A stretch of DNA of 64,000 bases from Verrucomicrobiia bacterium (lineage in GTDB: Bacteria; Verrucomicrobiota; Verrucomicrobiia; Limisphaerales; UBA1319), in the NCBI GenBank assembly GCA_963664225.1, contig OY760937.1, positions 2,048,001-2,112,000 on the forward strand, given 5' to 3'. A program made the position numbers and the translations under genes. The notes beneath the pieces were generated by a model, which was not told where the DNA came from, made no database searches, and saw only the letters and a list, made by a program, of their open reading frames with translations. Each line of letters starts with the position of its first letter. Position 1 is the stretch's first letter. Shown here one piece after another: positions 1-64,000 of the stretch.

Positions 1-666
1 ATACAGGCCGCGACAATCATGGTTGCCGCGCGAGAACAAGACCGGCGGACCCTCGGATAAATTCACACCGGCGGGATGCACGTAGAGTCCCGGAATGACA
101 CTGGATTTTTCGATGTTATTGCTGGCATCGCCATTCCAGATCAGGAAATCGGCCGGTTCGGAACGGGTGAAACTGTGGAGCTTGCGAATGGTTTCCGCGC
201 GATCGTGCGTGTCGTTCCAAACGGCAAATTTGGTTTCCGCCGCAGCAGGATCCAAGGTGCGGAAGGAATAAACGGGCGAGATCTCCGGGTCGCCGCCGCT
301 CAGGAGAACGGTGACCGTGCGCCACCAATAACGCACGCCGGGTGTCAATCCACGCAGTTTCACCTTGATAACCCGCTCGCCGTTTGGCACGAAGCCAAAC
401 GGGTCCGAACGATATACCTGGCCCAGATCGGGGCTTTCACCATATTCCACCACGCCGCGAGCCGGGGTGTTGAGCGTCCAAACGATGGTGGCTCCGGTTG
501 CTGTTGGCGCATAAACGGCCGGCGTGCCATCCGTCAACCGCGTGGTGGAAATCCCCCCGCTTTGGTTGGTTGTGTTGGTGGTGCTGTCGGCTTTCAGTGA
601 GGATTCTGCCGTGACGGCGGCAGCGCTTGCGACACCCAGTGTGGCCAGGAATTTTCTGCGATTCAT
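1..666 (-). CDS. Tat-exported metallophosphoesterase (purple acid phosphatase-like, FN3-like N domain); 3' end runs off the window
   Basis: Not in the ORF track. Manual translation from ATG at 666 gives MNRRKFLATLGVASAAA (twin-Arg signal), then calcineurin-like motifs WNDTH, WNGD, RGNHD. Open to position 1. Confidence 0.85.
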   Translation of the reverse strand, partial: MNRRKFLATLGVASAAAVTAESSLKADSTTNTTNQSGGISTTRLTDGTPAVYAPTATGATIVWTLNTPARGVVEYGESPDLGQVYRSDPFGFVPNGERVIKVKLRGLTPGVRYWWRTVTVLLSGGDPEISPVYSFRTLDPAAAETKFAVWNDTHDRAETIRKLHSFTRSEPADFLIWNGDASNNIEKSSVIPGLYVHPAGVNLSEGPPVLFSRGNHDCRGLY

Positions 667-851
667 GATGGGGGCATCAAACAACCAAAGGCCCGGGAGG
701 ATCAAGAGGTAAAATGGGCACTATCGCAGAATGGCGAATGACAAATATCTTCTGAAATGAGGAGAAGGGATATTAAAGGCGTGTGAATATATAGTTCTTG
801 ACGAATCCATGCCGTAAAGGATCACAGGCGTCTGACTTAAAAGAAAAATCT

Positions 852-889
852 CCCTCACCCTGACCCTCTCCCTCTGCCGAGGGAGAGGG
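852..889. repeat. REP-like hairpin (CCCTCACCCTGACCCTCTCCC...GGGAGAGGG)
   Basis: CCCTCTCCC/GGGAGAGGG inverted repeat; a related degenerate copy lies at about 4464-4500. Confidence 0.6.
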
Positions 890-1029
890 AATAGCATTTC
901 CCGCGCGGGAACGATGCGAAAACGCAACACTCATGAAAACGGACTGATTTATTGGTCATTTCATCATTGCGGAAGAATTGTGTCCTGCGCCCAACGCAGG
1001 GCGGAACCAACGCACAAACTCCAGCCCCG

Positions 1030-2229
1030 TCAAACGGTCTGGCCACGGGGACCGGAAGGAACCATGAGCGATCGGTAGAGATCGAGCACGCGTTGGGCGG
1101 ATGCCTGCCAGGAGAATTCGCGTTTCACCCGCTCGTGCAAGGCCTGGCATTCCTGCGCGTTTAGAAGCGGGTGGTTCGCCCATTCAAGCATTGCCCCGGC
1201 GAGTTCATCCACGGAATCGGGCTTGACCAGGCGGCCGTATTTGCCGACATCGAACGCCTCGGGAATGCCGTCCAGGGCGCTGGCGATCACCGGTGTACCG
1301 CACGCAAAGGCCTCGCAGAGCACCAATCCAAAGGCCTCCGTGCCCACCTGCGGATGCACCAGGCAATTGATGGCGTTCATGGCCTTGGGCATGTCATGGC
1401 AATACGGAGTCAGCAACGCCTTGCCCCGCAAGCCGAGTTCGTCGATCGTGCCCTGGAGAATTCCCGCCATGTTTCCACGGCCAATGATCAGAAATCGCGC
1501 GTTGGGTATTTTTTCGTGGATGCGGGCGGCGGCCACCAGAAACTCCACCTGGCCCTTGCCGCGCGGCAAATCGTAGCCCCCCGCCACCGCAAACGCGTAG
1601 TGGTGCGGTTCCAATCCCCACGCCCGACGCTGATCCTCCGCGTCCGCAGGCCGGAATCGCTCGACGTCCATGCCCCCATAAATGACATGGATTTTCGAAT
1701 GATCGCCGCGCAACGGCGGACGCGAACGGCGCTCCAATTCGCGAGCATCCGGTTCATACGCGCCTGACTTGAGGATTCCGGCCACCGATTCGGAAACCGC
1801 GATCAAGGCGTCGCATTGGCCCAGTAAAAACTTACGGCTGAAGGACGAACTGGGGCTTTTGGCCAGGTGCCGCGTGAGGAATACTTTGGGCCGCCGCATG
1901 GAAAGCCGCGCGGCCAGGATGGTGGGCCAGATGTCGCGACCATGGTGGCCGTGAACGATCTGGATTTTTTCGCGCCGGATGAACCGGGCCGCTGACAAAA
2001 TGAATTTGAGCTTTGCCGGGCCTTCGTGAACAGGGGTCTCCGCCAGCGGCACGCCCAATCGTTTGAGTAATTCGGAATACTCCCTTCCCGGCGGACCGGC
2101 CACCCAGACCTTTTGCCCCAGCTCAATCAGGCCCTGGGCCAGACGCACGCATTGGTTGTCGGTGCCGCCGCCGGTGAGCATCGAGTTCAAATGCAGGATG
2201 CGCAGAGGAGATTCGATGTCTTGAGGCAT
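1030..2229 (-). CDS. Glycosyltransferase family 4 (GT-B)
   Basis: N-terminal GGG motif, HGH, and the EAFGLVLCEAFACGTPVIAS signature. Confidence 0.92.
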   Translation of the reverse strand: MPQDIESPLRILHLNSMLTGGGTDNQCVRLAQGLIELGQKVWVAGPPGREYSELLKRLGVPLAETPVHEGPAKLKFILSAARFIRREKIQIVHGHHGRDIWPTILAARLSMRRPKVFLTRHLAKSPSSSFSRKFLLGQCDALIAVSESVAGILKSGAYEPDARELERRSRPPLRGDHSKIHVIYGGMDVERFRPADAEDQRRAWGLEPHHYAFAVAGGYDLPRGKGQVEFLVAAARIHEKIPNARFLIIGRGNMAGILQGTIDELGLRGKALLTPYCHDMPKAMNAINCLVHPQVGTEAFGLVLCEAFACGTPVIASALDGIPEAFDVGKYGRLVKPDSVDELAGAMLEWANHPLLNAQECQALHERVKREFSWQASAQRVLDLYRSLMVPSGPRGQTV

Positions 2230-2231
2230 AA

Positions 2232-3428
2232 TTAATCCACCACTTTAAACGAAGCTCGTAGTGACTGCGCAAAGGCCGCGCGGGTGCATTGGGGACGGTA
2301 TTTATCCAGCGCACTCAGGAACGGCGCGGTTTCGGCGTCGGTCATCCGGGAGGCTGAGGCGATGCATTCGGCCAGCGCGGCGGCGTTGCCGGAGGGAAAG
2401 AGCAGGCCCAGATGATAATCCCGAACACGCCGACCGGTGAGTTCCTCGTCCGAGGCAATCACCATCCGGTCCGCCATCACGGCCTGAGAGAGCACGGCGC
2501 TGACGCCAAAATGTTTGATATAGGGCACCAGCACGACGTCGCAGGCGCAAAAGCAGAGTTCCTCCTCCTCCGTCGTCACGTAGCGATTGAGACTCATCAC
2601 GCGGCCCGCAGCCTCCAGGCGCTTCATTCCTGCGGCCAGTTCGGGGTCTTTGGGTTGCTGGCCCGCGCAGAGCAAAAATGCGGAACTATTCTCCTGCAGA
2701 CTGGCAAGCGCATCCACCGCCAGATGCAAACCTTTGCGCCGATAGCCGCCGCCGTAGAACAGGAACACCCGTTTATCCTCGGACAGACCGAGTCTGCGCC
2801 GCGCTTCCGCCCGGGGAATGCCGTAAGTTCGCGGGGACGGTGTGGGCAGGAACGAAAAGATTTTCCCAGCGGGTGAAGCGCTCTGTTCGGCGGCCAGAAA
2901 TTCGTCGAGCAATAAAATGCGATCGAACCAACCGCCGCGCAGCAACCGGAGAAATCCGCGTTGTTTGAGGATGCGGTTCAACGAAAGGCCAGTCGGCATC
3001 AAGACGCGCGGACGATGATAGATGAATCCCAGGCGTCCCTTCAAGACGCGGGGCGGACGGAGCCCGAAGGCGGCCCGACGGAGCAAGGCGGAGGCGATTT
3101 CATCGAAGCAGGGCATGAAGACCCGCGACGCGCCGGATTTCTCCAGGCACTGGGCGACCTGAAGCGGATCGAAACGCCCCTGCGCCAGGGCTTCCGGCGA
3201 GGCCGCAGGCATAACCGTCACGCGGTCGAGCACTTCGCCCAACTGGTCCGTGACGCGCTTGCGTGTTTCCGAGCGATCATCGATGGCCAGCGTCAGACGC
3301 ATCCCCCCCGCCAGCAAATCCTCGGTGATCATGCGCAGCCACGGAAGGTGATGGCCCTCGGTCTTCGGCTCGAAAATCAGGACATCGGGCGCGCTTGCGG
3401 ATGTGGCATTGGACGTCTCTGGATTCAT
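2232..3428 (-). CDS. Glycosyltransferase family 4-like
   Basis: GHH N-terminal motif, RKGL, DVVLVPY...SAVLSQA; tightly coupled to both neighbours. Confidence 0.85.
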   Translation of the reverse strand: MNPETSNATSASAPDVLIFEPKTEGHHLPWLRMITEDLLAGGMRLTLAIDDRSETRKRVTDQLGEVLDRVTVMPAASPEALAQGRFDPLQVAQCLEKSGASRVFMPCFDEIASALLRRAAFGLRPPRVLKGRLGFIYHRPRVLMPTGLSLNRILKQRGFLRLLRGGWFDRILLLDEFLAAEQSASPAGKIFSFLPTPSPRTYGIPRAEARRRLGLSEDKRVFLFYGGGYRRKGLHLAVDALASLQENSSAFLLCAGQQPKDPELAAGMKRLEAAGRVMSLNRYVTTEEEELCFCACDVVLVPYIKHFGVSAVLSQAVMADRMVIASDEELTGRRVRDYHLGLLFPSGNAAALAECIASASRMTDAETAPFLSALDKYRPQCTRAAFAQSLRASFKVVD

Positions 3429-4279
3429 GATCGCTTCCGTCGATTTTCCTCAGCCTCCATCACGCGCACGTAACGCAAGAAGGTGTAGAATGCGGTCATC
3501 CAGGCAATGCTCAGACCGGGCCAGCCATCCAGGAATCCAAGTCGAATGAAGTAGGCGCGAAGAAACCGCCAGATCGGTCGAATGGTCAGGTCCAACCAGC
3601 CAGCCCGGCGTCCGGTCTTCTCGCTGAGCTTCACAAAATCATCCGCGTAGGCCACGGTTTTGGAGATTTGCTGGTTGATGCTCTCCATCGGGTAGTGATT
3701 CAGGTCCGCGCGCAACTTGCCAATGGGGCCATCGATCTGCACCTGGGGATGCGGATCGGCGCCGACCCAGCGGCCCTGACCACGACGCCACAAACGCAGA
3801 CAGCGATCGGGATACCAGTCCCCGTGGCGAATCCAGCGTCCACAATAGAAGCTGCAGCGCGGGACGCTGAAAGCGGTGGGAGCCTTGGATTCGGGATTCG
3901 CGGCGGACGAGTCAATGGTTGCGAGAATCTCGTCACGCAGGGCTTCTGAGACTTCTTCGTCCGCATCCAGCCCAAAGACCCAATCCTGAGTGGCCTTTTC
4001 AAGGGAGGAGTTCTTTTGCTTTTGAAAACCCTGCCAGGGCTCGCGGAAGACTTTCGCACCATACTGGAGGGCGATTTTCTCGGTGCCATCGCGGGCGTCG
4101 GCATTGAGCACGATGATGATCTCGCGGGCCCATCCCGCCACGCTGGCCAGCGCGCGCCCGATGCGCCGCTCCTCCTCGCCGGAGATGATGCACACGGAAA
4201 TCGGGGCTGAACCATCCGGACGGCCCGGAAGGCTTTTCGCGTCGATGCCGCTCTGGTTGCGTTGTGGACTTTCTGTCAT
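3425..4279 (-). CDS. Glycosyltransferase family 2 (WaaE/KdtX-like LPS glucosyltransferase)
   Basis: ISVCII, DWVFGLDADE, WIRHGDWYPD, GFLDGWPG motifs. Confidence 0.9.
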   Translation of the reverse strand: MTESPQRNQSGIDAKSLPGRPDGSAPISVCIISGEEERRIGRALASVAGWAREIIIVLNADARDGTEKIALQYGAKVFREPWQGFQKQKNSSLEKATQDWVFGLDADEEVSEALRDEILATIDSSAANPESKAPTAFSVPRCSFYCGRWIRHGDWYPDRCLRLWRRGQGRWVGADPHPQVQIDGPIGKLRADLNHYPMESINQQISKTVAYADDFVKLSEKTGRRAGWLDLTIRPIWRFLRAYFIRLGFLDGWPGLSIAWMTAFYTFLRYVRVMEAEENRRKRS

Positions 4280-4359
4280 TTACCCTTTGCCAAGCTTTAT
4301 CCAATCCCAATGAATGCACTATAGGCCAACAGGAGTCCAAGTCAGTCCGAAAATTAGAT

Positions 4360-4945
4360 GGAGTGAGGAAAATGGGGAATGGGGGAAGAATGGAAAATGG
4401 ATAATTGAGGGATGAGTGGATAATGGATACTTGACAATTGACAATTTACCGGCATCAACGCACGCCCTCATCCCGACCTTCTCCCCCAGGAGAAGGAGGA
4501 GTTACGCACGTTGCGGGTTTAATTGGGTGATTTGGAAAGTGCCGACGCGTGGGGTTAGTTGATGGAAGAATGGATAATGGAATGAAACCGCTGATCCACA
4601 CTAATCCGCGCCGATAAGTTGGGAAAGGGGACTTTGAATTTCGAGAGATGCGCGATTTACAGTGGCTCCGGGATGCGATGCGATGAGGTGAGGCGGATGA
4701 AGGAAGGGAATGAATCATTTTAATGCCGTCGACAATGCGGAAGCTCCACCGGCTGAAGCCGGGACTCCAAACCAAGGAGGCAACGGGACATTGGAAAGGG
4801 TCTGCGATTCCCGGCGGGATTGTGAGTTTGAGACGGTTTGCAGATTGGAAATCTGCGAAACGGCAGCTTAGGCAAGCTGCGCTACGGCGGGGAGGCTGAG
4901 ATGCGGCTGAAGCCGGGACTCCAAACCTGGCGCGCTACGCTGGAA
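4360..4945. repeat. Intergenic mosaic of REP-like repeats
   Basis: Exact 24-bp direct repeat CGGCTGAAGCCGGGACTCCAAACC at 4750-4773 and 4904-4927. Double hairpin at 4840-4885 (GCAGATT/AATCTGC, GCAGCTT/AAGCTGC) beginning GTAG on the minus strand. Degenerate 7-mer run (AATGGAT/AATTGAC) at about 4370-4446. Confidence 0.7.
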
Positions 4946-5075
4946 ACCTGGCCGTCGGCATGAAACGTTCACGAGTCATAAATGGGGACACGTTAAGCCG
5001 GTGTGGAGACGGGCGCGGTGGAGGACGAGTTCAAACTTGCCGACGGGTTTTAAAATGGGTCACACTGGAGGCATC

Positions 5076-6323
5076 ATGTATTCAACACTGCGACGGTGGT
5101 TTTCTTTTTGCCTGCTGGCCACAGGAGCCGCTCTTTGCGTCCCGAATGCCGGGGCTGAGAACTGGCCGGGCTGGCGGGGACCGCGCGGCGATGGTTCGAG
5201 TCTGGAGAAGAACATTCCCATTCACTGGGGCGCGGAAAGCAATATTCTCTGGAAAGTCGAGCTTCCGGGGAAGGGGCACGCTTCGCCGGTGGTGTGGGAG
5301 AACCGCATTTTTATCGTCACCGCCAACGAGTCCGCACAGGAACGTCTGCTCCTGTGCCTGGACCGCGATTCCGGTCAAACGCTCTGGAAACAAACGGTGC
5401 TTTCCGCCCCGCTGGAGAAGAAGAACAGCTTAAACAGCTTTGCCTCGGGCACGCCGGTCACGGATGGGAAAAAGGTGTATGCGGCCTTTCTGGACAAGGG
5501 TGAAATGTTCGTGGCCGCTTATGACATGGACGGGAAACTCCAGTGGTCCGTGCGGCCGGGGCCGTTCGCGAGCATGCACGGTTTCTGCACGTCGCCGCTT
5601 TTGTATAACGACCTGGTGATTGTGAATGGCGATCACGATGGGAACTCCTACCTGGCCGGATTATCGCGCGAGGATGGCCACACCGTCTGGAAGACGCCAC
5701 GCGAAAACCATACGCGCAGCTATTGCACGGCGCTGGTCCGGCAGATCGCCGGGCGCAATCAGATGATCCTCACGGGGGATAAATGCACGACGAGCTACGA
5801 TCCGCAGGATGGGCGCCGGTATTGGGTGATGGATGGACCGACCGAGCAGTTTGTGGCCTCGCCTGTTTATAACGAAAAGACCGGGCTGGTGCTGATCACA
5901 GGCGGATATCCCGACCACCACATCCTCGCAATCAAGCCCGATGGGACGAACAACGTGACCAAAACACACATCGCCTGGCGCACCACAAAGGGCGTGTCGT
6001 ATGTGCCCTCGCCGATTTCCGCGGAGGACTATTTCCTGGTGGTATCGGATCGCGCCCAGGCGACCTGTTTCGAGGCGGCCACGGGGACGATTTTATGGCA
6101 GGAATCGCTCGGTCAGGAGGAGCATTCCTCGCTGGTGTCCGCCAACGGGCTGGTCTATTTCCTGAACGACAACGGTGAAATGACCGTGGTGAAACCCGGA
6201 CGGGAATTCAATGTGGTGGCGCGCAACACACTGCCGGAAACGTTTTTCGCCTCCCCTGCCCTGAGCCAGGGCCGCATTTTCCTGCGCGGCGACAAGCACC
6301 TTTATTGCATTGGGATGAAATAA
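5076..6323 (+). CDS. Secreted PQQ-binding-like beta-propeller protein (BamB-like family)
   Basis: GGAGG before ATG 5076, signal peptide, ENWPGWRGP start, repeated G-x-x-x-W propeller motifs, C-terminal LYCIG. Confidence 0.9.
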   Translation: MYSTLRRWFSFCLLATGAALCVPNAGAENWPGWRGPRGDGSSLEKNIPIHWGAESNILWKVELPGKGHASPVVWENRIFIVTANESAQERLLLCLDRDSGQTLWKQTVLSAPLEKKNSLNSFASGTPVTDGKKVYAAFLDKGEMFVAAYDMDGKLQWSVRPGPFASMHGFCTSPLLYNDLVIVNGDHDGNSYLAGLSREDGHTVWKTPRENHTRSYCTALVRQIAGRNQMILTGDKCTTSYDPQDGRRYWVMDGPTEQFVASPVYNEKTGLVLITGGYPDHHILAIKPDGTNNVTKTHIAWRTTKGVSYVPSPISAEDYFLVVSDRAQATCFEAATGTILWQESLGQEEHSSLVSANGLVYFLNDNGEMTVVKPGREFNVVARNTLPETFFASPALSQGRIFLRGDKHLYCIGMK

Positions 6324-6325
6324 GG

Positions 6326-7873
6326 TTACGGCGTGGGATTGCGCCAGGCGTGGCCGCTTTGGGCGGGGAGATCGTCGGCCACAGGCGGGCCCCAGGTGCC
6401 TGCGGCGTAAAACTCGCGGTCGGTCAATGGTTTTCCGGCCCAGGCGGCGCGGATCGGGTCCACAATGCCCCAGGCGGTTTCCACAATATCGCGGCGCAGG
6501 AAGAGGGTCGAGTCCCCGGCCATTGCGTCGAGCAGCAGCCGTTCATAGGCCTCCGGTGTGTAAGCGCCGAATTCGGCGTCATAGCTGAAATTCATGCGCA
6601 CGGGGCGCAGTTGCATGCTCGCGCCGGGAATTTTTCCGTTGAACCGGATGGAGATTCCTTCATTGGGCTGCAGGCGCAGCGTCAGGGAATTCGCGTCGAG
6701 TTTCGGCCCGCATTGCGCGGCGAAGAGCACATGCGGCGTCTGGCGGAACTGCACCCGAACCTCGCTGGCGCTCAGAGGAAGATTCTTGCCTGTGCGCACA
6801 TAGAAGGGCACGCCCGCCCAGCGCCAGTTATCGATCCACAGGCGCAGGGCCACGAAAGTTTCCACGTTCGACGCGGGATTCACACGGTCCTCCTGGCGAT
6901 AGGCGGGCCGCGCCTGGCCATCGATGGTGCCTGCGGTGTATTGCCCACGGGCGACGCATTGTGCGACCTGGCTGGGATCGGGCACGCGGATGGATTTCAA
7001 GAGTTTCATCTTCTCGTCGCGAATGCTTTCCGCGCCCAATGAAACCGGAGGTTCCATGGCGACCATGGCGAGGACCTGGAGCAAATGGTTTTGCACCATG
7101 TCGCGCAGTGCGCCGGCCTCCTCGTAATACGGACCGCGCCCGCCGACGCCGAGTTTCTCGCTCAAAGTGAGTTGAACATGGTCAATCGCCTGGCGGTTCC
7201 ACAGGGGTTCAAAAATCGAATTCGAAAAGCGGAACATGAGGATGTTTTGGACCGTTTCCTTGCCCAGGTAATGGTCGATGCGATAGACCTGCGCCTCATG
7301 CGCGTGGTTTGCGAGGGTGTCATTCAAACGGCGCGCCGATTCCAGATCCTGGCCAAACGGTTTTTCCACCACGACCCGCGACCAGGAACCTGCAGGCTCC
7401 TCCTTTTGGAGCAGGCCCGGCCTGTTCAAATGGCCGATGGTTTCCTCAAACTGGGTCGGTGAAACCGCGAGGTAAAAAAGCCGGTGCTGGCGCTGCGCCT
7501 CGGTTTCCTGCCGCGCAATCTGCAGCGCCAATTTCTCATACGCGGCGGAATCGTCCAAATCCCCCTGAAAATAGGTCAAATGCTCCGCAAAAGCGGCCCA
7601 ATCGGCGGCGTCAACGGGTTTGTCCTTCGAATGCTCCGCAAGCGATTGTCGAAGTTCCTCGCGCCAGACATCGCTGGTTTTCGGCCTCCGCGCAAAACCA
7701 ATGATGCTGACCGGTTCGGGCAACTGGCCGGCCGCATGCAAATGATAGAGGGCGGGCACCAGCTTGCGGGCGGTCAGATCACCGCTGGCGCCAAGAATGA
7801 CCACCGTGCAGGACTCGGCCTTTTTCTGGCGGTCATCCAGCCGACAGACCAGCAATTCGTCCAATTGTTTCAT
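6326..7873 (-). CDS. zwf: Glucose-6-phosphate 1-dehydrogenase
   Basis: GASGDLT, EKPFG, RIDHYLGKE, RDMVQNH motifs. Start moved to ATG 7873 (GGAGA upstream). Confidence 0.97.
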   Translation of the reverse strand: MKQLDELLVCRLDDRQKKAESCTVVILGASGDLTARKLVPALYHLHAAGQLPEPVSIIGFARRPKTSDVWREELRQSLAEHSKDKPVDAADWAAFAEHLTYFQGDLDDSAAYEKLALQIARQETEAQRQHRLFYLAVSPTQFEETIGHLNRPGLLQKEEPAGSWSRVVVEKPFGQDLESARRLNDTLANHAHEAQVYRIDHYLGKETVQNILMFRFSNSIFEPLWNRQAIDHVQLTLSEKLGVGGRGPYYEEAGALRDMVQNHLLQVLAMVAMEPPVSLGAESIRDEKMKLLKSIRVPDPSQVAQCVARGQYTAGTIDGQARPAYRQEDRVNPASNVETFVALRLWIDNWRWAGVPFYVRTGKNLPLSASEVRVQFRQTPHVLFAAQCGPKLDANSLTLRLQPNEGISIRFNGKIPGASMQLRPVRMNFSYDAEFGAYTPEAYERLLLDAMAGDSTLFLRRDIVETAWGIVDPIRAAWAGKPLTDREFYAAGTWGPPVADDLPAQSGHAWRNPTP

Positions 7874-8455
7874 TGTCTCCACAGGCAATATTGTTACACA
7901 AAAAGACTTGTATGTCGAGTTGAACTGTGCTCCAATCAGGTTTCGAACACCCAAACGCATGGAGGAGCAATCAAATGGTGATTGTTAAGCCCGCTTATTC
8001 TCGAGCGTTTTATTCTGGAGGAGCGCCCGTCTGCGAACACCGGGGAAGGGGCCGGAAACACCCTGCACTTTGCCCGCCAAACCCCTGTGTGAACTCCACG
8101 CTTTTTCGTCAAATAAACCATCCCATTTTCTTTCACCCGCACACCAATTTGGGACACTCTGTTTTAAGGGGGATTTTCGCCATCAAATCCTTGTTTTTGC
8201 CCCAATCGATGTGTGCCGCGCCTGATAATGTTTCCCTTGTTGTTATGACATCCGAACGGCTCAACACCAAACAACCCATGCGATGCAACAGGTTCTGAAA
8301 ATCCCGCCTTATGAGGCGGGGTTATGTGTTCACGGCTGCCCGTCCGGGCATTTGATGGAAACGCGTTATCCGGCCCTGTCCCATTAGTGAATCGGTCACA
8401 TGGAAGCAGGACACTTTATCGTCATAATGAAGCGCATTATCGGGGCTTTTAAGGG

Positions 8456-8471
8456 TGGCACGCCATTCGCT
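8456..8471 (+). promoter_or_regulatory. Putative sigma54 (-24/-12) promoter
   Basis: TGGCACGCCATTCGCT: GG at 8457-8458, N10, GC at 8469-8470; 50 nt upstream of ATG 8521. Confidence 0.65.
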
Positions 8472-8520
8472 TAGTGATCGACGTCCAGGTTTACTAAGAT
8501 TCCTGGAGTGTTTTGGAAAA

Positions 8521-11397
8521 ATGAAAGTATTAGCTTTATTTAAATCGTTTTTAAGACTCAGGGTCTTATTAGTTTCTTTTTTGTTTTTGACGGTCGCCGG
8601 TTCCGCCCACGCCGCCAAAAGCATCACGCTGGCCTGGGACCCGAGCACGGATTCAAAAGTGACCGGGTATAATATTTATTACGGACCGGCTTGCGCCCAG
8701 TACACGAACCATGTCTGGGTCAGCGGCGTGGCCACCACAAACGCCACGATCAACAACCTGCTGGACGGGGTGACTTATTACTTTGCGGCCACTTCCTGCG
8801 GAAGCGCCGGGGATGAGAGCCCTTTTTCCAACGAGGTCAATTACCAGTCGGCTCCTGTGGTCACGCAACCGGTGGCTCCCAGCATCACATGGACCCAACC
8901 GGCGGCCATCGTCTATGGCACCGCGCTAAGCGCGGCACAGCTCAACGCAACAGCCAATGCTCCAGGCACTTTCACTTACAACCCGGCGCTGAATAGCGTT
9001 CTGCCCGCAGGCAATGGCCAGACCTTGACTGCGGTCTTCACGCCAACGGACCCCACGAAATACACGTCGGTCACCACCACGGTATTGCTGAACGTATCCA
9101 AGGCTCCGTTGACGATAACCGCAAACTCCGGCTCCAAGGCATACGGCGCGGCCGTGCCCGCCCTCACGGCGGTGTATTCGGGATTTGTCAATGGCAACAC
9201 AGCGGCCAGCCTGACCACACCGGTCAGCCTCTCCACCACCGCGACAGCCGCAAGCCCGATCGGCACCTATACGATCACCGCGAGCGGCGCAACCAGCCCG
9301 AACTACACCATCACCTTTGTTAATGCTTCATTGAACGTAACCCGGGCTGCTTTGACAATCGCTGCGGACGCCAAGAGCAAATGCTTCGGTGCGGCTCTGC
9401 CTGTTCTTACAGCGACCTACTCCGGATTCGTCAATGGCGACACTGCGGCCAGCCTGACCACACCGGTCAGCCTTTCCACCACCGCGACAGCCGCAAGCCC
9501 GATCGGCACTTACGCAATCACCGCCAGCGGCGCGACCAGCCCGAACTACACCATCGCCTTTGTAAATGGCTCATTGAACGTGACACCGGCGGCGCTGACG
9601 ATTGCGGCGGATGCCAAGAGCAAGACCTACGGCGCGGCTAATCCGGCTTTCACGGCGACCTACTCGGGATTCGTCAATGGCGACACCGCCGCCAGCCTGA
9701 CCACACCGGTCAGCCTTTCCACCACCGCGACAGCCGCAAGCCCGATCGGCACCTATACGATCACCGCGAGCGGCGCGACCAGCCCGAATTACACCATCGC
9801 CTTTGTAAATGGCTCATTGAACGTGACCCCGGCGGCGCTGACGATTGCGGCGGATGCCAAGAGCAAGACCTACGGGGCGGCCCTGCCTGTTCTTACGGCG
9901 ACCTACTCGGGTTTCGTCAATGGCGACACTGCGGCCAGCCTGACCACACCGGTCAGCCTGACGACAACGGCGACTGCGGCCAGCCATGTTGGCTCTTACA
10001 ACATCATTGCGACGGGTGCCGCGAGTCCGAACTACACGATTTCGTTTGCCAACAGCAGCTTGAACGTCACACCGGCAGCCCTGACCATCACCGCCAACTG
10101 CCAATCCCGGCTCGTCAATACGGCCAATCCCGCGTTGACCGCCTCTTATGCCGGATTTGTGAATGGCGAGAGCGCATCCTCCCTGACGACGCCCGTGTCA
10201 CTGACGACCACGGCCACCACCAGCAGCCCGGTCGGCACCTATCCCATTATCGCCAGCGGGGCACAGGACGCCGACTACACCATCACCCTGGTCAACGGCA
10301 CTTTGACTGTGACAGCGACTCCAGTGGCCAGCCTGGTTTCCATTGCGGTCGCACCCAACACCACCTCCTTGTTGGTTGGTCAGACCGCGCAATTCACGGC
10401 CACTGGCACCTATTCGGATGGCGCCTCGAGCAACCTGACCAGCAGAGCCTCGTGGATGACGTCGGCGGGCACGATTGCATCCGTGTCCGGCACCGGTCTG
10501 GCGACAGGCCTGACTGCAGGCAATGCCATCATCTCCGCCACCATGAGCGGGATGTCTTCAAGCGCGACTTTAACGGTCAAATCCAACACACCCAGCGGCT
10601 CGGTCACTTTGACGAGCACTGTTGCGAGGACCATTCCCACAATCGGTCTGGCCAATCCGTATGTCACCACGATCAATGCCTCAGGCCTCGCGGGCGTCCT
10701 TTCCAAGGTCACAGTGACCCTGAATGGTGTGAGCCACACCTGGCCTCACGACATCAATGCGATGCTCGTGGGACCTGCGGGACAAAAAGTCATGCTTATG
10801 CGTCATGCGGGCGGTGGGTATAAGATTAACAATATTGCAATCACCCTGGATGACGATGCCAATGTCAAAATGCCCAATTATAGCGGATTGAAAACCGGCG
10901 TTTATAAGCCGACCAATTATGGAACGATCTATAATTTCGCCTCACCCGCCCCTTCGGCTCCTTACGACACCAAGTTGTCCGTGTTCAACCGGACGAATCC
11001 CAACGGCACATGGTCCCTGTATGTGATGGATGATTCCAGCGGCGATGCAGGATCGATGGCCGGCTGGAGCCTGACCCTGACAACGACCACAACCACACTG
11101 TTGGACATTCCAATGGCGGGACCGGAACCTGAAACACCGGCGGATCTGCTGGCCGTGAAGCCGAACATCACCACGCCCCCTGCCGTATGGATCGAATCCA
11201 TTGGGTTGAACACCGACAAGCAGGCATCGCTGATCTTGAGCGGGTGCCCTGACGCCAACTACACCGTGCAATCCACCACCAACTTTGTGGATTGGTCGGA
11301 AGTTGAATCGGGCATCGTCCCGGTGGGTCAATTCACGGTGACGGATCTGCAATCAGGCCCGAACGCGGGCAAGTTTTACCGGGTCGTCGCTCCTTAA
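8521..11397 (+). CDS. Large secreted adhesin-like protein: FN3 + 5 MBG-type repeats + Ig-like (Big_2) + P-domain-like + C-terminal FYR module
   Basis: Signal peptide ending AHA; ITLAWD...GYNIYYG...YYFAAT (FN3); repeated LTI-A---SK-YG...YSGFVNGD; LVSIAVAP...QFTATGTYSDG (Big_2); NPNGTWSLYV-DD (P-domain-like). Confidence 0.88.
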   Translation: MKVLALFKSFLRLRVLLVSFLFLTVAGSAHAAKSITLAWDPSTDSKVTGYNIYYGPACAQYTNHVWVSGVATTNATINNLLDGVTYYFAATSCGSAGDESPFSNEVNYQSAPVVTQPVAPSITWTQPAAIVYGTALSAAQLNATANAPGTFTYNPALNSVLPAGNGQTLTAVFTPTDPTKYTSVTTTVLLNVSKAPLTITANSGSKAYGAAVPALTAVYSGFVNGNTAASLTTPVSLSTTATAASPIGTYTITASGATSPNYTITFVNASLNVTRAALTIAADAKSKCFGAALPVLTATYSGFVNGDTAASLTTPVSLSTTATAASPIGTYAITASGATSPNYTIAFVNGSLNVTPAALTIAADAKSKTYGAANPAFTATYSGFVNGDTAASLTTPVSLSTTATAASPIGTYTITASGATSPNYTIAFVNGSLNVTPAALTIAADAKSKTYGAALPVLTATYSGFVNGDTAASLTTPVSLTTTATAASHVGSYNIIATGAASPNYTISFANSSLNVTPAALTITANCQSRLVNTANPALTASYAGFVNGESASSLTTPVSLTTTATTSSPVGTYPIIASGAQDADYTITLVNGTLTVTATPVASLVSIAVAPNTTSLLVGQTAQFTATGTYSDGASSNLTSRASWMTSAGTIASVSGTGLATGLTAGNAIISATMSGMSSSATLTVKSNTPSGSVTLTSTVARTIPTIGLANPYVTTINASGLAGVLSKVTVTLNGVSHTWPHDINAMLVGPAGQKVMLMRHAGGGYKINNIAITLDDDANVKMPNYSGLKTGVYKPTNYGTIYNFASPAPSAPYDTKLSVFNRTNPNGTWSLYVMDDSSGDAGSMAGWSLTLTTTTTTLLDIPMAGPEPETPADLLAVKPNITTPPAVWIESIGLNTDKQASLILSGCPDANYTVQSTTNFVDWSEVESGIVPVGQFTVTDLQSGPNAGKFYRVVAP
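9100..10314 (+). repeat. Five tandem 243-bp (81-aa) intragenic repeats
   Basis: Units start at 9100, 9343, 9586, 9829 and 10072; the central units are near-identical at DNA level. Confidence 0.9.
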
Positions 11398-11419
11398 CGA
11401 TACCGGTTGATCAAGCCGC

Positions 11420-11451
11420 GAACGGCCGACCTCCTGTCGGCCGTTCTTTTT
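11420..11451 (+). terminator. Rho-independent terminator
   Basis: GAACGGCCGAC-CTCCT-GTCGGCCGTTC followed by TTTTT. Confidence 0.9.
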
Positions 11452-11543
11452 GTACGTGCGTCAGGCGGAAACGCGGTTCGCGTGGAGAGAGCGGCGGTCG
11501 CGTTCCGAATTGCAATGGACGGGCGGGGCGATACAGTCACCGT

Positions 11544-12965
11544 GTGAGCAGCGAACAATATGATTTAGTGGTGATTGGCGCGGGGCCGGGAGGATATGTT
11601 GCAGCCATTCACGCCGCGCAAAAGGGATTGAAAACGGCGGTGGTCGAATTCCGCGAACCGGGCGGCGTGTGTCTGCATGCGGGTTGCATTCCCACCAAGG
11701 CCATGATCGCCAGCGCGGATCTTCTGCGTCAGGCGCGTGCGGCGACCCAAATGGGCATCGAAATCCCCACCGCAACGGCGGCACTCGCGCCCATTGCCGC
11801 GCGCAGGGACAAAATCGTGCGCCAGCTTGCGCAGGGCGTTCGTTTTCTGCTGCAAAAGAACGGTGTGGAACTCATCGCGGGGCGCGGTGTTCTCACATCG
11901 GCCAAAATGATTGAAATTCGCGACAACGCCGACCAGGTGTTGCGCGTGATTGACCAGCCTCGCGGCATACTTCTGGCGACGGGATCGCATCCGGCTGAAT
12001 TGCCGGGGCTGACCGTGGATCACCAGACCGTTCTCAATAGTAACGATATTCTCATGCTGACGGAAACGCCCGCGGAACTGTTGATCCTGGGCGGAGGCTA
12101 CATCGGCTGTGAATTTGCCTCCCTCTTTGCCGCGCTGGGCTCGAAGGTCACGGTGATCGAGGCGATGCCGAATCTGCTCCCGGGGATGGACACCGAACTG
12201 GGTCAGACCCTGGAGCGGTCGTTTAAGAAAGCGGGCATTCAATTGCGGTTGAACACGCGGGTTCAAGCAATCGAGACAACGGGGGGCGTCCAGGCAACCC
12301 TGAGCGATGGCCAGGTGTTGACGGGCACGAAGATGCTCGTTTCGGTCGGACGCGCGGCGAACGTTGCGGGTCTGGGTCTGGAAAATGCCGGGGTGACGCA
12401 TACCACCCGCGGCATCGATGTGGACGGTTTCATGCGGACCAACGTGCCGGGCATTTTCGCCATCGGCGACGTGACCGGGAAGATGGCGCTGGCGCATGTG
12501 GCGAGCGCCCAAGGCAAACTGGTCGTGGAATGCCTGGCGGCCACATTGGCCGGAACGCCCGCGCCGACGCGCGCCATGGACTACGATTCCATCCCGGCCT
12601 GCGTCTTCACGCATCCGGAAATCGCCGCGGTGGGACTGACCGAGGCGGAGGCAACGAAACGCGGCGTGCGCGTTCGCGTGGGAAAATTCCCGTTCATGGC
12701 GGCGGGCAAGGCCATGGCGGCGGGCGCGACGGACGGTTTTGTGAAGCTTATCGCCAACGAGGAAAATGGACGGCTGATCGGCGGGCACATCATTGGCGCG
12801 CATGCCTCCGAATTGATCGCGACCGTGGCGCTGGGCGTGCGGTGCGGACTGACGGTTGCGCAGGTCACGGAAACGGTGTTTGCGCATCCGACGCTGGGCG
12901 AAGCCGTGCTGGAAGCCGCGGAAGGTATTTTTGGCAAATCCACCCACATTGTCGCGAGCCGATGA
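11544..12965 (+). CDS. lpdA: Dihydrolipoyl dehydrogenase
   Basis: GAGPGG, GGVCLHAGCIPTK redox disulfide, FAIGD, HPTLGE. Confidence 0.95.
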   Translation: MSSEQYDLVVIGAGPGGYVAAIHAAQKGLKTAVVEFREPGGVCLHAGCIPTKAMIASADLLRQARAATQMGIEIPTATAALAPIAARRDKIVRQLAQGVRFLLQKNGVELIAGRGVLTSAKMIEIRDNADQVLRVIDQPRGILLATGSHPAELPGLTVDHQTVLNSNDILMLTETPAELLILGGGYIGCEFASLFAALGSKVTVIEAMPNLLPGMDTELGQTLERSFKKAGIQLRLNTRVQAIETTGGVQATLSDGQVLTGTKMLVSVGRAANVAGLGLENAGVTHTTRGIDVDGFMRTNVPGIFAIGDVTGKMALAHVASAQGKLVVECLAATLAGTPAPTRAMDYDSIPACVFTHPEIAAVGLTEAEATKRGVRVRVGKFPFMAAGKAMAAGATDGFVKLIANEENGRLIGGHIIGAHASELIATVALGVRCGLTVAQVTETVFAHPTLGEAVLEAAEGIFGKSTHIVASR

Positions 12966-13495
12966 AGAACATCGTTTATTTCGATCTTGAAACGCAAAAG
13001 TCGGCCCAGGAAGTGGGCGGCTGGGACAAAATCCGCGATCTGAAAATGAGCGTGGGCGTGACCTTCAGCACGGCCCGCAACGCCTACAAGATCTACGATG
13101 AAAAACACATCAACGATCTGATCACGGAACTGCAGCGGGCCGATCTGGTGGTGGGTTTCAACAATCTGCGGTTCGATTACGAGGTGCTGCACGGTTACAC
13201 GGTCTATGACCTGACCCAATTGCCGACCCTGGACATGCTGGTGGAGATTCACAAAATCCTGAATCATCGGGTGGCCCTCGACGACATTGCCTCCGCCACT
13301 TTTGGCGTGAATAAAACGGCAGAGGGTTTGCAGGCCATCCAATGGTACCGGCAGGGGAAACTGGCTGAAATTGCGGAATACTGCTGTTTCGACGTGAAGA
13401 TCACAAAAATGGTCCACGAGTATGGCGTGACTCACAAACAGCTTTTCTACAACAACCGCTTCGGTGCCAAGCAAACCATGACGGTGAATTGGTAG
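12962..13495 (+). CDS. RNase H-like (YprB/RNase_H_2-type, DEDD) domain protein
   Basis: YFDLETQK, VVGFNNLRFDY, YCCFDV. ATGA overlap with the lpdA stop fixes the start at 12962. Confidence 0.85.
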   Translation: MKNIVYFDLETQKSAQEVGGWDKIRDLKMSVGVTFSTARNAYKIYDEKHINDLITELQRADLVVGFNNLRFDYEVLHGYTVYDLTQLPTLDMLVEIHKILNHRVALDDIASATFGVNKTAEGLQAIQWYRQGKLAEIAEYCCFDVKITKMVHEYGVTHKQLFYNNRFGAKQTMTVNW

Positions 13496-13533
13496 GGTCC
13501 TAGCCGGACTGGCGGGATGCGGTGATTGGCAAT

Positions 13534-13582
13534 ATCGGGCGGGGACGCCCGATGAACCCGCAGACGCGGAGGTCTGCGATAC
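13534..13582. repeat. REP-like double hairpin between convergent genes
   Basis: ATCGGGCG/CGCCCGAT and CGCAGAC/GTCTGCG hairpins; same architecture as 4840-4885. Confidence 0.65.
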
Positions 13583-13617
13583 ATGGAAAAGGGGTTGCGA
13601 TCTCTGGCCGCTCCAGC

Positions 13618-14844
13618 TCAAACCGGGGTTGGCCGGGGAGCGAGGACGGACTGGATGGCTCCTTTTTGGAAGGCGTCCCACATGGGCGACATTTCGCGGA
13701 GGACGGAGACGATTTTGGGAAAGGTCTCGATCATGTAATCGATTTCCTCGTCGGTGTTGTCCTTGCCGAGGGATAAAATCAGATTGCCCTGGGCCAGGGC
13801 GTGGTCCAGGCCAATGGCTGCGAGGACGTGGGATATTTTCAGGGATTTGCTCACGCAGCTCGATCCGCTGGCGACGGAGATGCCGTTGAAGTCGCATCGG
13901 AGCAACTGGCCTTCCCCCTCAATGAATTCGGTGCTGATGTTCAGGTTGGTCGGGAGGCGGCCGGGTCCCGGATCGGGACCGCTCAGGCGCAGGTATGGGA
14001 CGTTCTGGCGAAGGCCTTCCCAAAGCTTCTTTTGCAGGCGCGCGACATGCGCCGCTCGCGCTGGCAATTCCCGGGCCGCGATCTCGCAGGCCAATCCCGC
14101 GCCGACAATGGCCGCAACGTTTTCGGTTCCCGCACGCCGTCCGTTCTCCTGGACGCCACCGTGCTGGATTCCGAGCAGGCGGGCGCGGCGGCTGCGATAC
14201 AAAATTCCGACGCCCTTGGGGCCGTAGAAACGGTGGGGCGAGAGCGAGAGCAGGTTCGCGCCCATGGCCTGGACATCGATGGGCAGCCATCCACCACTGG
14301 CCACGGCATCGACAAAGAGAGGAATCCCTTTTTCAGCGGCGATCCTCCCGATCTCGGCAATCGGTTCCACGGTGCCAATGTCGTGATTGGCATGGTGCAC
14401 GCAGATTAAAATGGTTTTGTCCGTGAGGGCGGCGCGCACGGCTTCAGGATCGACAAAACCCTGGGAATCCACGGGAATCCGCGTGCAGGTGAAGCCCTGT
14501 TTTTCGAGAAACTCGACGGAGTTGAGGACGGAAGGATGCTCGATCTGGGTGACGACGATGTGGTTGCCACGGCGCTGATTGGCATAGGCCACGCCCTTGA
14601 TGGCAAGGTTCGCGGACTCGGTTCCGCACGATGTGAAGATGATGTCGTCCGGCATTTCCGCATGGATGGCGGTGGCAACCTGCTGCCGCGCCTTTGCAAG
14701 CGCTTCGCGCGCCATCAGACCGCGCTGGTGCAGCGAAGAGGGATTGCCGAAATCGGCCATGAAAAACGGGCGCATGGCCTCGAAAACCTCCGGTAAAACC
14801 GGGGTCCCAGCCTGATAATCCAAATAAGCAGAACGCACGGGCAT
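13618..14844 (-). CDS. iscS: Cysteine desulfurase (IscS/NifS family)
   Basis: AYLD, GNPSSLH, FTSCGTES, RAGTEN, SGSSC catalytic Cys. The usual PLP-lysine motif HK reads SPHRFYGPKG here. Confidence 0.9.
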   Translation of the reverse strand: MPVRSAYLDYQAGTPVLPEVFEAMRPFFMADFGNPSSLHQRGLMAREALAKARQQVATAIHAEMPDDIIFTSCGTESANLAIKGVAYANQRRGNHIVVTQIEHPSVLNSVEFLEKQGFTCTRIPVDSQGFVDPEAVRAALTDKTILICVHHANHDIGTVEPIAEIGRIAAEKGIPLFVDAVASGGWLPIDVQAMGANLLSLSPHRFYGPKGVGILYRSRRARLLGIQHGGVQENGRRAGTENVAAIVGAGLACEIAARELPARAAHVARLQKKLWEGLRQNVPYLRLSGPDPGPGRLPTNLNISTEFIEGEGQLLRCDFNGISVASGSSCVSKSLKISHVLAAIGLDHALAQGNLILSLGKDNTDEEIDYMIETFPKIVSVLREMSPMWDAFQKGAIQSVLAPRPTPV

Positions 14845-14907
14845 AAAAATAATTGGAGCGAAACCCCTCGAAAAACAACCGGCCTCTGAATGCAGCGATC
14901 CTGCGGA

Positions 14908-15321
14908 TCAGGCCTTGCCAGCCTGGGGCGCTTTCTCGGGATGACGCTTCAGATAGTCCTCAAGCGCGGCCTTGATGGCCTCTTCCGCGAGCACGGAGCA
15001 ATGAATCTTGACCGGGGGCAAACCGCCCAGGGCATCGACGACTTCCTGGTTCTTGAATTGCAGGGCTTCCTCGATGGTGCGGCCCTTGATCAATTCGGTG
15101 GCCATGCTGGAACTGGCGATTGCGGAACCACATCCGAAGGCCTTGAAACGGGCCTGCTCGATGCGGCCGTCCTTGATTTTCAGGGAAATCTTCATGATAT
15201 CCCCGCAGGCGGCCGCGCCCACTTCACCCACGCCATCGGCATCTTCCATGTCCCCCACATTCTTGGGGTTCATGAAATGGTCCATCACGGTGGAATTATA
15301 CAAACTATGACTGTCGCTCAT
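14908..15321 (-). CDS. iscU: Fe-S cluster scaffold IscU/NifU-N
   Basis: DHFMNPKNVG, ACGD, FGCGSAIASSS, LPPVKIHCSVLA. Confidence 0.95.
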   Translation of the reverse strand: MSDSHSLYNSTVMDHFMNPKNVGDMEDADGVGEVGAAACGDIMKISLKIKDGRIEQARFKAFGCGSAIASSSMATELIKGRTIEEALQFKNQEVVDALGGLPPVKIHCSVLAEEAIKAALEDYLKRHPEKAPQAGKA

Positions 15322-15347
15322 AAACGGTTTTGCGCCCTATCGCATTG

Positions 15348-15375
15348 AATCTAGCGTAGGAGATTTGCGTGTCAA
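15348..15375 (-). promoter_or_regulatory. Putative sigma70 promoter of iscU-iscS
   Basis: TTGACA-N16-TAGATT on the minus strand, 27 nt upstream of the ATG. Confidence 0.55.
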
Positions 15376-15461
15376 CGTCGGGGTGCTCATGGGAACGGGA
15401 GCGAAAGTGTTTCTTTTGAACGGGCGAAAGGCCGCCACGGCGAGACCACAGAATTGATTTA

Positions 15462-17436
15462 GTAGAGTAGGCGAAATGGACGGATTGAATGGCCGTGGCC
15501 AATGACCGTCGCATTTCGCCCCTCATCGAACCGGACAGGCGGTTTTCCCGCATCCGGCTCTCCGGGGATCATACGTTGCATCGCTTCGACGTCATCGTTT
15601 CCATGCCGCATATTCCGGCATTTGGTATAAACCATAACGCTCATAGAGATCCTCCTTGGGGTATGTGGACCATTGCGCCCGACTACATCCGTGTTTGCGC
15701 CACAACCATCGTTGTAACTTGCTGCTGACGTATTCGTTCATCTGGCCCATCACCTTGGTGCTGTTCCCGTAGTGAAAGTAACCCTTCCAACCTTTGAGTT
15801 TCTTGTTGAGCTCGGGAATCACCTCTCCGATATCACGCCATAGCGTGCTTCGGTTGAGTTTCTCCCGAATCCCGTCTCGAAACTTCTTCTGGCTCTTGGG
15901 ATGGGGTTCCACATGCGGATATTTCCATTTCCCCTTCCCCTGTCGCATTGTTAGCGCGAATCCCAAGAATTTGATGCCATCCTGGCGGAGGTCCACCAAG
16001 CGGGTCTTCTTCTCGTTGAGCACTAACTCGCGTTGCTTCAGCCATCGTTCCAGTCGTTCCATCAGTTCCCGTCCCTGCCCCGGCTGTCCGAGTATCACGA
16101 AATCATCCGCGTATCTCACCATCACGGGTTTGAGTTCGCAGCGTTCGTTGACTTCCCAATCCAACTGGTTGAGGTATGCATTGGCTAAAATCGGCGATAC
16201 AACCCCGCCTTGCGGAGTCCCCCGTCGATTCTGACCTTGCCCCCCCTTTGTCCCGCCTTTCCCTGTGTCGCTTTGCGGTTCATTCACGGGCGCGCGCAGC
16301 CATCCTGCGATCAGCTTGAGAATTGTTCCATCGCTGACCCGCTTGGCCACTATGCGCAACAAACGCCTGTGGGGAATGCTGTCAAAATACCCGCTTAAGT
16401 CCGCGTCTATAACTTCGACGCGTCCTGTCAGCGTAGCCTTCTTGATCGCCTCCATTGCTTGGTGGGCATTGCGTTTGGGATGATAGGCGTAACTGTTCGG
16501 ATGACTATCGGCTTCCAGAATCGGCAGCAATACAATCACCACCGCTGTCTGCACCACCCGGTCTTTCACTGTCGGGATGCCCAGGGGTCGCAGCTTCCCG
16601 TCTCCTTTTGGTATATACACACGCTTCACCGGGCTTGGCCGATACTTCTTCGTGCGTAACTCCTCCAGCAGTTGGTTCCGCCATTGGTCCCAGGCTTCGT
16701 CGCTGGCAAGATAGACGTCGCATGTCTGCCCGTCGATCCCAGCCGCGCCATTGTTGTGCGCCACGGAGGCCATTGCCGTTTCCAGCACGTCCTTCCGCAG
16801 CAGTTCTCCGTAGAGGCTGTAAAACCGATACTTCGGCTCAGCCTTGGCTTTGCAATATAGCGCTCGCTGCAGCTTTTGAACTTTTATCGGGGTTGTTATC
16901 CGTTGAAAAAGTGTTTCCACTCCCTCAAGGCCATCTCCCTGTCCCTCGCTGTTTTGATTCGCTTCGATCCAAGTGCCTTCCCTTGGCTCCGCCGGGGTTT
17001 TGGTCGCCCCAGCTTCTTCGCTACTATGGAAGACTCCGACTTCTCTGGCTGCCCGTGCGGCCTCGGAGGGTGTTCCTCCTTGCACCGGCGGTTGAGGCTT
17101 TATCGCCCCGCCTCCAGAGATCTCCCAGCTTACCTTGGTTTCCCTTCCTGTCGTGTCGCCCTCGCTGACTCCGCCGGAATCAACAGCGCCCATTTGACGA
17201 TTTGATGACGCCGCGTTTCTGCCTTCGCCGTTCGGGTAGCGGCTCGGCTTACCGGTTATTTCGGTTTCGGAGCTCATTTGATGAGGTTTACTTTCGTTAC
17301 GACCCGACAGTTCTTTCAGCGTCCCGCTTGTGGTTCGGCCTCACGGCCTCGTCCCGGACGCTGCATTTCGGTCGTGAACCGTCTAATTCGACCGGCGGGA
17401 CTTTCACCCACGAGGCTACCAATTTCACTGGCGCAC
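15462..17436 (-). mobile_element. Group II intron, copy 1 (1,975 nt)
   Basis: 5' GTGCG at 17436. Domain V GAGCCGGATGCGGGAAAACCGCCTGTCCGGTTC (15528-15560). Domain VI with bulged A ending CCTACTCTAC. Boundaries agree with flank divergence from copy 2. Confidence 0.96.
15592..16920 (-). CDS. ltrA: Group II intron reverse transcriptase/maturase, no endonuclease domain (start uncertain)
   Basis: YIPK...RPLGIPTVKDR, DADLSGYFDSIPH, GTPQGGVVSPILANAYL, RYADDF, FLGF, X domain GWKGYF. No C-terminal HNH. The longer frame to 17277 overlaps ribozyme domain I. Confidence 0.93.
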   Translation of the reverse strand: METLFQRITTPIKVQKLQRALYCKAKAEPKYRFYSLYGELLRKDVLETAMASVAHNNGAAGIDGQTCDVYLASDEAWDQWRNQLLEELRTKKYRPSPVKRVYIPKGDGKLRPLGIPTVKDRVVQTAVVIVLLPILEADSHPNSYAYHPKRNAHQAMEAIKKATLTGRVEVIDADLSGYFDSIPHRRLLRIVAKRVSDGTILKLIAGWLRAPVNEPQSDTGKGGTKGGQGQNRRGTPQGGVVSPILANAYLNQLDWEVNERCELKPVMVRYADDFVILGQPGQGRELMERLERWLKQRELVLNEKKTRLVDLRQDGIKFLGFALTMRQGKGKWKYPHVEPHPKSQKKFRDGIREKLNRSTLWRDIGEVIPELNKKLKGWKGYFHYGNSTKVMGQMNEYVSSKLQRWLWRKHGCSRAQWSTYPKEDLYERYGLYQMPEYAAWKR

Positions 17437-17457
17437 ACCCGAAATCCGATGAAAGGA

Positions 17458-19116
17458 TTACCGGACCGGCCCGTTTTTCACCATCACCGCGCTCCGCTTG
17501 AGCAGTTTCTGCTGGCTGACGCAGGCGCCATGGCAGCGGTATTCACAAAGACCGCAGCCCACGCAGGCATCCTCTTTCAAGAAGGGAGCGAGGATGCGGC
17601 CCATCTGTTCGATTTGCTCGGGTGAAAATATGCCTTCAGGAACCGGTCCGGTGGCCAATTGAACCGGGCGCATCTCGATGGCGCGATAGCCGGCGGCGTT
17701 GCATTCATCGAAACAAAGCTGGCATTCGCGCTCGCCGCGATGCGGCAGGCAGATGGTGGTGTCCACGACGGCCAGGCCCATTTGAAAATGGCGCTTGTCG
17801 GCCAATGAAAGCGGTTGAATCGCGCCGGTCGGGCAGACTTGAGTGCAGAAGTTGCAATCCTGGTGGCAGCCGGAATGCGGGAAAATCGCGACGGGAGTCC
17901 AGAGCGCCTCGAAACCGTGTTCCAATCCGGCCGTTTGCAACACCGGACCCGGGCAAACCTTGATGCACTGCTCGCAGCGAATACACAGGTCGAGAAAACG
18001 CTCCTCCGCCACACTGCCTGGCGGGCGTATGGGGTGGGCGCTGGCGGGCGCGGCAAATCGTGTCAGGAGTGCTGCGGCCGTGCCGCCCGCGACGGAACCC
18101 AGCATCGCCCGGCGGGTCAGCGGTTGGCCTGGCGTTACGTTGGATTTCTCACCTGGGGTGCTGCTCGGGGCTGCAACGAAATCAATGGCCCCTGTTGGAC
18201 AAACACCCCCGCAAGTCTGGCAGAACGCACAGTTCAGAGCGCGTGTGCGGAGGTCCGGCTCGATGGCGTCAAACGGGCATGCCTTAACGCACTTGCCACA
18301 CCGGGTGCAACGGTCATTGACCTGCCGTTTGAATCTGCTTAGAAAGCCCGGCAGTGAAAGCAGCGCGCCGCTCGGACAGACGTATCGACACCAAAACCGC
18401 GGGCCGAACAGGCCCAGAAGAAATACCACGGCAAAGCACACGAGCGACACCCACACCGAGGGCGTCATTGGAGGAACCATGCCCCAGTTTTTGGCCAGGC
18501 CAAGTTGCACATTCCCGGCGCCAAAGAGCAGCCCACGCGTCAGCACCGGGATGGCGGCGACGAAGCTGGAAAGGAGTACTCCGCCGCACGCTGACACCAG
18601 CACAGCGGCGAGGAGGTGGAAGCGCAAGTGGACCCACCACCCAACGGGTGGATCTTTGCGCTTGCTGATGCGTTTTCCGACCAGGAAGTCGAACAAGTCA
18701 ATGCTCGTTCCCAGCGGACAGACATAGCCGCAGAAGGCACGCGAAAACATCAGCCCGATCGCCAGCACGGCTGCTGTGCCGAGAAAGGCAGCGTTCCACC
18801 ATCGCGCGGCGATGGCAGTCGAGAGGCCGACCAGCGGGTCAAGCCAAAGGAAGGTCTCCACCGGCAGCCACTCCTTGTCCGGCAGCACCTGACTCGAGAA
18901 CCGCGCGGCGTAAGGCCAGGAAACGAAGAAGAAAAGGTAAAGGTATAACAGGAGGCAGGAGGCCTGGATCAAACGGCGCAAAGGCGCGAACTGCCATGAG
19001 GGACCGATCTTTCGGAGGATTGTGTCGAGAGACTTGCGCCATCCGGCGAATTGTTTCACCCGGCTCGCGGCACGAAAAAGATTCAACGTGCGGAACGGTG
19101 GGCGGCTGGCCTTCAC
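17458..19116 (-). CDS. Membrane polyferredoxin (NapH-like membrane domain fused to NapG/MauM-like 4Fe-4S domain)
   Basis: FCGYVCPLG, WCRYVCPSG, several CxxCxxCxxxCP, RPPG...CIRCEQC; internal TRRAML segment. Confidence 0.88.
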   Translation of the reverse strand: MKASRPPFRTLNLFRAASRVKQFAGWRKSLDTILRKIGPSWQFAPLRRLIQASCLLLYLYLFFFVSWPYAARFSSQVLPDKEWLPVETFLWLDPLVGLSTAIAARWWNAAFLGTAAVLAIGLMFSRAFCGYVCPLGTSIDLFDFLVGKRISKRKDPPVGWWVHLRFHLLAAVLVSACGGVLLSSFVAAIPVLTRGLLFGAGNVQLGLAKNWGMVPPMTPSVWVSLVCFAVVFLLGLFGPRFWCRYVCPSGALLSLPGFLSRFKRQVNDRCTRCGKCVKACPFDAIEPDLRTRALNCAFCQTCGGVCPTGAIDFVAAPSSTPGEKSNVTPGQPLTRRAMLGSVAGGTAAALLTRFAAPASAHPIRPPGSVAEERFLDLCIRCEQCIKVCPGPVLQTAGLEHGFEALWTPVAIFPHSGCHQDCNFCTQVCPTGAIQPLSLADKRHFQMGLAVVDTTICLPHRGERECQLCFDECNAAGYRAIEMRPVQLATGPVPEGIFSPEQIEQMGRILAPFLKEDACVGCGLCEYRCHGACVSQQKLLKRSAVMVKNGPVR

Positions 19117-20096
19117 TTAAGCCCGGCTTGTTTCAAGGCTTGGAATGTGCCGTCCACAATCGCCTGCGAAGTAATGGTGGCCCCGGTGATGCCGTCCACC
19201 TGCACGCTTTGTTTCTCGATGATGCGCTGCGGGATGATTTTAGTGGCATTGAGATCGATTTTTTCCGCGTGCTTCAGATTCACATCCTTGATTTTGCCCG
19301 TGCTGATCGTGAGGGTGACTTCCATGTCTTGTTTGTCCGAATAGGCCAAGGCTCTGCCGGTGTAGTCGCCGTCGCGCAGCTTGGTGACGGCCAGCGATTG
19401 CATCACCACCAGATCCAGCTTGGTCTGCACCTTGGCCGCGTAACGAGGCAGCAGGTGACGCCCATAAGGCTGATCGGAGGTCGGATAGAGGCGGATGGCT
19501 TCGGCGTAGTGTTCCCTGGCTTTGGCGGGGTCCCCCTTCTTCGCGTAAAGATCCCCATATTGTTCTTGAATGCCGGCAAGGCTGGTGATGCGCCATGGAT
19601 TGGGTGGCAGGTCGTTCATCGCCTGGTCCAGAACGTGGAGGGCTTTGGTGTATTCGCCGAAATGCGCGAGGCACGAGGCGTAACAGAGAAAAATGTGCGT
19701 CGGACCGGTGCCGGCAGCTTTCTCAATGTGTTTCGGAAACTCCAGCGCGGCCCAGGCATAGTTGCCGCTCATGAAGAGGTACATTGGAAACTCGTGACCG
19801 TTTCCGATGTCGTTCTTCTGTGCGTAAAGCCATGTCAGCTTGACTCCCTGGCGCACTGACGCGTCGTCCAGCCCGAGCAAACGGCGCACCTCCAGCCGGG
19901 CATCCGCCCAAGGCCTGGCGGTGTCCCATGTGATGGGAGTGGTGGCGATCCAGTCGGGTGGGACTTTGAGTTGGGCCAGGGTTTCTTCGAGGGATGGAGT
20001 CGGGGCGGAGTCGGCTGCTGAGGCGCCCGGAGACGGCATCACCAACATCACGGAGGCGGCAATCAAACCGAGACGCATAAAGAATGCGTGTTTCAT
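19113..20096 (-). CDS. Exported TPR-like protein with C-terminal FMN-binding domain
   Basis: Signal peptide, TPR-like helices, DGDYTG...VDGITGATITS flavinylation motif. GTGA overlap with the downstream gene. Confidence 0.82.
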   Translation of the reverse strand: MKHAFFMRLGLIAASVMLVMPSPGASAADSAPTPSLEETLAQLKVPPDWIATTPITWDTARPWADARLEVRRLLGLDDASVRQGVKLTWLYAQKNDIGNGHEFPMYLFMSGNYAWAALEFPKHIEKAAGTGPTHIFLCYASCLAHFGEYTKALHVLDQAMNDLPPNPWRITSLAGIQEQYGDLYAKKGDPAKAREHYAEAIRLYPTSDQPYGRHLLPRYAAKVQTKLDLVVMQSLAVTKLRDGDYTGRALAYSDKQDMEVTLTISTGKIKDVNLKHAEKIDLNATKIIPQRIIEKQSVQVDGITGATITSQAIVDGTFQALKQAGLK

Positions 20097-20187
20097 AGAG
20101 TGAGTGGACCCTAACTAAGACGCTGCGATTCTGTCAATGGGCCTTATTCGGTGCCCCTCTTGTCCAGTGTCCAGGCCTGGAACGCAT

Positions 20188-20646
20188 TCAAACCACCGGT
20201 TTCTGTGGTGTGGTGGCGGCGGTCGTTTGTGAGGCGGTGGCGGGGACTTGGACTGGGGGTTTGGGTTTGGCCTGCTCGCTCCAGGAGATGACGCCCGCGC
20301 CGGCCACGATGAGGATAATCCCCATCCAGCGCGCGCCGGTCACCTGCTCGCGCAGGATGAAATGCGCCGCGATGGGTGTGATGACAAAGCCCAGCGAGGT
20401 CATGGGCCAGACGAAACTCACATCCGCCTGGGACATCAAATACAGAAGCCCGCAGAAGAACAGCGCCTCGAAGAGAATGCCGGTGAGAATGGAGGGATTC
20501 GTCACGCCGCTTTTGACCAGGCGAAACATCTCGGGCACGGAGACCTCGCGCAGATCGCCGATTTCGACGATGCCCTTTTTCAGGAACACCACCCCAACGG
20601 CTTCCAACATCAGGGCGACCAGCAGAACAATCACAATTTTATACAT
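20188..20646 (-). CDS. EamA/SMR-like small membrane transporter
   Basis: Four hydrophobic segments; DVSFVWP...LREQV...RW-GI. Confidence 0.8.
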   Translation of the reverse strand: MYKIVIVLLVALMLEAVGVVFLKKGIVEIGDLREVSVPEMFRLVKSGVTNPSILTGILFEALFFCGLLYLMSQADVSFVWPMTSLGFVITPIAAHFILREQVTGARWMGIILIVAGAGVISWSEQAKPKPPVQVPATASQTTAATTPQKPVV

Positions 20647-21496
20647 AACTCAAATCCTGGTAGCGAATGCCCTGGATACCCAGGGTTCGCATTTGATCCA
20701 TCACCTTGGGGCTGATCAATGCCGCAAGCTCTTCCGGAGCCTCATCCACGCATGGATGGGAGTAAAGCTCGAAATCCCCCGCCGGCAAACGCGGCAGCAG
20801 GTCCAGCAGATACTTCTCCGTCACGCGGGCGTTCTGGAGCAGGCCGAACACCGCCTGCGTATGGCGAACCCCCGCGCGGTGGAGCACCGGGCGGGCGCGT
20901 CGCGATAACAACGTGAAAATCAGGGCGTGACTCGTCCGGTAAAGCCATTGGCCGGATGTCATCCGCGCATTCATCCAAAACCAGTCCCGGGTGAGGCGAA
21001 ACGCGCGAAATCCGGACGCCCCCGCATGCGACATGAGGAGTTTGAAAACGGCCGGATGCAGGTGGATGTTCAGATGGCCATTCACATGGTCGAGAGGCAA
21101 ACCGGTTTGCGAAAATCGCTCGAATTGAGCCGCAATCTCGGATTGCAACTGGGATTGGAGCGCGCTTCGGAAAAAGAATTCAAAGCCCGCGCGCACCGCA
21201 TTATCGCTGAAGCGGCCGTGCGCATCCGCGAGGTCCGGAATGCGTTCGTGCGGCAAAACCGCATTTCCACAAACCAGGGTTACGTGCAACCCAATGCCCA
21301 GGCGGGGATTGGCCCGAGCCAGCGCCACGGCTTCGTCAAACGCCTCGCCGCCCACCATCAAACTGGCCGAGGTGAGAATGCCTTGTCGATGGGCCTGAAT
21401 GATGGCCTGGTTGCGACTGTGCGAGCGTCCGAAATCATCCGCATTGACGATCAGGCGGGCTCTGCCGCTCTTCGCCCTGGCGTCCTCAGCCGCCAT
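20639..21496 (-). CDS. hpnK: Hopanoid biosynthesis-associated ChbG/YdjC family deacetylase
   Basis: LIVNADDFG, GILTSASLMV, GLHVTL, DHVNGHLNIHLHP; adjacent to hpnD. Confidence 0.85.
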   Translation of the reverse strand: MAAEDARAKSGRARLIVNADDFGRSHSRNQAIIQAHRQGILTSASLMVGGEAFDEAVALARANPRLGIGLHVTLVCGNAVLPHERIPDLADAHGRFSDNAVRAGFEFFFRSALQSQLQSEIAAQFERFSQTGLPLDHVNGHLNIHLHPAVFKLLMSHAGASGFRAFRLTRDWFWMNARMTSGQWLYRTSHALIFTLLSRRARPVLHRAGVRHTQAVFGLLQNARVTEKYLLDLLPRLPAGDFELYSHPCVDEAPEELAALISPKVMDQMRTLGIQGIRYQDLSYV

Positions 21497-22388
21497 AACG
21501 CGCGCCTCCGAGGCCGGCCTTGAGCCGCAGCCACGCGCCTAAAATCAGGGCGATTTTTTGCGCCTTGCAGACGCGGGTCAGTTTGGGTTCCAGCACCCGG
21601 TACTGGCGCTGCTCGATCTTCCGCAGCAATTTCCAATACACCGCAGCCATGAGTTCGGCAGCCATCATGGAGGAGCGATCCTCGCTGGGCAGGGCTTCCC
21701 GCGCCAGCTTGAAAAAATGCCGGGCGCGCTGGGCCACACCCGCCGCCAGGTTGTAAAATCGCACCGAATATTCGGATCGAAAAATCTCGTCGGCAGTCAC
21801 ACCAAACCGTTGGCGTTCGCTTTCCGGGAGATAAATCCTGCCGCGCGCGGCGTCCACGCGGACATCGCGGAGGATATTGGTCAATTGCAGCGCCTTGCCC
21901 AGATGCACCGCATAATCGCGGCAGGCGGGGTTGTGGTAGCCGAAAATCTCGATGCTCAACAGGCCCACCGCGCTGGCCACGCGGTAACAGTATTTTTCAA
22001 GCGCCTCATAATCGGCGTAACGAGGGACATCCAGGTCCATCTCGCATCCCTGGATCAGTTCATCGAACAAGGCGAACGGCAGGCGGCAACGGGCGATGAC
22101 CGGCTGCAATTCACGGTTGACGGGAAATTTGGGATCGCCCGCCAGCAAACACGCGGCCCGAATGTCCTCGCGCCAGGCGGCCAGTTCGGAGCGGCGCTGC
22201 CCGACGGGTTTGGAGTCCTCATCGGCCACATCATCCACACTGCGGCAAAAGGCGTAGAGGGCGGCCATGCCCTCGCGCTTTTCGCGCGGGAGCAGGACAA
22301 AGGCCAGGGCGAGGTTTGAAGCGCTCTTGCGAGTGATCTGCTCGCATTCCCCGGTCATGCCAGCCATGGTGTTGGAGGGGCGGGACAT
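21486..22388 (-). CDS. hpnD: Presqualene diphosphate / phytoene-squalene synthase family
   Basis: LYAFCRSVDDVAD, YCYRVASAVG, ALQLTNILRDV, RGRIYLP. Confidence 0.88.
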   Translation of the reverse strand: MSRPSNTMAGMTGECEQITRKSASNLALAFVLLPREKREGMAALYAFCRSVDDVADEDSKPVGQRRSELAAWREDIRAACLLAGDPKFPVNRELQPVIARCRLPFALFDELIQGCEMDLDVPRYADYEALEKYCYRVASAVGLLSIEIFGYHNPACRDYAVHLGKALQLTNILRDVRVDAARGRIYLPESERQRFGVTADEIFRSEYSVRFYNLAAGVAQRARHFFKLAREALPSEDRSSMMAAELMAAVYWKLLRKIEQRQYRVLEPKLTRVCKAQKIALILGAWLRLKAGLGGARYGG

Positions 22389-22403
22389 GGGCTTGCCAGC
22401 GAC

Positions 22404-22847
22404 TCAGGCCTGCGGTGGCGGGGCGGGCGGGCCGGGAGGCCGCGCGGGAGGCAGGCCGCCGGTTTCGGCCAGCGTGGGGTTGCGGTGACGGTGACTGCGG
22501 CGCATGCGACGCCGACCATGGTGCGCATGCGAGGACCGCTCTTCGTCCTCCGGCTCCTCGTCGGCAGCCTCCCTGACTTCGTTCTCAACAGAAATGGAGC
22601 CCCCATTGCTTTTCGCCTTGTCCTCCGAATGATGGTGGTGGTGATGATGGCTGCGGCGGCGCTTGGAGGATTTGCGGAAAAAGACAGCCCAGACGATTAC
22701 CAGGCTGCAGACCAGAACCACCGCGCCGATGATCAGCAGGATATCGCCAATCATCATGGTCGATGAGGAGTTGATGGTCCCCGCAGAGTTTCCCACAGTG
22801 GCCCGGTCTCCCAAGGCCAGCAATAAAGGTTGAAAAAGGTGGTTCAT
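22404..22847 (-). CDS. Small single-pass membrane protein with His7 and Arg/His-rich tail
   Basis: One TM helix, RRRSHHHHHHH, acidic patch, RNPTLAETGGLPP. ATGA overlap with the response regulator. Confidence 0.75.
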   Translation of the reverse strand: MNHLFQPLLLALGDRATVGNSAGTINSSSTMMIGDILLIIGAVVLVCSLVIVWAVFFRKSSKRRRSHHHHHHHSEDKAKSNGGSISVENEVREAADEEPEDEERSSHAHHGRRRMRRSHRHRNPTLAETGGLPPARPPGPPAPPPQA

Positions 22848-24271
22848 TGATTATCCCGGGCGGATGGACCCGCCGATTCATCATCAAATCCAGGTCCCCC
22901 GCCAATATTCAGGCGCTGCATGCGATATCTCAAAGCATGCCGACTGATCTTTAACTGGTCGGCCGTCTTAGTCAAACTGTAGTGATAACGTTCGAGAGTC
23001 GCCAAAATGACCTCGCGCTCATAGTTGGACAGATAATCATCGAGCGTTTCAGAGGCGGAAATGGAAACGTCCCCCGATTTTCGCAGGCGCGCCTCCAACT
23101 GAAAATCCGGCAGGCTCTCGGGCCTGATTTCAGGGGTGTTCTCCAGGATCACCGCCCGCTCGATGACGTTTCGCAATTCGCGGACATTGCCGGGCCAATG
23201 GTGTGACTTTAGCTTGGCGATGGCGCCCTGGGAGAGCCGCTGGATGGTTTTATTCATCGACCGGGTGAATTGCGTCAGAAAATGCTCCGCCAGCAGCACG
23301 ATATCCTGGTCCCGTTCGCGCAGAGGCGGCGGGCGGAACTGGACCACGTTGAGCCGGTGGAAGAGGTCCTCCCGGAAATGGTTCTGGCGGATGGCATCGA
23401 TGATGTCGCGGTTCGTGGCGGCGATCAGGCGCACATTGACCTGTAGTTCCTCATTGCCACCCACGCGCGTGAAGGTGCCATCTTCGAGAAAGCGGAGTAA
23501 TTTGGCCTGGAGCGGACGACTCATGTCGCCGATCTCATCCAGGAAGATGGTGCCCCCGCCCGCTTCCTCCACACGCCCGAGCTTTTGCTTGAGCGCGCCG
23601 GTGAAGGATCCCTTCTCGTGCCCGAAAAGCTCACTTTCCAGCAGCGCCTCGGGTATGGCGGCGCAATTGATGCGCACGTAATTGGCGGCTCTGCGCGCGC
23701 TCAGGGAATGAAGGGCGCCGGCCACCAATTCCTTGCCTGTGCCGCTTTCACCCAGGATCAACACGGTGGCGTCCGTGGGGGCGACGGTCTGGATGAGCTG
23801 CTTGAGATCGCGCATTTTCGCGCAATCGCCAATGATCTGGTCCAGTTGGTAAATCTCGCTTCCGCGCGCCTTGAGAGTGATGTTTTCCTCGATCAACTGA
23901 TGGCGCTCGGCGCAGCGGGCCACGGCGTGCAGCAATTCCTCCGGCTCAAAGGGTTTGGCGAGGTAATCGATGGCGCCGGCTTTGATGGCTTCCACGGCCA
24001 GCCTCGGAGTCGCATAGGCGGTGATGAGCAGAATGGGCATTTGGGGCCAGCGCTGGCGGACTTTTTCCAGGAATTCATAGCCGCTCATTCCGCCCAGCCG
24101 GGCGTCGGTGATGACCATGAAGAACTCTTCGGCTTCAAGCGCTTTAAGGCCCTGCTCGGCGGATTCGAGCGTCACCACCTTATAGCCTTCATCGACCATG
24201 ACCGCCTCGAGCGAAAGGCGCATGTTCTTCTCATCGTCGATAATGAGCAACGGCGGCAGATTGGGTTTCAT
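22844..24271 (-). CDS. Sigma54-dependent NtrC-family response regulator
   Basis: Receiver domain; GESGTGKE, ESELFGHEKGSFTGA, FLDEIG, WPGNVREL; C-terminal Fis-type HTH. Confidence 0.95.
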   Translation of the reverse strand: MKPNLPPLLIIDDEKNMRLSLEAVMVDEGYKVVTLESAEQGLKALEAEEFFMVITDARLGGMSGYEFLEKVRQRWPQMPILLITAYATPRLAVEAIKAGAIDYLAKPFEPEELLHAVARCAERHQLIEENITLKARGSEIYQLDQIIGDCAKMRDLKQLIQTVAPTDATVLILGESGTGKELVAGALHSLSARRAANYVRINCAAIPEALLESELFGHEKGSFTGALKQKLGRVEEAGGGTIFLDEIGDMSRPLQAKLLRFLEDGTFTRVGGNEELQVNVRLIAATNRDIIDAIRQNHFREDLFHRLNVVQFRPPPLRERDQDIVLLAEHFLTQFTRSMNKTIQRLSQGAIAKLKSHHWPGNVRELRNVIERAVILENTPEIRPESLPDFQLEARLRKSGDVSISASETLDDYLSNYEREVILATLERYHYSLTKTADQLKISRHALRYRMQRLNIGGGPGFDDESAGPSARDNQ

Positions 24272-25650
24272 TTACGCAAATTAATCAAGGACCGGGCTGG
24301 CAACGTGACAATAAAACAAGTGCCCTTGCCCAAATCGCTCTCCACTTTGACGGTTCCGCCGTAAATTTCAACGTTGTGTTTCACAATTGCCAGGCCCAGA
24401 CCCGTGCCCTTGGTCTTGGTGGTGTAATAAGGCTCGAAGATTTTGTCCCGCAACTCAGGGGAAATGCCCGGGCCGTCATCGGCGATCTTGATCGCCACGG
24501 TGAAATTCTCGCCCGAGTGCGCGCTCACGGTCACATTGCCCACGCCATTCATGGCTTCGCGGGCGTTTTGCAAGAGATTGATCAGGATTTCGGACAAATG
24601 GTTGCGCTGCATGAGCAGATTGGGCAACGCCGTCCCGTAATCGCGATGCACCGTGACCTCAAAATGGGCCGCCGCCGGATACACCTGCTCAATGGCGCGG
24701 TCCAACTCTTCGGAGGCGCTGAGCCGCTCCAGCCGACCATCCGCCAGTCGGGCGTAACCCATCAGATCCGTGATGATCCGGTCCGAGCGCTCCACCTCCT
24801 CCCGGATGATCCGAATCTGCTGCGTAATCGTCGCCTTGCCCTCCTTGACGTTGCGCTGGAGGTTGAAGGCCGCGTTATTGATGATGCCCAGGGGATTCTT
24901 CAACTGGTGGGCGATCTCCGCCGCCAACTGGCCCGTGACCCGCAGTTGCTCGCGCCGGAGCGCAAATTCACGCGCCTCCTCCTCTGTGCGCTGGTATTTA
25001 TCCACCAACACCTGGAACGCGTAGCAACACAGAGTCATCATGAACAACAATGCCACCCGCAATAAGAACGGCTCGGTGCCCGTTTCAAATTCGCCGTTCA
25101 GCGGGCGGTCGAACTCATAGATCGCCACATCCAGGAAACCCGCCAATATGTAAAAACCGCTGGTGAGCAGGTTCAGGAGAATTTGGAGCGGCGCCTCAGG
25201 AACACTCACCGCGTTGCGCACAATCAATCCCAGAAACACCCAGAACAGCATGCTGTCGAAGCCCCCGGTCAGCAGGGTCAGCCCGGCCAGGGACAATCCG
25301 TCGATCAGCGCGGTGGTAAAAGCCACCCAGCGAATGAACCCCAATGGCAATTGCGCCATGCCCAATAGCATGATTCCGGCGGCCAGGTTGATGATGACGT
25401 AGAAGAAGAAGAACCGCTGGAGAACCTCCATCACCACTTCCTGCGTGGAGTCCTGGGTTGTGGCTGTGTTATCCGCCCAATGCGAAAAAAAGAGGAAATA
25501 CAACAGGATGCCAATGACGATGGCTTTAACCGGCAATCCCACATTGCGCTCCATGAACCGAAGGCGGGACGCCTCTTCCTCGGGGTCGGGCGGAGTGGTA
25601 GCCACCAGTTTGGGCAGGTTGCGCAATGATTGCCAATTAATGAACGCCAT
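24268..25650 (-). CDS. Membrane sensor histidine kinase
   Basis: Multi-TM N-terminus; IAHQLKNPL H-box, NLLQNA, DDGPG, GTGLGL. Confidence 0.93.
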   Translation of the reverse strand: MAFINWQSLRNLPKLVATTPPDPEEEASRLRFMERNVGLPVKAIVIGILLYFLFFSHWADNTATTQDSTQEVVMEVLQRFFFFYVIINLAAGIMLLGMAQLPLGFIRWVAFTTALIDGLSLAGLTLLTGGFDSMLFWVFLGLIVRNAVSVPEAPLQILLNLLTSGFYILAGFLDVAIYEFDRPLNGEFETGTEPFLLRVALLFMMTLCCYAFQVLVDKYQRTEEEAREFALRREQLRVTGQLAAEIAHQLKNPLGIINNAAFNLQRNVKEGKATITQQIRIIREEVERSDRIITDLMGYARLADGRLERLSASEELDRAIEQVYPAAAHFEVTVHRDYGTALPNLLMQRNHLSEILINLLQNAREAMNGVGNVTVSAHSGENFTVAIKIADDGPGISPELRDKIFEPYYTTKTKGTGLGLAIVKHNVEIYGGTVKVESDLGKGTCFIVTLPARSLINLRK

Positions 25651-25766
25651 TTTATTTAATTACCGCTTTGAGCCCGAAAAAAACAGGAACCCTTGTGGCC
25701 CAGTGAACGACCTCAAATGCCCGCATGGCATCTGGCCAAAAGTCTCAAGCCACTGGGGAATCCATG

Positions 25767-26336
25767 TCAGACCAGACTGTCCGGCTCTTTTATGAGCATT
25801 TCCAATGCCCGGCTGACAATGGCCTCCACGGGCCACAAACGCCCAATTCCCTCATAGCCGCACGCCAGCATACCCTCTTCCGGCCCAATGAATTGCGCAC
25901 CGCGGCTCTTGAGCGTGGCCACATGGCCCTGGGTGGCCGGGTGCAGCCACATTTTACCGTTCATGGCGGGCGCAATCAGAATTTTCGCCGTGGGATTGAG
26001 CGCCAGCGCCACACAACCCAGGGCATTATCCGCCAGCCCAAGAGCCATTTTCGCCAGCGTGTTTGCCGTGGCGGGGGCCACCAATAAGAGGTCCGCCTCG
26101 TCCGCCCATGCGATATGCGGCGGTTGCCAATCGTCGTTTTGTTCGAAGAGTTCCGTGACCACCGGATTCTTTGACAATGTCTTGAAAGGCAGCGGCTTGA
26201 CGAATTCCTGCGCGTCACGGGTGAGAATCACACGCACCTGGCAGCCCTGCCTGACCAGTTGACTGGTAAGATCGATCGCCTTGTGGGCCGCAATGGAACC
26301 CGTAACTCCCAATACAATAATCGGTTGCTTTCGCAT
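25767..26336 (-). CDS. coaC: Stand-alone phosphopantothenoylcysteine decarboxylase (HFCD flavoprotein)
   Basis: GVTGSIAA, APATANTLAK, APAMN, LACGYEGIGRL; no CoaB half. Confidence 0.9.
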   Translation of the reverse strand: MRKQPIIVLGVTGSIAAHKAIDLTSQLVRQGCQVRVILTRDAQEFVKPLPFKTLSKNPVVTELFEQNDDWQPPHIAWADEADLLLVAPATANTLAKMALGLADNALGCVALALNPTAKILIAPAMNGKMWLHPATQGHVATLKSRGAQFIGPEEGMLACGYEGIGRLWPVEAIVSRALEMLIKEPDSLV

Positions 26337-26523
26337 GACAGTGTGCGCGTCACTATACCCAATGCCCCGCGCCAACCCAAACCAATTCTGCAGGCGAGAT
26401 CGGCTTGCGTTACCGCATGAAAGGCACGTATTCCGCCGAACAGCGGCTTACCGTCATGCTTTTGCGGATGAAAAGAGCCTGCGGAAATATCCACACGCTC
26501 CTTGTCGCCGTGCAGGGGCGATC

Positions 26524-26952
26524 TTACACATTGAGTTCGCCATTTTCGTTGAAGGTGAACATGGGAGCCCAGGCAACCTCCCAATAATAGCCGTCAGGAT
26601 CAGCAAAGTAACCGCTGTGGCCTCCCCAGAACTCATCGCGCCCGGGCCTCGCGATCTTGCCTCCGGCCTTTTCCGCCAACGCAAGCACCTCCGCCACCTC
26701 GGCTTTCGTGCGAACATTGTGGCCCAGAGTGATTCCTCCAAATTGACCGATACACGGACGCACTCCCTCGCCAATGTATTCCGCCAGCCGGTCCAGTGGA
26801 TAGAGAACCAGTCGCGTGCCACCAGTCCTGAAAAAGGCAATCGGCGCCCCTTTTTCAACGGTCGTTGGAAAGCCCAGCCCATCGCGGTAAAAGTGAATCG
26901 AGCGCGTCAAGTCCGCGACGCCGAGGGTTACGGTGGAGATGCGAGATTCCAT
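26524..26952 (-). CDS. VOC/glyoxalase family protein
   Basis: RISTVTLGVADL, FWGGHSGYFADPDGYYWEVA. Confidence 0.92.
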   Translation of the reverse strand: MESRISTVTLGVADLTRSIHFYRDGLGFPTTVEKGAPIAFFRTGGTRLVLYPLDRLAEYIGEGVRPCIGQFGGITLGHNVRTKAEVAEVLALAEKAGGKIARPGRDEFWGGHSGYFADPDGYYWEVAWAPMFTFNENGELNV

Positions 26953-27053
26953 ATGTTTTGGTTATTGAACGGCTATCCGATTATAAGGACTGCCCCTGAT
27001 GTGTCAGCCATGAAACAGGGCACCCCCCACTCCCCGACATTCGATTGAGAGCA

Positions 27054-27467
27054 TTATCGGTCTTTGTCTTCACCCTTTGCCGCCTGCTGTTTGATGTAGT
27101 TCCTGGTTGTCTTCGCGATCAAGACCACGGAAAAAAGCAGCAATCCAATTCCGGTCAAAACCCCCAGGCGATCGCCCATGTTCCAACTTATGCCCAGAAC
27201 AGTGGCCCCCACAGTTGCCATAAGGCCAAAAACCACCCATATCCCAATCACCACAACGAGCCACTGAGGTTGTTCGGCAACCCTGCCGAAATGATGGCCT
27301 TCGACCAGCATTGTCGCAACCGGGTCGGCTGAAGCGCGGGAACCGAGTCGGGCACCGCATTGGCGGCAAGAACTGGCGCCGACTGGATTACCCGTCATGC
27401 ATTGCGTGCAAAGTTCCTGTTCCCCTGCTGGAGCGGGATCCGGGTTTTGATGTGAGTTCTCGTTCAT
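27054..27467 (-). CDS. Hypothetical membrane protein with N-terminal zinc ribbon
   Basis: CTQC...CRQCG then two TM helices; ATGA overlap with the upstream hydrolase. Confidence 0.65.
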   Translation of the reverse strand: MNENSHQNPDPAPAGEQELCTQCMTGNPVGASSCRQCGARLGSRASADPVATMLVEGHHFGRVAEQPQWLVVVIGIWVVFGLMATVGATVLGISWNMGDRLGVLTGIGLLLFSVVLIAKTTRNYIKQQAAKGEDKDR

Positions 27468-28210
27468 CGCATGATCTTTACCTGGGGATTTTCCGACCAA
27501 TCGTTGTGCCCGCCTGTAATCGCGACGAAATGGGCGTTTGGAATCTGGCTCGCCAGGGCTTTTGCGTGGGCCATTGGAATGATCGAGTCGTCCAGCGCTC
27601 CAAAGATGTCCACCGGGCCAGAATAGTTCCTCAACGATTCCACGTTATCCCATGTGTCTTGAAGCAGGAGCCGGACGGGAAGAATGGGGAAATGTTCCGC
27701 AGCCACATTCGCCAGGGTATCGAAGGGCACCACGAGGACGATCTTGTCTGGAGGATTTTTCTCGCGGGCCAGGGCGCAGGCCGGGCCGCTGCCGATGGAC
27801 TCCGCCAGGACGCACACCGGAGTGTTCGTGTTCCGCGATCGCAAGAGTTGATAGGCTTCCGCCGCGGCCTGGTTTATCGAGTCCATGCTTGGACTGCCTT
27901 CGCGCGAGCCATACCCGGGATATTCCAGCACGTAGAGGGAGTCCTGCGCGGAGATGCGCGGCAGAACGTAATCCCGGTTCGCAGCCTGGCCGGCGTTCCC
28001 GTGCATCATCAGCCAGATCGTGCGCGGTTCCAACACCTCCCGGCAGTAACCGATCGTGCTTAAACCGTTGGTCCACGGAGTCAGCGTTGTGGCGGGTGCG
28101 GCATGCGACGGAAAATAGAGCATGGATCGTTGCCGAAAGAATACAATCGCGACAACGACCCCGTAGAGCAGCAATAGAACGACAAGAATTCTTAGCACAA
28201 GTCTAAGCAT
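27464..28210 (-). CDS. Alpha/beta hydrolase (membrane-anchored)
   Basis: QRSMLYFP, HGNAG, EYPGYG, AESIG nucleophile elbow, GGHND. Confidence 0.9.
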   Translation of the reverse strand: MLRLVLRILVVLLLLYGVVVAIVFFRQRSMLYFPSHAAPATTLTPWTNGLSTIGYCREVLEPRTIWLMMHGNAGQAANRDYVLPRISAQDSLYVLEYPGYGSREGSPSMDSINQAAAEAYQLLRSRNTNTPVCVLAESIGSGPACALAREKNPPDKIVLVVPFDTLANVAAEHFPILPVRLLLQDTWDNVESLRNYSGPVDIFGALDDSIIPMAHAKALASQIPNAHFVAITGGHNDWSENPQVKIMR

Positions 28211-28258
28211 ACGCCAAATGACCGCGGGCGTGACATGAGGTGGCTTGGGGCATGGCGA

Positions 28259-28558
28259 TCAAGCCCTATTGATTGGCTCGTAATCGAGTTCCAGGAAATC
28301 GACCACTTCGGGAATCCAACGTGTTTGAACAAATTTAACGTGGTCCGGGTGAGAGTTATAGGTTTGATAATCCTCCATGCTGGAGAACTCCATCGACAAG
28401 CCGAAATTGAAATGGTTCTTTTTACTGGTCTGCCGAAGACACTCGAAATTCCTGACGGTGGAAATGGCCGCGAGTGTCCGCGCAGCTTGCAGAAAATCGA
28501 GTTCCGCTGGCGATCCTGTAGGATGCTTGAGTTTGAAGGTGACAGTGTGGCGAATCAT
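28259..28558 (-). CDS. Dabb family stress-responsive A/B barrel protein
   Basis: MIRHTVTFKLK...YNSHPDHVKFV...LDY. Confidence 0.88.
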   Translation of the reverse strand: MIRHTVTFKLKHPTGSPAELDFLQAARTLAAISTVRNFECLRQTSKKNHFNFGLSMEFSSMEDYQTYNSHPDHVKFVQTRWIPEVVDFLELDYEPINRA

Positions 28559-28575
28559 AGTTGTGGCACAGTGTA

Positions 28576-28890
28576 TTATTCCGGATAGATTTTGAAGGCA
28601 TGGCTGGAAAAACCGGGGCAGGACGTTGCGGCCTCAGCCGGCTTTCCCCCGCAGTGGCTGCACACAACCGTGGCCGACGCTGGAGCGCTGCGAAAAGCAT
28701 GGGAGGAAAAACCCGGACAAGTCGTGCTTGTCCCTGCCAGAATTCCGCAGTGATCACAAAAGATAATGATATCGGCTGATTTCGCCGGAACTGCCACGGG
28801 CTTTGGGACCGGTGTCTCATGGTGCGTCGTGACCTGACATCCCGTTGCGCAGACACACAACAGGCCGAATAGGAGTGATTTAATATGCAT
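28576..28890 (-). CDS. Small lipoprotein with two Cys/His repeats
   Basis: Lipobox-like ATGC; CxHCG-x8/9-CPGFSSHAF occurs twice. Confidence 0.72.
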   Translation of the reverse strand: MHIKSLLFGLLCVCATGCQVTTHHETPVPKPVAVPAKSADIIIFCDHCGILAGTSTTCPGFSSHAFRSAPASATVVCSHCGGKPAEAATSCPGFSSHAFKIYPE

Positions 28891-29217
28891 AAAACTCAAT
28901 CATTCAAACTGGGTGCTTGGATTATTCCTTTTCATCTTTGAACATAGATTCCACAATACGGCGACTCCTGACAATGAGATAACCCTGCTGACCATCCATA
29001 TCAAGGGTGATACCGGATAAAGCCAGACATCGTGTTGCAGTGCAAATCCACTGGTCGCGTCCTGTTGAATATCCCGGTCGCAACGGCCGGAATCCCGCTC
29101 ACTACATCTGGCAGTCCCAAATATTGGTTAAACATTCGCCAAAGGTTTGGCGTCATGTTTCCACGGTGGATTTCGGAGGCTTGATGACCCCAGTGATTTC
29201 TTAGGCGTTGCTCAGAA

Positions 29218-29568
29218 TCACTTCTTCTTGTGAAGCATGATGCTGTTCCCGTCAGGGTCCGATACGCAGGCGAAACGACACACTGGCGTATCAAACGGTT
29301 CGGTAACGAATGGCACCCCTTTGGCCTTGAGCTTTGCCACCGTCGCATCCAAATCGTCCACTTCAAACGCGACCATGCCGCCGCGCGCGCCGGGAGTTTC
29401 TTTTTCAAGCATGGTCGAAATGGCGAATGTGCCGCTGGCGATGTCATATTCAATCCACGCATTTTCGTAGTTCATAGATTGAACCAAGCCGAGTGCCTCC
29501 TCGTAGAATTTTATCGAACGCGCGGCGTCGCGCACCGGGTAAACAAAAAAGGCGATATTTTTGATCAT
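29218..29568 (-). CDS. VOC/glyoxalase family protein
   Basis: IAFFVYPVRD, FYEEALGL, VAFEVDDLD, DPDGN. Confidence 0.9.
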   Translation of the reverse strand: MIKNIAFFVYPVRDAARSIKFYEEALGLVQSMNYENAWIEYDIASGTFAISTMLEKETPGARGGMVAFEVDDLDATVAKLKAKGVPFVTEPFDTPVCRFACVSDPDGNSIMLHKKK

Positions 29569-29644
29569 GGGTTTGATTGTTGGATTTTATGATTGGTCAC
29601 GTTCACCATACATCCTCAGTTCGGGCAATTCGTGATTGCACAAG

Positions 29645-29881
29645 CTAATAATAGCGAAAAAGGGCACCATTATCAATCCATAATTGGGCGAATTCGCTTT
29701 TGTCGTTGAAGAAACCAAGCTGGAGGGCGTCCGCGCGTTTCATGCGACCCCAGTGCGTTCCTTGCTCCTGCAATTGGGGAGTGCTCGAATGCAGCTCCTT
29801 GTTCGAGAAATACGTGGCCACGCGAATGCCGACAATATGTAGGTCGGCTGCACAATCAAGGCTTATGTCCCGTTGGAACGA
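29645..29881 (-). pseudogene. Possible 3' gene remnant
   Basis: 78 stop-free codons with no good start, ending ...FAQLWIDNGALFRYY*; co-oriented with neighbours. Confidence 0.3.
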
Positions 29882-29936
29882 TTATTCCAACAATTATAGC
29901 GGTAGCGTGCGCAACTCGCGTTATTCAAACAATATG

Positions 29937-30788
29937 TTAGGCGTTTGGTTGCATCCCCGGAGAATCATTAGTTGATGCCGAATATGGAACGGGTGGCGGA
30001 ATCACCGTTTGAGCACTGGTGACTATTGCTTCTTTGGGCATGGTCACGCGCAACGAAGTATTGGCAGCACGAGAAACCTTTTTCCGGGCTTCGTCGGCTT
30101 TGTCGCCCTCCATAACCTCACGCTTCAGAACTTCGTTAACCAGCACGGCGCGAATTTGGTCCAATTCAATGCGGACACCGGGCGTTAATCGGCGCAACTC
30201 TCGCCGGACAACCTCCAGAACTGGATCGGAGAGGACCATGGCGCCAAGAAAGAAGCGACTGAGCGCCTGTTTCTGCGTGTGGAAGTCGCCGAGTGCTGAG
30301 CGTTGCCACCCCTCTTTGCACCAGAGATATATCATCTCAAGGTCGCTATCAGATTTTGGGTTGAGTGAGGAAAAATCGATGTCCACGACAAGCTCCTGTT
30401 GTATGGGACGGGTGAAAAGCACATGATACACACACCACCGGATGCCGTTGGTCAGAAGCACCCAGTCAACACCTTGATTGGCGGCGTAATCAATGGCTTG
30501 CTTGATATGCGATTCCTTGAGGTCGATGCCAATAGCCTTGACTTCGATGAGAGTGGAAAGTTTTCCATCGAGTTTGATGGCAAGGTCGCAATAAGTGCCT
30601 CGGATGGCGTACTCAGACGTAAGTTCGGAATACTTATCGTAACCGAAGACATCTGCGAGCATATCCTTGATAATGGTTACGGTATCGGTTTCACCCACAT
30701 CTCGGGCCTTCGCGCCAGCGAGGATCGGCTGAAATAGTTTGATACCTGCGACGAGTCGCTCCGCTACTTTTTTAGGGACGTTGGCCAT
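29937..30788 (-). CDS. Stand-alone HsdR N-terminal-like PD-(D/E)xK nuclease domain protein
   Basis: ETDT...D-LAI...IEVK, QAIDYA (QxxxY), LLTNGIRW. No helicase domain and no adjacent methyltransferase. Confidence 0.82.
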   Translation of the reverse strand: MANVPKKVAERLVAGIKLFQPILAGAKARDVGETDTVTIIKDMLADVFGYDKYSELTSEYAIRGTYCDLAIKLDGKLSTLIEVKAIGIDLKESHIKQAIDYAANQGVDWVLLTNGIRWCVYHVLFTRPIQQELVVDIDFSSLNPKSDSDLEMIYLWCKEGWQRSALGDFHTQKQALSRFFLGAMVLSDPVLEVVRRELRRLTPGVRIELDQIRAVLVNEVLKREVMEGDKADEARKKVSRAANTSLRVTMPKEAIVTSAQTVIPPPVPYSASTNDSPGMQPNA

Positions 30789-31197
30789 GGTGACCTTTGG
30801 GGTTGGTTGTTAGATTGCTCTTTGAATTAATACACGACGTAGAGTCCAAACATAAATATTGTTCATAATTCAAACACCGGATACAAACCGGGCCTCCAGT
30901 GGAATATTCTTAAAGGGTAAATCCGCAATGTCTTATAGCGCAAGAAAATAAAAACAGGTCAAAAAGCCTTAAGGACAGCTCGATCCATTTTATGTTTGAG
31001 GGCAAGTGTTGAACAGAGAAAATGCCAAACGTGTTGTTAGGGCTAAAGAGCTAAAATGGCATTCACAATTTGACGTTAAGCCGCGTAATACAACACGTCG
31101 TTCGGTGAAGCATAATTTGCCCGGTTGCCCAGGTCAGAAAAGCCTCGTAATTGCCATCGGGAGGAGGAAGATGATCCGCCTCCAGCGTGCAATTCGT

Positions 31198-32412
31198 TTA
31201 CGCCTTCCCAGCAAACACCGCGCGGATGAACTCGTCACCCTGGAGCAGGCCGTAGCCGCCGGAGGCGCAGCTTTTCTCGTCGTAAACTTGCACCGCGTCG
31301 GGTTTCTTTCCCGGGGTGCGGATGGCAAAAGGCACGGCGTCGCGGACATGGATGCGCAGTTCCACGGGTGTGGGATGGTCAGGCAGGATGGCCACCACGG
31401 CCTCCTGTTTGCAATCTTCCAAGCCCTGAAGTATGCGGCCCACCAGGCGCGCGTCGAGGTCCTCAATGGTGCGGACTTTCAAGTTCAAATCCCCTTCGTG
31501 CCCGGCCTCGTCCGGGGCTTCGACATGGACGTAGCAGAAATCGACATGTTTGAGGGCCTCGAGACAGGCATCGGCCTTGCCTTCGTAATTGGTATTGTAG
31601 AGTCCGGTGGCCCCTTGAACTTTAACAATCTCCAACCCCGCATAAACCCCGATGCCGCGGATCAGGTCCACAGCGGAAATCACCGCGCCAGTCACACCAA
31701 ACCGGTCCTTGAAGGTCCACATGTCCGGGCGATGTCCGGGGGACCAGAGCCAGATGGAATTACCCGGATCTTTATGCGCCGCGCGACGGCGCTGGTTGAC
31801 CGGGTGGTTTTTGAGAATTTCCCAGGAACGGCGCGTCAGATCGTTGAGCAAGTCAGCGGTCGCTTTCGCCTCGGGAACTTGGGGACGGATGAGCAGGCCT
31901 TCGGCGTTTTCGCCGGGATGGTCGTGAGGCGGGGCGCATTCCAGGCGCGTATCCAGTCCTTTTGCCACGAGCAGATTGCGGTAGCTGACGCCGCTGTAAA
32001 AGTGAATCAGGTCCGAGCCCAGCTCGGCCTGGAGCGTGCGAAAGATTTCGGCGGATTCCTCGTTTGAGATGTGGCCGGCCGAGTGGTTTTTGATGCGGCC
32101 CTGGTCGTCGATGCAAATGAGGTTGCAGCGCATGCCCATCTCGTCGGGACCGATATCGACTCCCATGCTGGCGGCTTCAAGAACACCGCGGCCCTCGAAC
32201 ACTTTGCAGGGATCGTAGCCCATGACCGCGAGGTTGGCGGTTTCGCTGCCCGTGGGCATGCCATCGGCAATGGTTTTGAGCAAGCCGCAGACCCCTTCCC
32301 GGGCGATCCGGTCGATATTCGGTTTGCGGGCGGCCTGCAAGGGAGTTTTACCGCCGAGTCGCGCCACGGGATAATCCGACATGCCATCGCCAAGTATGAC
32401 CACGTATTTCAT
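31198..32412 (-). CDS. Cofactor-independent phosphoglycerate mutase (ApgM-type), possibly an alternative homoserine kinase
   Basis: GDGMSD, PTGSETANL, HVEAPDEAGH, PDHPTP; directly downstream of thrC. Confidence 0.88.
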   Translation of the reverse strand: MKYVVILGDGMSDYPVARLGGKTPLQAARKPNIDRIAREGVCGLLKTIADGMPTGSETANLAVMGYDPCKVFEGRGVLEAASMGVDIGPDEMGMRCNLICIDDQGRIKNHSAGHISNEESAEIFRTLQAELGSDLIHFYSGVSYRNLLVAKGLDTRLECAPPHDHPGENAEGLLIRPQVPEAKATADLLNDLTRRSWEILKNHPVNQRRRAAHKDPGNSIWLWSPGHRPDMWTFKDRFGVTGAVISAVDLIRGIGVYAGLEIVKVQGATGLYNTNYEGKADACLEALKHVDFCYVHVEAPDEAGHEGDLNLKVRTIEDLDARLVGRILQGLEDCKQEAVVAILPDHPTPVELRIHVRDAVPFAIRTPGKKPDAVQVYDEKSCASGGYGLLQGDEFIRAVFAGKA

Positions 32413-32505
32413 AATTTATTGCTGCCCGAGCCGTTGGGCAGGAGCCATTTAATGGTTGCCAATATTCCCCATCAGGGCCGGGAAAGCAACCGGCGAGTGA
32501 ATGTC

Positions 32506-33861
32506 TCAGGTGTAATGCTGCCGCAGATAGCTCTGGAAGGGGGCATATTCGGCGGGCATGGAGTCGAAACTCTCTTTCAGCCCCTCAAGCCGGGACAGGG
32601 AATCCGGCACGGCGGGCGTGAACCCGAGAATGCGCTCGATCTCGTCCGGGAACTTGGCCGGATGCGCCGTTTCGAGAACGACTGCCGGAGTGTCCTTGAG
32701 CGGCTCCCGGGCCTCGAAGTCGAGAAAACCGCGCCAGCCGACCGCGCCATGGGGCTCGAGCAGGAGATGATGACGATCCCAGGCCTGACGAATCGTTTCA
32801 CGAGTCTGTTCGTCGGAAACGGAGGTGGAAAAAAGGTCGCGGCGCATCGCGGGCCAGTTCGGCGGGCGATGCACGATGCCGGCGTGATCCATGTGACCAC
32901 CGTAAACCGCCACCAACCGCGCCAGGTTGCTGGGATGGCCCACGTTCATGGCGTTGGAGAGGCAGTTGCGGGACGGTTCGATCTGGTGGTAATCGCCAGT
33001 GGCCAGGAAACGCGGAAATTCGTCGTTGCCATTGACGGGCACCACGAGGCGTTTGATGGGCAGGCCCATTTGACGGGCGAACACCGCGCCCATCATGTCT
33101 CCGAAATTGCCGGACGGCACTGCGAACACAATCGGTTCGCCCGGGCGCGCGAGACGGGAGGCGGCGTAAAAGTAATAAACACTCTGGGGCAGCAACCGGC
33201 CGATGTTGATCGAATTCGCGGAGGAAAGAGGCAACGCTGCAAGCGCGGGATCGGCGAAGGCCTTTTTGACCATGGCCTGGCAGTCGTCGAATTTCCCGTC
33301 CACGGCAATGGAACGGATGTTGTCCTGGAGCGTGGTCATCTGCTTGCGCTGCCGCGCACTGACCTCATCTTTTGGAAACAGGACCAGGACGCGGATGCCC
33401 TTCACATTGTGAAATGCGCTCGCCACGGCTGAACCAGTATCGCCACTGGTGGCGGTGAGAATGACCAGTTCCCGGCCGGATTCGCGCAGGAAATGGCCGA
33501 TCAACCGCGCCATCATGCGCGCCGCAAAATCCTTGAACGAGGCCGTGGGTCCATGGTCCAGGCGCATCACGGAAACGCGGTCGCGAACGTGCTCAAGAGG
33601 GACCTCAAAATTATAGGCGTCCCGGCACAAGGCGCCCAGCACGGCGGGATCGATAATCCCATCGGCATAACGGGTCAGAACGGTCAGCGCGATTTCCGCA
33701 TACGGAGCTTTCGCAAACGCGGCCAGTTCGTCCGGCGTGAACGTGGGGAACTGCCTTGGCAGGTAAAGGCCCTTGTCTGGCGCCTGCCCTTTGAGCAGCG
33801 CATCGCGCATATTCACCGCCGGGGATTGCCCGTTGGTGCTTTCAAATAATACCGGTTCCAT
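32506..33861 (-). CDS. thrC: Threonine synthase
   Basis: HGPTASFKDF, ATSGDTG, SANSINIGR, VPSGNFG, ETAHPAKF. Confidence 0.96.
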   Translation of the reverse strand: MEPVLFESTNGQSPAVNMRDALLKGQAPDKGLYLPRQFPTFTPDELAAFAKAPYAEIALTVLTRYADGIIDPAVLGALCRDAYNFEVPLEHVRDRVSVMRLDHGPTASFKDFAARMMARLIGHFLRESGRELVILTATSGDTGSAVASAFHNVKGIRVLVLFPKDEVSARQRKQMTTLQDNIRSIAVDGKFDDCQAMVKKAFADPALAALPLSSANSINIGRLLPQSVYYFYAASRLARPGEPIVFAVPSGNFGDMMGAVFARQMGLPIKRLVVPVNGNDEFPRFLATGDYHQIEPSRNCLSNAMNVGHPSNLARLVAVYGGHMDHAGIVHRPPNWPAMRRDLFSTSVSDEQTRETIRQAWDRHHLLLEPHGAVGWRGFLDFEAREPLKDTPAVVLETAHPAKFPDEIERILGFTPAVPDSLSRLEGLKESFDSMPAEYAPFQSYLRQHYT

Positions 33862-34079
33862 GAGTCGTCAAGCTGCGGACTGATTCCACATCTCTTTAGT
33901 GAAACGTCCGTCCACAGTGCCCGGTCATCCTAAAGAGGCCGACGGCGCGCGCAAGCAAATCGTCGGGGAGGCGGAATGCCGAATATCGGTGAATGGAATC
34001 CTCGGATTGCAGTCGCTATTCAGTCTCTGGGTGCAATGAAAATCGATTTCCAGAAAATATTCTCGACGAGGAATCGGCC

Positions 34080-34100
34080 TGTGGTGTATATTTAACCACA
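34080..34100. promoter_or_regulatory. Putative operator palindrome upstream of the XRE gene
   Basis: TGTGGT-N9-ACCACA, 40 nt before ATG 34140. Confidence 0.45.
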
Positions 34101-34139
34101 CAACAAAACGATAAACGAGCCAAAAGAAAACGAGACACT

Positions 34140-34514
34140 ATGAATTTCGGCGAACTTATCAAAGAGCTGCGGATTGCGAAGCAGCTTACGCTTCGCCAAT
34201 GCTGCGCAGATTTGGGCGTTGACCCGAGCAACTGGAGCAAAATGGAGCGGGGCGTGACACCGCCAACGAAAGATACCAACCTTTTGGAGCGTTGGGCTGC
34301 GTTCTTCAGAGTCACTGGCGAGAAGAAACAGGAGTTTCTCGATCTGGCCTCACTGGCCCGGCAGGAAATTCCGGCGGACATGGCCAGTGACGAGAAGGTC
34401 ATTGCGGCGTTGCCGGCTTTTTTCCGCGCAGTGCGGGGGCAGGAACTGGAAGGCGAAAGACTCAAGCGTTTCATTGAGGACCTTCGTGCGGTACACAGTC
34501 CTGATAAGCATTGA
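34140..34514 (+). CDS. XRE-family HTH transcriptional regulator
   Basis: FGELIKELR...LTLRQ...VDPSNWSKMERG; start set at ATG 34140. Confidence 0.88.
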   Translation: MNFGELIKELRIAKQLTLRQCCADLGVDPSNWSKMERGVTPPTKDTNLLERWAAFFRVTGEKKQEFLDLASLARQEIPADMASDEKVIAALPAFFRAVRGQELEGERLKRFIEDLRAVHSPDKH

Positions 34515-34518
34515 TTTC

Positions 34519-35127
34519 ATGAATGGCAAGAGGGACGTTTGGTCAGCCGTCGAGGAATTTCGAGCGCAGTATTCCATGGAACTGGGCACACTGCCGGTGG
34601 ACGTGCTCACCGTAATCGAATTGCGGCTCAAATTGGACGTCATTCCCTTTCCAGACCTTTTTCAAAAATATTCCGTGGATGCCGCGGTACTTCCCGACTT
34701 TTCAGGCATTTACGTGGACGAGAGATCCTACAGATTTCTGGAGGGCAAACCCATCTGGCTTTTCAACCGGTTGAGGTTCTCGCTGGCGCACGAACTGGGT
34801 CATATCATGCTGCACCGCGATCTGGTGAAGGACTTGAAGTTTACCAGCCTGCAAGTTTTCAGGGATTGGACGCAACGATGCCAGCAGAGTCGCTTCAGCC
34901 TGGAGTGGGAGGCCAATGAATTCGGTGGACGGTTGCTGGTGCCGATCGACCGGCTAAAGAAGGATTTTGATACCTTTGTGACCCGGATTCAGGACCAGTT
35001 TCCAGCATGGTGGACTAATTCGGACCTTCGCAGAGCCCTTGCTGACCAACTTGGAGAAGACTACGGAGTCCACAAGGATGTGGTCTCATGCCGACTGGAC
35101 CGGGAAGAACTGTGGCCATCGCCATAA
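34519..35127 (+). CDS. ImmA/IrrE family (M78) metallopeptidase
   Basis: RLRFSLAHELGH (HExxH), EWEANEFGGRLLVP. Confidence 0.9.
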   Translation: MNGKRDVWSAVEEFRAQYSMELGTLPVDVLTVIELRLKLDVIPFPDLFQKYSVDAAVLPDFSGIYVDERSYRFLEGKPIWLFNRLRFSLAHELGHIMLHRDLVKDLKFTSLQVFRDWTQRCQQSRFSLEWEANEFGGRLLVPIDRLKKDFDTFVTRIQDQFPAWWTNSDLRRALADQLGEDYGVHKDVVSCRLDREELWPSP

Positions 35128-35194
35128 TCTTTTGATTTCGGTTTTTGCCAGCGCGCTGGCGTGTTCGAAATACTGAGTTACCGACACACCCTTT

Positions 35195-38100
35195 TTACAT
35201 GGCTTCGTCGTTGGAGCGCAGGGCTTCGAGGACGTTTTGACGCAGGGCAAAGTGCGTTGCAACACCCGTCCAAAGCAGGCCGTTGGCGAACACAGCGGCC
35301 AGTGTCCATGCGAGCGAGTGCCAGGGCATTTCAGAACCGGATGTGAGCAGGGCGGGCAGCACGGCGGCGAGCGCGGCAACCACGCCCAGGAGCAATCCCG
35401 CAGTGAGCAGCACGACATGCTCAGTCAGAAGCATTCGGCGAATGGTTGCAGGCGAATATCCCACGGCGACCAGCAGGGCCAGCTCGCCCCGTCTTTCGAA
35501 GACATTGCGCAGCAGCACCACGCCCATCCCCACGCTGCCCAGGAGCAGTCCCAGGCCGCCGAGGACCTGGAAGGTGGAGAGATAGGTGTTTTGAACCGCA
35601 TTCAGCGCCTCCAGACGGTTTACGGTGGAGACGAGTTCCATTCCATAATCACGCAGGCCGCGCGTCAATTCGGTGGCAACCGACTTGGGATTTTGCGGCG
35701 CGTCGATCAGGAACGCCCGGTAGCCGCTGTCGTCCGGGAAATTACGGATGAAGGCTTCCTCGGATATCAGCACGCTGCCCTGGAGAATCGAGCCGGATAG
35801 GGCGGCGACAAATCGCAGGCGCAGTGTCTGGCCGCGCGGGCCGGGAATTTCCAGTGTGTCTCCAACGCTTTTGCCCATGGCCCAGAGAATCGACGCCTGA
35901 TCGGCAATCGCGGGCACCGCGCCGTCGGCCAGAGGTTCGCGCAGGAGCAGCCAGGGGTCGGGCGCGGACAGGCCTTTCGCCACTTCCGCAAAAACAAAAC
36001 GATTCGTGAGGGCGTCGGCTCGAACACCCAGCAAACGTGGCGCTTGGGCGCGATTCAGATTCAGGCAACTGGCGTCATCACCGTCCCGGACGCGCATGGG
36101 AATGGTGTGAACCCCTTCCAGGGCGGCGGCATCCAGCGCGAGAAAGGCGCGACCTTCGGGACGGTCGAGGTTCTGAAAAATGGGCAGTGCGGATTCGGCC
36201 ATGAACGCAAAACCACCCGTGCCGGACCGGGGGAGATTCGACTGTTGCCGGGCATCCAGACGATTTGCAGCCACGGCGATAATGAGGAAGCTGCCGCAAG
36301 CCAGGAGCATCACCGCGCCCAGGCTGCGCTTGGGACGTCGTGCCAGGCTGCGCAGGGCCAGTCCCGTCAACGTCAGACTCGCGGTGTTGCGTTGCTGAGC
36401 GCCGCGCCAGAGCCATCGCGCGCAGGCGCTGAATCCAGCCAGTAACAACAGCGCACCTGCGGTGAAAAAAGCGCCCGGCGCGGGAGAGTGCTGGCTTAAT
36501 CCGTAGAACATGGCTCCCAGGCCACCCGCCGCGGCGATGCCGAGCAGAGGCAATGAAGCCATGATTCGAGGCCGATGGGATAAAGTAATTTCAAGGGTGC
36601 CACCGGCAGCCATCAATTCTTGCGCCGGACGACGGACCTGCTTTCGCAAGGAAAGCATCATGACCACAACAGCCGTAAGAACACTGACGACAAAGCCGAT
36701 CATTAACGTGGCCAGACTGGCGTGATAAGCCAGGGATTGCGAGTTCACGGCGTCCTGCCACAGTGTGGCCAGTCCGTGCAAGAGGGCGCGGGCGTAGAGG
36801 GAACCACACATCACGCCGATCAGGCCGCCCGCCAGCGCCACGCAAATGCCTTCACAGAGCAGTAACGCACGGACCAGGCTCGGAGTAAAACCCAACGCCA
36901 GCAGTGTTCCCAGTTCCGCGCCGCGCTGTTCCATTCCGAATTGGAACAACATGGCCATGAGCAACAGGGCGGCAAAGATCAGGAAGAAACTGAATCCCAA
37001 AAACAACTGGCCGAAATCCTGGCCTTGCGCGCTCGCCTGCAGAGCCTGGGCACGGACCGGTTGGAAGGCCAGACCCACCGCGGCCGGATCGAGACGATCC
37101 CGCAAACGCGATTCCACCGAGGCCACATTGGCGGGAGGCGCGGAATAACGAATGGCGGTCAGACTTCCAAACCGGTTGGTCCAGAGAGTTTGACCCGCCG
37201 CCAGGCTGATGAAGGCCTTGGGCGTACCCCGGTGATCCTCCCAATATTTCTGGTCCTTGGGCCGGATGCGATTCAGGTCGATGGGAAATCCAGCATCCCA
37301 ATCCCGGCAGTTGTCCGCCTGGGCCAGTCCGGGAAAATCTGGCATCAGCGTGCGATCGGCGGCGGGGCCTTCGAGGGGTGTGATGGCGCGAACGCGAAAC
37401 AAAGCCTGATTTTCCACCAGGGTTCTCGAAGCGCCAACGACAAAATACGTCATGCCCACCTTATCCCCGACATGCGCGGCCAGATCCTCCGCCAGCCAGG
37501 AGTTGAGAATGATTTCGTCCTGCTGCAAGTCCGATGGGAGAAACGGGGCGTCATAGGCACACACCATCGAGTAGGGAGTGCGGTTAGTGCCGCACTGCAA
37601 ATCATTGACGAAATAGGTGAGCACCCCTTTCGCGCCCGATTTGTCGGCATCGGCCAGGCCGGCGCGCGCCACGGCCTCATCCAGAAAGACCCGTGGGGAA
37701 CGCAGCTCGACCTGACCGTTTGTGGGAATGGCCCGCACCTCGAGTTGCGCATCGGCGAGCGTCCAACGCTTGCCCAACTCGGCATTGACCGCGGCGACAT
37801 CGTTGGAAAGGCGCGATGGTTCGCGGGTCAACAGGAGGTTGGCGCGATTCGTCAAAGCGAGCCGTGTTTGCAGGCGTTGCAAGGGAATGAACGCGTTCAA
37901 GGGCGCGACCTGGCTGGCCTGGAGACTGAAATTGCCAAGCTGGCTGGGATTGAGAATGCCGCGCACCGTCATGCGCAGGGCCATTGCGGCATCCTCCTGC
38001 GGGGAGATCGGCGCGTCGCGGGGCAGCAGGCTGGGCTTGGGAACGCGGACCAAAACGGTATCGCCCACGTGAATATTTAATTGTGCGGCCAACCGGTCGT

Positions 38101-38506
38101 TGAGCATCACGCCGTTGGTCTGGATGTCGGCGGCTGGCGGAGCAGCGGATGCCAGTTCCCAAAAGCGGGCGTCCACACCGAGCACGTTGACATGATTGGC
38201 GCGCGCGCTGCCATCAGCCCGGGTGGCGACGCCGTTAAACAACAGCGCGGGGGCATTGGACGCGCCCAGACCGTCCCGCAGGTCATCGGCCAGATTCTGG
38301 CGAAAGTAACGATCCTGAGAGGCCAGGGCGTAATGCGTTGCGCCCAGTCGCGCCAGCGCCAGGGCGCGCAGACTCTCGCGCACGGAGTCTCCCATGATGA
38401 GCGCGCCGCAGAGAATGGCGGCGGCCACGCTGCTGCCAGCCAGAACGCCGGCATGCGAACGCGCGTAGTAACGCAATCCGCGAACGATTAAATGCCAGGG
38501 AGTCAT
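35195..38506 (-). CDS. Large FtsX/MacB-like ABC transporter permease (duplicated)
   Basis: Two TM clusters with QRGAELGTLLALGF and ERRGELALLVAVGY, plus two large periplasmic domains. Confidence 0.9.
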   Translation of the reverse strand: MTPWHLIVRGLRYYARSHAGVLAGSSVAAAILCGALIMGDSVRESLRALALARLGATHYALASQDRYFRQNLADDLRDGLGASNAPALLFNGVATRADGSARANHVNVLGVDARFWELASAAPPAADIQTNGVMLNDRLAAQLNIHVGDTVLVRVPKPSLLPRDAPISPQEDAAMALRMTVRGILNPSQLGNFSLQASQVAPLNAFIPLQRLQTRLALTNRANLLLTREPSRLSNDVAAVNAELGKRWTLADAQLEVRAIPTNGQVELRSPRVFLDEAVARAGLADADKSGAKGVLTYFVNDLQCGTNRTPYSMVCAYDAPFLPSDLQQDEIILNSWLAEDLAAHVGDKVGMTYFVVGASRTLVENQALFRVRAITPLEGPAADRTLMPDFPGLAQADNCRDWDAGFPIDLNRIRPKDQKYWEDHRGTPKAFISLAAGQTLWTNRFGSLTAIRYSAPPANVASVESRLRDRLDPAAVGLAFQPVRAQALQASAQGQDFGQLFLGFSFFLIFAALLLMAMLFQFGMEQRGAELGTLLALGFTPSLVRALLLCEGICVALAGGLIGVMCGSLYARALLHGLATLWQDAVNSQSLAYHASLATLMIGFVVSVLTAVVVMMLSLRKQVRRPAQELMAAGGTLEITLSHRPRIMASLPLLGIAAAGGLGAMFYGLSQHSPAPGAFFTAGALLLLAGFSACARWLWRGAQQRNTASLTLTGLALRSLARRPKRSLGAVMLLACGSFLIIAVAANRLDARQQSNLPRSGTGGFAFMAESALPIFQNLDRPEGRAFLALDAAALEGVHTIPMRVRDGDDASCLNLNRAQAPRLLGVRADALTNRFVFAEVAKGLSAPDPWLLLREPLADGAVPAIADQASILWAMGKSVGDTLEIPGPRGQTLRLRFVAALSGSILQGSVLISEEAFIRNFPDDSGYRAFLIDAPQNPKSVATELTRGLRDYGMELVSTVNRLEALNAVQNTYLSTFQVLGGLGLLLGSVGMGVVLLRNVFERRGELALLVAVGYSPATIRRMLLTEHVVLLTAGLLLGVVAALAAVLPALLTSGSEMPWHSLAWTLAAVFANGLLWTGVATHFALRQNVLEALRSNDEAM

Positions 38507-38525
38507 GGTTGCGACACGGATACGA

Positions 38526-39245
38526 TCATGGCGTGATTCCACCGTCCCGCAGTTCAATCACGCGACCCAGCATCGCGGCCAGTTCCAGCGCGTGAGTTAC
38601 GACCACAAGTGTGACGCGCTCCTCGCGGTTGAGGGCGATCAGCAGTTCCATTAAAAGCAGGGCATTGGCATGGTCGAGCGCGCCGGTGGGTTCGTCGGCC
38701 AGGACGAGCTTGGGCTGATTGATGAGGGCTCGCGCCACCGCCACGCGCTGGCGTTCCCCGCCGGACAACTGGCTGGGGAGGTGGTCGAGGCGGTGTTCCA
38801 GTCCCACGCGCTGCAGCAGCCGCCGGGCCCTGGCATCCGCGCCGTCGAGCAAGGCGGGGTCTTTGCAGGCGATCGTGGGCACGAGAACGTTTTCCAGAAC
38901 CGTGCATTGAGGCAGCAGGTAGTGCGCTTGGAAGACAAAGCCGATCATTCGGTTGCGCAAGCCGGCCAGGGCCGTGGCATCGCAATCCGTGATCGACACG
39001 CCACCAAGGAGCACTTCGCCGCTGGTGGGGCGATCGAGGGTGCCCAGGATCTGGAGCAGTGTGCTTTTGCCCGAGCCGGAGGGCCCGGTGACGGCCAGCG
39101 ACTCCCCTGCCCTGATTTCCAGATTGATGTCGCGCAGCACTTCGACCGGTCCGGCGCCGGCATTGAAGCGGCGGGTCACGTGGCGCGCATCGACCATGGG
39201 TCGGGGCGGTGTCGATGCGGCTTGGATCGATGATGTTGTGGTCAT
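38526..39245 (-). CDS. ABC transporter ATP-binding protein (LolD-like)
   Basis: GPSGSGKST, LSGGERQRVA, LADEPTGALD, VVTH. Confidence 0.95.
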   Translation of the reverse strand: MTTTSSIQAASTPPRPMVDARHVTRRFNAGAGPVEVLRDINLEIRAGESLAVTGPSGSGKSTLLQILGTLDRPTSGEVLLGGVSITDCDATALAGLRNRMIGFVFQAHYLLPQCTVLENVLVPTIACKDPALLDGADARARRLLQRVGLEHRLDHLPSQLSGGERQRVAVARALINQPKLVLADEPTGALDHANALLLMELLIALNREERVTLVVVTHALELAAMLGRVIELRDGGITP

Positions 39246-39521
39246 GCCGTGAACGATTTTCAATCATTAGAGCGCGGCGGCGCTCCAATGGGCAAGGACA
39301 AATTGGGATGCGGCAAAGACTTCGATCAGACTGGCAAGGATGGGATACCATTAAACTGGGAAACCAGCCCGTTGACTCGCAGTCGCAACTTCCCAAGGTT
39401 TCAGGGATGTGCTAGGGTGACGTATATCAGCCCGGTTTGGAAACTCGCGCACGCCCGGTATTACGCCGTGTCCGGTGTGGTTTTCAAATGTGGTGGTCTT
39501 GAACCTGGACCTAAACACGAC

Positions 39522-40679
39522 ATGCAAAAGACGCAATCATCCGCGGTCGAGACCTCACCGCTGGCAGGTTTGGTGGATCGTCACACCGCGCCCGGCCTTC
39601 TATTCCGCACGGAAGAGGGCAAGGTGCGGTGCCTGGCCTGCGCGCATCGGTGCCTCCTGGCGCCAGGGCGACGGGGGATTTGCAAGGTGCGCTTCAACGA
39701 CAACGGCGCATTGCGCGTGCCTCACGGTTATGTGGCGGCGTTGCAATGCGATCCCGTGGAGAAGAAACCGTTCTTTCATGTCCTGCCCGGAAGCGGCGCA
39801 TTGACCTTTGGAATGCTCGGTTGCGATTTTCACTGTTCCTATTGCCAGAACTGGGTCACGAGTCAGGCCTTGCGCGATCCGGCTGCGGGAACGGCCATTC
39901 GCCCCATATCCGCCTCGCAATTGGTGACGATGGGCCGCGTCCAGGGAGCGCGACTGATGGTTTCCAGCTATAACGAACCATTGATCACCGCCGAATGGGC
40001 CGTATCCGTTTTCAAAGCGGCCCGGCCCCAGGGCTTCCTGTGCGCCTTTGTTTCCAACGGCAACGCCACCCCTGAAGCGCTGGAATTTATTCGTCCCTGG
40101 ACACAGGCCTACAAAATCGATCTCAAGAGCTTTAACGAAAATAATTACCGCGCCTTGGGCGGTTCCCTTCGTGCGGTGACTCAGTCGATCCAACTGGCGC
40201 ATCAAATGGGCTTTTGGGTGGAGGTGGTGACGCTTCTGATTCCCGGTTTCAACGATTCCGAGAATGAGTTGCGCGCATTGACCGAGTTTCTTGCAAGCGT
40301 GAGCCCCAACATTCCCTGGCATGTCACCGCCTTTCATTCCGATTATCACATGGCCACCACGCGCGGGACGAAAGTGGATGAATTGATCCGTGCGGCGATG
40401 ATTGGGCAATCGGCCGGGTTGCGCTTCGTCTATGCCGGCAATCTCCCGGGACGCGTGGGCGCATGGGAAAACACCTTCTGTCCCCACTGCCATGCCTTGG
40501 TGGTGGAACGCACCGGATTTGTGGTTCACAAAAACCATATCACCGCTGAAGGCAAATGCCCTGAATGCCAGGCCGCCATTCCCGGTATCTGGACCCCGGA
40601 AGTGGCGGCTCCAAACCGCACGCAATCCGAAACACCCCTGGCAACCACGCAAAGCCCCCTTCCCCTCCCCACGCCATGA
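39522..40679 (+). CDS. amrS: AmmeMemoRadiSam system radical SAM enzyme
   Basis: CLACAHRC, DPVEKKPFFH, CDFHCSYCQNW, YNEP, C-terminal CPHC/CPEC; upstream of a MEMO1 homologue. Confidence 0.92.
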   Translation: MQKTQSSAVETSPLAGLVDRHTAPGLLFRTEEGKVRCLACAHRCLLAPGRRGICKVRFNDNGALRVPHGYVAALQCDPVEKKPFFHVLPGSGALTFGMLGCDFHCSYCQNWVTSQALRDPAAGTAIRPISASQLVTMGRVQGARLMVSSYNEPLITAEWAVSVFKAARPQGFLCAFVSNGNATPEALEFIRPWTQAYKIDLKSFNENNYRALGGSLRAVTQSIQLAHQMGFWVEVVTLLIPGFNDSENELRALTEFLASVSPNIPWHVTAFHSDYHMATTRGTKVDELIRAAMIGQSAGLRFVYAGNLPGRVGAWENTFCPHCHALVVERTGFVVHKNHITAEGKCPECQAAIPGIWTPEVAAPNRTQSETPLATTQSPLPLPTP

Positions 40680-41485
40680 ACACACCTTCCGGTCAGGTTC
40701 GCCTTCCTGCTGTCGCAGGCCGGTTTTACCCGGATGGCGCCATCCCTTTGCGCGCCTCGGTGGAACGGTATTTGGGCGAAGCCCGGCGAACTGCCATTGA
40801 TCCCAAGGCGGTCATCGCGCCTCATGCGGGTTACGTTTACTCGGGTCCGGTTGCAGGATCGGCCTTTGCCCCATGGATGGAAATGCCCGGGGCGGATCAG
40901 GTGCGGCGCATTGTGCTGATGGGCCCCTCCCATCAGTTGGACTTCGATGGAGTGGCGTTGAGTGAGTCCGCAGCCTATCAAACACCACTTGGCCAGGTGC
41001 CCGTGGACGCGGAGGCTTACGCGCAACTGGCAGCGCTTCCCGGCGTGAAGTATCTGGAGGAGGCCCATATCCGGGAACACAGCCTGGAGGTGGAGCTTCC
41101 TTTCTTGCAATGCATATTCCGAAATTTCTCCCTGGTGCCACTGGTCGTGGGGCGCGCCTCCGATAACCAGGTCGCCGACGTGCTGGAAAAGCTCTGGGGC
41201 GGCCCGGAAACGCGTTTCGTCATCAGCTCGGACCTGAGCCACTACCTGGATTATGATGCGGCCAATGCTCTCGACCACGTCACCTCCGCATCCATTGAAA
41301 AATTGGAGCCACGGGAAATCAGGGAACATCAGGCTTGCGGCCGGATTCCGATTCGCGGCCTGCTGGTGGCGGCCCAAAGACTCGGCCTCAAAGCCCATCA
41401 AGTGGACCTGAGGAATTCCGGGGACACCGCCGGTTCCAAAGACCGCGTGGTCGGCTACGGCGCGTTCGTGTTTGGGGACCAATAA
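40676..41485 (+). CDS. amrB: AmmeMemoRadiSam system protein B (MEMO1 family)
   Basis: PAVAGRFYP, PHAGYVYSG, EHSLEVELPFLQ, SSDLSHY, NSGD, VVGYGA. Confidence 0.93.
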   Translation: MNTPSGQVRLPAVAGRFYPDGAIPLRASVERYLGEARRTAIDPKAVIAPHAGYVYSGPVAGSAFAPWMEMPGADQVRRIVLMGPSHQLDFDGVALSESAAYQTPLGQVPVDAEAYAQLAALPGVKYLEEAHIREHSLEVELPFLQCIFRNFSLVPLVVGRASDNQVADVLEKLWGGPETRFVISSDLSHYLDYDAANALDHVTSASIEKLEPREIREHQACGRIPIRGLLVAAQRLGLKAHQVDLRNSGDTAGSKDRVVGYGAFVFGDQ

Positions 41486-41738
41486 GAACTGTGCTGGTGC
41501 GCATCTAAGAAAGGGGCCGGACCATGGGGAATGGGGAATGAGTATGCGATTCGAGGCCCACGCGAGGAAGCGATCCTGACTCTAAATCCAGTTTTCAACC
41601 ATGATAAGAACCGCCATTTCGGCTGCCATTGGCTGCGTTCTATTAATCCTATACGAGCCAATTCATGGTCTCACTATCATCAATGGTTAAATATCAATCC
41701 GTTGAAAAGTTCACCTCACAGTTTTCGTGATTGAAGGA

Positions 41739-42653
41739 CTATTCAGGTGATAAACTGCGCACCTTGATGTTCCGAAACCAGGTTTCAGGCGTCCAGTTCT
41801 GGAAGGCGATAAAACCCATGCTGGCTTTCCCAAACTGAGCGGCGTAAGGGCTGAACTGCGGACTCGCTGCAACCAAGGCATTGAAGGCCGGGCTGTTGAG
41901 TTCATACTGGGCAATTCTTCGGCCGTTGAGCCAATGTTCGACATGATTGCCCTGCACCAGCAACCGACACTGGTTCCACTGGCCTGTGGCAACTGTGAGC
42001 CTGTTGGTGGGGGCTATCAATCCATACGCAGCCCCGGTGACCTGAATGGCGGGCACCGAATAGGAAGCGTCAGCCAGGAGCTGAAACTCCGGCGCTGACT
42101 TGTAAGGCTGATCGTAGTACTCGGTGACCCGGTAGAGGACTCCGCTGTTGCCTCCCGGGGCCGTCTTCCAGTCCCATTTCAATTCGAAATCGCCATACTG
42201 GTGCATGGTGACGATATGGCCCGGGACGCTCCCGGTCACGGTCTTCAATTCTCCACCGGCGGTAATAACCCAATCGTTGCTGGGAAAGGCTGGCTGATTG
42301 TAACCCCGAAAAGAAGCCGTTGAGGTGCCATCGAATAACACTTCCCACGCTTTCAAGCGGTAGAATCGCTGAGGCCCAGCCATCTCTACTGTGACGGAAT
42401 AGTTGGTGCCAGCCACCGAGGCCGAATTTGTTGCATTGTCCCATGCCGTTAAGCCGTCCAGGTTCGTGGAGACCTGGAGGTAATACTCATGGGCTGAGTC
42501 TTGAGACCAGCTCAAAACAAGGAGGTTGTTCGCATTAGTCGCCCGAAGTTCAGTGGCAGACAATCGGCTCGCCGAAGCCAGCAATAGCGCCACTGAGCAA
42601 AGGAGAAGCCTGGTGATTACCGCTGGTTTAATGATCGTGCGTAATGGCTTCAT
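41739..42653 (-). CDS. Secreted DUF1080 (3-keto-disaccharide hydrolase-like) protein with N-terminal FYR module
   Basis: Signal peptide; LFDG, YGDFELKWDW, NSGV, EFQL, GQWN, VEHWLNG, FRNIKV. Confidence 0.85.
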   Translation of the reverse strand: MKPLRTIIKPAVITRLLLCSVALLLASASRLSATELRATNANNLLVLSWSQDSAHEYYLQVSTNLDGLTAWDNATNSASVAGTNYSVTVEMAGPQRFYRLKAWEVLFDGTSTASFRGYNQPAFPSNDWVITAGGELKTVTGSVPGHIVTMHQYGDFELKWDWKTAPGGNSGVLYRVTEYYDQPYKSAPEFQLLADASYSVPAIQVTGAAYGLIAPTNRLTVATGQWNQCRLLVQGNHVEHWLNGRRIAQYELNSPAFNALVAASPQFSPYAAQFGKASMGFIAFQNWTPETWFRNIKVRSLSPE

Positions 42654-42698
42654 GGAATCGCCCTTGAGCAGCAGCGGCCTTGCCTCTGCGGACGGCTG

Positions 42699-43184
42699 TT
42701 ACTGCGGCTTGGGCTCAGGCTGGAAATCGCGCAGGTCCAGACGGCCCTCGTTGGCGACGTTGAGAGTCCTGGCGTGATCGTTCATGCGCACATACAAAGT
42801 GCTCTTGATCTTGTAGTCCATGGATTTGGACTCGATGATCGGTTTGATGCGCGCCGCCATGGATAAATTGCGCAGATAGACTTCGACCGGCTGGGTGACG
42901 GAGCTGAGACGCGGCACGACCACGGAGGTGTTGGCCAGGCCTTTGCCGATGTAATGGCCGTTGATATAGATCTTATGTTCGCCGCCCTCCATCAGAAACG
43001 GCTCGGGACTGGCATTCTGGAGGCGGACGGTGAATCGCGCGGTAGTTTCGAGAACAGTGGCGTTTTCGAACTGCACATTCACCAGGCTCACATCCACACT
43101 TTTGGCGGTTCTTTGAGAGGCGCACGCACCGAGCAGCACGCTCAGGCAAAGGGCAATAAATAAGTTCGCTTTCATGGATTGCAT
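42699..43184 (-). CDS. LEA_2/WHy domain lipoprotein
   Basis: LLGAC lipobox; VSLVNVQ...RLQN...INGHYIGKG pattern. Confidence 0.78.
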   Translation of the reverse strand: MQSMKANLFIALCLSVLLGACASQRTAKSVDVSLVNVQFENATVLETTARFTVRLQNASPEPFLMEGGEHKIYINGHYIGKGLANTSVVVPRLSSVTQPVEVYLRNLSMAARIKPIIESKSMDYKIKSTLYVRMNDHARTLNVANEGRLDLRDFQPEPKPQ

Positions 43185-43250
43185 TTCGTTGCGCGCGCAG
43201 CTTGACGATTGACACGCATTCGGTCAAGTCCGGCGGCGCGAGTCACCCTT

Positions 43251-44810
43251 TTAAACGGTCATTTTTTGAGCCACCGGTTTTCCCGCCTGTTCGTCGTCGC
43301 CAAATGCCTTGCGCACCAGCGCCTTGGGAAGCGGCTGGGTCATCAGGCTCACCACGGGAACCACGATCAACGGCACAATCATGGCCACGGCGCCCGATAC
43401 AGGGATGTTTGCCTTGCCCCACAGTAAGAACAGGCTCAATGAAACGACCACCCCGGAAATCATTCCGGCAAAGGCCCCCGCCATGGTGGTGCGCCTCCAG
43501 AACAGGCCGTAGAGATAGGGAGCCAGGAAGGCGCCGGCCAGCGAGGCCCAGGCAATGACCATCAAATTGACAATGACATCGAATTTACTGCGCGCAATTA
43601 GCAGGGACAAAAGCACAAACACGCCGCACAGGACCCGCATCATGAGCATGGTCTGTTTTTGGGAGGCCTTCTCACCCTTGAGCGCCCGGAAGATGTCGAT
43701 GGCGATCGCGGAACTGGAGACCAGCACCAGGGAGGACAGGCTGGACATCGACGCTGAGAACACCAGCAACAGGATCACCATGACCAGCCAGCCCGGCACA
43801 AACGTGGTGATGAAATGCGGCATCAACAGGTCCAGGTTGGGCTTGTGGGTGACGGCGTCCATGATGGGCGCAAAATCCACCTTGGGATTCGTGTAAAACA
43901 GATGGGTCAGGGCGCCGCTGTAATAAGCGCCAAAGGACATGAACCCGGCAAATACCGTGGCGATGATCATGGCGCGCGTCACATCCTTGCGACTGCGTAT
44001 GGAGTAAAATTTTTGGACCATTTGCGGCAGCGCCCAGGGTCCGAAACTTGTGATGAGCACCAGGGACGCCAGAATGAGCCAGCCCGGAAAGTGAGGTCCG
44101 GGCGGCAGCACCGCACCCACTGCGGGCGGCATCAGGCCCGGCATGTTTTTGGGATCGAGCAGTTGCGTCCAAGTGGAAACAAATCCGCCCTTCATGTTGA
44201 TCAAAAGCGCCGCCATTATGAGAACCCCAGCGAACTCGACGATGCCGCGGAGAAAATCGCTCACCGCCACCGCAAAATAACCGCCCATGATCAGATAGAC
44301 CCCGGTCAGAACCGCCAGGAAAATGAGGGCCTCATCATATTGCAGGCCGATGGCTTTTTGAAACAGATAGCTCAGTCCCATGTACACCGACGCCGAGTAG
44401 GGCACCAGAAAGACAAAGACAATGAGCGCGGCAACGATCTGCATCGGCAGGCTGTCGTAACGAGTCCGCAGGAATTCGGGCATCGTCATGGCGTTGAGCC
44501 GCACGGTCATGTCCCGTGTGCGTCCCGCCAGTATTTTCCAGGCCAGCAAAGTGCCGATGAGGGTGTTGCCCGCCACAATCCACATCGTGTGAATGCCAAA
44601 GCCCCACCCGAGCTTGCCCGCATAACCGATGAAAAGCACCGCGGAAAAATAGGTGGTGCCGTAGGCAAAGGCGCTCATCCACGGCCCCAGCGAGCGTCCG
44701 CCCAAAAAGAAATCCCCCACCGAGCGTGTCCGGCGCATGCACCAGTAGCCAATGCCCAGCATGATCAGGACATAAATAACGACGATGGCCACGTATATTT
44801 GCGAATTCAT
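43251..44810 (-). CDS. Sodium:solute symporter
   Basis: DFFLGGRSLGPW, many TM helices, LPQMVQKFY, SASMSS. Confidence 0.92.
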   Translation of the reverse strand: MNSQIYVAIVVIYVLIMLGIGYWCMRRTRSVGDFFLGGRSLGPWMSAFAYGTTYFSAVLFIGYAGKLGWGFGIHTMWIVAGNTLIGTLLAWKILAGRTRDMTVRLNAMTMPEFLRTRYDSLPMQIVAALIVFVFLVPYSASVYMGLSYLFQKAIGLQYDEALIFLAVLTGVYLIMGGYFAVAVSDFLRGIVEFAGVLIMAALLINMKGGFVSTWTQLLDPKNMPGLMPPAVGAVLPPGPHFPGWLILASLVLITSFGPWALPQMVQKFYSIRSRKDVTRAMIIATVFAGFMSFGAYYSGALTHLFYTNPKVDFAPIMDAVTHKPNLDLLMPHFITTFVPGWLVMVILLLVFSASMSSLSSLVLVSSSAIAIDIFRALKGEKASQKQTMLMMRVLCGVFVLLSLLIARSKFDVIVNLMVIAWASLAGAFLAPYLYGLFWRRTTMAGAFAGMISGVVVSLSLFLLWGKANIPVSGAVAMIVPLIVVPVVSLMTQPLPKALVRKAFGDDEQAGKPVAQKMTV

Positions 44811-45097
44811 TTTAAAAGTCGGTTCGCGCGATTTGAGACGGCGGCCGATGGCGTAATAAAGGCGGAATCAAATGTCTGAGGCAAGCAGAACTTTCGCGAA
44901 ATCCTGTAACGAGCCAGCCGCCAGCCGCGTCCAGTTATGGTGAACACCTCATTTAGGTGTTGCCGTACTATTGCCCGATGGCGATGTATTAGGGCTTTCC
45001 GGGGTTCTGCGGATCCCCGGGAATGCGATCATTAATTTTGAGGGACATGAAACGATATTTTGGAATTTCCCTGATTAAAGGGGGCGGATGGTCTGTC

Positions 45098-46297
45098 ATG
45101 AGCCGGACAGCAGGCCACAAGGCGGAGTTAGCGGCGCTGGCGTTGCAGCCGGTGCAGCCATTACTTCTGGCGTTGAGTTTGGCGGTCGCGCTTCTGGCGG
45201 GTTGTTCGAAAGAGGCCGCACCGCCCAAACAAGCCAAAGGCCCGGGGGCGGCTCCGGTGCCGGTGCTCGCCGGGCCGGTGGTGGAAAAGAGCGCGCCGGT
45301 GCAAATCATGGCCGTCGGAAACGCGCAACCCTACACGCAGGTGGCGATCCGCGCCCAAATTACCGGCCAACTTTCCAAGGTCCATTTTCAGGAGGGCCAG
45401 ACTGTCAAACGCGGGGATCTCTTGTTTTCGATCGATCCGCGTCCGGCGCAGGCCGCCCTTGATCAGGTGCAGGCCAATCTGGTGCGCGACCAGGCGCAGC
45501 TTGAAAATGCCCAGGTCGATTTCGACCGCCAAAAGAAGCTCTTCGATTCAAAAATCAGCTCCCGCGAGGATTACGACAAGGCGCAGGCGGCTTTGGATGC
45601 GCTGCGTGGCACCGTTCTGGCGGACCAGGCGGCAATCACCAATGCCGCGCTGAATCTCGAGTTCACCTCGATCCGGGCACCCATGGAGGGGCGGACGGGC
45701 AATGTCATGGTGCATGAAGGCAACATTGTGAAGGCGGAGACGGATATACTCGTGGAGATCCACCAGGTGCAGCCTATTTTTGTATCGTTCTTCGTCCCGG
45801 AGCAGTATTTGTCCGGGATCAAGCTGCGGATGCGCGAGGGACCGCTCAAGGCGCAGGCAAGTTATCCCGGCTTGGAAGGCCCCGGGCCGGAGGGTTCGGT
45901 CTCGTTCTTAAACAACATGGTGGATGCGACCACCGGGATGATCCAGCTCAAGGCGGTGTTTACGAATGCCGACAACGTTTTGTGGCCCGGGCAATTCGTG
46001 CAGGTAACATTGACCCTGCAGGAGCAGCTCAATGCCGTGGTGGCGCCCGCCCAGGCGGTTCAAATTGGACAGGCTGGCGAGTATGTGTTTGTGATCAAGG
46101 GGGATCAAACGGTGGAATTGCGCTCGATCAAAACCGGAGCAACGAAGAACGGAGAATCGGTGATTCAGAGCGGACTCAAACCCGGTGAAACGGTTGTCAC
46201 GGATGGCCAGTTGCGGCTGGTGTCCGGCTCGCGGGTGGAGGTCAAATCGGCAGATGCCCTCAAAACACAAGCCACGGCTTCAACTCCTGCGTTATGA
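45098..46297 (+). CDS. RND efflux periplasmic adaptor (MdtA-like); start uncertain
   Basis: LLAGC lipobox, GQTVKRGDLLF, IRAPMEG, LWPGQFV. Confidence 0.92.
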   Translation: MSRTAGHKAELAALALQPVQPLLLALSLAVALLAGCSKEAAPPKQAKGPGAAPVPVLAGPVVEKSAPVQIMAVGNAQPYTQVAIRAQITGQLSKVHFQEGQTVKRGDLLFSIDPRPAQAALDQVQANLVRDQAQLENAQVDFDRQKKLFDSKISSREDYDKAQAALDALRGTVLADQAAITNAALNLEFTSIRAPMEGRTGNVMVHEGNIVKAETDILVEIHQVQPIFVSFFVPEQYLSGIKLRMREGPLKAQASYPGLEGPGPEGSVSFLNNMVDATTGMIQLKAVFTNADNVLWPGQFVQVTLTLQEQLNAVVAPAQAVQIGQAGEYVFVIKGDQTVELRSIKTGATKNGESVIQSGLKPGETVVTDGQLRLVSGSRVEVKSADALKTQATASTPAL

Positions 46298-49200
46298 ATC
46301 TGCCCGAGCTTTGCATTCGCAGACCCGTCATGACCACGTTGGTCATGGCCGCCATTCTTCTGTTTGGCACCATCGCCTATCGCACCCTGCCGGTGAGCAA
46401 CCTGCCCAGCGTGGATTATCCGACCATCCAGGTGGGGGCCAGCCTCCCGGGCGCCAGCCCGGACACCATGGCGTCTTCGGTGGCCACGCCTTTGGAAAAA
46501 CAATTTTCAACGATTGCCGGCGTGGATTCCATGAGTTCGGTCAGTTCCCAGGGGGGAACGCAGATCACCATTCAATTCTCCCTGGACCGTGATATTGACG
46601 CAGCGGCGCAGGATGTGCAGGCCGCCATTGCCAAGGCCACGCGCCAGTTGCCTCCGGACATGCCCGCCCCGCCCAGCTACAGCAAGGTGAATCCTGCCGA
46701 CCAGCCCATTCTCTTTCTTTCCATCCTGTCCCCCACACTGCCGCTCTCGGCCGTGGACGAATATGCGGAAACGATGATGGCCCAGCGCATCTCGATGGTG
46801 GCGGGAGTGGCCCAGGTATCCGTTTATGGCGCGCAGCAATACGCGGTGCGCATTCAGTTGGATCCAAACAAACTGGCCGCCCGCGGGCTGGGCATCGATG
46901 AAGTGCGCCAGGCGGTGTCCGACAACAACGTGAACATGCCGACCGGAACGCTCAACGGCACCCATCAGGCACTCGTGGTCCAGGCGGACGGCCAACTGAT
47001 GAAGTCCGCCGATTATCAGTCGCTGATCGTGGCCTACCGCAATGGCGCGCCGGTGCGGTTGCAGGATTTGGGTCAGATCAAGGACAGTGTTGCGAACGAC
47101 AAGGTGGCCGGTTGGATCAATGAATCCCGCGCGATCACGCTGGCCATTCAGCGCCAGCCGGGGGTCAACACCGTGGAGGTGGTCGATAACATCCGCAAAC
47201 TGCTTCCCGATTTCCAGGCCCAGTTGCCTGCCGCGGTGCAACTGGGAGTGCTTTACGACCGATCGATCTCGATCCGCGATTCGGTTGCCGACGTGAAGTT
47301 CACCCTTAAATTAACCATCGGGCTGGTCATCCTGGTGATTTTCCTCTTCTTGCGGAACCTCTCCGCCACCGTCATTCCGAGTCTTGCGGTGCCCATGTCG
47401 CTGGTCGGCACCTTTGCCGTGATGCATCTGTTCGGTTACAGCATCGACAATCTTTCGCTCATGGCGCTGACGTTGTGTGTGGGCTTCGTGGTCGATGACG
47501 CCATCGTGATGCTCGAGAATATCGTCCGGCACATCGAGGCCGGGATGCCTCCTTTCGAGGCGGCCATGCAAGGCTCCCGCGAGATCGGTTTCACGATCAT
47601 TTCAATGACGCTGTCCCTGGCGGCGGTGTTCATTCCGGTGCTGTTCATGGAAGGCATTGTGGGACGTCTGCTGCATGAGTTTGCCGTCACGATCGCCTCC
47701 GCAGTGCTGGTCTCGGGTTTCGTCTCATTGACCCTCACGCCGATGCTGTGCAGCCGGTTTGTCAAAAGCCATCACGGCCAGGTGAAACGCGGGCGGGCTT
47801 ATGAGTGGTCGGAATCGTTCTTCGACGGAATGAGGCACCTCTACGAGCGCAGCCTTGCCCTGGCTTTGCATCATCACCGCATCATGCTCGTGTTGTCGCT
47901 GGTCTTGCTGGCGGCGACGGCCGTCCTCTTTGTGAAGATCCCCAAGGGTTTCTTTCCCAGCGAGGACACCGGCCAGATCTCCGGCTCCACTGAATGTGTG
48001 CAGGGCATCTCCTTTAATTCCATGCGCGAACACCAGGTGGCGGTCAACCGCATACTCGCCGCGGACACGAACATCGCCAATTTCAGCTCCTCAATCAGCG
48101 GCGGCAATGCGGGCCGCGTCATGATTCGCCTCAAGCCGCGCGCCGAGCGTCAGTTCAGCGCCGACGAGATTATTCAGCAGCTCCGGCCCAAACTGGCGCG
48201 CATTCCAGGCTTGAGGATGTACCTTCAAAACCCGCCCGCCATCCGCATGGGTGGCATGTCCAGCAAGGGTCTTTATCAGTACACCCTGCAAAGCACCGAT
48301 ACCGGCGAACTCTACCGCTGGGCGCCGATCATCGAGGCCGGGATGGGGCAACTGGCCGGATTCCAGGACGTCAACAGCGACCTGCTGATCAACAATCCCC
48401 AGGTCAACGTCGGGATCGACCGCGACAAGGCCCGTGCCCTGGGAGTCACCGCCAGCCAGATTGAGAGCGCTCTTTATGACGCCTATGGCTCCCGTCAGAT
48501 TTCGACGATTTTCACCGCGGCCAATGAATACTCCGTCATCATGGAGCTGCAGCCCGAGTTTCAACAGAACATGGAGGCTCTTTCCCAATTGTATATACGA
48601 TCCTCCACCGGGCAGTTGGTGCAATTAAGCACGGTGGCCAATATCACCCGCGGCGTCGGGCCAATGAACGTCTCGCACCTGGGACAGCTTCCTGCGGTCA
48701 CGGTTTCCTTCAACCTGGCTCCCGGTGTCTCCCTGGGCACGGCTGTGGATCAAGTCGAGCAGATGATGCTGGACCTGCACGTGCCGCAGACGATGCACGG
48801 CAGCTTTCAAGGCAGCGCGCAGGTTTTCCAATCCTCGCTCAAAGGTCTGGGGGTGCTCCTGATCATGTCCATTCTGGTCATTTACATCATCCTGGGCATT
48901 CTCTATGAGAGTTTTGTTCATCCCATAACCATTCTTTCGGGCCTGCCCTCGGCTGGCTTCGGAGCGTTGCTCACGCTGATGTTGTTTGGCATCGATCTGA
49001 ACATCTACGCGTTTGTCGGTTTGATCATGCTTGTGGGCATTGTGAAAAAGAACGCGATCATGATGATCGATTTTGCGATCGACGCCCGCCATCAGGGCAG
49101 CACTCCTTACGATGCCATTTTCCAGGGCTGCCTGCTGCGCTTCCGGCCCATCATGATGACCACCATGGCCGCCTTGATGGCCACGCTGCCCATCGCCATG

Positions 49201-49401
49201 GGACACGGCGCCGGCGCCGAAGCGCGCCGACCGCTGGGTCTGGCCGTCGTGGGCGGTTTGATGGTGTCCCAGTTACTCACGCTCTACATCACACCGGTCA
49301 TGTATCTATACATGGAGAATTTCCAGGAATGGGTGAAACGCCGATGGGCGCGGCGCAAGGCAAAATCAACTCCCGTGTTGGTGGATTCCCCCGCCGCATA
49401 G
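46294..49401 (+). CDS. RND efflux permease (MdtB/C-like)
   Basis: IRRPVMT, GFVVDDAIVMLENI, GIVKKNAIMMIDF, RFRPIMMTT. Confidence 0.96.
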   Translation: MNLPELCIRRPVMTTLVMAAILLFGTIAYRTLPVSNLPSVDYPTIQVGASLPGASPDTMASSVATPLEKQFSTIAGVDSMSSVSSQGGTQITIQFSLDRDIDAAAQDVQAAIAKATRQLPPDMPAPPSYSKVNPADQPILFLSILSPTLPLSAVDEYAETMMAQRISMVAGVAQVSVYGAQQYAVRIQLDPNKLAARGLGIDEVRQAVSDNNVNMPTGTLNGTHQALVVQADGQLMKSADYQSLIVAYRNGAPVRLQDLGQIKDSVANDKVAGWINESRAITLAIQRQPGVNTVEVVDNIRKLLPDFQAQLPAAVQLGVLYDRSISIRDSVADVKFTLKLTIGLVILVIFLFLRNLSATVIPSLAVPMSLVGTFAVMHLFGYSIDNLSLMALTLCVGFVVDDAIVMLENIVRHIEAGMPPFEAAMQGSREIGFTIISMTLSLAAVFIPVLFMEGIVGRLLHEFAVTIASAVLVSGFVSLTLTPMLCSRFVKSHHGQVKRGRAYEWSESFFDGMRHLYERSLALALHHHRIMLVLSLVLLAATAVLFVKIPKGFFPSEDTGQISGSTECVQGISFNSMREHQVAVNRILAADTNIANFSSSISGGNAGRVMIRLKPRAERQFSADEIIQQLRPKLARIPGLRMYLQNPPAIRMGGMSSKGLYQYTLQSTDTGELYRWAPIIEAGMGQLAGFQDVNSDLLINNPQVNVGIDRDKARALGVTASQIESALYDAYGSRQISTIFTAANEYSVIMELQPEFQQNMEALSQLYIRSSTGQLVQLSTVANITRGVGPMNVSHLGQLPAVTVSFNLAPGVSLGTAVDQVEQMMLDLHVPQTMHGSFQGSAQVFQSSLKGLGVLLIMSILVIYIILGILYESFVHPITILSGLPSAGFGALLTLMLFGIDLNIYAFVGLIMLVGIVKKNAIMMIDFAIDARHQGSTPYDAIFQGCLLRFRPIMMTTMAALMATLPIAMGHGAGAEARRPLGLAVVGGLMVSQLLTLYITPVMYLYMENFQEWVKRRWARRKAKSTPVLVDSPAA

Positions 49402-49514
49402 TTTTTTCGATGCAAGTATTTTGACCTGGACCTGATAACTGCCCGTGCGCGTTTCGAACGGCGGACTCTGTAAAAAGACTTTGCAAGCGTGGTTGAAGTC
49501 GCTAAGTTGCCTCC

Positions 49515-50840
49515 ATGTCAAACCAAATCAACCGTCGCCGTTTTCTGGCCCAGTCCACCACCGCTGCCCTCGCAGCCCCGTTCTTCGGGGCGATCCTCGT
49601 GCCCGGAGCAAGCGGTGAGGCGGCCGCGAGCGAAAAAATCCGGCTCGGTGTCATCGGATGCGGGGGCATGGGCATGGGCGATTTGGAAACCTTTTTCCTC
49701 AACCCGGAAGTGGAGTGCACCATGTTGTGCGACGTGGACGACGCTCAATTGGCCAAAGGGACTGCCGTGGTCGAGGGCAAACGCGGGAAGAAACCTCAAA
49801 CGGTCAAGGATTTCCGGCGAGTCTTGGACAGTAAAGAGGTGGACGTGGTGCTCATTGCCACGCCGGATCATTGGCACGCGCTGCCCACCGTGTTGGGCTG
49901 CCAGGCGGGCAAGGATATCTATGTGGAGAAACCGCTCGCCACGACCATCGCCGAAGGCCGCGCCATGGTCGAAGCGGCGCGCCAGCATCGTAATATCGTG
50001 CAAATGGGTGCCCATCGCCGGAGCAGTCCAACCTATGCCCAGGCGGTCGAGTTCGTGCGCTCAGGTAAATTGGGCAAGGTCGGACTCGTGCGGGCATGGG
50101 CTTATTTGGATTGGGTGGAGCCCATTGGTTTTAAACCCGATGGCGATCCGCCGACGGGTGTGGATTATGATTTTTGGCTGGGACCCGCGCCAAAACGCCC
50201 CTTCAATCCCAATCGATTCCATTTCAACTTCCGCTGGTTTTGGGATTATGCGGGCGGCCTGATGACCGACTGGGGCGTGCACCTGCTTCAGGTATTGCTT
50301 TGGGGCATGGGATCCGAACCGCCGAAAGCAGTGTTTTCGAGCGGTGGAAAATATGTGCTCCAGGATAATTCCGAAACCCCAGACACACAGACCACCGTCT
50401 ATGAGTTCCCCAGTTACACCATGGTTTGGGAGCATAGGGTGGGCATTGCTCTGGGCCTTTACAACCGCCCGTGGGGAATGGCATTCATTGGCACGGAAGG
50501 CACCCTGATTATCAATGACGAGGGATGTCAAATTCTGCGGGAACCGAGAAAGGACAGCCTGGAACCCCAAAAATTCGCACCAGGTGTCGATCCGCGTCCC
50601 GCCCATGTGCGCAATTTTCTGGACCGCGTCAAATCACGACAACAACCCGTGGAAAACCTGGAAGTGGGACATCACATTTCGACGGTGGCCCATCTGGGCA
50701 ATATCGCGTTGCGCTCCGGCCGTAAAATCGTTTGGGACCATACGCAGGAACAGGTCGTGGGCGATCCGGATGCCAACCGGCTGGTCTCGGTCAAATACCG
50801 TGATCCCTGGAAATTGCCTTATCTCAAAGAACGCAGCTGA
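49515..50840 (+). CDS. Tat-exported Gfo/Idh/MocA oxidoreductase
   Basis: NRRRFL signal, GVIGCGGMG, ATPDHWH, YVEKP, DWGVH. Confidence 0.93.
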   Translation: MSNQINRRRFLAQSTTAALAAPFFGAILVPGASGEAAASEKIRLGVIGCGGMGMGDLETFFLNPEVECTMLCDVDDAQLAKGTAVVEGKRGKKPQTVKDFRRVLDSKEVDVVLIATPDHWHALPTVLGCQAGKDIYVEKPLATTIAEGRAMVEAARQHRNIVQMGAHRRSSPTYAQAVEFVRSGKLGKVGLVRAWAYLDWVEPIGFKPDGDPPTGVDYDFWLGPAPKRPFNPNRFHFNFRWFWDYAGGLMTDWGVHLLQVLLWGMGSEPPKAVFSSGGKYVLQDNSETPDTQTTVYEFPSYTMVWEHRVGIALGLYNRPWGMAFIGTEGTLIINDEGCQILREPRKDSLEPQKFAPGVDPRPAHVRNFLDRVKSRQQPVENLEVGHHISTVAHLGNIALRSGRKIVWDHTQEQVVGDPDANRLVSVKYRDPWKLPYLKERS

Positions 50841-50942
50841 CAGGTTGTCGGGATTTACGGCGGTTGAATTTGCGGATAATGCGCTTGGCAAAAGCTTGGG
50901 GCGTTCTACCATTCGGTCAGACGAATCAACCTATTGACCGAT

Positions 50943-52334
50943 ATGGCCCTGACCATCGACACCCGCCTTGCGACCCGCGATCTTGTGCCCGCGCTCAATC
51001 GCGTTTTTGAACTCTCCGCTGATAAAATCGCCAGCCTGCACAAGTCATGGAAACCGGAGCGCGGCGCCCCGGTGTTCACCGTTGGAGGGCAATACACCGC
51101 GCGGGGCTGGACGGATTGGACCGCCGGATTCCAGCACGGCTCCGAGCTTCTGCAATATGACGCGACGGGCGAGGAACGGTTCCTGGAAATGGGCCGCACC
51201 GCCACGATTCGCCAGATGCCCTCCCATGTGTCGAACATGGGGGTGCATGACCACGGGTTCAACATCATCTCCACCTATGGCAACCTTTGGCGGTTGATGA
51301 AGGAGAGTCAGATCGAGCGCAACGATCGCGAACTGCAGGTGTATGAGCTGGCGCTCAAAGTTTCCGGCGCGGTGCAATCCACACGTTGGACCGCACTGGC
51401 CGGTGGCGGCGGTTTCATTTATTCCTTCAACGGCCCTCATTCGTTATTCATCGACACCATGCGCTCGTTGCGCTCGCTGGCCATGGCCCACACCCTGGGG
51501 CATGCCCTGATGGGGGAGAACGGCCGGCGAATCTGCCTCCTTCAACGCCTTGTGGAACATGCCGCAGCCACGGCCCGTTATGCGGTGTATTATGGCGAGG
51601 GCCGCGATATCTATGACGTTCGGGGCCGCGTGGCTCAGGAAACCCTGTTCAACGCCAATGACGGTTCCCATCGGTGCCCGTCCACTCAGCAGGGCTACTC
51701 CCCTTTCACCACATGGACGCGTGGGCTGGCCTGGGGAATCTGTGGATTTGCCGAGCAGCTCGAATTTTTGGAAACCCTGTCCGATGCCGTTCTCGAACCG
51801 CTCGGCGGTCGCAAAGAGATTGTCGCCATGTTTTTAAAGGCGGCCACCGCCATGGCCGATTATTACATCGCCAGCTCACCCGTGTGCGGCATTCCTTATT
51901 GGGATACCGGCGCGCCCAATTTACATCGCCTGGGAGATTATCTGGAGCGCCCCGCGGATCCATTCAACCCCTGGGAGCCGGTCGATAGCTCGGCGGCAGC
52001 GGTCGCCGCGCAAGGTTTGCTGCGCCTGGGAAACCATTTGAATCGTAATGGCCAATCGAAAGCGGGCCGGCGTTATCGTCAGGCGGGATTGACCGTCGCC
52101 CGCACCCTGTTTGTGGAACCTTATCTTTCAGTCCAAAGCAAACACCAGGGGCTGCTACTGCATTCGGTTTATCACCGGCCCAACGGATGGGATCGCACGG
52201 CCCCGGGGCAGGCGGTACCCAACGGCGAAAGCTCGATGTGGGGGGATTACCATGCCCGCGAACTGGCGTTGATGTTGCTGCGGGAGGCTGGCGAGGAACC
52301 GCCGCTCGTTTTCTTTGGCGCTTCTGAAAAGTGA
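50943..52334 (+). CDS. Glycoside hydrolase family 88-like (unsaturated glucuronyl hydrolase fold)
   Basis: WTAGF, HDHGF, IDTM, QGYS...TWTRGLAW, YWD, DSSA, WGDY. Confidence 0.82.
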   Translation: MALTIDTRLATRDLVPALNRVFELSADKIASLHKSWKPERGAPVFTVGGQYTARGWTDWTAGFQHGSELLQYDATGEERFLEMGRTATIRQMPSHVSNMGVHDHGFNIISTYGNLWRLMKESQIERNDRELQVYELALKVSGAVQSTRWTALAGGGGFIYSFNGPHSLFIDTMRSLRSLAMAHTLGHALMGENGRRICLLQRLVEHAAATARYAVYYGEGRDIYDVRGRVAQETLFNANDGSHRCPSTQQGYSPFTTWTRGLAWGICGFAEQLEFLETLSDAVLEPLGGRKEIVAMFLKAATAMADYYIASSPVCGIPYWDTGAPNLHRLGDYLERPADPFNPWEPVDSSAAAVAAQGLLRLGNHLNRNGQSKAGRRYRQAGLTVARTLFVEPYLSVQSKHQGLLLHSVYHRPNGWDRTAPGQAVPNGESSMWGDYHARELALMLLREAGEEPPLVFFGASEK

Positions 52335-52349
52335 TTCATTGCGCGCATC

Positions 52350-53834
52350 ATGAGCCCCATTCCATCCAAAGTCACCCGGATCGCCTCGCTGAAAACGGTC
52401 GGGGATTTTCGTCAGCACCTCGCATCGCTGGGTCTGGATTTGCCGTGTGATGAAACGATTCTGACGCGGGACACTTCTCCATTGGCTAAGCCGCTGCCGC
52501 AAACTCCGATCAACGGAAAAATAATCTCCAACAGGATCGCCATTCAGCCCATGGAGGGCTGGGACGGTTTGATCGACGGGGTGCTATCTGAAGAAGTTCA
52601 ACGGCGCTGGAGGCATTTTGGGGAAAGCGGCGCGGGTTTGATTTTTGGAGGCGAAGCCATGGCGGTGCGGCCCGATGGACGCGCCAATCCGTATCAGCTC
52701 CTTTGCACGCAGGACCAGATTGGCAACCTGGCGCGACTGCGCGAACAACTGGCGGAGGCCCACCGCGCCCGGTATGGGAGCGCGGAATCTCTGGTGATTG
52801 GCTTTCAACTCACGCATTCGGGGCGGTTCGCCAAACCCAACGACTCCTTCCGAGCGGAGCCCCGTATCGCCTACCGGCATCCGCTGCTCGACCAGCGCGT
52901 CGGCATAACCAGTAACGCGGCGGTGTTATCGGATGCTGAAATGGACGCGTTGATGGGCGACTACGCCGAGGCTGCCGCGGTGGCTGAGGAAGCTGGTGCT
53001 GATTTTGTCGATATCAAGCACTGCCATGGTTACCTGTTGCATGAATTTCTGAGCGCCTTCAATCGTCCGGGCAAGTACGGCGGATCCTTTGAAAACCGGA
53101 CGCGGCCCCTGCGCGAAATCGTAAGCGCCATTCGCGCGCGGGGAGTGAAGATCGATCTGGCGGTGCGCTTGAGCGCGTTTGATCTGATCCCGTTCCATCC
53201 CGATCCCTCCCTTTCGCAACCCGGGCGTCCCGGTCCGGGGATTCCAGTAGATTACTCCCGACTGGTGCCCTATCGTTGGGCGTTTGGCGTGAATCCGAGT
53301 AACCCTCTTGAATACGACTTGAGCGAGCCGCTGAAGTTCGTGGAACTCTGCGGCGCGCTGGGGGTGAAGTTGCTCAATGTGAGCGGTGGTTCGCCCTATT
53401 ACAACCCGCACGTTCAGCGGCCTGCGGCCTATCCGCCCTCCGATGGCTATCAACCGCCCAACGATCCGTTGATCGATGTCGCCCGCCAGCTTGAGGTGAC
53501 ACGCCGCATCAAGTCGGGCGCGCCCAATGGGATGATCGTCATTGGCTCCTGTTACAGCTATTTACAGGAATACCTGCCGCATGTGGCGCAGGCGGTGATT
53601 CGGGCTGGATGGACCGACATGGTGGGCATGGGCCGCGCCGTGCTCAGTTACCCCACGATGCTTGCGGATGCCTTGGGAGTTGGGACGCTGAATGCGAAGG
53701 CGATCTGCCGCACTTTCAGCGACTGCACGACCGCGCCAAGACATGGAATGAAGAGCGGATGCTATCCCCTGGATCCGTTTTATGCGGCACGGCAGGACTT
53801 CAAGGATTGGAAGAAACTCGGACGAAGGAAATGA
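52350..53834 (+). CDS. NADH:flavin oxidoreductase (Old Yellow Enzyme-like)
   Basis: NRIAIQPMEG, QLTHSGR, HGYLLHEFLS, YGGSFENRTR. Confidence 0.88.
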   Translation: MSPIPSKVTRIASLKTVGDFRQHLASLGLDLPCDETILTRDTSPLAKPLPQTPINGKIISNRIAIQPMEGWDGLIDGVLSEEVQRRWRHFGESGAGLIFGGEAMAVRPDGRANPYQLLCTQDQIGNLARLREQLAEAHRARYGSAESLVIGFQLTHSGRFAKPNDSFRAEPRIAYRHPLLDQRVGITSNAAVLSDAEMDALMGDYAEAAAVAEEAGADFVDIKHCHGYLLHEFLSAFNRPGKYGGSFENRTRPLREIVSAIRARGVKIDLAVRLSAFDLIPFHPDPSLSQPGRPGPGIPVDYSRLVPYRWAFGVNPSNPLEYDLSEPLKFVELCGALGVKLLNVSGGSPYYNPHVQRPAAYPPSDGYQPPNDPLIDVARQLEVTRRIKSGAPNGMIVIGSCYSYLQEYLPHVAQAVIRAGWTDMVGMGRAVLSYPTMLADALGVGTLNAKAICRTFSDCTTAPRHGMKSGCYPLDPFYAARQDFKDWKKLGRRK

Positions 53835-53840
53835 CCACGC

Positions 53841-54317
53841 CTACGGCTTTGCCGGCGTCAGAGGTGTCATTGGCGTTAACGGCGCATTGGTGCGGCCAGG
53901 CGATTGGCCACGCTTGTTTTCAGCGGGACGATCCTTGCGCTCGGCGCGGCCATGGATCAATTCCTCGAAAACCTTCTTCTGATCGTCGTTAAGCTGGGCT
54001 AGTATCCGCTGGTTGGTGGCCTTGTATTCTTCACGAGCCTCCGGAGCGACGCGGCTCCAGATGGCCTTCATGCGGTTCTGGCTGTCGCTCAGGATTTGCT
54101 CTATTTCCTGATGCTGCGCGGGGGTCAGGGCAATGTGCCGTTCAAGACGTTTCAGGAGGTCGGCGCGCTGGTTCCAGCCGGGTCCGGAATTCATGGTGGC
54201 TTTAAACATGCGGGCGCGATGGTGATCCTCGTAGATCTTGACGGCCAGACCTCCACTGACCGCGCCGGTGCAAAAAAGCACCACAGCCGCGAGGATGGTC
54301 ATCCAGATTTTCACCAA
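53841..54317 (-). CDS. Helical periplasmic protein (Spy/CpxP/ZraP-like) in ECF operon
   Basis: N-terminal hydrophobic segment; LTPAQ and LNDDQK (LTxxQ-like) motifs. Confidence 0.7.
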   Translation of the reverse strand: MVKIWMTILAAVVLFCTGAVSGGLAVKIYEDHHRARMFKATMNSGPGWNQRADLLKRLERHIALTPAQHQEIEQILSDSQNRMKAIWSRVAPEAREEYKATNQRILAQLNDDQKKVFEELIHGRAERKDRPAENKRGQSPGRTNAPLTPMTPLTPAKP

Positions 54318-54613
54318 CCCTCCCCTCCCTGATCGATCGCGGCGAGCATCGTGTCTTCGATGTCATTTTGCAGCGCCGCATGGGTGGAGTTTGAGGACGA
54401 ATAAAGGCTGAAACCTCCCAGCAAGAGGGTCAAGGCCAGGCAGGGCACTGCGGCGCGCCAGAACTGCCGCGACCATAAGCCCCACATATCGAGAGGCGCC
54501 GCATTAGCCAGGCGCGCCATGATCCGTTTTTCAAAGGCGTAAGGCACAGTCTCGCCGGGGCTGGAAGCCCTGGCGGCGGCCATTAATTTATTTTCCAAAT
54601 CGCTAATGTTCAT
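54311..54613 (-). CDS. Putative anti-sigma factor (single TM)
   Basis: VPYAFEKRIMARL followed by a TM helix; directly after the ECF sigma gene. Confidence 0.7.
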   Translation of the reverse strand: MNISDLENKLMAAARASSPGETVPYAFEKRIMARLANAAPLDMWGLWSRQFWRAAVPCLALTLLLGGFSLYSSSNSTHAALQNDIEDTMLAAIDQGGEGW

Positions 54614-54653
54614 ACGCGCTCCAACTAAACAGACGTCCTCTTCGAGGCACTGG

Positions 54654-55244
54654 TTACAGATTCGTTTGTTTGAGCAGTTTTTCCACGATTTTTCGCATTT
54701 CTCTTCGGGCCCGGAAGGCGCGGACCTTGACCAGTGGCACGGACCAGCCGGTGAGTTCGGCGATCTCCTTGACCGGGCGCTCCTCGATTTCGAGCAACGT
54801 CAGCACCAGACGGGCGGGCGCCGGGAGCATTGCCAGGGCGCGCTGAACCAATTCGCGGGCTCCGGTATCCTCCGGTTTGGCTTGCGCCGAGTCCTGAACG
54901 CATCGTTCGAGCCACGAATGCTCCTCCGTGGTCAATTCCGTCAGGATGGTTTCGCGGCTGCGTTGGTGGACTCGGAGGAAATCATAGCAGGTGCGCACGG
55001 CCAGTTTCATCAGCCAATGCTCGAATGGAGCCTCGCCCCGGTAACTGCTCAACCTCTGGAAAGCCTTGATAAAGACCTCCTGCACAATGTCTTCGACCTC
55101 GCTCTCCCTCCGGGCATAACGACGGGCCGTGCCAAAGATACGCGGCTGGTACTTGGCGATCAATGGCTCAAACGAAGCCGTATCGCCGTTGAGAACGGCG
55201 GCGATCAACACCGAATCCTGCTCCATGGCCGCCGGGTCTTGCAT
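54654..55244 (-). CDS. ECF RNA polymerase sigma factor
   Basis: EDIVQEVFIKAF, FEHWL, region 4 VKEIAELTGWSVPLVKVRAFRAR. Confidence 0.93.
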   Translation of the reverse strand: MQDPAAMEQDSVLIAAVLNGDTASFEPLIAKYQPRIFGTARRYARRESEVEDIVQEVFIKAFQRLSSYRGEAPFEHWLMKLAVRTCYDFLRVHQRSRETILTELTTEEHSWLERCVQDSAQAKPEDTGARELVQRALAMLPAPARLVLTLLEIEERPVKEIAELTGWSVPLVKVRAFRARREMRKIVEKLLKQTNL

Positions 55245-55270
55245 GTATTCTGATGCGCCGTTTATTTTAA

Positions 55271-57245
55271 GTAGAGTAGGCGAAATGGACGGATTGAATG
55301 GCCGTGGCCAATGACCGTCGCATTTCGCCCCTCATCGAACCGGACAGGCGGTTTTCCCGCATCCGGCTCTCCGGGGATCATACGTTGCATCGCTTCGACG
55401 TCATCGTTTCCATGCCGCATATTCCGGCATTTGGTATAAACCATAACGCTCATAGAGATCCTCCTTGGGGTATGTGGACCATTGCGCCCGACTACATCCG
55501 TGTTTGCGCCACAACCATCGTTGTAACTTGCTGCTGACGTATTCGTTCATCTGGCCCATCACCTTGGTGCTGTTCCCGTAGTGAAAGTAACCCTTCCAAC
55601 CTTTGAGTTTCTTGTTGAGCTCGGGAATCACCTCTCCGATATCACGCCATAGCGTGCTTCGGTTGAGTTTCTCCCGAATCCCGTCTCGAAACTTCTTCTG
55701 GCTCTTGGGATGGGGTTCCACATGCGGATATTTCCATTTCCCCTTCCCCTGTCGCATTGTTAGCGCGAATCCCAAGAATTTGATGCCATCCTGGCGGAGG
55801 TCCACCAAGCGGGTCTTCTTCTCGTTGAGCACTAACTCGCGTTGCTTCAGCCATCGTTCCAGTCGTTCCATCAGTTCCCGTCCCTGCCCCGGCTGTCCGA
55901 GTATCACGAAATCATCCGCGTATCTCACCATCACGGGTTTGAGTTCGCAGCGTTCGTTGACTTCCCAATCCAACTGGTTGAGGTATGCATTGGCTAAAAT
56001 CGGCGATACAACCCCGCCTTGCGGAGTCCCCCGTCGATTCTGACCTTGCCCCCCCTTTGTCCCGCCTTTCCCTGTGTCGCTTTGCGGTTCATTCACGGGC
56101 GCGCGCAGCCATCCTGCGATCAGCTTGAGAATTGTTCCATCGCTGACCCGCTTGGCCACTATGCGCAACAAACGCCTGTGGGGAATGCTGTCAAAATACC
56201 CGCTTAAGTCCGCGTCTATAACTTCGACGCGTCCTGTCAGCGTAGCCTTCTTGATCGCCTCCATTGCTTGGTGGGCATTGCGTTTGGGATGATAGGCGTA
56301 ACTGTTCGGATGACTATCGGCTTCCAGAATCGGCAGCAATACAATCACCACCGCTGTCTGCACCACCCGGTCTTTCACTGTCGGGATGCCCAGGGGTCGC
56401 AGCTTCCCGTCTCCTTTTGGTATATACACACGCTTCACCGGGCTTGGCCGATACTTCTTCGTGCGTAACTCCTCCAGCAGTTGGTTCCGCCATTGGTCCC
56501 AGGCTTCGTCGCTGGCAAGATAGACGTCGCATGTCTGCCCGTCGATCCCAGCCGCGCCATTGTTGTGCGCCACGGAGGCCATTGCCGTTTCCAGCACGTC
56601 CTTCCGCAGCAGTTCTCCGTAGAGGCTGTAAAACCGATACTTCGGCTCAGCCTTGGCTTTGCAATATAGCGCTCGCTGCAGCTTTTGAACTTTTATCGGG
56701 GTTGTTATCCGTTGAAAAAGTGTTTCCACTCCCTCAAGGCCATCTCCCTGTCCCTCGCTGTTTTGATTCGCTTCGATCCAAGTGCCTTCCCTTGGCTCCG
56801 CCGGGGTTTTGGTCGCCCCAGCTTCTTCGCTACTATGGAAGACTCCGACTTCTCTGGCTGCCCGTGCGGCCTCGGAGGGTGTTCCTCCTTGCACCGGCGG
56901 TTGAGGCTTTATCGCCCCGCCTCCAGAGATCTCCCAGCTTACCTTGGTTTCCCTTCCTGTCGTGTCGCCCTCGCTGACTCCGCCGGAATCAACAGCGCCC
57001 ATTTGACGATTTGATGACGCCGCGTTTCTGCCTTCGCCGTTCGGGTAGCGGCTCGGCTTACCGGTTATTTCGGTTTCGGAGCTCATTTGATGAGGTTTAC
57101 TTTCGTTACGACCCGACAGTTCTTTCAGCGTCCCGCTTGTGGTTCGGCCTCACGGCCTCGTCCCGGACGCTGCATTTCGGTCGTGAACCGTCTAATTCGA
57201 CCGGCGGGACTTTCACCCACGAGGCTACCAATTTCACTGGCGCAC
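55271..57245 (-). mobile_element. Group II intron, copy 2 (1,975 nt)
   Basis: Same ends, domains V/VI and translated ORF as copy 1, at a constant offset of 39,809 nt. Confidence 0.96.
55401..56729 (-). CDS. ltrA: Group II intron reverse transcriptase/maturase, copy 2 (start uncertain)
   Basis: Translation identical to copy 1; YADD; no endonuclease domain. Confidence 0.93.
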   Translation of the reverse strand: METLFQRITTPIKVQKLQRALYCKAKAEPKYRFYSLYGELLRKDVLETAMASVAHNNGAAGIDGQTCDVYLASDEAWDQWRNQLLEELRTKKYRPSPVKRVYIPKGDGKLRPLGIPTVKDRVVQTAVVIVLLPILEADSHPNSYAYHPKRNAHQAMEAIKKATLTGRVEVIDADLSGYFDSIPHRRLLRIVAKRVSDGTILKLIAGWLRAPVNEPQSDTGKGGTKGGQGQNRRGTPQGGVVSPILANAYLNQLDWEVNERCELKPVMVRYADDFVILGQPGQGRELMERLERWLKQRELVLNEKKTRLVDLRQDGIKFLGFALTMRQGKGKWKYPHVEPHPKSQKKFRDGIREKLNRSTLWRDIGEVIPELNKKLKGWKGYFHYGNSTKVMGQMNEYVSSKLQRWLWRKHGCSRAQWSTYPKEDLYERYGLYQMPEYAAWKR

Positions 57246-57409
57246 ACCCGAAATCCGAAATAGGAACGGCCCATCTGACGCAATCATTTGGCCATCCATG
57301 GTTTGAAACCGGCTGTGGAGTATTGATTTAATACACCTTCGCCGATTGCAAATCATGGCTGTCTCAAAGCATTGCATCGTCTTGACCATTCTTATTTCGG
57401 ATTTCGGGT
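57246..57409. repeat. 164-bp foldback (MITE/REPIN-like) element, the target of intron copy 2
   Basis: Perfect 17-bp terminal inverted repeat ACCCGAAATCCGAAATA / TATTTCGGATTTCGGGT; pairing continues in register to a central GTATT/AATAC. Confidence 0.85.
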
Positions 57410-57609
57410 TAAAACAAAAACAGGACGCATCCCGCCCTGAATTTATTCAGGATGAGGTCCTTATACTCCGATTGTGATCCGCAACCAATCCCATTGTCAC
57501 GGCATTCACCGTTTGTGCATTCAAGCAGATTAACACCGCTCTCGGTCAAAAGTATCGCCTGCGCCTGCCCCAAACCCGCATGCAGCCAACGCCTTCCGCA
57601 AAAACATTC

Positions 57610-59265
57610 TCAATGGGCTGCTCCCTCCAATAAATCAGCTTCAAGGTCTTTGCGTATCCCGGCGAAGATGGTTTCCGCGAGTTGCTGCCGTCCAGACTGA
57701 GTGAAATGGACCAAGTCGATATACTTCTCTGAGGAGCCATCGAGATTGGAATTCATATCGATAAAACCGACTTCCGGATGGGCCTTCACCATTTCATTGA
57801 CAATCAGCGAATGAACCCGGTTGGCACGGATTTCCCAACGCACGATTGGAAATCCCGCCTGATAAAAACTCACCATCTCCGGGCTGCTCTCCTGGTTGAC
57901 GGCCATTGAGAAATTGCCCAGCACAAGACGGATGCGATTGGTTCGGGCGGTTTGAATGAGTTGCTCGTAAGCCCGGGCGTATTCGGTATCCATAAAATTG
58001 GCCAGCAGAGGCGGAGCTTTCATTGCAGCCTTCGCCTTATAAAGGTCCATTTTGAGCCGATACTCCACTTGGGCCAGCAGGCGCAAGGGACGTGGTTTGA
58101 AGATGGGCGCTGGACGCTCGTCTTTTGAGTGCGGCAAACTTTTGGTGAGCATTTTGAACCCATTGTACCCATGATAGGAGAGGATCATGTCGGGCTTTAG
58201 CGGCAGGATTTCCCGGTCAAGACGATGGACATTCTGTTTTAAATTGTACGCGGGCACACCGGCATTAATGACTTCGACAGGCCGGGAGGGATGAATGCGT
58301 TCCCGGATCATCTGCTCGAGTAACTCCGGCCAGGGTTGGTCCTCTGGATTCAAGGTGCAGCCGAATGTCGTGGATTCCCCCAGTGCCACAATGCGATAAA
58401 CATTCCCCTTCTCGGCGAGTATCTCCGGTCCACGCATTCCAAGGCTGTTGATCGAGATGCGGCTGTGAAACAGGTATCCCTGGCTGCTGGGACGCAAGCG
58501 AAATGGCAGGATGCCTTCCGGATCCGGCATGAAAACATCCCGGGCCATGAGGTCCCATTGCTCCAGATAATGGCTCCACCAAAATGCGAATTTCGCAGGA
58601 TCTTTTTTGGCGTTCACGGGCGAAATAACCTTTTCCGTCGGGAGAGGCATCGCCGCGCGATCGACGCGAGGCGCTGGAATGAACAGATCGACCAAGGGCA
58701 GCGCAACAATGAATAAAATGAGGGTATGCAGGCCCAGCTTGAAGCTCATGGGCATTGGAAATTCAATCCGGACCAGAATGAGCCATGCGAGGAGGAACAA
58801 CAGCCCAAGGTGGAATGCAATGGATTCGTTTTGCAGCCAGGCCGCGCCGATCCATAGCACACCTCCGGCCAGTGACCAGACGGCAAACAGGAGTTTCCAA
58901 TGCCGCCCCAGCACCGTCCGCTGGTCGTCCCGGCAAGCCAGTCCAATGACCGCTGCGATGAGCCAGATCAGACAGGCGTAATAACCTTCCCAGAAGACTG
59001 CCTTTCCCCCGCTCAAGAGAAGACCGCCCGCAAGAACTGCTGTGCAGATCCACGCAAACGCCAATCCGCAGAGCCTGGCACGGCATCGGCGATTGGTTGG
59101 CATCAACTCGGGAATTGTTGCGGTCCCCAGCAATACACCCAACACGACCATGGTCCAGCCGGGCAGTTGCGCCAGCCAGGTCAGAGCGAGCGCGCCCCCG
59201 CCACATCCTGCCTGGATGAGCAGGCCTGGCAGTCTGATTCGATCATGGGTGTCACAGTTTTTCAA
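57610..59265 (-). CDS. Membrane-anchored SGNH/GDSL hydrolase (start uncertain)
   Basis: Multi-TM N-terminus; INSLGMRG, ALGESTTFG, INAGVPAY, DLVH. Confidence 0.85.
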   Translation of the reverse strand: MKNCDTHDRIRLPGLLIQAGCGGGALALTWLAQLPGWTMVVLGVLLGTATIPELMPTNRRCRARLCGLAFAWICTAVLAGGLLLSGGKAVFWEGYYACLIWLIAAVIGLACRDDQRTVLGRHWKLLFAVWSLAGGVLWIGAAWLQNESIAFHLGLLFLLAWLILVRIEFPMPMSFKLGLHTLILFIVALPLVDLFIPAPRVDRAAMPLPTEKVISPVNAKKDPAKFAFWWSHYLEQWDLMARDVFMPDPEGILPFRLRPSSQGYLFHSRISINSLGMRGPEILAEKGNVYRIVALGESTTFGCTLNPEDQPWPELLEQMIRERIHPSRPVEVINAGVPAYNLKQNVHRLDREILPLKPDMILSYHGYNGFKMLTKSLPHSKDERPAPIFKPRPLRLLAQVEYRLKMDLYKAKAAMKAPPLLANFMDTEYARAYEQLIQTARTNRIRLVLGNFSMAVNQESSPEMVSFYQAGFPIVRWEIRANRVHSLIVNEMVKAHPEVGFIDMNSNLDGSSEKYIDLVHFTQSGRQQLAETIFAGIRKDLEADLLEGAAH

Positions 59266-59487
59266 AACGAGAACTTGGGCGGCGCGTTCCGGCGGGCCCC
59301 TGATAGGGCCAGTCGCGCGATTCTCTAGTTACTGTATGGGACGAAATGATGAACGGTCAATGTCTCAAAACCAACACGAAACAGTGCGGGCGTGGGGTAA
59401 ATTTTTGAAAGCAGATACGCACACGCAGCCTCAGGCAATCGAGTGAGCGTGCGCCGATCCATTCGCACTAAAACTATTAAACCGTTT

Positions 59488-62400
59488 TCAAAATCCTGAT
59501 GCCTTTTTCGCCGGTTTCAATTTGCTCCACGAATAGGGTTTCACACGAAGGGTCACCGGCGTCGTCTGGCCGCCACGGACTGTGGTGCGTGGACTTTCAC
59601 CATCAGAAACCATCAGCACATACTCCTGAGCTGCCATGTCCGTGAACTTGAACCGGCCATCGCCATCGGTTGTCGCCTGCAGACTATTGGAATTCTTCTT
59701 CGAATCGTACGGTGGCATTGCGGTGACCTGCGCATTCGGGATGGGGTCGCCGGTGGCCGCGTCCACCACAGCGCCCTCGAGCGACAGCCCTTTTTCCAGG
59801 CGAACCACGAGGGGAAGTTTGTTGAAATTGAACTTCTGATTCACCGGCTGGAATCCCGGCACATGCTCCACATTGACTTGATAGATTCCTGGCACGTTGG
59901 GATTGACGTGCTCAAATTTGAACCCGCCATCTCCGTCTGTTAATTGTCCCTGGTTACCAAAGGAACCTGAATAAATGGAAACGAGAGACAGTGAGACTCT
60001 CGCGTTCGGAACCGGCTGGTTTTTGTCATCCAGAACTCTGCCCCTGACCTCCTGCCCGGGTGGGAGCTTTATCGTGATTTCACGAATGGGCTGCGCCTCG
60101 GTCAATTCGATGGGGTTGCTCACCGCATACGTCTCCCTCCGGTGGGCGAGAATGACATATTGGCCTCGGAGCGGAAGCGGCTGCGCGGAAAATCGTGTGG
60201 GTCCGTCGTTGGATGACGAACTGTTTTTCGGTTCCACACCCAATGTACACTCGCTCTTCTTGAGCGGGGATTTTGCGGCTTCCAGGACCGATACCATTGT
60301 ATCGCTCGCTTCAGTTCCATCGTTTTCGACCACTTTGCCATAGATCACGCCGGATGGCACCGCGTCCGAAGTCAATTCATAGGGCGTGGCGCCTGCGGGC
60401 ACGGACATTACGATCACTTCAGTCCAATAACTGCCAATCGCCGTTGTCTGCAACGAAAAGCCTCCGGGAACGGGAACCGAAAAACGGGCCACACCATTGG
60501 TGAATGAATTCGTCCCGTTTTTTCCTTGGCGAGTCGCATCCGACCAATAATTAAAATTGAACGGCCCCGTGACAGCCGGGTGATCCTTCGGAACGCGCAT
60601 TCTCAAAACCACCTCACGCATGGGACCCGACTCAATCTTGCTTGAGGACGCTGTCTTTTCCAAATCGATGATGAAGTTTTCAATCGAGCTGGCGACCTCC
60701 AGGTTCGTGATGATGTTGCCAAATTTAAGCGCGATCGCACCCGGGATGACATTGGTAAACTCAAAGTAACCTACTCCATCCCGTATCTGAATGGGCGCCA
60801 CCCTTCCAAACGAGTGGGACATGCTGCGGTCCGATTGGATCGTAAAAGTGACCGATGCTTCTGGATTGTTCGATGACAATAACGACAGACCGCCAATAAT
60901 CCTGCCCTTGATGTCGATTTGCGGTTTCAAAGTCGCATTCAAGCTTTGTCCCGCCGTCACGTCGTGAACCACCAGGGGCGCAAAGCCGGCGGTTTCCAGG
61001 ACCAGTGTGTAAGTCGATGCCCTGTTGAGCGTATCCAACTGGAACCGGCCATCGCCGGTTGATGTGGCAAGAACAGGGGCGCTTTCCACGGAACCGTACC
61101 CCATCTGGAATTTGTTCTCGCGGGAGAAGAGATGCACCCTGACCCCTTCCACAGGTTTGCCAGTCTCAGCGGCAATGACGGTGCCGATGGTTGGTTTGGC
61201 GGTTGCGAGTTTCCAGACATAAGGATCTCCCGGTTTGAGACACGGCAGCTCGCGTTCGTCATACTCGCAGCCGTTGCGGGTGGCCTGGAAATACATCGTG
61301 TTTGTGGACAGATGATCGAACACCGCAATGCCATCCGGCCCTGTGGTTTTCACCCCATAGCTGCACCGGCTGGACCCGAGTACATATTGGTAGTCGATCT
61401 TCGCTCCGGCCAGTGGCCCGCCCTGTTCATCGACACATTTGATCCGCGCCGAATAGCCGGGACGCGCCACCGCTTTCAGGCCTTCGATTTTGCCGCCCGG
61501 CTTGCCTTCAATGGGCCCCAAAATAACCGGCGCACAATCGGGGAAGTTGAATGCCAGTTGGATTTTACCCGGTCGAATGCGAAACACAAACCGGCCATTC
61601 ACGGCCCTGGCTGCACTTGAAGTCGAATAGCCGGGACTTCCGCTAAAAACCTGCATATGGACTTCGTCTCCAAATGGCGTCCCGTTCTCGAACTCCACGG
61701 TTCCAGAAACCGAAACCATTTGATCCGGCGAAACCTCACCCGTGGACCGTTCCTGGGGGCCATAAACCTTCTGGATTTGCGTCATCTTCTCGATGCGTTG
61801 AGTGGGTGTCAGCAATTCCGCCGCATATCCCACCGCAAGGTGGGTTCCCTGGCATAATCCAATAAACAAGGCGCCCGATATCAACAACATTCCAACAAAG
61901 CTGTGCCAAGGCAATCGAACTGCCGGACGGTAATCGGACACAAGCAGCCGTTTCAACCGTTCCAGCGGTCCCGCCGGATGCCGTTCCGAGCCAAAGGCAG
62001 GTGCGAGTATCATAGAAATTTCCCGCTGCTTCCTTGCCCAGGCTTCCAAGGACCACGCATACGCCTCAGGCTTGCCCGTCACTTCCACAGCCAGACGGTC
62101 GCAGCACGCCTCCCGCTCAATGCGAATCTGCCGGTTGATCCACCACACTGCGGGATTGAAAAAAAGCGCGGCCTCCACGATCTGCTGCGCCAGATTCACC
62201 AGGTAATCGTGCCGCCGGATATGGGCCAGTTCATGAGCAATGATGGCCTCCAACTGTTCCACCGGCACTCCCAGCAGCAACGCGGGCGGCAGCAGTAATT
62301 TGGGGGCGATCACACCATAGATTGAGGGGCCGGCAATGTGCTCGCCGCTGAGGATGCGAATGGCCTGTTTCATGCCCATGATCCCCTGCAGGCGAGCCAG

Positions 62401-62937
62401 AACCTCATGAATCACTCGATCCGTCACCGGCAAACAGGGTCCCGTGATGCGTTTCAAATCCAACCATTGAAACAGCAGGCGCATCGACATGATTCCACAG
62501 CCCGCGAGCCAGAACAGGCACACCCAGGGCAACCACGCGGGAGGCGACGCCTGGGGAGAAAACTTGATGGGGGTGGAATCATTCTCGAGTTTTGTGGGGA
62601 CTTGAGCCGTCTTTGGAAGAATGGGTTGGAGACTCGTTTGTGCCGCTACAGATAAAGGCGAGTTGTCCCCAATGGTTCCAATGGTCGATTGAGGCGCAGG
62701 GGCATTTGCCTTGTCTCGAACATCCATGACGGAGCCTGTGATCACGGCTCCCAGGACAATCGCCGCGAGCGAAACCAGGGAGACGGCGTATCGGAGGTTA
62801 GCACGGCCGGCGGGCAGCCTTCTCATGAAAAACCAAAGCGTCAGTGCAACGAGTGCTCCCTGCCAGAGCGAGTGGAACAACACCATCACCAGGCGGGACC
62901 ATCCTTCCGAGGTAAAATATTCAAGCAGCATGTTCAT
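59488..62937 (-). CDS. BlaR1/M56 peptidase with repeated carboxypeptidase-regulatory-like extracytoplasmic domains
   Basis: HSLWQG, AHELAHIRRHD, FFNPAVWW, EREACCD; repeated G-V-D---G-P---A-V and TDGDGxF units. Confidence 0.92.
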   Translation of the reverse strand: MNMLLEYFTSEGWSRLVMVLFHSLWQGALVALTLWFFMRRLPAGRANLRYAVSLVSLAAIVLGAVITGSVMDVRDKANAPAPQSTIGTIGDNSPLSVAAQTSLQPILPKTAQVPTKLENDSTPIKFSPQASPPAWLPWVCLFWLAGCGIMSMRLLFQWLDLKRITGPCLPVTDRVIHEVLARLQGIMGMKQAIRILSGEHIAGPSIYGVIAPKLLLPPALLLGVPVEQLEAIIAHELAHIRRHDYLVNLAQQIVEAALFFNPAVWWINRQIRIEREACCDRLAVEVTGKPEAYAWSLEAWARKQREISMILAPAFGSERHPAGPLERLKRLLVSDYRPAVRLPWHSFVGMLLISGALFIGLCQGTHLAVGYAAELLTPTQRIEKMTQIQKVYGPQERSTGEVSPDQMVSVSGTVEFENGTPFGDEVHMQVFSGSPGYSTSSAARAVNGRFVFRIRPGKIQLAFNFPDCAPVILGPIEGKPGGKIEGLKAVARPGYSARIKCVDEQGGPLAGAKIDYQYVLGSSRCSYGVKTTGPDGIAVFDHLSTNTMYFQATRNGCEYDERELPCLKPGDPYVWKLATAKPTIGTVIAAETGKPVEGVRVHLFSRENKFQMGYGSVESAPVLATSTGDGRFQLDTLNRASTYTLVLETAGFAPLVVHDVTAGQSLNATLKPQIDIKGRIIGGLSLLSSNNPEASVTFTIQSDRSMSHSFGRVAPIQIRDGVGYFEFTNVIPGAIALKFGNIITNLEVASSIENFIIDLEKTASSSKIESGPMREVVLRMRVPKDHPAVTGPFNFNYWSDATRQGKNGTNSFTNGVARFSVPVPGGFSLQTTAIGSYWTEVIVMSVPAGATPYELTSDAVPSGVIYGKVVENDGTEASDTMVSVLEAAKSPLKKSECTLGVEPKNSSSSNDGPTRFSAQPLPLRGQYVILAHRRETYAVSNPIELTEAQPIREITIKLPPGQEVRGRVLDDKNQPVPNARVSLSLVSIYSGSFGNQGQLTDGDGGFKFEHVNPNVPGIYQVNVEHVPGFQPVNQKFNFNKLPLVVRLEKGLSLEGAVVDAATGDPIPNAQVTAMPPYDSKKNSNSLQATTDGDGRFKFTDMAAQEYVLMVSDGESPRTTVRGGQTTPVTLRVKPYSWSKLKPAKKASGF

Positions 62938-62954
62938 GGCAGGATGTTTGTAGG

Positions 62955-63335
62955 TTAACGTTTTTTGGAATGAGCATCCAACAAGTCCCGCATCTCCTGG
63001 ATTTCATCCTCGCTGACCGGCGTGGTTTGCAGCAGATGTTGCATGGCACTGGCGGCGCTGCCTCCAAAAACATTCGACACCAGTCCCCTCAGAAAAGTTC
63101 CAAGGACCTCGCTTTTCCTGACCGTGGGTGCATAGATATGCCGGTTGCCCTCGGTTTCATGCCGCAACAGCCCCTTCTTTTCCATGACCTGCATCACCGA
63201 GAGCACAGTGGTGTAAGCGCGCTCCTTTTTGTCCGGCAATTCCTCCAAAACCTGTCGCGCCCCCAGCGGACCCTTGGCCCACAACACCGAGAGAACCTGC
63301 ATTTCCAAATTGGACGGCTGTGCTTTTGTTTTCAT
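62955..63335 (-). CDS. BlaI/MecI/CopY family repressor
   Basis: EMQVLSVLW, AYTTVLSVM, KKGLL, VFGGS. Confidence 0.93.
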   Translation of the reverse strand: MKTKAQPSNLEMQVLSVLWAKGPLGARQVLEELPDKKERAYTTVLSVMQVMEKKGLLRHETEGNRHIYAPTVRKSEVLGTFLRGLVSNVFGGSAASAMQHLLQTTPVSEDEIQEMRDLLDAHSKKR

Positions 63336-63380
63336 TGTTTCGGACTTGTTTAAATCGGGAGCGGCCCCGCAATTCTGAGA

Positions 63381-63410
63381 CTACTATATGCGTAGTAGAT
63401 ACGATGTCAA
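63381..63410 (-). promoter_or_regulatory. sigma70 promoter with overlapping BlaI-type operator
   Basis: TTGACA (63405-63410)-N16-TATAGT; palindrome CTACTA-N6-TAGTAG at 63381-63398 covers the -10. Confidence 0.7.
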
Positions 63411-63504
63411 CAGTAGTGCGAAAATATTTTTCGAGCAGCCACCAAAATGAAATGGCCTTGCAGATGACCGGCGATGCAAAGCCTTGCCCTGTGCCGATGC
63501 ACGC

Positions 63505-64000
63505 TTATGCGGGCGGGGTATTCTCTTTTTCGCGATGCGTTTCTGGAATGGATGTCCTCGCGGTTTGATCAACACCGATTGAGTCTGAGTCCGGACCATT
63601 CCAAGGCTCAGGATGCACGGTGACATCCGCATTGGGAATGTTTTGTTGCACCCGTTCCTCGATCTGGTCCATGACCTGATGCACTTTTCTCAGCGCCATG
63701 TTTCCGTCCAGGGACACATGAACGTCGATGAAAAGCTGCGGCCCGGAAGTGCGCGCCCGCACCGCGTGACAGTCTTTGACTTCGCTCATCGACTCCACCA
63801 TGTCCTTGACTTTTTCGGCCATTCCCGCCGGGGCGGCGTCGAGCAGGCCCTCGACGCTCCGAAGCCCCAATCTCATGCTCACGTAAATCACCAGGATGGC
63901 CACCCCCAATGCCGCCACCGCGTCGGCCCTTTGCAGAAATGCCAGTTCCGGGAACCAGTCCGCCACCTTCACGCCAAGCAGTCCAAACAAAACCACCGCC
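63505..64000 (-). CDS. Cation diffusion facilitator (FieF-like); 5' end outside the window
   Basis: ADAVAALGV TM, LLDAAP, H-VR-R-SG---F-DVH, VTVHPEP dimerisation domain. Confidence 0.88.
   Translation of the reverse strand, partial: AVVLFGLLGVKVADWFPELAFLQRADAVAALGVAILVIYVSMRLGLRSVEGLLDAAPAGMAEKVKDMVESMSEVKDCHAVRARTSGPQLFIDVHVSLDGNMALRKVHQVMDQIEERVQQNIPNADVTVHPEPWNGPDSDSIGVDQTARTSIPETHREKENTPPA

Follow-up and report, generated by a model that had tools for sequence, protein, structure and literature searches.

The group II intron RmInt1 lies inside the insertion sequence (IS) ISRm2011-2, in one orientation per element, and interrupts the IS. RmInt2 of Sinorhizobium meliloti GR4 is described as homing into the inverted repeats (IR) of ISRm17, so that each element offers a pair of sites, one per replication strand (PMC4615759, 2014). 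According to its authors, IR targeting doubles the number of targets and guarantees one on the lagging strand (PMC4615759); ISRm2011-2 is described as the natural homing site of RmInt1. Group IIC introns are reported to be without EBS2 and part of EBS1 and to use a stem-loop motif (PMC3753933, PMC7923331).

The window analyzed here is a stretch of 64,000 nucleotides from a Verrucomicrobiia bacterium (contig OY760937.1, positions 2,048,001 to 2,112,000). A preliminary description proposed that a group II intron in it homes into the arms of a dispersed palindromic repeat, which offers a target on both strands. The genome data support that interpretation, but its two-strand IR logic had already been published for RmInt2 and ISRm17 (PMC4615759). 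We consider it highly probable that an endonuclease-less, IIB-like intron homes at the junction between an IS1380-family tip, belonging to an IS or a MITE, and the TT of the TTWAA target duplication, on the lagging-template strand.

Rfam identified two group II introns in the window, both on the minus strand, with RF02005 covering D1-D4 and RF00029 covering D5-D6.

15462-17436, minus strand: group II intron copy 1 (Rfam hits), at a 13-nt tip remnant (17437-17449).
55271-57245, minus strand: group II intron copy 2 (RF02005 and RF00029), limits from flank comparison across all 19 copies.
55401-56726, minus strand: intron-encoded protein (IEP), reverse transcriptase (RT) plus maturase (X), no endonuclease domain (PF00078, PF08388, TIGR04416).

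The two window introns are identical in sequence, and the genome holds 19 copies, each of 1975 nt and 100% identical. The intron begins with GTGCG, ends with CTCTAC, and scores 54.9 bits with RF02005 (gathering 49) and 49.3 bits with RF00029 (gathering 40). Domain V/VI, the domain I-IV structure and the 5' GUGYG and 3' AY ends of a mobile intron RNA are all present, and the ribozyme is ~650 nt long. In all 19 copies the 5' flank reads ...TCGGA(T/G)TTCGGGT and the 3' flank T(A/T)A. The preliminary description had given both window copies a common 5' exon and a 3' exon beginning with T, and the sequence agrees (TTAAAA and TAAATC). Its start at 55261 takes in 10 nt of the 3' exon. In the window TCGGATTTCGGGT has three occurrences, at 17437-17449 and 57246-57258 on the minus strand and at 57397-57409 on the plus strand; 0.18 are expected, and 0/100 shuffles gave as many. 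A terminator-like hairpin is found immediately upstream of the window copy, and a co-oriented ECF sigma gene immediately downstream.

The IEP frame is open up to 57086, and coding constraint, seen as a third-codon-position excess, begins only near intron position 520. Both RT and maturase parts are present: TIGR04416 scores 357 bits (cut-off 300) and the translation contains YADD. RVT_1 and GIIM were the only domains found, GIIM ending at residue 536/561, and a D/En (HNH) region after domain X is absent. By domain content the intron is endonuclease-less (En-minus), and it is IIB-like. Class D, the RmInt1/RmInt2 type, was tried and rejected. The motif tested, LX3AX3PXLF, which we take to be the C-terminal signature of that class, is missing from the IEP and present in RmInt1 from pSymA. 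Identity of the IEP to RmInt1 is 32%, and RmInt1 matches RF01999 where the Verrucomicrobiia intron matches RF02005. The best PDB sequence matches of the IEP were 7uim (183 bits) and 6ar1 (166 bits), with T.el4h slightly lower (160 bits). PDB scores and Rfam subfamilies, along with RmInt1 and another pSymA intron as comparators, exclude class D but do not single out a named class for the IEP. That class D has a C-terminal signature is described in PMC3552965, which also records class F-assigned introns in Nitrobacter hamburgensis. Relatives in N. hamburgensis and Bradyrhizobium show about 40% IEP identity and match RF02003, not RF02005; the N. hamburgensis copy compared here may differ from those assigned to class F (PMC3552965).

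Copy 2 adjoins an imperfect palindrome flanked by a target-site duplication.

57247-57408, no strand assigned: MITE, a 162-bp non-coding imperfect palindrome (CCCGAAATCC...GGATTTCGGG), multi-copy, with a single-stranded DNA (ssDNA) fold and IS-like tips.
55267-55270, plus strand: left target-site duplication, made up of this TTAA and the A at 57246, split by the intron after the first base (minus-strand reading).
57409-57413, plus strand: right target-site duplication TTAAA, with an unoccupied homing site between 57409 and 57410, on the disfavored strand in this zone.

The foldback arms (57246-57290 and 57365-57409) are 78% complementary, and the ssDNA folds with -40.4 kcal/mol (z = -7.2), a value reached by 0/200 shuffles. 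A foldback of 164 bp had been reported; it is real, but the element proper has 162 bp, the outermost A/T of each arm being target duplication. Its start at CCCG was read from two MITE copies with TTTAT and TTGAG duplications. The genome contains 18 full and 3 split copies (92.7-100% identity) plus 1 nearly complete copy and 3 fragments, so the palindrome belongs to a dispersed family, as first suggested, and is not single-copy. The target duplication is 5 bp, TTWAA, with matching duplications in 18/21 complete copies, and excision of the intron in silico restores TTAAA on both MITE sides.

The genome also carries five identical copies of a 1533-bp IS with a single 473-aa ORF. The transposase matches NF033539 (IS1380) with 227 bits (cut-off 180) as well as PF13701, both IS ends carry the tip CCCGAACTCCGA, and a 5-bp TTWAA surrounds all five copies. 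IS1380 elements have terminal inverted repeats and a short target duplication of 4-5 bp. By its transposase, inverted repeats and duplication this IS is a member of the IS1380 family. The MITE tip CCCGAAATCCGA differs from the IS tip at 1/12 positions. The palindrome is a MITE, being small, non-coding and multi-copy, with tips and duplication as in the resident IS.

Introns are inserted 1 nt outside the element tip, within the target duplication. Thirteen of the 19 occupy MITE tips (5 left-type and 8 right-type arms), 4 occupy IS tips (4/5 IS copies carry the intron) and 2 occupy tip remnants of 13-16 nt that have no partner arm. At copy 1 only the 13-nt remnant is present, without attached MITE or IS; the adjoining 400 nt, on its 5' exon side, occur nowhere else in the genome, and an inverted partner tip is absent within about 5 kb. 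The intron copies do not sit in unrelated sequence, 13/19 being at palindrome tips, and both arms are used, in keeping with the proposal that the intron parasitizes the palindrome. The recognized unit is the IS1380-family tip plus the first duplication bases and not the palindrome itself, because IS copies, with arms ~1.5 kb apart and only about 13 nt in common, and partnerless remnants are also occupied. MITE copies have diverged, to 92.7% identity at the lowest, whereas the introns show no differences at all; the elements were therefore already in place when the intron entered them. The intron-free genome contains 50 perfect targets, of which 19 are occupied. The empty twin target pointed out next to copy 2 is intact and unoccupied (plus-strand tip 57397-57409, then T).

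Fork direction was inferred from the skew of the KOPS-like motif GGGNAGGG, and zones were classified as clear where the binomial p was < 0.01 within 150 kb either side. In clear-skew zones 18/23 lagging-strand-template targets are occupied and 0/19 targets on the other strand (Fisher 1.1e-7). The preliminary description had expected a strand bias of occupied arms, with one of two targets always favored. The bias appears here against an independent fork-direction marker, and wherever both tips of an element are perfect and one intron is present, the intron sits at the favored tip (15/15). With fork direction taken from skew, it appears that of two equivalent sites per element the lagging-template one is used exclusively. 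Five favored-strand targets were left empty, three of them without visible defect. Motif-skew polarity agrees with GC skew, the polarity switches near 1.5 Mb, and both 16S genes are on the plus strand in a plus zone. From 2.3 to 3.4 Mb the skew is mixed; the ambiguous zone has one occupied site (2986269) and 7 empty ones. dnaA is located at 2.99 Mb, dnaN at 2.91 Mb and a DnaA-box cluster at 2.89 Mb; the top DnaA-box clusters tie with 5 boxes each (2,892,523 and 783,097) and do not fix the origin. The implied replichores, about 1.4 and 4.4 Mb, are oddly unequal.

Transcription or selection could produce such a bias without fork priming, for example if only gene-co-oriented copies were expressed or tolerated. 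Replication direction is itself read from motif and GC skew, and the intron presumably needs outside transcription, because a promoter scan of the MITE found no outward sigma-70-like promoter. The position of the window copy between the terminator-like hairpin and the sigma gene also fits. We nevertheless consider this explanation improbable. Long-ORF strand usage (33-61% plus per 200-kb bin) is far too weak to account for 18/18 agreement together with 0/19, and the bias tracks the switch in KOPS-like and GC-skew polarity near 1.5 Mb. An endonuclease-less IEP, moreover, needs a host primer, as is described as established for RmInt1 and RmInt2 (PMC4615759).

Under homing at the fork, the intron would reverse-splice into the lagging-strand-template strand as a replication fork passes. 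Because the IEP is without a nuclease, cDNA synthesis would presumably be primed by the nascent lagging strand, on the model of RmInt1 and RmInt2. Since an element presents the same tip on either strand, each transposition would make one site in usable orientation, and insertion outside the repeat would leave the host element intact. The intron may well be active at present.

Three segments of the ribozyme face the target.

57041-57046, minus strand: EBS1 (ACCCGA), pairing with 5' exon positions -6..-1 (TCGGGT); terminal loop of a hairpin modelled by RF02005.
57065-57076, minus strand: candidate EBS2 internal loop (AAACCGAAAUAA), an unpaired RF02005-consensus stretch just 5' of the EBS1 hairpin.
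56975, minus strand: candidate EBS3 (A271), pairing with the +1 T.

EBS1 covaries with the 5' exon in 5/5 relatives with a known exon. In right-type MITE arms the candidate EBS2 matches TTATTTCGG at -18..-10 in nine uninterrupted pairs. Left-type arms, IS tips and remnants allow fewer, the lowest number being 4 (TCGG). EBS2 covariation was not seen in relatives L013-L017, nor in L112 and L115, which have the same target. For EBS3, only 1/352 alignment columns has A in four relatives with a 3' exon T and T in L017, whose 3' exon is A; L014 also has A in this column and has a single known exon base. During reverse splicing EBS1 would pair with -6..-1, the EBS2-type loop with a stretch from -10 out to -18 at most, and EBS3 with +1. 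Judged from these pairings, the site is probably recognized by RNA pairing and not as a hairpin.

The competing view is that a DNA hairpin of the palindrome is recognized in IIC style, as with terminator or attC stem-loops, and that the common sequence is secondary. The strong ssDNA fold of the MITE, with the insertion point at the 3' foot of the stem, speaks for this, as do short inverted repeats seen by eye in some relatives' 5' exons. The PDB entries 7uim and 6ar1, deposited as group II intron RTs, are presumably IIC enzymes; they score only slightly above T.el4h. We give this view very little credence. Four of five IS copies carry the intron though their distant ends have only about 13 nt in common, two 13-16-nt tip sites without a partner arm are occupied, IBS1 and IBS2 would be sequestered within the stem, and EBS1 is 6 bp long and covarying. 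Group IIC was itself rejected as a class on the 6-bp covarying EBS1, the EBS2-type loop, the ~650-nt ribozyme and the occupied sites without partner arm; all but the last of these also uphold the earlier reading of a non-IIC intron.

Alternatively, the intron could be transposon cargo that was moved with the MITE or IS by transposase, not by retrohoming. It always adjoins an element, and IS1380-family members such as ISEcp1 can mobilize adjacent DNA by one-ended transposition. This is even harder to accept, as the duplication encloses only the element, with the intron splitting it, the composite is not flanked, and a fresh 5-bp duplication around the whole composite is absent in all 17 element-associated copies. 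In addition, the introns are identical while the adjoining MITEs differ by up to about 7%, and either arm may be occupied, the choice tracking replication polarity. Least credible of all is that the copies multiplied at the DNA level, through recombination or gene conversion from one MITE to another, and not via RNA. The MITE arm does provide 5'-side homology of up to about 160 bp. On the 3' side, however, the copies have just T(W)A(A) in common, which is not enough for homologous exchange; IS tips and remnants, where the common sequence is 13-16 nt, are also occupied, and recombination predicts no replication-polarity strand bias.

The MITE was found in 0/30 relatives' genomes searched. The intron was likewise absent from these 30, including a same-genus genome (93% complete, 230 contigs); one of them (G005) has a 68%-identical 3' part of the intron. 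Contigs from four read runs contained no joint across the intron, as from spliced RNA or an empty allele. One contig of run X9 has an intron about 95% alike, with a 5' exon that is the same for 15 nt and then differs. In the RNA runs 0.05-0.07 of words were present. A metagenome scan gave 0 matches to a 26-nt junction word and 13 matches to a 19-nt word, 11 of which were not introns. One metagenome contig carries a ~75%-identical intron (nucleotide) on an IS; its position there is the same, and the transposase of that IS has an 80%-identical C-terminus.

A wider reading is tentative but possible. The homing site would be absent until a transposon lands, since it joins at least the last 12 nt of an IS1380-family element to the two T that open TTWAA. 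The intron would be a second-order parasite that every IS or MITE jump supplies with new, harmless two-orientation sites and that, by staying outside the repeat, never disables its supplier. As part of this reading, the metagenome contig would indicate that the intron-IS pairing lasted while both diverged. More boldly, one-ended IS transposition could carry an adjacent intron to new replicons.

The genome amounts to a homing experiment performed by nature, with both orientations on offer. Each of 15 loci presents the same target on either strand, separated by a few hundred bases, and only the lagging-template one was taken; the chromosomal strand bias of an endonuclease-less intron is thereby measured with target availability excluded as a confound. 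A homing site can also extend across a transposon/target-duplication junction, so that the spread of the intron is linked to the history of transposition. In annotation, the orientation of the intron can serve as a replication-polarity marker in this genome, where GC skew is partly flat.

The Verrucomicrobiia site is at the element tip, is available in both orientations and leaves the IS intact, unlike the RmInt1 site. RmInt1 (class D/IIB3) is similar in being endonuclease-less, in living in a multi-copy IS and in preferring the lagging-strand template, as described in PMC4615759. Group IIC introns are described as likewise endonuclease-less, inserted beside inverted-repeat DNA and found in intergenic or mobile contexts (PMC4424553), but the intron studied here has the EBS1, EBS2-type loop and ribozyme length given above and does not need a partner arm. 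It resembles the compact bacterial IIE/IIF introns, to which it may or may not belong and which are reported to combine an endonuclease-less IEP with an IIB-like ribozyme of 450-700 nt whose domain Id carries EBS1 and EBS2 (PMC3753933). Searches of the literature for group II introns combined with MITE ends, IS1380 ends or terminal inverted repeats found no report of an intron at MITE or IS1380 ends; RmInt2, at IR ends, is the nearest case. Like the Verrucomicrobiia intron, RmInt2 is described as endonuclease-less with all copies identical (7 for RmInt2, 19 here), as targeting an IS terminal inverted repeat with a lagging-strand-template bias, and as tolerating a 4-bp EBS2/IBS2 pairing (PMC4615759). 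The IBS region of RmInt2, from -14 to +1, is given as IR-derived (PMC4615759), whereas here the site spans tip and duplication with the intron 1 nt outside. The present intron also differs in lineage, as IEP identity, C-terminal motif and Rfam subfamily indicate, in using an IS1380-family element with most sites on its MITE derivative, and in that its bias is inferred from genome polarity and not from an assay. The RmInt2-type strategy is thus seen to have arisen in introns of unrelated lineage and to take in MITEs as well, a clean new example of a known strategy and not a new principle.

The window contains three occurrences of the 13-mer TCGGATTTCGGGT where chance alone would give 0.18, and Rfam identified two group II introns, both complete and both on the minus strand.

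57245 down to 55271, minus strand, 1975 nt, GTGCG...CTCTAC: intron copy 2
17436 down to 15462, minus strand, 1975 nt, GTGCG...CTCTAC: intron copy 1

The two copies are identical. The preliminary description, which had reported two introns sharing the 13-mer, was correct about these features except for slightly shifted boundaries. The genome, a single contig of 5.78 Mb, was searched whole for further copies, which generated 19 full-length introns 100% identical to one another. All 19 follow the 5' exon ...TCGGA(T/G)TTCGGGT, and the 3' exon starts with TAAA (10/19) or TTAA (9/19). The 5' exon is an arm of a palindromic element, designated MITE, in 13/19 copies (5 left-type, 8 right-type arms) and the end of a 1533-bp element in 4/19. 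In the other 2/19, one of which is copy 1, the exon is unrelated apart from 13–16 nt of the same tip.

In copy 2, the outer arm of an imperfect palindrome serves as the 5' exon; folded as single-stranded DNA, this palindrome reaches −40.4 kcal/mol (z = −7.2).

Abutting copy 2, 162 bp, CCCGAAATCC...GGATTTCGGG: MITE

The other arm terminates in this 13-mer with a T after it, on the plus strand, and holds no intron, so the empty twin target described earlier exists. Searching the genome for the palindrome, as had been proposed, identified a dispersed family of 18 full, 3 split and 1 nearly complete copies plus 3 fragments, with 92.7–100% identity. Target duplications were read by eye at 21 complete copies after the introns were removed in silico. 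A perfect 5-bp duplication, mostly TTTAA or TTAAA, surrounds 18/21; the remaining three comprise one 4-bp duplication, one 4/5 match and one copy without a match. Because some copies have TTTAT and TTGAG duplications, the element must start at CCCG. The foldback originally drawn at 164 bp is thus a real palindrome whose outermost A/T belongs to the target duplication.

The 1533-bp element is present in five identical copies with one 473-aa ORF, an IS1380-family transposase (NF033539, 227 bits, cut-off 180; PF13701 also matches). Its tips, CCCGAACTCCGA, differ from the MITE tips at one position and its target duplication, TTWAA, is the same. This IS is likely the autonomous partner of the MITE, and 4/5 copies have the intron at one end. 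In three MITE copies the element is broken at one shared central site, TTTAA/TTAAA (G000:C1:828002-831676, 2984654-2988329 and 264553-266581 in whole-genome coordinates). Two contain the IS1380-family IS with the intron on it, making three nested mobile elements, and the third is interrupted by an unrelated element of 1858 bp that has GCACTTTACCCC ends.

The insertion point is one base beyond the element tip, with the intron placed between bases 1 and 2 of the duplication (...GGG-T/T(W)AA, with the slash marking the insertion). The duplication is regained only when the intron is removed. Therefore, the intron arrived after the element had landed and did not travel as its cargo. Since the introns are identical and the MITEs diverge by up to ~7%, the sequences point to a recent burst of the intron into older elements.

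The intron-free genome contains 50 perfect targets, TCGGA[TG]TTCGGGTT, of which 19 are occupied. Fork direction was inferred from motif skew, without use of the introns, and compared with GC skew. The most strand-skewed 8-mer in the genome is GGGCAGGG. GGGNAGGG, matching the E. coli KOPS consensus, has a strong plus bias over the stretch that runs from ~3.4 Mb across the zero coordinate to 1.5 Mb. Its bias is to the minus strand at 1.5–2.3 Mb, and the remaining stretch is mixed. GC skew agrees with this polarity where it is not flat; it is almost flat at 1.8–3.6 Mb. The two 16S genes fall in a plus zone and are encoded on the plus strand. Clear zones, defined by the local skew of the motif over 150 kb to each side with p < 0.01, contain 42 targets. 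On the motif-carrying strand 18/23 targets are occupied, compared with 0/19 on the opposite strand (Fisher 1.1e-7). The motif-rich strand is the leading-strand sequence and therefore the lagging-strand template. By our own count, a single intron is present at 15 elements in which both tips are perfect, and it occupies the favoured tip in 15/15; no element has both tips occupied. The strand bias anticipated in the preliminary description, and its proposed comparison of occupied and empty arms with replichore, are borne out by these counts. The window lies in a minus zone, which accounts for the minus orientation of its two copies and for the empty twin on the plus strand. The eight targets in the ambiguous zone, one of them occupied, lie around the following landmarks.

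2.99 Mb: dnaA
2.91 Mb: dnaN
2.89 Mb: DnaA-box cluster

dnaA and dnaN are 82 kb apart. Replication polarity looks very lopsided, with a switch near 1.5 Mb and a mixed zone at 2.3–3.4 Mb; an origin near 2.9 Mb would mean replichores of ~1.4 and ~4.4 Mb.

Target recognition was examined using five relatives from other genomes with 77–79% nucleotide identity and quite different 5' exons. EBS1 is ACCCGA (window 57041-57046), in the terminal loop of the hairpin modelled as EBS1 by RF02005, and the loop hexamer exactly complements the last six exon bases in 5/5 cases with a known exon. A candidate EBS2, the internal loop AAACCGAAAUAA, lies directly 5' of this hairpin. Its potential for contiguous pairing falls from nine pairs in right-type MITE arms (−18 to −10) to eight in left-type arms, and the IS tips and the copy 1 remnant allow four to five and four pairs, respectively; covariation of the loop was sought in the relatives and none was found. 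A candidate EBS3-like column, one of 352 alignment columns, reads A in every sequence with T as the first base of the 3' exon; the sole relative with A at that exon position has U. The hairpin itself is ruled out as the recognized feature, since IS tips and two remnants are occupied with no partner arm nearby. Two related introns from differently labelled MAGs, L013 and L015, have a common exon end, GTTTTCAGG(T/A), and a matching one-base EBS1 change. This pair illustrates retargeting within the lineage on a small scale.

RT and X are the only domains of the IEP. Coding constraint starts near intron position 520, which leaves ~650 nt of ribozyme. Compact IIB-like lineages span 450–700 nt (PMC3753933), a range that includes this size; IIC ribozymes are smaller. 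The intron does not belong to class IIC, in keeping with the earlier view that it is apparently non-IIC, nor does it belong to class D. RmInt1 (from pSymA), which has the class D C-terminal motif, is 32% identical to this IEP and matches RF01999, whereas this intron matches RF02005, only 6 bits over the gathering score. Nitrobacter and Bradyrhizobium relatives with ~40% identity match RF02003. In 6/6 related introns the open RT frame extends at least 120 codons further 5' than the conserved coding region, through ribozyme domains I–III (intron positions ~54–519; window ~56727-57192, minus strand), with an ATG at position 160/161. The variable sites there have no codon-position bias, so this extension is probably untranslated or not selected as protein.

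Neither the MITE nor a copy of this intron was found in 30 related genomes. Two metagenome contigs carry a ~75% identical intron at the same tip; on one of these contigs an IS end forms the 5' exon, and the C-terminus of that IS's transposase shares 80% identity with the one described here. One sequencing-run contig has a ~95% similar intron, and the 15-nt exon is shared, in a different sequence context.

Copy 2 and its MITE lie between the terminator-like hairpin of the upstream minus-strand gene (window 57417-57439) and the start of a co-oriented ORF (54654-55244, minus strand), by appearance a putative ECF sigma factor, with its start codon 26 nt away from the intron 3' end. Read-through in either direction could couple intron and ORF. 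Elsewhere in the window (9089-10117) a 243-bp unit forms four tandem copies that are 67–81% alike. Further dispersed repeats, found at ~20 other places, supply the 5' flank (G000:C1:3973869-3974268) of the intron inserted at 3974269. One family is a 66–80-nt unit, often in inverted pairs ~2.5 kb apart, and another is a ~140-nt unit truncated at the start of the 16-nt transposon tip.

The association is real, and homing into palindrome arms, as originally interpreted, is supported; most likely, RNA guides retrohoming at transposon tips into the lagging-strand template. Three target specificities of bacterial introns are named in a 2015 review (PMC4424553), comprising homing sites, terminators and attC sites. 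In the literature searched, no report of homing of this kind at MITE or IS1380 ends was found. The closest precedent is the class D intron RmInt2 of Sinorhizobium meliloti. It was reported that every copy lies in ISRm17 inverted repeats, each ISRm17 offers two sites on opposite replication strands, and homing is biased to the lagging-strand template, an arrangement that doubles the targets and guarantees one on the lagging strand (PMC4615759). The earlier proposal of two-strand sites, one always favoured, is thus already in print for RmInt2. What is new here is the lineage of the intron, the family of the IS, the involvement of a MITE, a homing site across tip and target duplication, and how cleanly the natural two-orientation experiment reads; the principle was already known.
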